Assembly (NCBI GenBank): GCA_051313645.2
Contig: JBNRSN020000006.1
Span: forward strand, 139,562,001-139,626,000
Reading direction: 5' to 3'
DNA length: 64,000 nucleotides
Source: Centroscyllium fabricii
Lineage: Eukaryota
The notes beneath the pieces were generated by a model. It ran no database searches. It was given only the letters and a program-made list of their open reading frames with translations, and was not told the DNA's origin. This document shows positions 1-64,000 of the stretch, in pieces. Each line of letters opens with the position of its first letter. Positions within the stretch are counted from its first letter, which is position 1. The position numbers and the translations under genes were made by a program.

Positions 1-648
1 TTGTAGAATCTGATGGAGCTGGAGGAAGCATTGTTGGAGATCATTAAAGAGGCCGTCACAGAGTCCATGGCGAGCAGGAAAGTTGAAAGCATTGCTGTTG
101 ATGATGGCATGCTCATACCTAATCCTTCTTCTCACATCCCACTTCCCCTTCATCCCACAATCTCTTCTCACTTACAAGCTGCTGATGTGTATGCATGGAT
201 ATCTTGCTTTCCTCCCCTCACCACAGCCCAACCCTTGTGCGTTTCTCCTTTCAGATACCCAAGAACTCTAACCTGGCCAGCCAGTCCCTGAAGTGATGGA
301 GGAAGACAGTGATAGATGAAAAGACACACCATCACTGCATCTGACACTCGCAGACACCAGCTCGGAAAATGGCACTGCGCGGAAGTAAAGGGTCGTATAG
401 AGGGGGGTCATGCACATGGTTATTCAACCAGGTGCGAGTGGGCTGCAGCCAGGCCAGGAGGAAAGGATAGCTCGGGTACCAGCTCCCTAGAGTGCAAATT
501 CATGCACGAATTCTGATGCACGGCATTCAGATGATGACCTCGATGGAATGGCCTTCAAAAGAGTGGTAATGGGCATGCAGACAGAAATCCTAGGTGCAAT
601 GGCAACTCTGCCAGAGAGCTTCCTGTCAGTGTCAAGGAGCATGGAGGA
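1..648 (+). pseudogene. Decayed Harbinger-type Myb/SANT-associated gene remnant, 5' part (continues at 6980-7570)
   Basis: LEEALLEII...VTESMAS resembles the post-TGGG exon of the Myb gene at 9533-9692. The reading frame rejoins across the Gypsy insertion site (VSRSMEE|SCSDIARG), similar to VSVMRMEESVAS in the 10198-10935 ORF. Confidence 0.5.
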
Positions 649-858
649 TGTTGTGTATGTTCCTTTAAGTTATTTTACTGGGCACTACTTTGTGTAGCGC
701 CGTAATACTGTAGTACCGCGGTGAACCACTAGTGTATATATGTTCCGGAGTGGAGCGATATGCTCAGTTCTACGTTCTGCATTAGATCACTAAAGACCTT
801 ATTTAATTAAGTCTGGACTCGTGTCTTTATTTATAAATTAAATAACGCAGACTTAACA
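649..858 (+). repeat. Gypsy 5' LTR
   Basis: TGTTGTG...TTAACA; about 10 mismatches to 6765-6974 by manual alignment. Confidence 0.97.
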
Positions 859-859
859 C

Positions 860-870
860 TGACGATGAGG
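860..870 (+). promoter_or_regulatory. Degenerate primer-binding site (probably tRNA-Ser GCT type)
   Basis: TGACGATGAGG immediately after the LTR, two transitions from TGGCGACGAGG. Confidence 0.6.
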
Positions 871-1604
871 TTGGTCAAATCCATGGGTGCCAAAGCAGAA
901 AAGAAAATTAAGAAAAGGAAAAGAAAAGTTTTCTTTTCCTCAAGATTTTTTTTTTCTCTCTCAACATCGACGGTCGTCGAGAGAAAGGAACCACCCTACA
1001 CTCCAGCAACGGGTGTGACGACGGGTTTCCAGAGAAGAAATAAGGAGCGATCTAAGAGACAGCCAGCACTCCAGCATCAAGGAGTGGCGTTGGCAACAGA
1101 CAGAACGGCCAACGCTCCAGCATCGAGGAGAGACATTGGGAAATAGCCCAGCAGTGGCAAGAGGCACAAAACGGACTGAACTCACCAGCAGGGAAGGAAC
1201 CAGACAAGGTGAACTCTTCAACTGGCGGCCTGGGACGTCGGCCGTCGACAGCAGCAACGGCAACAGCGGTCGGACATCGGAGGCGACCGCGGAGCACAGC
1301 AGCGCGGCAGAGGCAGACCAGCAACGGAGGCTGTCGAGGATCAGGCTTGCTCCTCCAGCCACGGGACAACGGGTGAGTCCAGGGTGTGCGCAAATCCTTC
1401 CAGCGATTGCGGGTGATTGTAAACTCAGCGGAGAAGGGAAGAAAAAGGCAGGAAAAGCGCCTTGAAGAAAAGGGAAAGGCGGAAAAATGGCATTTTGAGG
1501 TGGGAAAGCGCCAGAAGAGAAGGCAAAAAGGTGGGAAAAGCTCCGGAAGAGAAGGCAAAAAGGCGGGAAGCTGCCATTTTGAACGCCATTGGGGAAACCC
1601 AACC

Positions 1605-2648
1605 ATGGCAAAAACAAACACCTTCGGGGCCTTCCTGTTAGACAGTGAAGACTGGGAGGCATACCTCGAAAGGTTTGATATCTACTGCAAAGTGCAAAAC
1701 ATCACAGAGGAAAACAAAGTCAATGCCCTGCTAAACGCTATGGGACCGGAGACTTACGGATTGTTGAGAACACTGGTGTCCCCAGATAAGCCAGCAACCA
1801 AAGCATTGCAACAAATTATAGATATTCTAAAAGATAATCTGAACCCCAAGCCAGCATTCATTGCGGAACGCTTTAAGTTCTTCAAACGTGACCAACAAAA
1901 GGGAGAGTCACAATCAGAATATCTAATAGAACTGAAACGATTGGCTAGAAATGGTGTTTTTGGAGTTGAACTAACAAATTACCTGAGAGACAGATTTGTG
2001 TGTGGACTTCAAGATGAAGACACACAAAAGAGACTGTTAACAAAGAAAACGCTCACACTAGAGCAGGCGATAGAAATAGCAACCGCACAAGAGGCAGCTG
2101 CTTTGGGTACAGCAGAGATAAGAAACAAGGGGACAGAATGGGACACCCATGAAGTGACAAACCATACTAATTGGTGCTACCGTTGTGGTAAGACCACACA
2201 CGACCAGACCAAGTGCTGGTTCAGAGACAAAAATTGCCAATGGTGCGGCAAGTTAGGGCACATAGCGGCCATATGTAAATCGAGGAAGCAAATTAAAATA
2301 ATACAAAAACCGACCAGGTCTAGAAAGGACAGGAAGGTACACAAATTAGATGAAGACTGTGTGGGTATCGAGCCACAAAATTCCAAAAGGGAAGAATGGG
2401 GTCTCAGTAGTCTACAAGTCCACAATATGGTCAACTCCACTGACCGCAGTATTATGTGGATTACCCTCAAGATAGTGGGGATTGAAACGAAAATGGAACT
2501 TGAAACGGGATCAGCCCTATCGGTTATCAATGAAAAAGATTACCAAAAGGCATTCAGAGACATGCCTTTGGAAGAATCCCCGATTATTTTGAAAGCATAT
2601 ACGGGACAGAAGTTCCGGACAATGGGGAGAATGCTTGTAACAGTCTAA
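1605..2648 (+). pseudogene. Gypsy gag-protease
   Basis: EDWEAYLERF capsid-like segment, LRDRFVCG motif, two CCHC knuckles (CYRCGKTTHDQTKC, CQWCGKLGHIAAIC), protease motif degraded to LETGSA, premature TAA at 2646. Confidence 0.9.
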
Positions 2649-2960
2649 TATAAGGACAAGAAAGTAAAGGGACTATATCTTTATGTTCCAAGGAATGGTG
2701 GACCACCACTTCTGGGGTGGGAATGGATCAGGAGGATCCACCTCGACTGGAGCAAAATAAACGAGCTCCAGATCTCGAGTAACACCAACGATCAACCATC
2801 GGTTGATGGAAGATTAACCAAAATATTAGAACAAAACCCAGAGATTTTCCAACCGGGGCTGGGAAAACTAAAGGACATATGTGCAAAAGTAACAATTGCA
2901 CAAGGCGCCACACCACAGTTTGCAAAAGCACAGCTGGTACCTTATCCAATAAGGCCGGCT

Positions 2961-4228
2961 GTGGAAGCCGAGTTAAAGGCCTTAGAAAATGAGGGGGTCT
3001 TGTCGAAGCTGGAGTGGAGCAAGTGGGCAACGCCCATAGTACCGATAGTAAAAAGGTCACAGCATAAAGGAGAACTAAAAAAAGTCCACATTTGTGGGGA
3101 CTTCAAAATGACAATTAACCCTGTCCTAAAGGTTGTACAGTACCAACTGCCGAGAATTGAAGACATTTTTGCTTCTTTAGCAGGTGGAAAACAGTTTAGT
3201 AAGATTGACCTTTCGCAAGCGTACTTGCAGATGGAGGTGGAGCAGGATTCTAGGAAGCTCCTCACGATTAACACCCACAAAGGTTTATATCAATACAACA
3301 GAATGGTATTCAGGATTGCGTCAGCTCCAGCCATATGGCAGAGGACCATGGACCAGGTTTTGCAAGACATTCCAGGGACACAATGCTACCTGGATGAAAT
3401 ATTAGTGACGGGAAAAACTGACGGAGAACATTTGGACAACCTAAAATGGGTGTTAGAGAGACTCAAGGAATATGGCCTGCGGGCAAATAGACAAAAGTGT
3501 GAATTCTTTAAAGACCGCATATCATATTGCGGACACGAGATAGATAGCGAGGGCCTCCATAAATCGCCGGACAAGATTGCGGCCGTAGTAAATGCCCCAC
3601 CTCCTGAAAATGTATCGCAGTTGTGGTTATTCCTTGGCCTCATCAACTACTACCATAAGTTTCTACCCAATGTCTCGACAGTGCTACACCCACTGAATGC
3701 ACTGCTCCAAGTGGGAACACCCTGGAATTGGGGGGAGGCATGTGAGGCAGCTTTTCAGAAAAGCAAAAAGATGATCACATCCAGAGAGGTGTTGTTTCAT
3801 TTTGATCCCAGCCTGACCATAAGATTGGCATGTGACGCATCCCCATATGGTATTGGGGCGGTGCTATCACACAAATGTCGAGATGGTACAGAAAGACCAA
3901 TCGCATTTGCATCCAAATCACTTACTGCAGCGGAGAAAAATTACACCCAGATAGACCGGGAAGCACTCAGCCTAGTGTGGGGAGTAAAGAAATTCCACCA
4001 CTACTTACACGGACAGAAATTCACCCTACTGACTGATCACCAACCCTTAGTTTTGATTTTTAACCCAGCAAAAGGGGTACCCCAGATGACGGCTCAGAGA
4101 CTGCAGAGATGGGCATTGTTCCTGGGTGCACACCAGTACACCATCGAACATAAAGGGACCAGACAACATGGCAATGCGGATGGTCTGTCCCACTTACCCT
4201 TGCCAGAAACAGAAGAGAGGGGACAACA
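2961..4228 (+). pseudogene. Gypsy reverse transcriptase / RNase H
   Basis: WATPIVP, ICGDFK, FSKIDL, YLDE (normally YLDD), LACDASPYGIGAVL, TDHQPL, NADGLS motifs. Confidence 0.95.
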
Positions 4229-5258
4229 AGAAGGGACCTGGGGGTATTAGTGCATGAATCACAAAAAGTTAGTATGCAGGTGCAGCAAGTGATTAGGAAG
4301 GCCAATGGAGTCTTAGCCTTTATTGCTAGGGGGATAGAGTATAAAAGCAGGGAGATCTTGCTGCAGCTGTACACAGTATTGGTGAGACCGCATTTGGAAT
4401 ACTGTGTGCAGTTTTGGTGTCCATACTTAAGAAAGGATGTACTTGCTCTGGAGGCAGTGCAGAGAAGGTTTACACGGTTAATTCCAGCGATGAGGGGGTT
4501 GACATATGAGGAAAGGTTAAGTAGGTTGGGACTTTACTCTTTAGAGTTCAGAAGAATGAGAGGCGATCTTATTGAAACGTATAAGATCGTGAGGGGCCTT
4601 GATCGGGTGGATGCGCCAAGGATGTTTCCAATGATCGGGGAGACTAGAACTAGTGGGCATAGTCTTAGAATAAGGGGGGGCTCTTTTAAAACTGAGATGA
4701 GGAGAAACTTCTTCACTCAGAGGGTGGTTAATCTATGGAATTCACTGCCTCAGGGAGCTGTGGAAGCGGGAACATTAAATAAATTTAAAACAGAAATAGA
4801 CTGTTTTTCAGCAGACAAGGGAATTAGGGGTTACGGGGAGCGGGCAGGGAAGTGGACCTGAGTTATGGTTAGTATAGTAAGACCTGAGTGATCTCCTGGA
4901 CAAGTTTCGATCACCTGGATTGGGGTCGGAGAGGAATTTCCCGGATTTTTTCCCCAAATTGGACCTGGGTTTTTATCCGGTTTTTCGCCTCTCCCAGGAG
5001 ATCACATGGTTCTGTGGGTGGGAGAAGGGTGATAGGGGTATGAAGGTTAGGGTAGGATCAGCAATGATCTTGATGGGTGAGGGGGCGGGCTTGGGGGGCC
5101 GATTGGCCTACTCCTGCTCCTAATTCTTGTGTTCTTGTGTTCTTGTGTTGTGTTCTTGTGTTCTTATGTTCAGCCATGAGCGTATTGAATGGCGGTGCAG
5201 GCTCGACGGACCGAATGGTCTACTTCTGCACCTATTTTCTATGTTTCTATGTTTCTAT
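4229..5258 (+). mobile_element. 5'-truncated CR1 (HER1-like) LINE nested in Gypsy pol
   Basis: CR1 ORF2 C-terminus (LVRPHLEYCVQFW...FFTQRVVNLWNSLP), 3' UTR, TTCTTGTG/TTTCTATG tails, 4-bp TSD AACA (4225-4228, 5259-5262). Confidence 0.93.
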
Positions 5259-5262
5259 AACA

Positions 5263-6576
5263 CTTAGATATGTTTCATGCGGCAGTGCTGGAACACCTGC
5301 CCGTCACCAGCCAACAAATTGAACTTGAAACGGGGAATGGCACCACCCTGTCGAAAATTTACAGCATCACGGTGAAGGGGTGGTCCAGGGAGGACCAAAC
5401 ACTATGGCCAGCTTACGCGGCCAGGAAAGACCAGTTGTTGGCCTGCCGGGGTACGCTAATGTGCGGGGCCAGAGTGGTGATTCCACAGAAATTGCAACAC
5501 AAAGTGTTAACCGATTTACACGAAGGGCACTTGGGGGGAGTCAAGATGAAGTCGTTAGCCAGGGCATACGTGTGGTGGCCAGGTATCGACAAAGACATCG
5601 AACAACTAGCCAAAGAATGCCCAGGTTGTCAGATGGTACAGAATGTACCGCCCCAAGCACCCCTACACCCTTGGGAGTGGCCATCATCCCCGTGGCAAAG
5701 GATGCACATTGATTTTGCTGGGCCCTTTATGGACGCTATGTTCTTAATAGTGGTGGACGCTCATTCCAAATGGCCGGAGGTGAAAAAAATGTCTTCTACT
5801 ACAGCGGAGAAGATGGTGACGGTACTCCGGAACATGTTCGCCAGGAACGGCATCCCTGAACAAGTCTGCTCAGATAACGGACCTCAATTCATTTCTGAAG
5901 AGTTTCGGTCGTTCCTAAAGAGGAACGGAATACGGCATTATACATCAGCGCCGTACCATCCAGCCACTAATGGGTTGGCCGAAAGGTTCGTCCAGACATT
6001 CAAAAAGGCCATCAAGGCCATTGGGGGAGAAAGTTGCCTCTGCAACATAAAGTCGACCATTTCCTATTTGCAAATCGCAACGCCACACATGCAGTAACTA
6101 ACCAAGCGCCTGTAGTTTTGTTTTTTAACAGGAGACTACGCAACCGGCTGGACCTGGACCTCAGAAGAGACGTGGAAAACCGGGTGTTTTGCAGAGCTCC
6201 TGACAGGGAAACCGGGAACTTCGAAGTGGGGCAAGCTGTAATGGCCCGAGACTATCGAAATGATAAATGGCAGACCGGCACTATCAGAGACAGACAAGGG
6301 CCATTATCCTACACAGTGGACACCCAGGAGGGGCCAATCCAGCGACATGCAGATCAAATCGTGGGGGCAAGGGTAGCCTCTGAAGAGTTGCCTCAGACTA
6401 TGGTAACCATGGAACGGACGATCGCCCAGGACAACACCACAGAAGGCGAGGTAATGGAAAACTGTCGACCAGATGTCGATGTGACACGTGAGACACCTCA
6501 GGCCATTGCAACACCGGTCCCTGAAAGACGGTATCCATTAAGAGTCCGAAACCCCCCACAGAGACTAAACATTTAA
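5263..6576 (+). pseudogene. Gypsy integrase (frameshifted near 6030)
   Basis: HHCC zinc domain (LHEGHLG...CPGC), core WQRMHIDFAGP, SDNGPQF, NGLAERFVQTFK, and C-terminal RRYPLRVRNPP. Confidence 0.93.
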
Positions 6577-6751
6577 CTGGACTAAACACGTGTACATAAT
6601 TGTTGTTTGTAATAGCAGTAACGGTTATACCCACTTGTGTGGAAAATCATTGTAATGGTAAGAAACAAACTTACACAGAACAATGTATGTAATTAATAGT
6701 TAACTGTTGATACAACCTTGTATGCTTATATCGCACCTGTACGATTGAATT

Positions 6752-6764
6752 AAGAGGGGTGGAA
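6752..6764 (+). promoter_or_regulatory. Polypurine tract
   Basis: AAGAGGGGTGGAA abutting the 3' LTR. Confidence 0.85.
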
Positions 6765-6974
6765 TGTTGTGTATATACCTTTAAGTTATTTTACTGGGCA
6801 CTACTTTGTGTAGCGCCGTAATACTGTAGTACCACGGTGAACCACTAGTGTATATATGTTCCAGAGTGGAGCAATATGCTCAGTTGTACGTTCTGCATTA
6901 GATCACTAAAGACCTTATTTAATTAAGTCTGGACTCATGTCTTTATTTATAAGTTAAATAATGCGGACTTAACA
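6765..6974 (+). repeat. Gypsy 3' LTR
   Basis: Direct repeat of 649-858, followed by TSD GAGGA. Confidence 0.97.
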
Positions 6975-6979
6975 GAGGA

Positions 6980-7570
6980 GTCCTGCTCCGACATTGCACG
7001 GGGCTCTGTGCAGAGCTTGGAGCCGGTAATTTCCAGGATGTACATGATGGGCAACACCATGAGAGACCTTGTAACGTGTGATGGGCGATGCTGCAGCTCC
7101 CATTGCAGCACAGGTGAAAGCGACCCAACGTCTCAGTGCTGCAGTGGAAGCTCAAACTGCTACCATCGTGGCTGGGTTCACAGGTGTCGAAAGGGACTTG
7201 CAGGGTCTCACAACACTCCAGCAATCTGTCCCCCAACAGATAGCTAGGAATGGAGTGGCAGTAGCTCTGTGGAGCAAAAACCTGCTGTCCTCTCTCAGAT
7301 TGACAGCATTCCTACTCCTACCAATGCCAGTCCACCAGTGCCCTTGCTGCTGCCTGCCATTCAGCCAGCCCAGACTGCTGCTGCCCATGCTGAGGTGGTG
7401 CTGTGTACAGCCAGGCTTCCTAAGTGCAAAACTGCTTGAAGACATCCTGCAAGGCCATCTGCAGTGTCCCCCACTGCAAGTCAGCAGCCTTCCACCAGCC
7501 ATGCTGCAGCCACTGGGGGAGCACTTCGTAGGGTACTAGAGTAGGAAAAGCAACACAAAAGTCAGACACG
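6980..7570 (+). pseudogene. Harbinger-type Myb/SANT-associated gene remnant, 3' part
   Basis: Continuation of the sequence split by the Gypsy TSD; helical segment QVKATQRLSAAVEAQTATIVAG followed by a Pro/Ser-rich tail. Confidence 0.45.
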
Positions 7571-7573
7571 AAA

Positions 7574-8652
7574 GGGTCAATTTTCATGGAGCCGATAGGC
7601 GGCTTTTTCGGCAGCCGGGGAGGGCAAATCGCTAAAATGAGGGGTCGCGACCCCTCCCGCCAGTTTCCCGCCAGCTTGTCAGTTTCACCCAGTGGGTCCG
7701 ATCGGCCCGCTTCAGTCCAGCCCGGCATCGGCGGGGATGGTCATTCGGCTCATTAGGGGCCCTTAATTGGCATCTGTAATGCCATTTTAAGGGCCCATAG
7801 CTATTTTGAACCTTTTCCCACACAAAATTCGCCTGGTGGGAACACCGCCGTTGAAACCTGGCGGAGACACATTCGGCTTGGTGATTTCTATCTTCAAGGC
7901 ATTGAAGCACCTGCCGCAGAATGGCTTCCTGGCGTCCAGCATGCTGGAAGTCTAACTGTCTCCCTAGGGTACCCAAGATTAGTGGGAAAAAACCTTTAAA
8001 AAGCTTACCTTCCAGCTGCTTCCTAGTGCTTGACAGATAGGCGTTCCATAGCTGTCAGGAGCCTGCCAGTGAAATAAAGCACTTAGAGCTGTCAATCATC
8101 GAGTTGTGGTTACATTCTGTTGACAGTGGATTGTGATGTCACAATGCACTGAAACCACAGAAACAAACACAACAAACCACTTAGAGCTGTCAATCATCAG
8201 GTTGTGGTTACATTCTGTTGACAGTGGATTGTGACATCACAATGCACTTAAACCACAGAAACAAACACACCAGACCACTTAGAGCTGTCAATCATCAGCT
8301 CTGCTGCCTACACAGTGGGAAGCCCACCAGCTTTCTATCTAAAATCAATCAATTGGCAGGGGCTTCCCACACTCCCGACAGTCAAGGCAATGGAATCATT
8401 GCTTTAGCACCCTGATGGTCTGTTCAATGATATTCCTCATGGCTGCCATGATATGACTGCTGGCCACGAGTGGTGAGGTTGTGAAGGAGAGTCATCAGTC
8501 AGGTGTAGAGCAGATAGCCCATGTCTCCAAGCAGGCACCCTTGGGTTTGATGTGGTGGCTGGAAGATTGTTGGCACACCGGGCTGGCGCAGGATAAAGGC
8601 ATCATGACTGCTGCCAGGATAGCGGGCACCCGAAAGTCACCCGAAATTGGCC
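7574..8652. mobile_element. Non-autonomous Harbinger-like element or terminal fragment
   Basis: Ends GGGTCAATTTTC ... GAAATTGGCC; 7752-7808 is an inverted homologue of 12928-12984 in the adjacent Harbinger. Confidence 0.55.
8081..8298. repeat. Tandem repeat, 98-bp unit x about 2.2
   Basis: ACTTAGAGCTGTCAATCATC recurs at 8081, 8179 and 8277. Confidence 0.9.
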
Positions 8653-8925
8653 TGTTTGGACAAGAAACTAAGGCCGGAATTTTGCCCTAATGGCGGGGAA
8701 CTGGCGGGGATTGGTCGGGGCAGGTTTTTGTCCCGCCCGAATAAGTGCCTGCGTTTCCCACGCGATTTTCGTCTAACGACCCAATTAATTCCCCGCCTGT
8801 GGGAAGCCTTCCCAATCACCGATTTCAAGTCAGAAAGTCGCACAATATGACGTCAGGATTCGGGTTTTCTTTAATAAACACAGCTCGCCTCCCGCACTGC
8901 TCAGAGCTCTGCAACCTTCATCAGG

Positions 8926-10935
8926 ATGGCAGAGCGTGAGGGTGCTGCATCGGGCAGCGCGAGGGGATGACCCGCCCCCAAATTTGATGATGCCTCCCTC
9001 GACGCATTGCTCGAGGGGGCAACTACCCATAGGGAGGTTCTCTTCCCCTCCTCAGGGAGGAAGAGACCTCCCTCACAGACTAAGGCTGCATGGCAGCAGG
9101 TGGCTGAGGGGGTCAGCTCTTTGGGAACAACACCCCGATCCTGGGTGCAGTGTCGCAAGCGATTGCATGACCTTCATTGCACTGCCAGAGTAAGTATTCA
9201 TTTCCCCACACCCTCAATCTCATCCCCCTCACCTCTCCTCACCACAACTTATCTTCACCACTCCCTTCCTCCACATCCCACTTGCCCATCACCTCCAAGC
9301 AACCTTACCCATTGCCTCTCTATCTATGCTCACACTCACGGTCCTTTCCCTCCATTCAGCCCTCACACTCTCTCTCACTCTCATGCTTGCTGCACATCTG
9401 GCACCACACAGGGAGAGCCTTTGGTCTTGCAGGCTCACTACATCTTTGTCACCCTACAGCAAACTTTGCTGCTCACTCGCTGCAACAACTCCTTCCTTCT
9501 CACTCAAACTCCACTTCTCTCCCTCATTGCAGGAAAAGACAGCCGCCAACAAGCGGCACAGCGCCGGGACCGGAGGAGGACCCCCCACCATCCAGCAGCT
9601 CACCACCTGGGAGGAGGCAGTGCTAGACCTCGTTGGGGAGGGCCAATCCCCGGGAGTGGGTGACGGCGAGGCAGGCAGGAAATCTCGAGCTGGTGACAGC
9701 ATGGTTTAATTATTTCTCTAACAAGTAACACATGAGACTAGCACAATGAATGTAAAAGCACTGCAGAGGCAGCTCTGCTCAGCTCCTGAATGTTATCTGT
9801 ATGTAACCTTGCTGACATATCTCTAACCTATGCCTTTACTGCCCCACAGGCCCAGCCGCAGCTGGACGGCCAACCAGAAATCAGCACCAGGCCGCCCCTG
9901 TCCAGTCCTCAGAGGAACCTGCCACCTCTGAGGGTGCACCGTCAGCACCACAGACTCCACCCGGCACCAGCGCAGATACTAGCACCTCAGTGGGCCCCCC
10001 TAGAGCTACATATGACTTGTCACCGGGTGATTCAGACAGCACTAGTAAGACTCAGCAGATTGTGGAGACAGGGGCAGCAGTGCAGATTCCTAGTCGGAGG
10101 GCGCAGGACTCTGCCAGCTTAGCTGAGCTGCATCGACACAGCGCCTTTGGATCCTTCAGGCAGAGGACACATGCTGGGACTCCAGACACAGATGTAGGTG
10201 TCTCTGACAGGTTTTGTCTCCCAGGTAGCTGTGAGTGTCATGCGAATGGAGGAGTCTGTCGCAAGCATGAGAAGCCACCTTGCGGAGTCAGTGTCGCATG
10301 ATCGCATCATCATGGAAAGGATGGCAACCACCATGGAAAGGATGGCGACCACCATGGAAAGGATAGCGACCGTGGAGGAGAGGATGGCCACGGCCATCGA
10401 GCACATAAGTCGCCAGTCTTTCGAAGACATGGGCACTGTCCACAATAGATTCACATCTCTTGAGCAGCGAGTGGCATCTATTGAGCAGAGGACCCAGACC
10501 TTCGTGGAAGTCCCTCTCAGTAGGACTTCCACTGCAGAAACGGGTCCCCATGGCCCCCCTGAAGTGCAGCAAGGTGCTGTCCAGCCACTTGCTGGTGCTG
10601 AGGGGGAGGTGACCCATGAGAGGGAGGTTGGTGGTGCAACTGAAGGAAGTGGGGGCTCCTCTCCAAGCGCTCCCACGTCCACACCACTGCAGAGGCCTCG
10701 GTCAGAGGCCCGCCGGAGTCCCCATGCACCTGAGATGGAAGTCTCATACCCTGCCCAGCCGCAGGAGCAGCAGACTGGTAGCGAGCCCCCACAGGCTCGC
10801 CGCCCCAGAGGACGACCGCCAAAGGTGTCCAGACAGGAGCAGCAGGGCTCTCAGCAGGGGGCCTCCACATCTGCTGACACCACAGGGATAGCACCACGTA
10901 GGAGCACTCGCAAAAGAACAATTAAGCACCCTTAG
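8926..10935 (+). pseudogene. Harbinger Myb/SANT-like DNA-binding protein gene, 3 exons (8926-9189, 9533-9692, 9850-10935)
   Basis: APKFDDASLDALL...AWQQVAEGV...RSWVQCRKRLHDL Myb/SANT motif, TGGGPP motif, GT-AG introns in consistent phase, MERMATT heptad coiled coil. One in-frame TGA at codon 15 and a frameshift near 10150-10200. Confidence 0.85.
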
Positions 10936-12187
10936 GCACAACGGGAGTCACTTGGGTGTTACTGTAACAGTCAGTTAGGTCTCCAAAGCAGTGGTCAAAC
11001 AGCAGACCACTGCAGGTGCCACCTGATGCAGTTGTCATGTCTGACATCTTGCGAATGGCCCTTCCACATTGAAACCTTATGCAGGCTGGACAGCAATCGG
11101 GCAGGCCTCACAGATATGCAAGGATGCAGACGCAACATGGCAGAAGGACTTACAGCAAGACGAATGAGGTTCAATAACAGACTGCAGCTAATGGTTAACA
11201 GTGAAGGTCCTTGAAACCGGTCTACCTTCATGGTGATGCACACCAGTGAACAGAGGGACTGTATGTGTGGTCCAAAGGATGACCAGGTTAACTGAACAAA
11301 CCACCTGATGTTTTTGCTACACCAGCAAACACACCTCAGGGCTGAACTTTAACACGAACAAAATTTAAAAGGATGGAGGTGGGCAAAGAAAAGATGGGCC
11401 AACTGGCCAAAGTACCCATGCATCCAACATCATCTGGCTGCAACTGGCCCCTCACAGCACCTGACCCTGATGGAATGGCCAAGAAGCCATGGTGCCAGCA
11501 TGTCTCAGCTCTCACACATCAAACAAGATCAGGTGGGTGAAGAACCACCAGACATTGACCCTCACCGCCCTCCACAGCTCCTGCCTCATGTGCAGGTGCG
11601 CTGCCCTGGTTTGTCAGAATGTGTCACTCTTGAAAAGGGAGGGGCAGCACATGAGAGGGGGGAACATGATTGACAATGGATATGAAGTTGCAAGCTCAAA
11701 ACTGGACTGGCTGAGTTGCAGCATTGCTGATAATGACATTTTGACCGTTTCAACCTGCATGTCTGCAGCTGAGATGCCTGGGACATCATTAATGCAGTGA
11801 TTCATAAGTGCTAGTCATCAGTTGAACAGCCATGCATGTGGCCATGTTTGCTTAATATCTTTACTAAACAGCATGTTGCAGTTGCAACCTTTAATGTTTC
11901 GGTGTTCATTATTGCATGTGATGGATGGATGGATGGATGTTTGGGTGGGACCATGCTCATCAAAGAAATGTGTGGTGCGTCAGGGGCGTGGGTGCATGTG
12001 CAAGCGCAGAAAGCCTTCACAGGCACTTGGCAGCCCCAGAAGCACCCCCCACAAACCCCCCCCCCACCCCACAGATGTCATTACAGTAGTGGGACTCATG
12101 CAGGTATGAGCTGTGGAACTGATTGGAGTGTGTCATTGAGGATGCACTGTTAGGATGAGGAGAGTAAGACAAACTGGCTTGAGTAGT

Positions 12188-12632
12188 CTAAGAAAATTTT
12201 GCAAGGATGAGCTCCATCCTTGCTTGCCGGCCAGCAACATTCTCGCGTAATGGTTGAGCTGGCTGGGGTCGAGCGGCAGCAACCCCGTCCTCCTCCTCCT
12301 CTACCTCCTCCTCCTCTTCCTCTTCCTCCTCCTCCTCTTCCTCTTCCTCCTCTTCCTCTTCCTCTTCCTCCTCCTCCTCCTCCTCATCTGAGGACGGTAT
12401 GCGAGGAGGCAGGTCTTGGTCAGGAGGTTGCAAGCCACGGCGCTGGGCCATGTTGTGAAGTTGACAGCATACCACTACCATTCTGGAGACCCTGGCTGGG
12501 GTGTATTGCAGGTCTCCACCTGATCTGTCCAAGCATCTGAAACGCATCTTGAGCAAGCCTATGGTGTGCTCTATAATGCTCCTGGTAGAGATCATGCAAT
12601 CCCAAGAAGGGAAGGAAGACAATGGCTCCCAT
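12188..12632 (-). pseudogene. Harbinger (HARBI1-like) transposase: N-terminus fused to C-terminus, catalytic core deleted
   Basis: MGAIVFLPFLG start joined to RSIIEHTIGLLKMRFRCLD...CCQLHN and an acidic poly-Glu tail. Confidence 0.85.
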
Positions 12633-25605: not shown

Positions 25606-28039
25606 TTAAAAAAAATCAGTCATTTAGTATGAACTACAATGTTATTTTTTTAAACACTGCTAGGAGCTCAGCCCTGATGAACAAGGTCCTCCCACACCCA
25701 TTTGTAAAGATAGGTCAAGCCTCATTGCAACAAACTGTGCCATTACAAACCTCCTGTTACAACAAGACTTTTCCTGCAACCTGACTGATGCTCCCCCGTG
25801 TACTTGAAGTTCAGTATCTGATAGGCTAATGCTGCCATAGCAAAAAAACCTTCGTTCTTACAGCAAATAAAATCACTATCATTTGTAACAAAATAGAGAA
25901 AACTGCACAGTTCTAATTGTTCTGGCATTCACATTAACTTCCCAATGTTTCTTCAACATGGTTCCAACACATGCGCGCGCATTCAGTGCAAATTGGGTTG
26001 GTACAGTCAGTAATTCTTTTGCAATCTGTAGTGAAGAAACAATTTGGGGTAAGGGTCCCCAATCTTCACAAAGATTTACATTTTGAGTGCGTAATAATAG
26101 TTGGCCTAACAATTTAAAAAATAATTTGATGAATAATTTACTCGTGGCATTTTCATCTTCCTCCCCTTTGTATCATTAAATACTCTGACTGCATTGAAGA
26201 ACATTCTTGTTGGTGTTACTCAAAGAAGTTTGTAGTATTGAATCATCGGAGCATGAAGCATAAAGGGTGCAATAAAGTTGGTAGTCAAGCAAGTTAAATA
26301 TCTGACGTGTGTAGGAATCAAAAATCAAGGGCCCATATGGAAAGTGAGGTATCCTCGATGCAAGTCTGCTTTACATTTGGAGCTGCGGTACTATTCTTTT
26401 AATCAGAAGTGGGTACAGATGAAACAGAAGAATTTCACTGTGCCTCTATCAGCCTCATATACATTAATCACTCTCCCTTTGTCTCGTCCATGCAAAGAAG
26501 GATTAGATTTAAAATGATGACTGCTTAATCCCTTTGATTTCCCTGTGCTAAATAAATATTAATCTACAAGTCAATCACATCTTGTATTATAATGCAAAGT
26601 GTATACAATATGAAAGTACTCGAAGGTTATGTAAATTGCAGCTGATTTTACAAGCATCTGTCTGTTGATAGCATCATTATCTTATCCCTCCACAAAAAAA
26701 TGCTCTTGATCAGGATTTAATATAAAGTTAGCAATCCAGCTTCACATATACAGCCTAATCTCAAATCCATGCTGTCCTTGCAAGTCAGGAGCAAAGATCC
26801 AGTGCATTAATCTGGACTATGAATGAACAATTATTAGTGCCATGTTTATTTAAGGATCATTACTCAGAATCTGTAATTTTACCTCAACCCTTCATAAACG
26901 TATAGAGGTCACTTGGATTGCTTTGAAGGATAATGTGAACAATAAGTGAGAAACCTGCTGTATTCCTGTTTCTAATTTCTGCAGACTATTCCAGTTGCTA
27001 CAGGTTTTGACATTTTCACTCATAGTTATTTATGTTCATAACAGATCCTGATATAATTATCAGGTCATTTCTGTGCAGTGAAGGCTCTTCCTACTGCCAC
27101 CTAACCAGAATCACGATATATGTTAGAGTTCAAAAGCTGTTCTCCAGCAGATCCTGCTTCAAGGCTAGTTCTACTGTAATTATCTTCATAAAATGTAATC
27201 ACAGACCAGGTACCCCAGTGAGCATTCCAAAGCTATTAGCAATGTTTTAGCCTCAGATCTAGTTAAAAAGATAGGTATAACAGGAATGTTAGACCTGAAC
27301 GTGTTTAATAACCAGAAAAGTCAGTCTATTATTCAGAAGAGGGATTTCTGCCTGGAATTGTAGCTTTAGAGTAATCTTCTAAAAAGATATTCTCATCATT
27401 CCTAAATTTATAAAGGTCATGTGAAAATGAGCATGAACAAAGCCATTTAAAAAAATGTAATCGCAGCATTACAAATACTGCAAAATCCTGTTTATAAATT
27501 ACACCTTTGTTCAGGTTTTAGGCCAATAAAAATACAAGTGTAGCACATATTGCAGTGTGACTAAAGTGTACCGTGTATATTTTAAAAACTGAAACAGCAA
27601 CCACAATAATTGGGGAGTGAAGTATGAATTCAAATGTTATTGCAATAGCTATACTTAGAATATTAAACATATATAGTGCCCTCAAATGATGATTCATAGT
27701 TATACAATAATTACAAATTAAATATGACCAGTTTTGAGTCATTTTGGTCAATAGCTGAGATTTGACTTCAGCCAGTGATTAAATTATTCTCCCAAAAACA
27801 CTCTGCGCAAAGGTACACACTTATTATTCAGCAGCTTATCATAATCAAACTACAAAATTAAATGACATTCTTCTGCAAGAATGTTTTGAATGCCTAAAAC
27901 ACTTTGTACAAATCATTCATTGTAATGCACGGATTTCAGCTGGTTTTCATCTTACACATATTTTCAAAGGACTGGCTTATTTTCTGTCACTGATTTTCTC
28001 CCCTCCCGTGAAGATGACCCCTTCATGGGATATGATTCT

Positions 28040-28320
28040 AATCACCCTACTTTTCCCAAGTTGCCATTATTTGTGCAAGTCTTGTCATAAGCGTCAGCAT
28101 GTTATTTGTCGATATGGAGCTGTACAGTTGAACCTGCTACTGTCCTCATCCAATATCCACACATGCCAATTCTAACAAGGGACACTAAAACGTGGTCAGA
28201 AACAGGAACCCCGGCTGATTTACTCCTCTCTAATCCGCGGCGCAAAGGCTTATTATATAACTTGTACTGCTGCGCCAGCTGACTCAACATAGACCAAGCA
28301 GTGAACCCAAGCTCTTCTTC
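28040..28320 (-). mobile_element. Old SINE-like remnant
   Basis: Minus strand has a box-B-like GGGTTCA head and an AATCAGCCGGGGTTCCTGTTTCTGACC core resembling ancient fish SINE bodies; heavily diverged. Confidence 0.35.
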
Positions 28321-31300
28321 GTCTATATCTGTACACCGCAACAACTCGCTGGCTAAACCTGGTCACTTGGAGATTCTGTTTGGGATTTTCCTGGTCTCTC
28401 GCCACAACCTTGGTGAGAGATTGGCAGAATCCATATATTCCACTGAAGTTATGGAGGAAAACGCCACAGAAATTCTATCTCCACGAGTCATAGTGAAGGG
28501 GTGACGTAGTTTCTTTGTTATTATCATCAATGCATTTTTATCTGTATATCATCCGTTTCCACCATTTATCACCTTTCACACAAGCTTCTCATGAGGTGAA
28601 TTTGCTGTTGTTGCACCAGCCTGATATATCAATAAGGTCTCTCAAAATTCATAATTTAATTAAAACTTTAAACAAATAGCTGCAATAACCACTACAAAAA
28701 TGGGTAACTGATTTTGCAGTGATTTATATTTTTATATATTGCAAAATAGTTCAACTATAGTTTCTCTGAGAAGCACGAGATCCAACTGAAGTGAAAGTAC
28801 GATATTCTAACATCACGCTAACCGCTATCGTCTTGACTGGTGAGCTGAAATACACAATAATGGGAAAGTGCTGCCTTCCGATGGGCTCTTGTAGAAATGG
28901 ACAACATAATTATTAATTCAGCTCTCTACCCTTCCTCTTTGATAGTTAGGAACAACAATAGTAAATTGCAAACTAGATCCACATTGTCTGCATAGCTGAC
29001 TAAATAGGAACAGTTACAACTTGACCACCTCACTGTATTCTATTCCATAATAAAATACTTTTAATGGTTTCATTAAAGTTGTGTTTTATTGACATAAAGA
29101 GACACAAGCTATTGTTTTAAAACCTTTTCATTTCTTTTACTAATAATTTGCTGGAGGGGATTAGCAAGGTTATTTACAAAAGTAACACATGTTAGTCAAG
29201 CTAAACAGGATGGCACAATTGACTAGCTCCAGCTCTAGCTGATTATTTTAGTGGCAGTGCAATTCTGCACCAAGTAATGTGAATGAAGTAAACTCTTCAG
29301 GTTTATTCAATGAATGCTGGTTCTATTAGAGCCATTAACAAGTCGAGCTGTCAGACTATAATGAAGGTAAATGATTAGTTAGTACGGCAGCTGAAGACTT
29401 CTTCAATGTAATAAGAGTTAATTAAAGTTTACCGCAAGACACTACCGAAAGCACAATGTTGATTATGTTTCATGATTTAGTGCAAACAGACAATAGCTAG
29501 CAGTAATTAACAAAGCAATACTATAATGAAATGGAATATGTTGCTTTTTATGATTGACTTTATTTTAGAAAATATTTTAAGTGGGAACGACTATATAAAA
29601 ATAAAATTATGAGCGCCATATGAAGTATTTTAGGACAGAAAAATAATTTTATTGAGATTATTAACAATAATTGTCATATTTAAATCATTTTCAGCAAATT
29701 AGAAAAGAAAGATGTTATAAAGGCCCCTTCATACAGAAGTATAAGAAACTATGATGTCAGATTTAACTGAGACTTCTTCTGCAAGTCTGAAGTATGTATT
29801 TCGAGGAAACTGCACTGGTGTTCTTTGGATTTAAACTTGATTTTTTCTGAAACACTGCCCAGTTATTCCACCACGACGAAGGGCAGAAAAAAAGGCCAAT
29901 CAAGGTGATCTTATTTTAACTCTAACTTTTTAAAAGTACATTTGTAATGCTTTGATTATAAACTTATGCTCAAAACAGATGAAGCGGGTTAAGACAGTTG
30001 CTTTTCTGGCTATACTGAAGGGTCTATTTATTTTTTATGTTTTACTAAGGTAAACTATTTCAGCTCAGTTTAATAAAAGGAACAATAACTCACCACACTG
30101 TGACAACATACATATACTAGCACCTTTTAAACATTTGATAGAATCCCTCAGTCAGGTCCTAGTATTTCTGATTGTTTAACCATTTTAATGGACTAGGCAG
30201 ACATCAGACCACTGAAGCTATGGAGTCAACTATTCCTTACAAATTATCTTTTAAAATGCCATTATAGAACCAGGAGAAATAAAGACTGACTTTCACCTCC
30301 ACAAGTGGACAGCTTATGCTCAACTGCCTTTAAAAAACGACTTTCTTATATTGAATTTATTTGCACTGTTAAGATATCACTAAAGTCTGATATCACAACC
30401 CCATCTTTATCCTTTTGTATCTTATTTTATCAAATGTTACTACTCGGAGGAAACACACACTACCCTGCATTTCCCCAGAGTTCCATTTGTGTTGTGTCCC
30501 TAGCACTGCACAAAAGTGTCTCCTAAAGCCCTTTTGCCCCCTTCGGCACTCACAGACTCATTGGTCCTGACATTTTCACTTCATCCATGACAAATGATCT
30601 CATGACTGTGATCAGATTGCACAAGATGACTACTTTATCCACAACTAAATCATTAGCTTCCATCAGTGCATTTTCCTGATGTGGAAATAGATTCTATCCC
30701 ATTAGCTCTCGTCCCATCATTTTCCAAGACGCTGAGTTTTTGATGTTGCTTTGTTTTTTTTAAATTCTTCATTGGCTAATAATACCTGCACATACATGTA
30801 ATAGCTGCTTAGACTCTTCCACCATAGATCAGACAGGATATGAGAAGGCTACTTAGTAAGTGCTTCTCAAGGGACTTCAGTAACTGTACTCAACCTCTGC
30901 CCCATTGCAAACACTGTGCCAGATATCTGTCTGTTGTGTATCCTTCCCGCTCTTTGGGAAAAAAAATCAGAGGTAGATTACACTGTACTATTATTACTGT
31001 AACCTTTACTTGCATATTGCACACTGCTTAGAAAACACAACTTGTAAACTTTACATGCCCATCTTTGATACTATTGGCATCTATTTACATAAATGTCAAT
31101 TAAATGACAGAGCAGTAGTACTTGCAAGATACAGATTGGAGAATCGTCTAATTCTCTTTCTAATTAACATCCACTAGTCATTATTTCATTTATTTAAAAC
31201 TTAATGTAGAAGCGAAAGGAATCGACCTTCATTTTGGCCCTAGTAATTCATTTCTGAATTAGGGTCTCAACACAATCAGCTACAAGACAGACCTTCAGAA

Positions 31301-32175
31301 GTGGAGTCAGCCGACATCTAGGGGCTCTGAAGGCAACTCTTCAAGTGATGTTCTTATTGGCATCTGCCCCCTCTGATTGGGCCAAGGACAAAGCGGAGTG
31401 GTGTGTGAAGCTTAGTTCATGAATAAATCGGAGGTGAGCCAGAGAAAGTGCTCCCTGTGATTTGCTTGTTGACAGCGAGCACTTAAACAGGCCTGTAGGA
31501 CCAACAACACTTGGCAGAGCTTAATAGTTCCAGCTTTGCAACCTGCTTCATTTCAGCAAAGGAACACGTCTACCATTCTTTCATACCACTTCAAAATCTA
31601 TGGACCTGGACCAACACAGTGTCTGTCCTTTCTACTGTATCAGATCATTGCTGGCACCTTCTCATGCCGTGGACGCACAAATTGAAAACCTGCATATCAA
31701 GCTCATCGGTCTAAGGATGTTACCCCCTTGTAAAATCTACAACTGTCACAATACTGAGGAGGACTGCAACAAATTACAGGAGGACATTAATAAACTTGCA
31801 GAATGGGCATATAATTGGCAAATGAAGTTCAACACATAAATGTGAGGTATTACATTTTGGTAGGTAGAATAGGGAGGTCACTTATTACTTAGAGGATGAG
31901 AGTCTGTGGGGTGGAGGAACAAAGGGATCTCGGAGTACAAATACACAATTCACTAAAAGTTGCGACAGGTTAGCAATGCCATAAAAAAAGCAAACCAAGC
32001 ACTAGGGTTTATTTCTAGAGGTATAGAATTGAAAAGTAGGGAAATTATTCTAAACCTGTATCGAACCTTGGTTAGACCACACTTAGAGTACTGCCTACAG
32101 TTTTGGTTGCCATATTATAAAAAACGACATAGAGGCGCTGGAGATGGTGCAGAAAAGATTTACAAGGATGATACC

Positions 32176-33100
32176 TTCTTCTTCTTCTCTTAGGCAGTCC
32201 CTCGGAATCGAGGATGACTTGCTTCCACATTAAAAATGAGTTCTCAGGTGACTGATGAGTCCAATGCGGGACCTACAGTCTCTGTCACAGGTGGGGCAGG
32301 CGGTGGTTGAAGGGGTGGGTGGGTGGGGTGCTTGGGTTGATGTGCGCTCCTTGTGCTGCCTGTGCTTGGCTTCCGCTTGCTCCCAGCGAAGAGACTCGAG
32401 GTGTTCGGTGCCTTCCCAGATGCTTCTCCTCCACTTTGTGCGGTCTTGGGCCAGGGATTCCCAAGTGTCGATGGGGATGTTACACTTTTTAAAGAAGGCT
32501 TTGAGGGTGTCCTTGAAGTGTTTCCTCTGCCCACCTGGGGCTCTCTTGCTGTGCCAGAACTCCAAGTAGAGCGCTTGTTTTAGGAGTTTCATATCGCGCA
32601 TGCAGACAATGTGACCCGTCCATCAGAGCTGATCGAGCGTGGTCAAAGCTTCGATGCTGGGGATGTTTGCCTGAGCAAGAAGACTGACGTCGGTGCACCT
32701 ATCCTGCCAATGGATTTGCAGGATCTTGCGGAGGCAGCATTGGTGGTACCTCTCCAGTGCTTTGAGGTGCCTGCTGTATATGGTCCATGTCTCTGAGGCA
32801 TACAGCAGGGTGGATATCACTGCTGCTCTGTAGACCATGAGCTTGGTGCTGGGTTTGAGGTCCTGGTCTTCAAACACTCTTTTCCTCAGGCGACTGAAGG
32901 CTGCACTGGCACACTGAAGGCAGAGTTGGACTTTGTCGTCGACATCTGCCCTTGTTGACAGTAGGCTCCCAAGGTATGGAAAGTGGTCCACATTGTCCAA
33001 GGCCTTGTCGTGGATTTTGATAATCGGGGGGCAGTACTGTGTGGCAGGGGCAGGTTGGTAGAGGACCTTTGGTTTACAGATGTTTAGTGTAAGTTTAGTG
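32176..33100 (-). mobile_element. RTE-clade LINE, 5'-truncated
   Basis: FPYLGS, TKLMVYRAAV..LLYASETW, GGQRKHFKDTLK, terminal CPTC...HLRTH zinc finger, (GAA)n tail. Confidence 0.88.
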
Positions 33101-33640
33101 TAAACCTGTATCGAACCTTGGTTAGACCACACCTAGAGTACTGCATACATTTCTGGTCACCATATTTTTAAAGGATATAGAGGCACTGGAGATGATGCAG
33201 AAAAGATTTACAAGGATGATACCAGAAATGCGAGGGTATACATATCAGGAAAGGATGAAAAGGCTGGGTCTCTTTTCTCTTGAAAAGAGAAGGCTGAGTG
33301 AGGGGTGACCTAATAGAGGTCTTTAAAATTATAAACGGTTTTGATAGACTGGATACAGAGTGAATGTTTCCACTTGTGGGGAAGAGCATAACTAGAGGCC
33401 ATCAATATAAGATAGTCAGCAAGAAATCGAATACGGAGTTCAGGAGAAACTTCTTTACCCAAAGAGTGGTGAGAATGTGGAACTCACTACCACAGGGAGT
33501 GGTTGAAGTGAAAAGTATAGATGCATTTAAGGGGAGGCTAGACAAGCATATGAGGGAAAAGGAAATAGAGGGTTATGCTGATAGATTTAGATGAGGAAAG
33601 ACTGAGGAAGCCCGAGTGGAGCATAAACGGCGGCATGGAC

Positions 33641-34582
33641 GAGGGAACTAGATGTAATATCTCCAAGTTTGCAGATGACTCAAAGCTGGGTAGGCGTGTG
33701 TGCTGTAAGGAGGATGCCGAGAAACTCCAGTATGAATTGGACAGGTTGGGTGATTGGGCAGAAGCATGGCAGATGCAATATAACGTGGATAAATGCGAGG
33801 TTATCCACTTTGGTGTCAAAAACAAGAATGCAGATTATTTTCTGAATGGCAATAGATTGGGAGACGGGGAAGTGCAACTTGTGCACCAGTCGCTGAAGGT
33901 AAGCATGCAGGTGTAGCAGGCAGTTAAGTAGGTAAATGGTATGTTGGCCTTTGTAGCGAGAGGGTTTGAGTACAGGAACAAGGATGTCTTTCTGCAGTTG
34001 TACAGAGCCTTGGTGAGACCACATCTTGAGTATTGTGTGCAGTTTTGGTCGCCTTATCTAAGGAAGGATGTTCTTGCCATGGAAGGAGTGCAGCGAAGAT
34101 TCACCAGGCTGATACCTGGGATGGCAGGAATGACGTATGAGGAGAGATTGGGTCGATTGGGCTTGTACTCACTGGAGTTTAGAAGAATGAGAAGGGATCT
34201 CATTGAAACTTATAAAATTCTAACAGGACTGGACAGACTAGATGCAGGAAGGATGTTCCCGATAGTGGGGGAGTCCAGAACCAGGGGTCAGAGTCTAAGG
34301 ATAAGGAGTAAGCCATTTAGGACTGAGATGAGGAGGCATTTCTTCACCCAGAGAGTGGTGAACCTGTAGAATTCTCTACCACAGAAGGCAGTAGAGGCCA
34401 ATTCATTAAATATATTCAAGAAGCAGTTGGATATATTTCTTAAGGCTAAAGGGATCAAGGGTTATGGGGAGAAGGCAGGGACAGGGTACTGAATTCGGAT
34501 GATCAGCCATGATCGCATTGAATGACGGAGCAGGCTCGCGGGGCCGATTGGCCTACTCCTGCTCCTATCTTCTATGTTTCTA
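33641..34582 (+). mobile_element. CR1 (HER1-like) LINE nested in the 3' UTR of the older CR1
   Basis: SKFADDSKLG RT motif, LVRPHLEYCVQFW, conserved 3' UTR GGCCTACTCCTGCTCC and TTTCTATG tail. Confidence 0.9.
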
Positions 34583-34889
34583 TGGTTAGGTCGAATGGCC
34601 TGTTTCTGTGCCGTATATCCTATGTAATCCTATGTGAAGAACAAATACATAAAATGTAATTCTCTTTAAATCCCCTTTAAACTTTAAAGGTTCAGTCAGC
34701 CCCAGAGTCAGTCATGTTAAGACTTTTGTTACGTAAGCGGTTCTTTGCTAAGGCTTTTTTAAACTCCATTTTGGTATATCTGAGCAATATTTAAGTACAG
34801 CCCACAAAAGATATAAAATTTGTGAAATGATTTTTGAATTGACATAATTAATAAAAGGGGCACAAATACATGATAGCCATTAACATTTC

Positions 34890-35150
34890 AAATAAAGAAT
34901 TTAGGAGGAGTTCCTTTACACAGAGAGTGGTGAGAATGTGGAACTCACTGCCACATGGAGTGGTTGAAGCAAATAGCATTGACTCATTTAAAGGGGGGCT
35001 TCCTGCATACATGATGGCAAAGTGACTAGAGTGATGTGGGAAGAGTTGATTAGAGTGGGAGGATGCTTGTGCAGAGTATAAACACCGGCATAGACCAGTA
35101 GGGTCGAATAGCCTTTTCCTGAACTCTAGATTCTATGTAATTCTATGTAA
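34890..35150 (+). mobile_element. CR1 3' fragment
   Basis: QRVVRMWNSLP-encoding segment and TTCTATGTAA tail. Confidence 0.75.
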
Positions 35151-35301
35151 AATGTAGCTGTAATAGCCCATCAAACATTTCACACTATTAGTTAAAAGCT
35201 GTGGATAAAGTACTATATACTATAGCTTAATTTCAATAATCTCACATAACCTCTCAAAGCTTTCTACATTAAGCCTGGTCATCTGAGAAAAATATGTACA
35301 C

Positions 35302-35457
35302 GGGTGGGATATGTGTCGGTGCAGGCTCGATAGGGATATGGGGACAAGGCAGGGACAGGGTATTGGGTTTGGATGATCAGCCATGATCTCATTGAATGGC
35401 GGAGCAGGCTCGAAGGGCCGAATGGCCTACTCCTGCTCCTATCTTCTATGTTCTATG
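35302..35457 (+). mobile_element. HE1-like SINE 3' fragment (CR1-shared tail)
   Basis: GATCAGCCATGATCTCATTGAATGGCGGAGCAGGCTCGAAGGGCCGAATGGCCTACTCCTGCTCC plus TTCTATG tail; (TA)n follows at 35477-35501. Confidence 0.8.
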
Positions 35458-35468
35458 TACACACATTT

Positions 35469-35501
<33 letters not shown>

Positions 35502-35630
35502 GTGTGTGTATTCTCTGACAGTATTTCTGATCTTACTGGAGAGAACTGCTTCACCCAAAGCTGTCTGTAAGATATGCTGTTTCCTTTCTCTGTATTGGAT
35601 ATCACCCATCCCTTTTTCTTTTACATTAAA

Positions 35631-35863
35631 CATAGAAACATAGAAGATAGGAGCAGGAGTAGGCCATTCGGCCCTTCGAGCCTGCTCCGCCATTCAATGA
35701 GATCATGGCTGATCATCCAAACCCAGCACCCTGTCCCTGCCCTGTCCCCATATCCCTATCGAGCCTGCACCGACACATATCCCACCCTATCCCCGTAACC
35801 CCACACATTCAATCCCCCTAACACTAAGGGTCAATTTATCATGGCCAATCAACCTAACCCGCA
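35631..35863 (-). mobile_element. HE1-like SINE 3' part
   Basis: GGTTAGGTTGATTGGCCATGATAAATTG body plus the same CR1-type tail, inverted relative to 35302-35457. Confidence 0.8.
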
Positions 35864-38800
35864 GATCATAGATGTCAGCATGTACACAGCTAATCCCCAT
35901 ACTTTCCAAGAAGGTGCAGGTATTTCTGCAGCTCACATGGACATTTCTTAATGACAACATAGCATGGTCGAGGAAGGCATCACCTATTTCAAACTTTGAA
36001 CTGTCCCTACTAAGCAAATAATGAATTGTGCTGAGTAAATGTTCCCACAAAAGCTTATTCCGATTAACAGGCATATACTGCATGCCATGTTAGGATAGCA
36101 TTTCTAACTAAACTAGAATGCATCTATACATTAGCATGTCTGGAATGGCTTGCCTTTTACAGTACTATAAGGAGTTGATTAAATATTTGAGAAACACATC
36201 ATTCCTATAATTCTTGATGTCCCATTGTAGGCTTAATCATGGATCTTACACGACAGAAGATGGCATTAGTATAGCTATTCATTTTCAACCTTATAGCAAA
36301 ATTGTTCAGAAATATGTGCATTTCAATTAAGGGAAAAGCTTATCTACAATGATCACTCTCAAGTCTGTGACAGGCTGATAGCAGGCTACTTTCAATATGG
36401 TAGGTTGTACAGCGGTTATTATTTATAGTCCAAGCAGTCACACACTCCCTGCCAAATATATCATTAAAGAAACAACAAATACTTCATGGTTTTGTGATAT
36501 TGTTCTGCTTTGTTTGTTCATCTCTGTATTAGTTTGATGTTAAATCCAATTAATTCATAGCTTATTGCTATTTCAAAGAACTTATTCTGCATTGTCATTC
36601 AACAGTTTCATTGTCCTCTTTTTATCATTCATTATGTTGTAGCTAAATGTTGTGAAATGGCTTTGAATGATTATCTCTGCTAAAACAAAAAGAAATAAGA
36701 TTGCTCTTTTTCTTAAACTTTAGTATTTGCAAATATGGTTTATGCAGTTCCTTCTATAACAAAATACAGTATAGCATTGAAAGGTCCTGGTTTCTCAGGA
36801 TTACAATTTAATGGATAGGACACAGAAATCTCTCATAGAAACTAACTATATATCAGTATTAGCTGTACATTTCAAGTTCCATCTAAGTTGAACGCTGTTC
36901 CTGCCAGTGTAGTAATACACTAAACTGTTTTGCATGCGGACAAAATATAATTGAATCAAAAGTGAAAAACTTAATGCATCCAATCTCCTCCTGTACTTTT
37001 AACCAGAGAAATTCCAAAGCATGTGGATTGTACACATTACATTTTAGAAATGGTGTACTGAAATTGAAAAAAAAAACGAACATAAGCACGAGCCATCTTG
37101 ATCGTTTAAAGCTATTCTGTGATTAAAAATAAAACGTAATAACCTTGTCAGAATGAGTTGCTATGTTAATCAATCCACCTTTTTTTAACACAGTGGTTGC
37201 ACTCATACTGTGTAACAACTGCATTTGTACAGTCTGTCCAATAGACTCACCGGATTACTTCAACAACATTACAATTATTATTTTTGTAATTTAGAGTCGT
37301 TTAGCTATTCCTCCTCCATACTCCGGGAGCACGGGCAAACTGTAACCAGCTACTAACCTGCCTGTCATTCAATTCTGCAGAGACTGGAAATGTGCCAATT
37401 ACAGCACATGACAGTTTATTAAATGTGTTTAACACAATTATAAAATATGCCAATCTTTACAGAAACAGAATAAAACACATTTTGCTTGTTAAAATAGTCA
37501 TACGCAAATTAAAGTACCAATATACAGATACTGCGATTTTAGTTTATGGTATTGCAAGTGCCCTGAAGCTTTTACAGCTTAAGTAATTTCACATTAAAAA
37601 TTAACCTGACGAGACCTTTATTCAAATGACAAGTATGTGCATATAGAAGTTTTGTGAACTGCCAGCAAACAATAGGGGTCAACAGCTGATGGTCTATGTC
37701 TACAATCGTCTGGGGCCTGAAACTGTTACTTATTACAGCCTAAACCCATGTGAAACCTATTGAAAATATATTTAGGATAAATAATTATTTAAACAAAGGG
37801 CCAAAATATCTCATTTTATGTTCTCAAAAGTAACACCTGTGGTATTTTCACTTTCAGAATGACAATGAAGCAAAGATTCACGCATCACTTTGGCAGCTGC
37901 TAACCAATAAAAGCTCATTTTCTTTAAATGGTATCTCTGACAAAGTTTTAATTTAAGCAGTTAAGAAATGAAACACAACATAATAAAGTGGTGATATTAC
38001 AGTGAATTTGATTTATGTAACACTGTAATAGTTAATATTACCTTTCTATAGAATATTGCTTGTAACTTTTATTGGAAAAAACTTTATCAAAAAAAATAGT
38101 TGAACATCCTTGACACTGGTGGTCAATATTTGGTTTGTGACATGCCTGGCATGTTCTTGTAACTCTCTTGTATACAAACCTTTGTTTATCAGCCCCAAGC
38201 TGCACCATTATCATACATATTACTCCACAAGATGAGAGAATCCAAGGGAATTCCATAAAGCTGCTGAAATATGAGACTATGCTTGTTTTCTCAAGTCCTG
38301 GACAAATACATCTTTAGAGTGAGCTGAGCATTTGGAGGGGAAAAAGAAGAGCCTGAATTTTCATCTTCCTTTCATCTTAGTCATTCAGTCAACCATTCAG
38401 TCTGCCATTCAACAGTACTTTTCATTATGCAAAAAAATGCTAATCCTTTTCCGATGCTTTCACACTTGTATAAACCTCCATTTCTCCAACTGAAAAGCAA
38501 TTATATCAGTTTACGTTTCTGTCAAAAAACAGGATTAATTCTGGAACAGCAGAATCTCTTCTTTTTTTCATATTCTGTTATCAGAACCTAGAGAGATTAT
38601 TAGTGAAGGTATTTCCACAATGCAAAGCTACACTTGCTTTTAAGCTGTGATTTAATTGGTCAAAGAAAAACAGCTTTAGTTACTGCGGAAACCCTTTTCA
38701 GCAACATAATTGACCTTTCCTTGCTAAGGTCTGAATAGAATGAACCTGAAACTGGTCTATTAATCAGAAACAAATTATGAAAGAATGTAGCTGGACTGGT

Positions 38801-41800
38801 TGACACTGCGCTGTCTTAGGACACTCTGCAAAAGCTAAGTAACAATGTCCTCTTCATGGGTAATGAAGAACCATGACAAATGAGACAGAAAAACTATTCG
38901 TTTGCATATGCAAATTCCTATACAAAGGAAACATGTACAAACAAGTGTCGTTGTAAGGTGGATTAGGCAAACAAGGCTTTCTTTTAGGACCCTCTGTAGC
39001 CCTGAACATTAGTCAGCACAATTAACCCAGTTACCATGGTGACTAATGAAATTTTACCATGGTATGAGTTAAATTAGATAACTAGTTATGTGTTTCCTCT
39101 ACCCAACTCAAAATCCATTATTTTCTCCAGAACAATAATGCAATTGTGCTCGGCTGATCTCTGCCAGCTCAACAAGCCTCTAAATTAACAATTTGCATAT
39201 GTTAATATAATTAAGCACTAATTACATGAAAGTTGTACATATTCACATGCTCTTTCCCTGGGTGCTATTTAGCTTGAACTGCAGCCAAGTTTTTAACCCT
39301 AAAAGAGATTCTAACCAAGAAAGAATTGTTGTGTTACACACAGCCCCGGGGTTCAAACGAAAGGACCCTACGCTTAATACATTAAGCCTACTACTAGCTT
39401 CTTGTCTTTCCACCCACAAGAGTTGTTGGTATTGTGGGTATGTGAACTGTACTAACCTGCCAGCATTTCTGACTTCCAATCACAGCTTCACTTGTATCAG
39501 CCGCTGTAGCACAATAATTAACTCACGCCAATTATTCATAGTACCATGATTCATCCAGTTACACTTCCACTTGTGGATTGTACAATGATCTCAAACAGTA
39601 AAGTAATCTGCTCCAAAAAGATGTATTACTGAAAAACTCATAAGCAATTATATAAAATATATGTTTAAAATTATTTTATTGGAATTAGTAGTAAATAGGA
39701 ATTAAATCTATTTGTATTTTTGATGAGCATGAAAAATTCTCCATAAGTGTTATTTATATTGAATCTGAACAAAATAAATTTAAAGTCACACATTCACAAC
39801 AGCAACACATGTGAAATAGATATAACTTTTCAAAGCAAAAGAGAAAGGAATTTTTGGCAAAATGGACATCTTGCATGGATTAAGGACCCTTTGTCCTTTC
39901 TCATATGCATTTCTTTTTGCAGACTAAATTGAGCGAGTCTGCTCCACATTTTTAGGAAGGAACATTTTACACTGAATGGAAAAAATGTTCTGCAGTGTAC
40001 GAAAATTGGTGCAGCTGCATCTGAACTTCATCCAGATGGTTCACAATCATAAAATAGTCTCGCTTTTACTATTTTCTCACATTCTGTTATAAAAGCCTGG
40101 CTGCGTGTTTCCTTTCAATTGAGTGGCTCATACAGAGACAGAGAGAGAGAGAGACACTTGAAATTGACACTGATTCCTGATTTGAGGCCTATACATTCAG
40201 CAATGGATCAGCGGCAGTGGGAATAAGACTGCTCCAGTGAAACAGTAACTGCATTCCAACACCAGTATATGCTCACTGCCCGTACTCCGACGAAGAAAGC
40301 TTCTCGTTCTGGTTTACTGTATATAGGTACAACCACACACACGCACACACAGAGTACATACACAAACTCATGCACAATAAACAAGGTAGAGTTTTTAGAT
40401 TAGAATCGGAAATGTTTTGGTTGTGTAATTTTGCTTTTTGGATTCAGTTTTGCTATTTTATATGTATTTATTGCATTCAAAATTCCAGACAGCTAAAGTA
40501 CTGACTCAAGAGACTTTAACAATTTTAACTGCAACAGGCTAACATATCCGTAAAAGCTACATTGGTCCCGTAGTTACATTTTAACCTACGTTTTGACTTT
40601 ACAAAACTTTTTTTGTATTTTTGGCAGTAAATCTTTTCACTAAATATAACAGCAGTTTGCTGACAGTTTCAATATACACAAATAAAAAAAAAAAATTAAC
40701 AGCATCGTCACGTTGCACTACAGTAGCCTGACTATGTTGCCAGCTTTTACCTGTCAATAACCCAGCACCACAACTTCACTTGGTGATAGAAATATGAAGA
40801 CCCAGTGTCACTAAATATATTCACGCTATTTATAGATCTGACACAAACAATAGCATTAGATATGCTGCTAACTCTTAATAAGTTTGATGGCATCACTTTC
40901 ACGTCAGCAGCAACTTCCTAGTGATAACGTACGCAATCAGAAACATGGATTTTGAGTGGAAAATCTAAGGAAAAATACTAAAAGACTGAGAAAACATCAC
41001 TTCAAAGAAAACAAATTATTGTGTGCTAATCAATTATACCTCTGGACTTCGAAATTAAAATTATTATAACAAGCTAGTTAACTTTTGAACATTTTTATCT
41101 TATTGTTGTCAAAATTCTTTTTGTAAACTATATGATGTATTTACTACTCTGCAGGGTTTTATCATCAAATTAGGTGACAATTATCTTGAATAGTCACCAA
41201 ATTATTTGGCTTCCACTATTAAAAAGAAAGCATAATTATGATTTAGAACATAAATCGATATATGATTAGCACAATATTTTAGGCAACAACCAATGGTATA
41301 AATCTGGCTTTCTCAGGCCTTTAACTTATCACAGGTCAAATGCACAACTGAGCATGTGCTGACAGAGATGACCAGATTCCTTGGGACACCTTCAATGTTT
41401 CAAGCTTTAGGAAAGAAAGAGATGGGAATAAAAGGTTGCAACAAGCCGCTGTGCAGTGAAGGATTTTAAATCACTAAGCCTCTTCTAATAGACTTGAGAC
41501 TTATTGAGGTAGAAACCATAAAAAATGAAGAAGGGAAATTTAATCCCTGAAATATTGATTTGCACATTAATATCATATAGGGTGAGGGCAATTTGGCTTC
41601 ATGGAAATGACACATTGTCGACCCTCGGTGAAGTCAGAACCAATCTTACTGCTGAACATGTCTGAATCTCAGGAGTTATTAAGGGCTTTCCTTCTTGCCT
41701 TTATGAGTTTTCCTCTGCCTACCAATTCCATGTTAAATGTATTATCTTTAAGAAATAATTGTAAAACCTCAGGGGTTTTTCCAGTTAATGGAAGGGAGGC

Positions 41801-42699
41801 TAAACCACATCAGATTCTGAAATGCAACATTAAACCCTTGCAATCAACAAAGCCACCTCAGTTCTGCTTCCATCCAATGCAGGCTATAATATTGTTATTG
41901 TGGATAATCTAATTTCACTGTGTAAGTTTTAGCTTATGGTTAAAGTGCCAAGAGAATATTACAGAATATATGAACTGATTCACCCGGCCCTTTTTATTTG
42001 ATTAGCCATTTTGCAACATAAGGTTTTTAAGAATATCAATACAAAATTAAAGAAAATTATTGCATACAAACAGACGTTTCTTGCAGCATTTTGTAAAACG
42101 CTTAACTGCACAATCTGAGCGGATAAGGTTCTAATTTAATTGTGGATGAAACATGGCAAATGTCAATGACAGTACTGCATGATAATAATCTATACAAATC
42201 TCATTCTTAATCATTCCAAAATCAACAACGTTTAATAAGTTAACCTACTGTATTTGCAACTATTGTTACTAGCCTCAAAGATTTTATTAAGGCCGTTGGC
42301 TAAATAATCTTAGAACAAAAACAAACCCTTATTATATCAACCAAAATGTCTCTAATGGTGTGTAAAACGAATTTAATATGTTCGCATTTGGCACCGTTCA
42401 TTACTGAAAAATAACCTGTGTCGTCCAAGAGAAAAAGATGGAAAACAAAGAACGTTTCGCACGAAATACCTCTGTCGCTATGTGTCCCTGTGTTCATATA
42501 CATAATCCATATGTACCTGTGTCTATATAGATATGCATTTAGTCACTGCAAAATCCATCGGATGTACCTTTTAGAAGTACAGAAAAGATTGTATCGCAGA
42601 TCAACTCGCCAGTCTAAGCCGCACTGTGTGTATTGTGTTTCCTTTTAGACCTTTATAGACATTATAGGGGGAAAAGGGAAAGTGTTTATTTCTGATGGT

Positions 42700-45600
42700 G
42701 ACGGTTTTAGATAATTGAGCCCTTTCGTATCAAAAATTGTAAACAATTCTTCGGAAACTTGGAAATTAGACGTTTCCACGCGACGTTTCGGTACCTATTC
42801 TATTTCTGAACCTTTCTATTTTTAGCCTAGATTCCGAGTGTTTTTTTTTGTCTGTGCCCACAGTTGCTACTGGAGTGATGAAGGGGAGAGAGTGCGTTAC
42901 ATACCCAGCCTTTGCTCTGAGTTTAAACGATCGATCCCCGTGTCACTGTCGTGTCCCAATCGCAGAAGTCTGCCCCGAACGAAAAGGCAGGGCTACTATA
43001 TACGAGCTTCAATAATAATCACAAAATACAGAACACAGCGGAGTTAAGGCAAAGGGAGATGAGGCGCGGATTTAGCTGTCTGGAGCTCCGAATCGTGTTC
43101 GGAAAGATACTTAGAGACATGCAGGGATGAGTCGAAACGGATAATGTGCGATACAAATTGGGGACGAAGAGTTTGGCTCGGCTTTTGCCAGAAACAGCAG
43201 TAGTTGCTTATGGAAACAGACACACAGAGAGAAAGAGTGAGAGACAGACAGACACACACACACACACACACAGGCTGAACCAGAGGCCAGGGGAGCGTGG
43301 CTGCCTTCAAGTTCATCATCATCACCATGAGAGCATCACCCGGCAATAAACCCAACCTGCTGCTGCCGCTGCCTTCCAAGCCAGGCTGGTGCAGGACTTC
43401 AGTCCGGCCGAGCTGCCTCCACTCCCTCAGCCATCCAGCAGCCGGCCCACATACTGCCAGGTAACAACAAAAAACAACAGAAGAAGACAGAAAACTAATG
43501 CTGTTTAAATGGGGGGTCGTTCCTCTCGGAAAGAATGTTTTAAAAAACCCCGAGAATTATTATTTTAGTAAAGGTGGGGGGGGGGGTCCTGGAGGTCGAT
43601 GGTCGCCGTTGGTTAAAAAGGCAACAGTTTTTTTGTACAAATGATTTGTTTTTTAAAGAGGAACTAACTGGGTGGTTGTTGTAATTGCAACTGGCAAGCG
43701 GCTCGTTGTGAAAGGCGGCAGGGGGAAAGTGAAGAGTTGAGCGCTGGAGGACAGAAAAGTGCGGGGCTTGGGGCAGCGTCGCCAGCTTTTTCTGTCTCTC
43801 TGGCTCGGGACAGAAACTGCTTCTTCCGAGACCCCCGAAAGACTGAGCAAGTTGTGTCTGGAAGTAGTTTGCCTGGGAGGCGAGGCAATCTGACAGCCCG
43901 ATCTGTCTCTGATGTGTATCTACATGTCCTGAAAGTCCCACGATCGCACTTGTGTAAACACCAGGTACCCGATTTCTCCGAGAGAGAGAGAGAACAGATC
44001 CTAATTAAAGCGCATTTAGAAACAATTCCATTTTTGTAATGTTTTTTGAGAGAGAGAGAGAAAGCCTCCCCAGCCCAGTCTGTAGTGCGAGTCGCTAACG
44101 CGGCTCATTGTGTTTCCCGATACAATGCTGGCTTACCGCTTAATAAAGTGCAACTTACTATTTTCCCTCGCAGCCTCTTCTTCTTCTTTATTTGTTTTTA
44201 TATAATGACATTAATTATTGTCACATCCACTGGCCCCCCGATTGTTTTTTTTAAATCAAAAGGATCCCGGGCCAGGAGCGAGCCGGAGGTGAAGCGGTCC
44301 TTTGGGCCCGGCTGTGTGAGCACTCTGTGCAGCGTGCGACCGCAAACGCAAAAGGGAAACTGCAAATGAAAATCCGATATATCTTTATTCTGCTAATTAT
44401 TTTGCCCTGTAAAAAATGGCTGATTAAGTTGAGTGCGCATGTGTCTTCATTACCGATGCACGACGGGAAGGTGTAATTAGTGAGGTGATCAACATTCAAA
44501 AGATTGGACTTGACGCTTTGAAGTTGAAGCCACGGTGGCCCGATCGTGGAAAAGTCAGAAACATGACCCACAACAGACAGTCAGACACACACCGAGCCAC
44601 AGAGAGAGGGGGACAGACACACAGACAGACAGACACAGGGCACCGCTCAGCTCAGCTCCCGCATCACTACAAAGACAAAGACACACACACACATTCACAA
44701 TCTCTCTCTCTGATTTAACACCAGCAAGAAAGAGGAAAAAAAACACAATTACAGCACTGGGGCGATTAATGCACCCACACACACACACACTCATTGCCAC
44801 AAACTCAGAAAGCGGATTCACCAAAACGAAACAAAAAAAGTCACCTAATATACAAAGGTCGACATCCGTGCACTGGGGGGAGGGAGAGAGGGAGGGGGGA
44901 TCCTGACTCGATTCACCGGGAATTTTTTTTTGAAAAACAAGTATGTGTCTGTGTGTCTGTCTGTGTGTGTGTCTGTGTGTGTGTGTCTGTGTCTGTGTGT
45001 GTAGCCGCTGTGTAAATACAATGAGAAGCAATTTGAATCGTAATTGAAAGTAAGGGGAGAGCGAAAAGTCATCAACTCGCAAAAAAGCGAGATTCTTGCT
45101 TGAAAACGGGAGCTTTTTTTTTAAGTTTGGAAATTAAAATAAAAACTCCTTCCGTGGTTTCTCAGGAAAAATATGTGTAGAAAATAATTCGCGCCTGCGA
45201 TCCTAAATAATAGTGTTTCGCTTGGCTTTAAAAAACATATCTAATGAGGGCATTCAAATCAAAAACTCAAAAAATACCAAATCAAAAGCTCAGAAAATAC
45301 CAGGGCAAATAACCCGAATAAGGTTAAAAAATCAAAAACCCAGCCTCGTCGCTTTCACACTAATCGCTTCTTTTCAATGAAACACTACCTGTATTGATCG
45401 CCTTGATATCTGATCTACTGACGTGACTTTGCAACAGCAATCTAAATTACAATTTTCCTCTATTTTAATGTTTGTGTCTATATCCCTGATTGTATTTAAA
45501 CTGAAATAACGCGTGGCTGTCGCGGGGGCTGATTTTGTTTCAGATAGGTCTTAACAGCTGGCAAACCCTACCTTTTATTTTGTTCTCTTCTGTCCCTCAC

Positions 45601-47600
45601 CCTTAATAGTCGCTATCGAATAAGACACTAAGGATGTTAATCGTTATGAGAAAATCAGGAGATCACCACTTATCTGGGGGAAAATCGAAGGCACTTTATT
45701 CAGAGCTAGGTTAGAGGATATGATAAGGCTGGGTGAGATAGAGTAGGACTGTAGTCGCACATGTTTCTCTCTGTCCATTTCTCTCGCACTCTATTCCTCC
45801 CTCTTTCTGTTCCATGCTGTTGTGTACCGAGGTCTCTATCAGGGTCTCTGTGTACGGTGGCCGCCAGTAGCCCTCAATCCAGCTTCTTGATCTCTCCCCT
45901 TGTCTATCACATCGCCTCTCTCTGTGGGACTCGCTGATCGCTCCACACCAACCCATCAGCACTGCTTAAATGTTAGGGACCCGTGCTCCAGACACCTCGA
46001 TAACCCTCACTCCCCCCGGGGGCTATTTGCCAAAGGCGCTGTGTTAACTATTTTTTTAAACCTCAGTACCTTGTTCAAAAGCCGATAACAATCCATACAT
46101 TGCTGCTCCGCAGTGGACAATACACAAAACTATATTTTCCTACACTCAGTGGATAAAGCTAAGAATGATGTGCTAAGACAAAACGATTTACCATATCAAC
46201 GATAAAGATATATTGATCGGCTTGAACTTCCAACAACAAACTTATTTAGTCTTTAAGTTACGGTTCAACCTGCTAGACTGTGTGGATCCTATAAAAAACA
46301 GAAAAATGCCACACAAGACTAAAACTTTTGCAATAATAAACACTTTGCTTAGTGTAGTAACGGCTATTCTATAATACTTTCCAAAGCGATTTAAATCTAA
46401 AACATTCTCACTGGATAAAACGCGCTTCTTAAATTTCTCGGTATTATCGCACACGATCCACGATTCAATCCACTAATTCCATTTGAAAGAACGCATTCTT
46501 AAAACATTTTTTTAAAATATAAAGTGTTAGACAGTCATTTCAGGATTCCATTTAGATATACATTTTAACACGTTAAAAAGTCGTCCGTGCATTACCTGCG
46601 TTTCATCTCCAGCTCTATCAATCCTTTATTCTATAGATCTTTGTAATTTGATTTTAGGGATTTATTTTGTACACAAAGTGGCAGATCTTTTTTCTCTCTC
46701 TCTGTTGAAGGGAAATGTATACGATGAACACGCCTGGCGCCCTCTGGGGCTTAAAAGGTCATCACTTTGACAGCAGGCTGACCATCATCTCCTCCTGGGT
46801 TCGGCCCATTGTTTATAAACACAGAAATATATACACCATTTCCTATCACTTAACAACAGAAATTTCACTTTCTATCCTGGACAATTCATACCACCCAACA
46901 CACAAGACGCGCAATAATGAATACTTATATAATGTAACATTTTCAAACCATAAATTGTTCAACTTTTGTTAGAAGCATAGACAACAAAAGGTAATTTGAA
47001 GAAAAAGTATTTTTTTTACCTCAGGAGTTTTATCGATCACTTCTTTCTCGGACACCCTCATTTAAAACGAACTAAAAACGTTTGCAAAAACCCACGGATT
47101 TGAAAGGTTGTCATCCCCAAAGTGTCCAGCGCGGCAGGCCCAGTAGAAAACTGTGATAAATAAATTGGGGACTGAGTGCTGCCTCTCTCAATGCGGACTT
47201 ATCTGACTTTAATTTAATATTCCGCAATCATATTTTATAACGCAAATAATTCACGCCTATATTTCCAGCGATTTTGCATGGAACCCAAGGATTGCATTTA
47301 CCCGCGTCTAATCCACAGCAGATATAAATGAGTACATTGATCATTCGACATTTACTATCACTTTATGTTTTTGTTGATCATTGTAAAACCTTTTCAGTAT
47401 TTTTTAATATCTGACAACCCATACTTCCGATTTCCCGAGATCTCGAAAGAAAACAAATTAAATTATCACACCACCAAATCGTTAAATAATCTATAATCGA
47501 GTAATATAGACTAGATGTACCCTATGTAAAACACTACCGTTATCCGATTGATCTCGTCTTGGATCGATTCGATAAACGGAAATCTATCAAAGCGTTTAAA
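42700..47600. promoter_or_regulatory. CpG-rich region, probable ZFHX4 promoter / non-coding first exon zone
   Basis: Visible rise in CpG frequency versus flanks, CA/GA microsatellites, TE-free, about 23-28 kb upstream of the acceptor of the ATG-bearing exon. Exact TSS not determinable. Confidence 0.6.
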
Positions 47601-48429
47601 TGTGACATATCATTTACAATCAAACATTTCCGCCCACAACGAAAAAAGGGTTATTTCATGTGAAAAAGAAACAAATACAATACTTGGCTTAGTCTATTGA
47701 TCAAAGGAGTGAAATTAACTTATATTAATCATAAACTCCACAAGTACAGCATGTATTTACGATCTTGTTTTTACAAATACTGCCTATTTAAATAATTTAT
47801 ATCCCAATATTTTAAACGCCTGATTCAAAATTAAACCGAAATAAATGACCCATTTCGCATTGTGTGCTAAAAACAATGCACAAAGCATTGTTTTCGTTGG
47901 TGTTTTTTTTGTAATATGACAACCTCCTGCAAACAGCACCGAGTTTAAATTGTACAGTGGTATAAATATTTAAAAAAAAGAACTGTTACCACGATGTTTT
48001 AGCACCCTGGATTCTATAAGACTATAAACGCTCACTAAACATCTTTGAACAATGTTCTGTGATGAAATGGAGACACATATCAGATTTATATTTGCTCTGC
48101 AGGACCATGCTAATCCCCGCTTTACCCATGTCTATGTTAGGCTCCACAACACTCTTGTTTCAGATCTCCATTTTTTCTTCAAAAATTCCACTAAATGGCG
48201 ACTATCAAATTCTGACAATGTAAATTCGAACTGTTGCTGTACAATCGTTATTTTTATTTGTTAAAGAAAATCGATGAAATTGCCTCTAAAGTACTTAGTG
48301 AGGCGTGTTTGTACCGACTAGGGGAGAATACTAAATACAGTGGTTGGTCGATGAAAATTGAGTGGTTAGGAAATGTTTAAGTACACGCTCCTTAACGCTT
48401 GACTTGGTGACTGAAATGCTGCCGCTCTG

Positions 48430-49830
48430 ATCTTTCTCACTCCTCTTTTTCCCTTTTTCTCACTCTTTTGTGTGTGTGTGTGTTTTAAATCAGCAGCCTC
48501 CCTTTTTGTCCACCTCCTGTCTTCTTTCATCCTTAAACTCTTTTCTGTTCCCTTTCAGATTCCTCTTCCTCCTCCCGGGCTCTCTTCATTTGATTCCTTT
48601 CCCACTGGCTTTCCTTTCGCGTTTTTATTTTTTTTATCATTCAATTTAATTTTCTGCCATGCTCCCATCTCCTCAGGTTTTATTCTTAGCTACCCCGTAA
48701 TTAGACCCCGACGCAAAATATTCCCTTCATTTACCCGACTCGCCTTTCACACTTTCCTGTCGTAATTTTATTTATGTTCACCTCCCCCTCTATTTAGTAC
48801 TTTATTTTAATTTTCTTTCCCCGATTTAGACCATAACGTCCCTCGAACTTCCTCTCTCCGTCTTCCACGAATGTCTCGCTTCCCTTTGATGTTTCCTTCA
48901 TCTTTCCATCCTTCCTCTTTTCCCATTCTCCATCCCTCCTTATTTTTCTCATTCGTTTTCCGATCTGCTCTTCATTTCTCCGCTCTCCCATCCCAGCCCT
49001 GTCTCTGGTCCTCTGCCTACAATATCCATTCGTTCTTTCCCCTCTCCCAGGATTGAAGTCCTCCCAATCTCTCTCCCTGCCCTGTTGTCAATTCCTCCTC
49101 CTTTCTACCCCTTCCTCCACTCTGCGGCCGGACCTGTGTCCTCCCTGTATTTGCCTCACGTTCTCACACTTCCTTGTTGTTCTTCCTCTTCTTCTCACTT
49201 TCTTTCTATTTTCTCTTTGTTTCTGCATTTCATCACCTTCGCCCCGCGTGGTCTCATGTTGTTTCCAAGTGCATTGTTATAATCTCTGGTGACAGGTTCA
49301 CTGTTTCTGTTGTTCCTCGTTCCTCCCATGTTCACTTTCTGTATCTCTTCCTTTATTTTCTCACCTCCTCTATCGGTCTCTCCTTCACTTTTTCTTCCCC
49401 CTTGTATTTTATCGTTTTCTCTCCATTTATACTAACATTGTCATTCTATTTTCTCATTCTATTTCTCACTTGCTTCCAGCCGAAATTTCTCACTTACTCT
49501 CAGTTTCTCACTGCATTTTCTGTAACTCTATTTTCCCTGCATCGCGTTGTATTTTTTCCAATTTTCTGTAAATTTCACTGACACGTCTCTTCCAACATTT
49601 TCACCCTATTGCGAACTTGCATTTTTCTCTTTCCCCGTTTTTTTCTCCCTTTCTCTTTCTCACTTTCTCTCGGCATTTATTCACGTTCGTTCTGCATTTC
49701 TTGCTTTCTTTTCTGTGCATTCTCGCTCTTTCCTGCATCTCTCTCAACCACTCCCTGCACGTAACTTACTTTCATTCTGCCCTGTAATACTCTCTCGGCC
49801 TAAATGGTTCTCACTTTTCCCCCCTGCATG
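48430..49830. repeat. Pyrimidine-rich low-complexity tract
   Basis: About 1.4 kb of strong C/T skew on the + strand with no periodic unit. Confidence 0.8.
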
Positions 49831-50231
49831 CAGACTGGAAGCACGAGGAGGGACTGCCTCTTCCCGCGCAAAATCGCCTATTAGGCAACCCCTCGCTGAT
49901 TGGATAGCGGCACGCAGGTCAACGGTTGATGCCACGGCAACCATCAAGGCAAGATTCCGAGCTCTGAACAAAGTGCCAATCTGCACAGCTAGCCAGCCAT
50001 TGGCTGCAACTGCACAGCATACTTTGAAACCCAAGCCTTTCTTTGTATTTAAAAAAAACCTTAAAAAATAGTATTACATTTTAATCCTAGATAGGTATTC
50101 ATATACACAAATATTGATTGTCATTTTTGTACAACCTAGATAGAAGTAATGTTCTATAACTACAAATACTTTTAAGGCCAGTGAATATATATTTCAAAGT
50201 AATTTAAAAAAATGTCTGCTGTTCTAATTTT

Positions 50232-51170
50232 ACATTCCTGGGATCTGGGCATTGCTGGCAAGGCTGGCATGTATTGCTCATCCCCAGTTGCTCTGAAAAA
50301 GCCACCTTCTTGAACCGCTGCAGTCCTGTGTGGTGAATGCTCCCACAATGCTGTTAGATAGGCAATTCCAGGATTTTGACCCAGCGATGTTGAAGGAATG
50401 CCGAAATATGTCCAAGTCAGGATGGTGTGTGACTTGGAGGGGAACTTGGAAGCCATGGTGTTCCCATGCATCTGTTGCCTTTGTCCTTCTAGGTGGTGGA
50501 GATCACGGCTTTGGGAGGTAAATGCCGAAGAAATCTTGGTAAGTTTCTGTAGTGCATCCTGTAGATAGTACACATTGTAGCCAAGGAGGAGGTGTACATT
50601 TAGACTAGTGGATAAGGTGCCAATATGGTGGGTTGCTTTATCCTGGATGGTGTTGAACTACTTGAGTGTTGTTGCTGCTGCACCCATCTAGGCAACTGGA
50701 GAGCAATGTTCCCTGTAATTTTGTTTGGCCCTGCACGGCCATTTTAAGGTGCTGCACGGGCCATTCAAAATACAGTGCATGCGCAGTTTTTACATTGAAA
50801 AGCCGGCAAGCCAGCTGCACGGGTTCCCTGGAGCAAGGCATGGTTGCATAGTTTAAAGGGAACATTGGTGGAGAGTATTCCACACCCCTGACTTGTGCCT
50901 TGTAGATGGTGGAGAGGATTTGGGGAATCAGGAAGTAAGCCACGCGGTGCAGAATACTCAGTCTCTGATCTGCTCTAGTAGTTACGGCATTTATGTGGCT
51001 GTTCCAGTTGAATTTCTGGTCAATGGTGATCCCCAGGATGTTGATGGTGAAGGACTAATGAATGGTACTGCCATTGAATGTCAGGGGGAGGTGGTTAGGC
51101 TCTCTCTTGTTGGATATGGCTATTGCCTGTCACAAATGTTACCTGCCACTTATCAGCCCAAGCCTAGATG
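50232..51170 (-). mobile_element. Old CR1/L2-type LINE 3' fragment
   Basis: LSTIYKAQVR..EYSP, MYYLQD-type segments and WNSLP-like remnant; interrupted by a MITE. Confidence 0.7.
50704..50867. mobile_element. hAT-type MITE
   Basis: Perfect 11-bp TIRs CAATGTTCCCT / AGGGAACATTG and 8-bp TSD CTGGAGAG / GTGGAGAG (7/8). Confidence 0.85.
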
Positions 51171-51177
51171 GGCACTA

Positions 51178-51856
51178 TTCATAGAGTCATGGAGTCATAA
51201 TGGCACAGAAGGATGCCATTCGCCCATCGAGTCCATGCTGGCTCTCTGTTGAGCAATCCAATCAGTCCCATTTCCCCGCTCTATCCCTGTTTCCCTGCAA
51301 GTTTATTTCCCTCAAGTGCCTATCCTGTCTCCCCTTGAAAACATTGAGTGTGTCCGCTTCCACCACTTCCATCGGCAGCGAGTTCCAGGTCTTTACTACT
51401 CACTGTGTAAAAAGGTTTTCCCTCACATCCCCCCGTATCTCTTGCCTAAAACTTTAAATCTGTGTCCCCTAATCCTTGCACCATCAACTAGTGGGAATAA
51501 CCATTCCCCAAACCCATCATAATCTTGTACACCTCTATCAATTCACTCCTCAACCTCCTTTGCTCTAATGAAAACAAATCCAGCTTCTCCAACCTGTCCT
51601 TGTAGCTAAGATCGCCCATCCCCGGAACCATTCTGGTAAATCTCCTCTGTGCCCTCTCAAGGGCCTTCACATCCTTCCTAAAGAGTGGTGACCAGAATTG
51701 GATGCAATACTCCAGTTGTGGCCTAACCTGCGCTTTATAAAGGTTCAACATAACTTCTCTACTTTTGTACTCAATACCTCTATTAATAAAATCCAAGATC
51801 CCATATGCTTTGCTAACTCTCTCAATATGTCCTGCCACCTTCAGGGACCTATGCAA
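51178..51856 (-). mobile_element. CR1 LINE 3' fragment
   Basis: VRPQLEYCIQFWSP...LEQRRLR and CATAGAGT tail. Confidence 0.85.
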
Positions 51857-52557
51857 TATTAGCCACTACAGAATTGATTGGGTTAACAGAAAGGTTGTGG
51901 TTTATAACCAAAATGAAGATATAGTTTAATTCTAGTTACAATATCTGGAAACTCAAAATCATTCATAGCATGAAAATAATGCATACATTTTAGATCAGTT
52001 GTTCTGAGCATTTATTATAAGATGTCAAAAGTGAATAAATAACAATAAAATCTGAAATAACTTTAAAAAAAACCTTGTATTATGGCAGACAGCCTGTAAT
52101 TGTATAATGGTTTAGACCAGTGTTGTTCAATACGTTAGCCATAAACCACATGTGGTTAATTAAGAATGCAGATGTAGATTATTGCATTGACACTGCTGTT
52201 GGGCATGTGATCATTATACACATGGCGCATGCATATGTACTTCAACCTTTTTTGTTTTTGTTTGTAAAATGGTAAGACAAAAAGCAGAGTGTGTGTTTTT
52301 GGTGAGCTGGACTGATAACTCACCAGTGAAGGAAACAGTAGTGAGTTATGGTCATTCTTTGGAGTAGAGATATTTATCAAACTTCAGTGGTGGTCATAAT
52401 TTATTCTATTTCTAACACACATTTAAAATATAACTTTAAAACAATTTTACATGACAGGATATGTTCAGAAAAATAAAATATGTTTTCACTGTTTCCTGAG
52501 AAGATATGTGATACAATACTCAATTCAACACTTTTACTTTGTACTTTCTGTATAAAG

Positions 52558-54189
52558 TGTAGGATTCTCAAAATTCCCACATCTCCCACAGTTATTAGTA
52601 TGAAGACCCTAAAGGGGAAAAGGGCTTTTGGAAAAAGGCCACAAGTTTAAACAGAGGCCATGCAGGCCCATGCCAAGGTCAAAGGGCTTGAAACTTGACA
52701 TACCTGGATATAGGAAACCGCCCTTAAAGCCCAGACAGTGGGTGAAGACACAACACACTCCAAACAATCAGGCTCAGGAGATAGCCTCATCTTGCAGACT
52801 TAGAGACAATTAAAACTGTGCATACATAATCACTCACAGTTTAAGCTGATCACCGAGTCAGGAAAGCAGCGATGAAAGTTTGCATAAACAAACAGCCCAA
52901 ACCTCAGAGACATCATTTAACATCTTGCAGGACAATGCACCCAAGACATTAAGGCCATCAAGTAATGAAACAACTGCCCGAAACCAGTTAAGGTGAATGG
53001 CCATAATCTCCTTAACGGGCCCGCCAAACTTTAGGCAATGAACTAGCCCCGATTTGGCATGCAGATAAGAAACATGAAATGAGTATAACTGTAGGCCCAC
53101 CCGTAACTAAGCATGTAAGCAATTGGAAAGCATCATAAGAGCATCGCAACAGCAAGCAATCGGGAAGCATAAGAAGAGCATCGCAACAGCAAGCAATCAG
53201 GAAGCATCACAAGAGCATCGCAACAGCAAGCATTTGATAGGAGAGCAAGAAGGAGGAAAACCCGAGGGTTAAGCAGAGTATGCAGAGGCAACATGAAGGG
53301 CATTCGGGCAGTCGAAAGCTTAATCCTCAAAGAAGACAACAGAACAATTTGTGGGACATCACGATAAAGAGGGCACGGTGGGGCAGGCCCAACCAAAGAC
53401 AACAAGGGCGCAACTGCAGCCCTACACGAGGACCAACCACGATCACCGCGGTAATAAAGAGCCAGGTAACAACCATACCTTTTAGATCCTTATCAGCGTC
53501 AGGTAACGATTTAGGCCCCTGCGACCAAACTGATGCCAAAGACCACCAACCGCAACCCAACCACGATGAAATCGGTGACCAAAACCACTGGAAGAACAAA
53601 ACCCGAAGTTTCCACTCTACAATATAAAGTACCCGGTAAAAACATTACTCTCCCTACTGCTAGCAGAGAAAAGTGGGTACTCGCCCGACAACATCCATAA
53701 CCGTGCCCAACCGCATCAGCGGACTTCAGCCACACTGAAGGACCTTGCGCAGGTTCTAAGAGTGAGACAACATGGAGACAGCAGGCCCCAAAGGGCACAA
53801 AGAGCGAACCCCAAAATGCAACTGGCTTGCTTGGTGAGCATGAATCCCTGGTCTCTCTAGTGCAATTTAGTTAGGTATTGGGGGTAGGACAAGGGTAGGG
53901 GGATCATTAAATGTTATGTTTCCCTCATTGTGCCGTGTTCCCCATTCCTAAAGAATGTACTTTTGAGTGTTTGTATTTATTCCTGTAATTTTAAATAATT
54001 TCTCTCTTTTATAGTTTTGATTTGTGACTCTAAAATAAAAGCAGTTTTTTTGCACCAAACCTGTTGTCTACTCCAATTTTGTATCGCAAACCTGTACCTA
54101 AGTCCAGAGTCTAGAACCTCAGGGGCATGGGAACGATTCGAACTGCTCAGACAGTCAGAGGCAAAGCTGTCCCACTGGTCACCCCTACA
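52558..54189 (+). repeat. Proviral 5' LTR, 1632 bp
   Basis: Terminal inverted repeat TGTAGG...CCTACA; TATAAA 53623, AATAAA 54034; internal 34-37-bp tandem repeats at 53131-53235. Confidence 0.88.
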
Positions 54190-54193
54190 GAAA

Positions 54194-55395
54194 ATGGCGA
54201 CCGCGGCAGGACTCTGGTGACAGGGGTGCGATACAGTAGACTTTGATTTGGAAGAGCAAACTGTGATGGAAGAGTGGATTTCTGATTATGTCTTCAGTAA
54301 GGTGAATATCACTAAGTAGTGGATCACTAATCTGCTAAAGGCTGAGCATCCGGTAGATGCTGCAGCTAAGTGGACAGAAGGGAAGGAGCACAAGAAATCC
54401 ATAGAGAAAGTAATCTAGCTGATGTGCTTCAAGAAACAGGTCCAGCCTTTGGACAGGATTATTGCAGCACAGGCAGCCCAGATACGGGAGTCAGCCCTGG
54501 AAGCCCAAACAAGGGCTCCAGCAGGGCAGAAGTTACTGGTAGGGTTGCAGGCCCTGAACCAGGAACGGGTGCAGTTACTGGGTGAGCATCAGGCCAGGCA
54601 GGAGTATTTGCAGTGTCAGGTCACCGAGGCCAAAAACAATGAGCTGAGGTTGCGGGGAAAGAATGCCCACTTAGCGAGACAAGTAAGAGAGCAGGAGGAG
54701 AAGGTCAAAGACATACAGGCAGCATATAAGATAGTGAGTGCACAAGGGTTTGAAGATGCAGATCATGGCCCCTAACAGAAACAGATAGAAGATCTAAGCC
54801 TTGCTCTCAGGAAGGCAAAAGGCATGGTGTGCCTCATAAAGCTGAGTGCAGCCCAGGTAGACTTTACTGGGAACCTGGGGCAAACGGTTCAAACACCAGT
54901 GATAGTGCCAAGGGACGACCCGGTTGAGGAGCAGGAGGACTCACGACCTCCATCCGTAGCGCCAAGTTTCAGCGAGGTCTGGCAGAAAGGTCGGTTGGAG
55001 TCAGGGGCAGTAGCAGAGGTGGAAAACCCCCCGCAAGAGAGACTGGGACCGGGGCCGATGCACCTGGCCCAGCAGCAAAGATTTGGGCCACCCGCTGCTA
55101 ACGGAGATACGGGACCCCTCCAAAACCAATTCATAGCTCCCCACGGCACCAAACAGCTTAGGAGTATGGTAAGCCACATATCGAAACTTAACATCAATGG
55201 AGACCCCTCGATCCACTTCAGGGAAGTGGACCAGGCAGCAAGCATCAATGAGTGCGATGATGTCGAAAAGGCCAAAATGCTGCTATTCTCCCTGGAGAGT
55301 AAGCTCTACCAGTCCCTCTCTAACCAGAGTAAGGTGGGGCAGCGCGGGTATGTGGAGCTCAGGGAGGACATTCTTGAGGCCATGGGAATGAAGGA
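54194..55395 (+). pseudogene. gag-like gene (coiled-coil N-half, capsid-like C-half), truncated
   Basis: One frame from ATG 54194 through ORFs 54422 and 54824 with four in-frame stops; heptad-rich segment, then DPSIHFREVDQ...EKAKMLLFSL. Confidence 0.75.
54195..54212 (+). promoter_or_regulatory. Primer-binding site, tRNA-Arg(TCG) type
   Basis: TGGCGACCGCGGCAGGAC is complementary to the vertebrate tRNA-Arg(TCG) 3' end as I recall it (...GTCCTGCCGCGGTCG-CCA); 5 nt after the LTR. Confidence 0.85.
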
Positions 55396-57047
55396 GGGAA
55401 TTCCTTCAACTGGCCCATGAGGGTCCAGGAGCAGGGCATCCCGGGCGTGAGACCACCTGGCAGCGGGTGGAACAGGTGGCCGGGACTTAGGGAAGATGTC
55501 CATGAGTTCTGTGCCGGCTGTCTGGTGTGTGCTGCTAACATTCCTGACCCCCACAACAGGAAAGTACCTATGGGACATATCAGGAGGGTAGAGGGACCAT
55601 GGCAGTCGATCCAGGTCGACTACATCGGGCCCCTACCCACCGCCCAGGGAGGCTATAAGTACTGCCTAGTCCTGGTGGATGTGTTCACCAAGTGGGTAGA
55701 AACAGTCCCTTGCCAAACAGCCACAGCTCTGGGTACAGCCAGGATCATGGTCAGGGAGGTGTTCTCGCGATGGGGGCTACCACAGTATGTGGAGTCCGAC
55801 CAAGGGAGTCATTTTACCAGGCAGCTCATGCAGAATACCCTTAAGGTACTCGGCATTGAGGGGAAGTGGCACGTTGCACACAACCCACAGTCCTCAGGGA
55901 TTGTGGAAAGAATGAACAGGACCTTGAAGGAAAGGCTGAGGAAAGAGACGGTGGACTCACCTAAAAAGTGGGGATCCGAGCCAGCTTGTCAAAAAGCATG
56001 GGGTATTCCCCACACGAGCTACTGACTGGCAGAGTTATGCAGACCCCCACCCATGTACTAGCCCCGGTGCTCACAGAAGGACAGCTCAGGGAGGTAAACT
56101 GGGACCGTTTAGCCAGGAACCTATTTGAGCACCTTAAGCAGTTCCATGGGCAGGCAACTGGGAACATGGGAAGGCAGCATCGGAGTAATCGATTGTTGTT
56201 AGAACCCCGAAAACACCACGAATTGGAGATAGGGGACCAGGTCATGGTCTGGAACTTTGCTCGGGTAGGAAGTCCAGAACCGTTGCACATGGGGCCCTAC
56301 AGCATTGTAGATAAGGCAAGCCCCATGGTATATGCCATAAAGATGCCTCGGCGCATCAAATGGTTCCATATTAACCAATGTAAATTGTTTAAGCCTGAGA
56401 GAAGGGAACAGACAGTTAGGGCAAGGTCTGAGGATCAAAGTCCTCAGGCCGCAGCAGGAACAATCTCACAGACTGCGTAGGCAGGTGCAGTGGCTTGTGC
56501 TAAGGGAGAGGCCACCCCACCCACCAATTGGGACACTCTCCCACTCATCTGGGATTCAGGCGAGGCAGGACCTGGGGGCGTAGACCCTCAGCTTGCAGCA
56601 TTGGGCTGCAGAGAGTTGCCCACTCCTGACACAGGTTTAGGAGAGGTGGGAGGTGAGGACAAGGACCCCCAACCTGCAGCATCAGGCTGCGTAGAATTGC
56701 CTGCCCCTAACCCAGGTTTAGGAGAGGTAAAGACGGAGGATAAAAATCCCCAGCCCACGGTAGTGGTAGCTTCACAGACCGCACAAGAGGGGGCAGTGGC
56801 TCATGTTAAAGACCCACCAGCCCGAAAACCCCCACCAGCCACAATCCCTAGAAGGATCCCACGTAGACCACTGCCAAAGAAACCATGGTCACTGGCTCCC
56901 CCGATTAAAAGGGCAGCCTCCCAAGTCAGGGATCGATCTGAGAACAGAGGTCCTCAGCCAGCAGCCGCAGGCTGCGAGGGACCAAAGGTACAGGACAAGG
57001 CAGTCACACCGAAGGAAGTGGTGTGCTGCAGCCTGACTAGGGATTAG
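55396..57047 (+). pseudogene. Integrase with long repetitive C-terminal extension
   Basis: AHEGPGAGHPG...CAGCLVC (HHCC), WQSIQVDYIGPLP, SDQGSHF, SSGIVERMNRTLK, GPY motif; frameshifts near 55480 and 55970. Confidence 0.92.
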
Positions 57048-59294
57048 GTTGGCCGCCCGGAGATGGACGGCATATGTACATTGCAGTTGTAATTTGATTT
57101 GGGATTATTAAGTTTGGGTGTTTTAGTTTAATATTATACGAGGTGATTGGTAGTTTAATTAGAATTGTTTTAAGTGTTTATATTGAGTCGTGGTCTCAAG
57201 ATTCAACTATGCTTGACCCAAGCCAGAGAATTGTCTCGGGACCTGGCTATATGCTCTTGTGTCTCCTTACAGGAAGGATTCCAAAATGAAGGGGGGCATA
57301 CTGCTACTCGCCCTGATAGGGATGAGCACTGCGAGGTGAGGGGATGTGGAGGACTCCCACATTTTTGGGTGCTCAGGTGAGAGAGCAGCAGTTATGGCTG
57401 CTGGGGGCGGTGAATGAGGCGTGGAGGAACTCACCATCTACTCCCATGAGGGAAGATGGCCAGGGTGGCTGGAATCTAACTCCACCTGGTACTCCAGCTA
57501 GACCAGGTTCACCTACGGGGAGGCCTCCCTCTCCTGCCCCAGCATACAGGTTGTGGCCACACAGATAGGGGTCACTGAGGGGAACTGCGTGTGCCTGACC
57601 TGCAGAGGACAGATTCCCCTGGATAGGTTGTGGTGGCTCAGGAAACTGAGCAAAGACATGGGGGACCGTACAGCTGACTGGGAGCGACTGGGGAATGACA
57701 TCTACTGGACGATCACGGGGACCCAAGGGGGAGTTAGTCTGTGCTGGGATAAGTGGTGGGAGTCGGAACAGGGAATTTATGTCTGAATGTGGGGGTCGCA
57801 GAAGGCCTGCCCCATGGGCATATCCATCATCTTTTCCACAGCATGACAGGACAAAGGGGAGGGGGTGGTATGGAATTCCCACCTGCACACCTGCATAGTC
57901 CCAAACTCACCAGCCCCAGTTAAAGCCACTGATCTCGTAGCACGCGCCCGAAAGCCCCTGCCCATGACCCAGACAGCAAGGACACACAGAGGCAGGTGCC
58001 CTGCCTCCACCAAGGGACCAGGGAATGGGCTGGTACTAGTGCCGACCGAAAAGATGCTATACCAGGGGGTACACGATGTGGTAGCTTCTGTGATCCTAAA
58101 CCTGACAGAGGTACACTTACCTGGGTGGTGCCCCAAGGAGACAGAGCAGCTATATTAGGCCCTGTTAAAAGAAATGTCCAGGAAATTCTGCGAGTTCGAT
58201 TTTGCTAACGTAGACCAAATAGAACTGTAAACTACACAAACTGAGGATTTTAGCAAGGCGGGGAGACAAAGAAGGGGAATCTGGAATGATGCTTTCACAG
58301 CATTTAATACAGGATCCTCTGTCATAAACAGTTTGGATGACATAGAATTGCAGACACAAATAAACGGTTTAAAGACACAGTTATGTAAGATATTAATGGA
58401 TGAGAACACAGTGGTAAACTCAGAGCTACACGAGGACCAAGCTGTGACAGTCCATTTATAAGAAATTATTACTGTGCTGGAAAGACATGCCAAAATGGTA
58501 AATGCACTGATATGGGAAGACAGAAATGCTTCGGACCAGGCTGCACAGAATGATGTGTGCATACTGTATGGGGCATGGTTGCTAGTCAAGGGCCGTAGCA
58601 ACCTGGAGGATTTAAAACAGGGTTTAGTCCCCTCCTGGATCAGTAACAAGCTCTTTGCAGCCCTCCATCCGTTCAGTAATTTGCTGAGCCCGTGTCAGCT
58701 CTGTCTAGCCTCTGAAGCTTACCCTGTGCCAGTGGATTGCGGACATTCCAATCACATGATAATGGGAGTAGTAGTAAAGATGCCGGTCATGGGTGGGACA
58801 GCCCGGCCTGCACCGGTATACAGGGTAGAGAACATTGGAGTCATTAAAGGGGGTGCACACGTTCGTTTTGCAGCGGTCCCACATTTTGTCATAAAGTGGG
58901 AGCACACTATGACAGGTATAGACCTCCCCGGTTGCCGGAGCCAGGTTTCACACATAATACTGTGTCCCCAGCACTTGAACTCCTGTTCAAAACCACAGTG
59001 CGGTTTTAAGGCTGCTGGTACAAAACCTACACTGTACCATGGAGGTAATGGCACAAGGCCATGTTCCACCACAGGTAGCATATATAGGAGGTGGGACATA
59101 TTGTGTCACCACAAGTGCGCCGCACTACCAGCTTGGACAGCATAGCTGGTGTCCGGTAAGTGACAGCAGTTTCTGCTTTAAACCCGAGGCAGAAGTTCAA
59201 GTGGCCCAGGAATAGATTGTCCCCATCCCTGACCCCTCCACTATTCATTCACCTCAGTGTAAAAGAGAATTTCACCAATCTGCAAACGTATGTA

Positions 59295-59945
59295 CAGGTT
59301 GAGCACTGGTAATCCGTTAACCGGAAAGCCGGCAGCTTCAGTTCTCCGGCATAAATTGCCCCGACTGCCCTGCGCATGCGCAAAATGGCCACCACGATTG
59401 ATGCTTTGGCGAAAGATCTGCGCATGCGTCGCCGAGTGGCGAGCGCATGCGCAGATCATTCGCAATGGTCTCCGCGGGCCGGGCCAGGGATCTCTCAGCC
59501 GATCGCGGGCCGGGCCTCCCCGAGCCGATCTCGAGCCAGGGGTCTCCGAGCCGATCGCGGGCCGGGCCTCCCTGAGTCTCTCCGAGCCAATCACGGGCCA
59601 GGCCTCCCCGAGTGTCTACGAGCCGATCACGGGCCGGGCCTCCCCGAGTCTCTCCGAGCCGATCACGGGCCGGGGGTCTCCGAGCCGATCGCGGGCCGGG
59701 CCTCCCTGAGTCTCTCCGAGCCGATCGCGGGCCGGGCCTTCCCGAGTCTCTCCGAGCCGACCATGGGCCGGGCCTCCCCAAATGATAAGCGCATGCGCAG
59801 ACCATTCAAAACAGCCGCAGGCCTTTCGTGGCGGCCATTTTCAATGGTCTGCGCATGCGCTCGCCGAAGCTTCAATCGTTGGGGATTTTCACTTTCCCGG
59901 CACGGGCTTGGTCCCGCCCGTGCTGGATTAACGGTGCTCATCCTG
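59295..59945. mobile_element. Tc1/mariner-pogo (Tigger-like) MITE with internal 36-bp tandem array
   Basis: TIRs CAGGTTGAGCAC / GTGCTCATCCTG, TA TSD on both sides, repeats of CCGAGCCGATCGCGGGCCGGGCCTCCC. Confidence 0.88.
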
Positions 59946-60179
59946 TAGCACATTTCGGACATGCAATTTCCCTCCACCCGACCATCTGACCAATTATTAA
60001 AAGCAGTCATCGTAGCTCAAAAACATTTCAACATGTTAGAGCAAAAGACAGTCGTGATAGGGGCCCAGATTTTTGATATTGTAGTTCCACCCTGGTGGGT
60101 CATTGTTGAAAAAATAGAGGTCCCTTCATGGATTAGGATGGCTTCCCACATCCTTGTGGTTTGCCAGCTGGGAATAGTA

Positions 60180-60782
60180 GAGGTATCAGAAACCCCAAAA
60201 ACCGAAAAGCTCTGAAAACCGAAAGTTTTTTCTGGAGTACCGAACATAACCTGACGCGTTATTATTGTGTTGCAGTTGCAGCAGATTTTGCCCGATTGAT
60301 GCCAGTGTTTTTTGGCAGTACTCTACCCTGCGCCTTGGGTTGCGGCTCCTCAGCTATCTCACTCTGATGTAACCGCGAAAAGCCGGTGTGTGCGGGTGGG
60401 CGCGCTCAGCCCGCAGCCGCCGCCAGATCGAAGCCTAATTGGCGGGGCCTGGATCCGGGGAGTGCTTGGCCCTGGCAGCACACGGTGGGGAGGTGGTCGG
60501 CTGACCGATCGATTGGAGCCAAGAGGACAGGCTGCACACAACAGGCAAGTCACCGGCTTACAGTGAGCGGACCTCCCGCCTACCTGTTGCTTACAGGGCG
60601 GCGGCGATGGAGGAGGAGGCGGGCGAAAGCCAAGGGCCCGGTGTGCTGAGGGGATTGAAGGGAGGGCTGTGTTAGGCTGTTTTAATTTCACTGAAATTTC
60701 ATCACAATTCCGAAATCCGAAAAATTCTGAAATCCGAAAAACATCTGGCCCCAAGGGTTTCGGATAAGAGGCTGTATACCTG
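60180..60782. mobile_element. Second TA-targeting non-autonomous DNA transposon (Tc1/mariner-pogo type)
   Basis: TA flanks at 60178-60179 and 60783-60784; right end TTTCGGATAAGAGGCTGTATACCTG, degenerate left end; removal restores the env frame. Confidence 0.75.
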
Positions 60783-61046
60783 TACTGTATCTGTTGTGCA
60801 CTCAGTGCAAGGGAAAAGGTGAAACCTTAGAATTCCGAAACAAAAGGACTTGGAAGAAGCATTACGTTGGTGGAGAAAGATTCACCTATTCGAGTTCTTT
60901 ATCTTTGTTTTTCTGAATAAAGGTTGGTTTTTTTGTGTGTTTAATTTTTCTATAATGAAGGTGTTGGTCTGTATTGGGAATAAAGATGTATTACCAAGTA
61001 GTGTGGGTGTGTTGGAACCCCTCCATGCTTGGATGTGTGTATATAA

Positions 61047-62843
61047 GAACATAAGAACATAAGAACATAAGAAATAGGAGCAGGAGTAGGCCAATCGGCC
61101 CCTCGAGCCTGCTCCGCCATTCAATAAGATCATGGCTGATCTGATCCCAACCTCAATTTTATATTAACTCTCCACCCCACCCAAACACATGTGATCACCC
61201 GGGAGAGGCGAAAAACCAGATAAAAAACCCAGTAGCCAATTTGGGAGAAAAAATCTGGGAAATTCCTCTCCGACCCATCTAGGCGATCGAAAACTGGTCC
61301 AGGAGATCACATGTCCGATCTGAACCTATCCTCACGTCCACTTGCCTGCCCGCTCACCATAACCCCTAATTCCCTTTTCTTCCAGGAAACTGTCTATCTC
61401 TGTTTTAAAATTATTCAAAGTAGTAGCCTCCACAGCTCTCTGGGGCAGCAAATTCCACAGCCCCACCACCCTCTGGCTGAAGAAATTCCTCCTCATCTCC
61501 GTCCTAAATGAGTCACCCCTTATCCTTAGACTATGATCCCTGGTTCTGGACTCTCCTACCATCGGGAACATTCTTCCTGCATCAAGTCTGTCCAGACCAT
61601 TTAGAATTTTATACGTTTCGATGAGATCCCCTCTCAATCTTCTAAACTCCAGAGAGTACAAACCCAGTCTACCCAGTCTCTCCCCATACGTCAATCCTGC
61701 CATCCCAGGTATCAGCCTGGTGAATCTCCTCTGCACTCCCTCCATTGCTAGAACGTCCTTCCTTAGATAAGGACACCAAAACTGCACACAGTACTCAAGG
61801 CTTGGTCTCACCAAGGCCCTGTACAACTGCAGCAAGACCTCCCTATTCCTGTACTCAAAACCTCTCGCTATGAAGGCCAACATACCATTTGCCTTCTTAA
61901 CCGCCTGCTGCACCTGCATGCTCACCCTTAGCGACCGGTGCACCAGGACACCCAGGTCTCGTTGTACTTCCCTTTCTCCTAATCTATTGCCATTCAGATA
62001 ATAGTCGGCATTTCTATTTTTTCCCCCAAAGTGGATAACCTCACATTTATCCACATTATACTTCATCTGCCATGTATCAGCCCACTCGCCCAACCTGTCC
62101 AAATCATCCTGGAGCATCCTGCTATCCTTCTCGCAGCACACACGCCCTCCCAGCTTTGTGTCATCTGCAAACTTGTAGACATTACATTTAGTTCCCTTTT
62201 CTAAATCATTAATGTACATTGTGAATAGCTGGGGTCCCAGGACTGAGCCCTGTGGTACCCCACTAGTCACTGCCCGCCACCCAGAAAAAGACCCATTTAC
62301 TCCCACTCTCTGCTTTCTGTCTGCCAACCAATTTTCAATCCAAGTCAATACCTTGCCCCCAATCCCATGTGCCTTAACTTTAAATGCTAGTCTCTTCTGC
62401 GGGACCTTGTCGAATGCCTTCTGAAAGTCCAAGTATATCACATCTACTGGTTCTCCCTGATCAATTTTCCCAGTTAAATCCTCAAAAAATTCCAGCAGAT
62501 TAGTCAAGCATGATTTACCTTTTGTAAATCCATGTTGACTTTGTCCAATCCTGCCGCTACTTTTCAAGTGCTCAGTGATTTCATCCTTTATTATGGACTC
62601 CAGCATCTTTCCCACTACCGATGTCAGGCTTACTGGTCTGTAATTTCCTGCTTTCTCCCTACCACCCTTCTTGAATAGTGGGGTAACATTTGCCACCCTC
62701 CAATCCATGGGTACAGTTCCAGATTCCATCGATTGCTGGAAGATAATCAGCAATGCATCTACTATTTCCAGGGCTACCTCCCTAAGTACCCTAGAATGCA
62801 GACCATCAGGCCCCGGGGATTTATCGGCCCTCAATCCCTTCAA
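61047..62843 (-). mobile_element. Young 5'-truncated CR1 LINE with open RT domain
   Basis: Uninterrupted ORF (KSPGPDG, NYRPVSLTS, YLDFQKAFD, GVPQGSVLGP, FADD), TTCTTATG tail, TSD TATATAA (61040-61046, 62844-62850). Confidence 0.95.
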
Positions 62844-63016
62844 TATATAACTGTATTGCACCTATGTTTTGCTTATGTACACTACATTTTAAAGAATGGG
62901 GAATGTATGTGCCATAGGATTTTTGGATAGGTAATTACAGGAGAAGATTGACTATGGGGGTCAGGAATTTTGCTCACCTTTCACAAATATGATACTTGAA
63001 GTAAGTTTCAGTATCA

Positions 63017-63051
63017 ATGGGGGAGTGTAGGATTCTCAAAATTCCCACATC
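63017..63051 (+). repeat. Proviral PPT and first 26 bp of the 3' LTR
   Basis: GGGGGAG followed by an exact match to 52558-52583. Confidence 0.88.
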
Positions 63052-64000
63052 ATAGAATCATAGAATCATAGAAATTTTACAGTGCGGATAAGGGCCATTC
63101 GGCCCATCCAGTCCACACCGGCCCAGGAAACTCCTCGCTATACTAACCCCATTTGCCCGCACCTGGCCCATAACCCTGTATGTTATGGTCCTTCATGTGC
63201 TGGTCCAAATATTTTTTAAATGTTGCGATGGTTTCTGTTTCCACCACCCTTACAGGCAGGGAGTTCCAGACTTCCACCACCCTCTGGGTAAAGAAATTTC
63301 TCCTTACCTCCCCCCTAAACCTCCCTCCCCTAATCTTGAATCTATGTCCCCTGGTACTTGACTCTCCCACCAATGGAAACAATGCCCCTTTATCTACCCT
63401 ATCGTGTCCTCTCATGATCTTGTAGACCTCAATCATGTCACCCCTCCACCTTCTCTTCTCTAGGGCAAATAACCCCAGCCTGTCCAGCCTCTCTTCGTAG
63501 CATAAGTCCCCCAGACCAGGTATCATCCTGGTAAACCTTCTCTGCACCCTTTCCAGGGCAACCACGTCCTTCCTGAATTGCGGTGACCAGAACTGCACAC
63601 AGTACTCCAGCTGGGGTCTCACCAGTGTATTATACAAGTTTAACATTACCTCCCTACTTTTGTATACTATGCCCTGGTTAATAAAGGCCAGAATTCCGTA
63701 TGCCTTCTTAACCACCTTGTTAACGTGTCCAGCAACCTTCAGGGAGCTGTGCACCTGTACCCCTAGGTCCCTCTGTTCCTCGGTCCTATTTAACGTTTTG
63801 TTGTTCATGGTATATTCCCTTACCCCATTTGGTCTACCGAATTGAATGACCTCGCATTTCTCTGGGTTGAACTCCATTTGCCATTTTTCTGCCCAATTAA
63901 CCATTAGATCTATATCCTCCTGAAGCCCCTTACTATCCTCATCGTTGTTTATCACCCTTCCGATTTTCGTATCATCAGCGAATTTGCTGATCATACCCCC
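63052..64000 (-). mobile_element. CR1 LINE inserted into the proviral 3' LTR (runs off the window)
   Basis: ISKFADDTKIG...LVRPQLEYCVQFW...WNSLP ORF and (ATTCTATG)n tail. Confidence 0.93.

Follow-up and report, generated by a model that had tools for sequence, protein, structure and literature searches.

A degraded provirus of a probable shark retrovirus family with a predicted F-type envelope

The 64,000-nucleotide stretch of DNA analysed here (the window) holds a provirus whose envelope gene departs from the gamma type. Which retroelements does it belong to, and what kind of fusion protein did its envelope encode? A preliminary description, made from the sequence alone, proposed a lokiretrovirus of a cartilaginous fish or, alternatively, a Gypsy-like element with a related F protein. 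We conclude that the locus is most probably a dead provirus with a large deletion, one member of a high-copy endogenous retrovirus (ERV) family with a canonical reverse transcriptase (RT), probably of clade Huo, and a predicted class Ib envelope of paramyxovirus/foamy type. The host is likely a cartilaginous fish, as the preliminary description had held, and likely a shark.

A defective copy of a high-copy family

The paired LTR starts, PBS, PPT, gag, integrase and env noticed earlier were all present (Table 1). The original extent, 52558 to 63051, was right at its start but short at its end: the LTR is 1,632 nt long, and the provirus ends about 2.2 kb past the window (L061:3172). TGTAGG opens both LTRs, at 52558 and 63026, and 28 nt are identical between the two starts. 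The 5′ and 3′ LTRs have diverged by a K2P distance of 0.083. Among 40 scored candidates, the best match of the 5′ LTR besides itself was its own 3′ LTR (87%), and other full-length LTRs matched it at ≤84%. The flanks (AAAG/AAAT) are consistent with a target duplication of 4 nt in which one position has changed. The PBS search gave 90 matches, and the reversed control gave 0; of four loci submitted to ARAGORN, one was called tRNA-Arg tcg, one undetermined and two none. Snakehead retrovirus (SnRV) likewise has a PBS of the Arg type.

Table 1. Features of the provirus in window coordinates
Feature	Position	Strand	Remarks
5′ LTR	52558..54189	+	1,632 nt, TGTAGG...CCTACA
Putative gag remnant	54194..55393	+	4 stops in frame; coiled coil and region at capsid position; NC end lost
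PBS	54195..54214	+	complementary to 3′ end of tRNA-Arg(TCG)
Deletion junction	55394..55406	+	13-nt imperfect microhomology
Integrase	55394..56480	+	part of zinc-binding domain, core, SH3-like C-terminus; frameshifted
Pro-rich stretch 3′ of integrase	56481..57047	+	81-nt tandem repeat
env, predicted F-type	57286..60820	+	disrupted by stops, frameshift near 59030, two insertions
Non-autonomous DNA element inside env	59295..59947	.	TA-flanked, short inverted ends
Second inserted element, in TM-coding part of env	60180..60784	.	TA-flanked
LINE RT fragment in 3′ untranslated region	61047..62843	-	short target duplication
Polypurine tract (PPT)	63016..63025	+	
3′ LTR start	63026..63051	+	remainder past window, L061:1580-3172
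LINE fragment splitting 3′ LTR	63052..64000	-	extends to about L061:1579

We assign the region after the 5′ LTR to gag because of where it lies and because a CCHC knuckle comes next in sister copies; a Pfam search of the remnant gave no match. This putative gag is joined directly to the integrase, with ~3.2 kb missing (NC, PR, RT, tether and RNase H), and the junction was spanned by the window's own copy only (40 scored of 2373 candidates). The integrase matched the Pfam families rve (E = 2.8e-14), Integrase_H2C2 (2.7e-4) and SH3_Tf2-1 (4.5e-4). Copies that retain RT, which the preliminary description had proposed to seek in the genome, were found; they carry CCHC, PR, RT (YVDD), a degenerate RT_RNaseH, a second RNase_H and IN. 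The dual RNase H (tether and RH), common to all retroviruses, is present in sister copies L024 and L040 and deleted in the window copy. Across the window and sister copies, the order was the canonical LTR-PBS-gag-pro-pol-env-PPT-LTR with RT-tether-RH-IN. TGA-CTA lies 3′ of gag in 9 of 11 copies.

Both insertions proposed within env are real, because copies L046, L048 and L050 align across them without a break. The first of them is Tc1/mariner-like, we infer, and the LINE fragment in the 3′ untranslated region is presumably CR1-like.

Among variants present in at least three copies, pN/pS was 0.20 for env (23 copies) and 0.19 for RT (20 copies); for singletons it was 0.84 and 0.89, respectively. 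This purifying selection on env among shared variants points to spread by reinfection. The env tree was star-like. A defective class of copies lacks RNase H and integrase and keeps env; its members did not group in the env tree (8 rows, 2 changes; 121 of the 500 shuffles had as few), so env does not show a single origin for them.

Envelope sequence and predicted fold

From the ATG at 57286, env runs in a single frame for ~1.75 kb, as first described, with eight point stops (57337, 57415, 57499, 57784, 57844, 58156, 58228 and 58459); the positions listed earlier (57286, 57553, 57865 and 58474) are in-frame anchors rather than stops. The encoded order is a signal-peptide-like start, an N-terminal domain of ~230 aa, an F2-like strand and helix, RQRR and a fusion peptide, followed by a long heptad, beta and Cys-rich domains, a second heptad and TM. 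The other marks reported for it also held: RQRR (58264-58275) is followed by GIWNDAFTAFNTGSSVINSLD, and VVKMPV, VYRVENIG and the Cys block are present. CX6CC, which with ISD in TM and CXXC in SU marks the gamma type, was absent from 5 of 5 Env proteins. Sharks, a skate and frogs all carry the Env family.

Profile comparisons agreed with the earlier claim of an F-type envelope resembling that of lokiretroviruses (Loki). By hhalign, the Env family matched Loki Env (97.0/1.1e-10), SnRV Env (90.3, E = 1.5e-6, 287 columns, with the wider profile A4; the narrower profile A1 was not significant) and foamy Env (69.1/4.4e-5); against 12 CX6CC-bearing Envs as a gamma control, the values were 3.1/0.014. 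Loki, foamy and snakehead Env had no direct match among one another, while the shark/frog family matched each. The Env HMM was run on 137 viral ORFs together with 685 shuffles, and 17 Envs from Loki, foamy viruses and SnRV outranked the best shuffle, Loki scoring higher than SnRV; by HMMER, SnRV Env was barely above the shuffles (E = 0.99), and foamy Env reached E values down to 2e-5. Identity to Loki Env was ~15%. The Atlas neighbours were Gypsy env, Baculo_F and Fusion_gly (best clusters Gypsy env and Baculo_F, 0.95). Pfam Fusion_gly matched the window env at E = 0.079 at best, no Pfam family matched Env proteins P0001 or P0070, Pfam and PDB sequence searches of Env gave nothing significant, and a single-protein scan of viral contigs gave no match.

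The structural match to class I F proteins comes from a relative of the window Env. For the predicted model of the intact relative P0105, ranks 1 to 9 of 48,161 chains were paramyxo/pneumo F or foamy Env (Z 6.7 to 9.0, foamy Env 7.6; VIA rmsd values were 14 to 34 Å, and Z <8 can be unspecific), and the model has the F-like structural core of class Ib. Against BFVD it gave 57 matches at E ≤ 0.001 (best 4e-14), with baculovirus F at rank 2. The window Env and P0105 share 23% identity, and no pol belonging to P0105 was seen. The window Env's own model was weak (pLDDT 53.5, pTM 0.41); Foldseek found no PDB match for it at E ≤ 0.001 (foamy Env at rank 7, E = 0.69) and one match in BFVD. The envelope is thus predicted to be an F-type (class Ib) fusion protein of paramyxovirus/foamy type.

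Some relatives have intact Env ORFs (P0105 and P0115), which may belong to recent viruses or be genes captured by a host.

We propose that reverse transcription would have been primed by tRNA-Arg(UCG) and that readthrough of an in-frame UGA, in most cases with CUA next to it, likely yielded Gag-Pol; the target duplications made by the integrase would have been 4 nt long. Furin likely cut Env at RQRR, so that an F1-like subunit would expose its fusion peptide and refold its two heptads into a six-helix bundle, and the extra N-terminal domain is a likely receptor-binding module. The family likely spread by reinfection in a burst, alongside the defective class, and the window copy would afterwards have lost its enzyme genes and gained four insertions.

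Reverse transcriptase, integrase and rival readings

By eye, the sister-copy RT motifs LDISNGFWSI and LPQGFHNSPSIFHQ matched the SnRV row of the alignment of Wang and Han and differed from its Loki rows (xPFG[YL]xNSPAxF). In three RT trees, for which two close rows were the only Loki references and from which Odin, alpha, beta, delta, lenti and fish foamy-like rows were absent, Loki lay outside the clade holding the query (support 96/88*, SH-aLRT 96 in a quick tree, and 99), and the RT fell inside the ortho- plus spumaretrovirus clade. Judged by sequence, the RT groups with canonical retroviruses, adjoining frog and coelacanth ERVs; the nearest named Pol proteins were also from frog and coelacanth (49 to 51%). 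The family is probably a member of the SnRV-related clade Huo, which the RT motifs and identity favour; the trees gave no supported grouping with SnRV, and the AU test did not reject one (p = 0.15). BLAST with RT plus tether scored Loki and SnRV equally (270 bits each), and with integrase Loki exceeded SnRV (145 versus 107 bits). The integrase tree (169 columns, no host CGIN1 row) placed the window integrase without resolution and put Loki with the frog and coelacanth relatives of the family (90/97).

The preliminary reading as a chondrichthyan lokiretrovirus now appears very improbable. The dual RNase H, RXKR-type site, Loki-like Env and Loki-like integrase scores fit it, but the RT motifs are SnRV-like and a query-plus-Loki clade was rejected on RT (AU p = 0.0004 with RT plus tether, 0.044 with the RT core), as was one joining the query's whole grade to Loki (p = 0.0009); the family is therefore not a lokiretrovirus. 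With IN, the query-plus-Loki clade had p = 0.0375. Wang and Han screened three chondrichthyan genomes, that of whale shark included, and scored Loki in none, yet Pol and Env pieces of this family occur in a whale-shark gene model. The other early proposal, recast as an env-bearing, errantivirus-like Ty3/Gypsy element with a baculovirus-F-type envelope, deserves almost no credence. Although the best Atlas clusters, the BFVD rank of baculovirus F and the 4-nt target duplication favour it, it fails because of the dual RNase H, where a single RNase H would be expected, and the RT position: the RT was split from eight Gypsy-type rows, labelled from an MPFG-type motif, by 100/99*, with 27 to 31% identity to Gypsy-type rows versus 43 to 52% to SnRV-like rows.

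A recombinant is an unlikely but weightier rival. A canonical clade-Huo retrovirus would have taken env, perhaps an IN-env block, from a lokiretrovirus, or donated it, making the Loki link lateral transfer rather than shared ancestry. Loki Env is indeed the closest Env match, the integrase tree joins Loki to relatives of the family, and aquatic vertebrates host both groups. Against transfer stand the presence of the same Env family in sharks, skate and frogs, its links to SnRV and foamy Env, and the low identity to Loki Env; moreover, a sister relationship between Loki and Odin, which lacks env, has been reported for IN as well.

Envelope origin and closest known systems

On our preferred reading, a canonical retrovirus with an F-type Env, the F-type Env of such ERVs in cartilaginous fish and its sequence link to Loki Env matter for the question of how retroviral Env arose. 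Four scenarios for that origin were left open by Wang and Han, who stated that Loki and canonical Env had no detectable similarity; foamy Env was later shown to be F-like (PMC11468914). Our literature search did not find an F-type Env of SnRV-like ERVs in cartilaginous fish, or its sequence link to Loki Env. Because a canonical non-foamy family has Env profile links to Loki, foamy and SnRV, the origin becomes testable by comparing an F-core tree with the RT tree. We tentatively suggest, at somewhat less than even confidence, that an F-type fusogen was the ancestral envelope of all retroviruses, with the shark/frog family as the sequence bridge joining Loki, foamy and snakehead Env, and walleye epsilonretrovirus Envs sharing the fold. 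If true, gamma- and beta-type Envs would be later replacements, and the view of separate origins for Loki and canonical Env would be overturned. The results suggest that F-type envelopes were far more widespread among early retroviruses than described so far; a large class of Envs in fish and amphibians would escape screens seeded with gamma- and beta-type Env only.

Among known systems, SnRV and clade Huo, elephant-shark CmiERV lineage I among them (PMC6001957, PMC4422223, PMC4977317), already comprise SnRV-like ERVs of cartilaginous fish. They share RT motifs (43% over 262 aa), an in-frame stop between gag and pol, a Gag coiled coil with a single CCHC, a homologous Env core and the lack of CX6CC. 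Unlike SnRV, the window family has a much longer LTR (1.6 kb) and a short-tailed Env of ~750 rather than 1,134 aa whose N-terminal domain is different; it showed no accessory ORF at its 3′ end and was not resolved as the sister of SnRV. Lokiretroviruses (PMC7947760, PMC9040795) share the dual RNase H, similar integrase scores and an F-like Env with an RXKR-type site, the best Env match. The window family differs in its RT outside Loki, its CCHC knuckle, a host class scored without Loki and the ~230-aa N-terminal Env extension, absent from the two Loki Envs compared. An smc gene is an optional Loki feature, and no separate ORF resembling it was noticed here.

Foamy virus Env (PMC11468914) shares the class Ib F-like core, the weak sequence link and the structural match given above. 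In the window family, however, the extra domain sits on the N-terminal side of the F2-like part and not between subunits, Env lacks a long leader peptide, and the RT (31 to 35% identity) forms a separate branch. Paramyxo/pneumovirus F (PF00523) is only 9 to 12% identical and lacks the extra N-terminal domain, and the window Env is retrovirus-encoded with no separate attachment gene; the two nevertheless share the order of F2 strand and helix, furin site, fusion peptide, HRA, beta domains, HRB and TM, and these proteins gave the top structural matches.

Provirus structure and relatives in the genome

All parts of the provirus noted in the preliminary description, paired LTR starts included, were found in the window sequence. 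Divergence between the LTRs (K2P 0.083, 1,547 sites) would correspond to an age of roughly 19 to 190 million years, which is poorly fixed because this is the range given by the two substitution rates quoted by Han (2.2e-9 and 2.2e-10). The 5' LTR contains a 37-nt tandem repeat (3.1 copies, window 53117-53232), which is one unit shorter in the 3' LTR.

Coordinates of the proviral LTRs (L061, DNA beyond the window)
Feature	Position	Strand	Remarks
5' LTR	52558-54189	+	inverted terminal pair TGTAGG...CCTACA
3' LTR	start 63026, 3' of purine tract; resumes L061:1580-3172	+	LINE cuts in after 26 nt

Exact 4-nt target duplications accompany 7 of 17 full-length LTR matches, with one mismatch in 3 more; a duplication of 5 to 7 nt fits none of the 17. 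The primer-binding site is complementary to tRNA-Arg(TCG) (90 genomic matches; control, 0), and a tRNA scan called tRNA-Arg tcg at one of the four loci scanned. Dozens of tRNA-Arg(TCG) 3'-end matches, many ~1.9 kb apart, occur on C811 and C922 of the searched genome (G000), a pattern that suggests tandem tRNA gene arrays. As previously described, env occupies a single frame interrupted by point stops: it opens at 57286, contains 8 stops, and is kept to ~59030. The 3' part is broken by two TA-flanked elements and a LINE. Both TA-flanked insertions proved real, since the copies L046, L048, and L050 read uninterrupted across both sites; L048 and L050 are also continuous across the LINE site.

First-look candidates in the 7.2-Gb genome numbered 3,665 for Env, 4,893 for RT, and 5,624 for the LTR (40 scored per query), totals that do not represent copy numbers. 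The window copy has gag fused to integrase at a 13-nt microhomology, a junction that it alone spanned among 40 scored candidates. The genome search proposed earlier for copies retaining RT succeeded: sister copies keep RT with YVDD and, in a domain scan of 6 copies (three frames each), also carry a CCHC knuckle, protease, a degenerate RT_RNaseH, a second RNase_H, and integrase. An in-frame UGA ends gag in 11/11 G000 copies. The next codon is CUA in 9/11, a context favoring readthrough. A second, large class of defective copies carries a deletion different from that of the window copy, extending from the RT end to beyond integrase; at a short microhomology, the reading frame passes from the end of the RT palm into the tail that follows integrase (L039:6802-6813 and 39 further G000 places; spanned by 40/40 scored candidates, of 823). 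This class, which accounts for 8 of 20 env-match copies examined, has lost the tether, RNase H, and integrase and kept gag, protease, most of RT, and env. L023 and L026 represent more distant subfamilies (~70 to 78% DNA identity) adjoining or recombined with the env of the window family.

Phylogenetic placement

The provirus had been described as lokiretrovirus-like, either a member of that lineage or an env-bearing Gypsy-like element with a related F protein. For the query family, with RT taken from sister copies, the RT motifs agree by eye with the snakehead retrovirus (SnRV) row and not with the lokiretrovirus (Loki) rows in the RT alignment of the Wang and Han supplement. Reference elements, whose group labels were assigned here from motifs and layout, comprised L098 (10,688 nt, equal to the published SnRV length, with an RT that reads like the SnRV row), L114 and L115 (env F-like, RT as in the Loki rows), 16 foamy-type genomes, and gamma, epsilon, and Gypsy-type rows. 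Both L114 and L115 are of lokiretrovirus type and nearly complete; the metagenome contigs that carry them are presumably DNA of a host.

In the tree of the RT core, built from 53 of 79 rows after removal of near-duplicate and partial ones, a 43-row clade containing the query excluded Loki (96/88*), and the query grouped with frog and coelacanth ERVs (86/87). RT-plus-tether trees likewise left Loki outside the query's clade, with support of 96 (36 rows) and 99 (30 rows, 6 dropped). Approximately unbiased (AU) tests rejected query plus Loki for the RT core (p = 0.044) and RT plus tether (p = 0.0004; the query's grade plus Loki, p = 0.0009); the query's grade plus SnRV gave p = 0.15. In the integrase tree (37 rows), the window integrase had no resolved placement, and query plus Loki gave p = 0.0375. 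Two observations count against calling the family simply SnRV-like: BLAST scores for Loki equal or exceed those for SnRV in the RT-plus-tether and integrase comparisons, and SnRV is a long branch that was never a supported sister of the query. We conclude that the Loki label is wrong. The family can safely be placed among canonical retroviruses, in their deep frog/coelacanth/SnRV grade, and it probably belongs to the SnRV-related clade Huo. SnRV-like ERVs have previously been reported from elephant shark and coelacanth.

Affinities of the envelope

The proposal of an F-type envelope, that is, a class Ib fusion protein like paramyxovirus F, is supported. A 22-row Env family profile gives collinear alignments with the Envs of Loki (96.6 to 97.0), SnRV (90.3), and foamy viruses (69.1), but not with 12 Envs bearing the gamma-type CX6CC hallmark (3.1). 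When the Env HMM was run against 137 viral ORFs and 685 shuffles, the top 17 were all Envs: 2 from Loki, 14 from foamy viruses, and that of SnRV, which scored E = 0.99 (best shuffle, E = 1.7). Loki, foamy, and SnRV Envs, represented by thin profiles, did not match each other directly. Pfam and PDB sequence searches yielded nothing significant (best, Fusion_gly, E = 0.079); the clusters returned by the ESM Atlas were Gypsy env, Baculo_F, and Fusion_gly, and the recognition score was under the reliability mark of the Atlas.

The window Env, read with X, modeled poorly (pLDDT 53.5), with no significant PDB match and one BFVD match. P0105, an intact relative (23% identical to the window Env; E = 2.5e-38 to the family profile), gave a better core (mean pLDDT 60.7). 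Ranks 1 to 9 of 48,161 chains were all fusion proteins (Z, 9.0 to 6.7), in the order NDV, Ghana virus, measles, PIV5, foamy, hPIV3, foamy, hMPV, and RSV; rmsd values are 14 to 34 Å, and the domains are therefore displaced. The best 50 of its 57 BFVD matches (E ≤ 0.001) include several that lack a name or are uncharacterized; those with names are fusion or envelope glycoproteins of viruses. The N-terminal 180 to 235 residues gave no confident model for either protein. The F-type fold class is shown here in a relative, P0105, by its predicted structure. The top BFVD match of both models is a fish filovirus glycoprotein (Wenling thamnaconus; E = 4e-14 for the P0105 model mdbf1a614149f and 5e-4 for the window model m3b05ee50e81c). 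Walleye epsilonretrovirus Envs also match the F-type fold (WEHV-1, E = 1.3e-9; WDSV, 2.4e-7).

The closest Env proteins come from sawshark (61 to 75%) and skate; among 10 of the 39 library matches looked up, 7 were from sharks and 2 from frogs. These matches point to a cartilaginous fish as host. Apparently complete, unbroken F-type Env ORFs are P0105 (bamboo shark, annotated "Ig-like"), P0115 (spadefoot-type frog), and P0124; these may represent recent proviruses or genes captured by a host.

Proposed life cycle and comparison with known viruses

Features seen directly in the family are the primer site, the order of the genes, the in-frame stop, the length of the target duplication, and the furin-type site. 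By analogy with known retroviruses, Gag-Pol would be produced by readthrough of the stop and env expressed by splicing; by analogy with class I fusion proteins, Env would be furin cleaved and then fuse membranes through a six-helix bundle, its N-terminal domain presumably binding the receptor. Selection was assessed as variants per codon column, CpG sites excluded, in small samples (16 to 23 copies picked by similarity to the queries). By pN/pS, singleton variants are near neutral (env, 0.84; RT, 0.89), and variants in at least 3 copies are constrained (env core, 0.20 [41 S, 23 N]; env N terminus, 0.22; RT, 0.19). Taken with the star-like env tree, this pattern fits a reinfection burst by particles requiring Env, followed by decay.

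Comparisons drew on reports on lokiretroviruses (PMC7947760, PMC9040795), SnRV, clade Huo, and SnRV-like ERVs (PMC6001957, PMC4422223, PMC4977317), foamy Env (PMC11468914), and further work (PMC12193657, PMC12583693, PMC13709493, PMC11089739, bioRxiv 2021.11.23.469661, bioRxiv 2024.03.17.585361). We found no account of an F-type Env for ERVs of sharks or for those related to SnRV in literature outside subscription papers, a negative on which Calcraft 2024, Nino Barreat and Katzourakis 2024, bioRxiv supplements, and Viro3D figure data may bear. Entry is predicted to be alike in this family, lokiretroviruses, and foamy viruses, but the RT of the family places it in neither group. The corrected, non-Loki reading speaks directly to the origin of retroviral Env.
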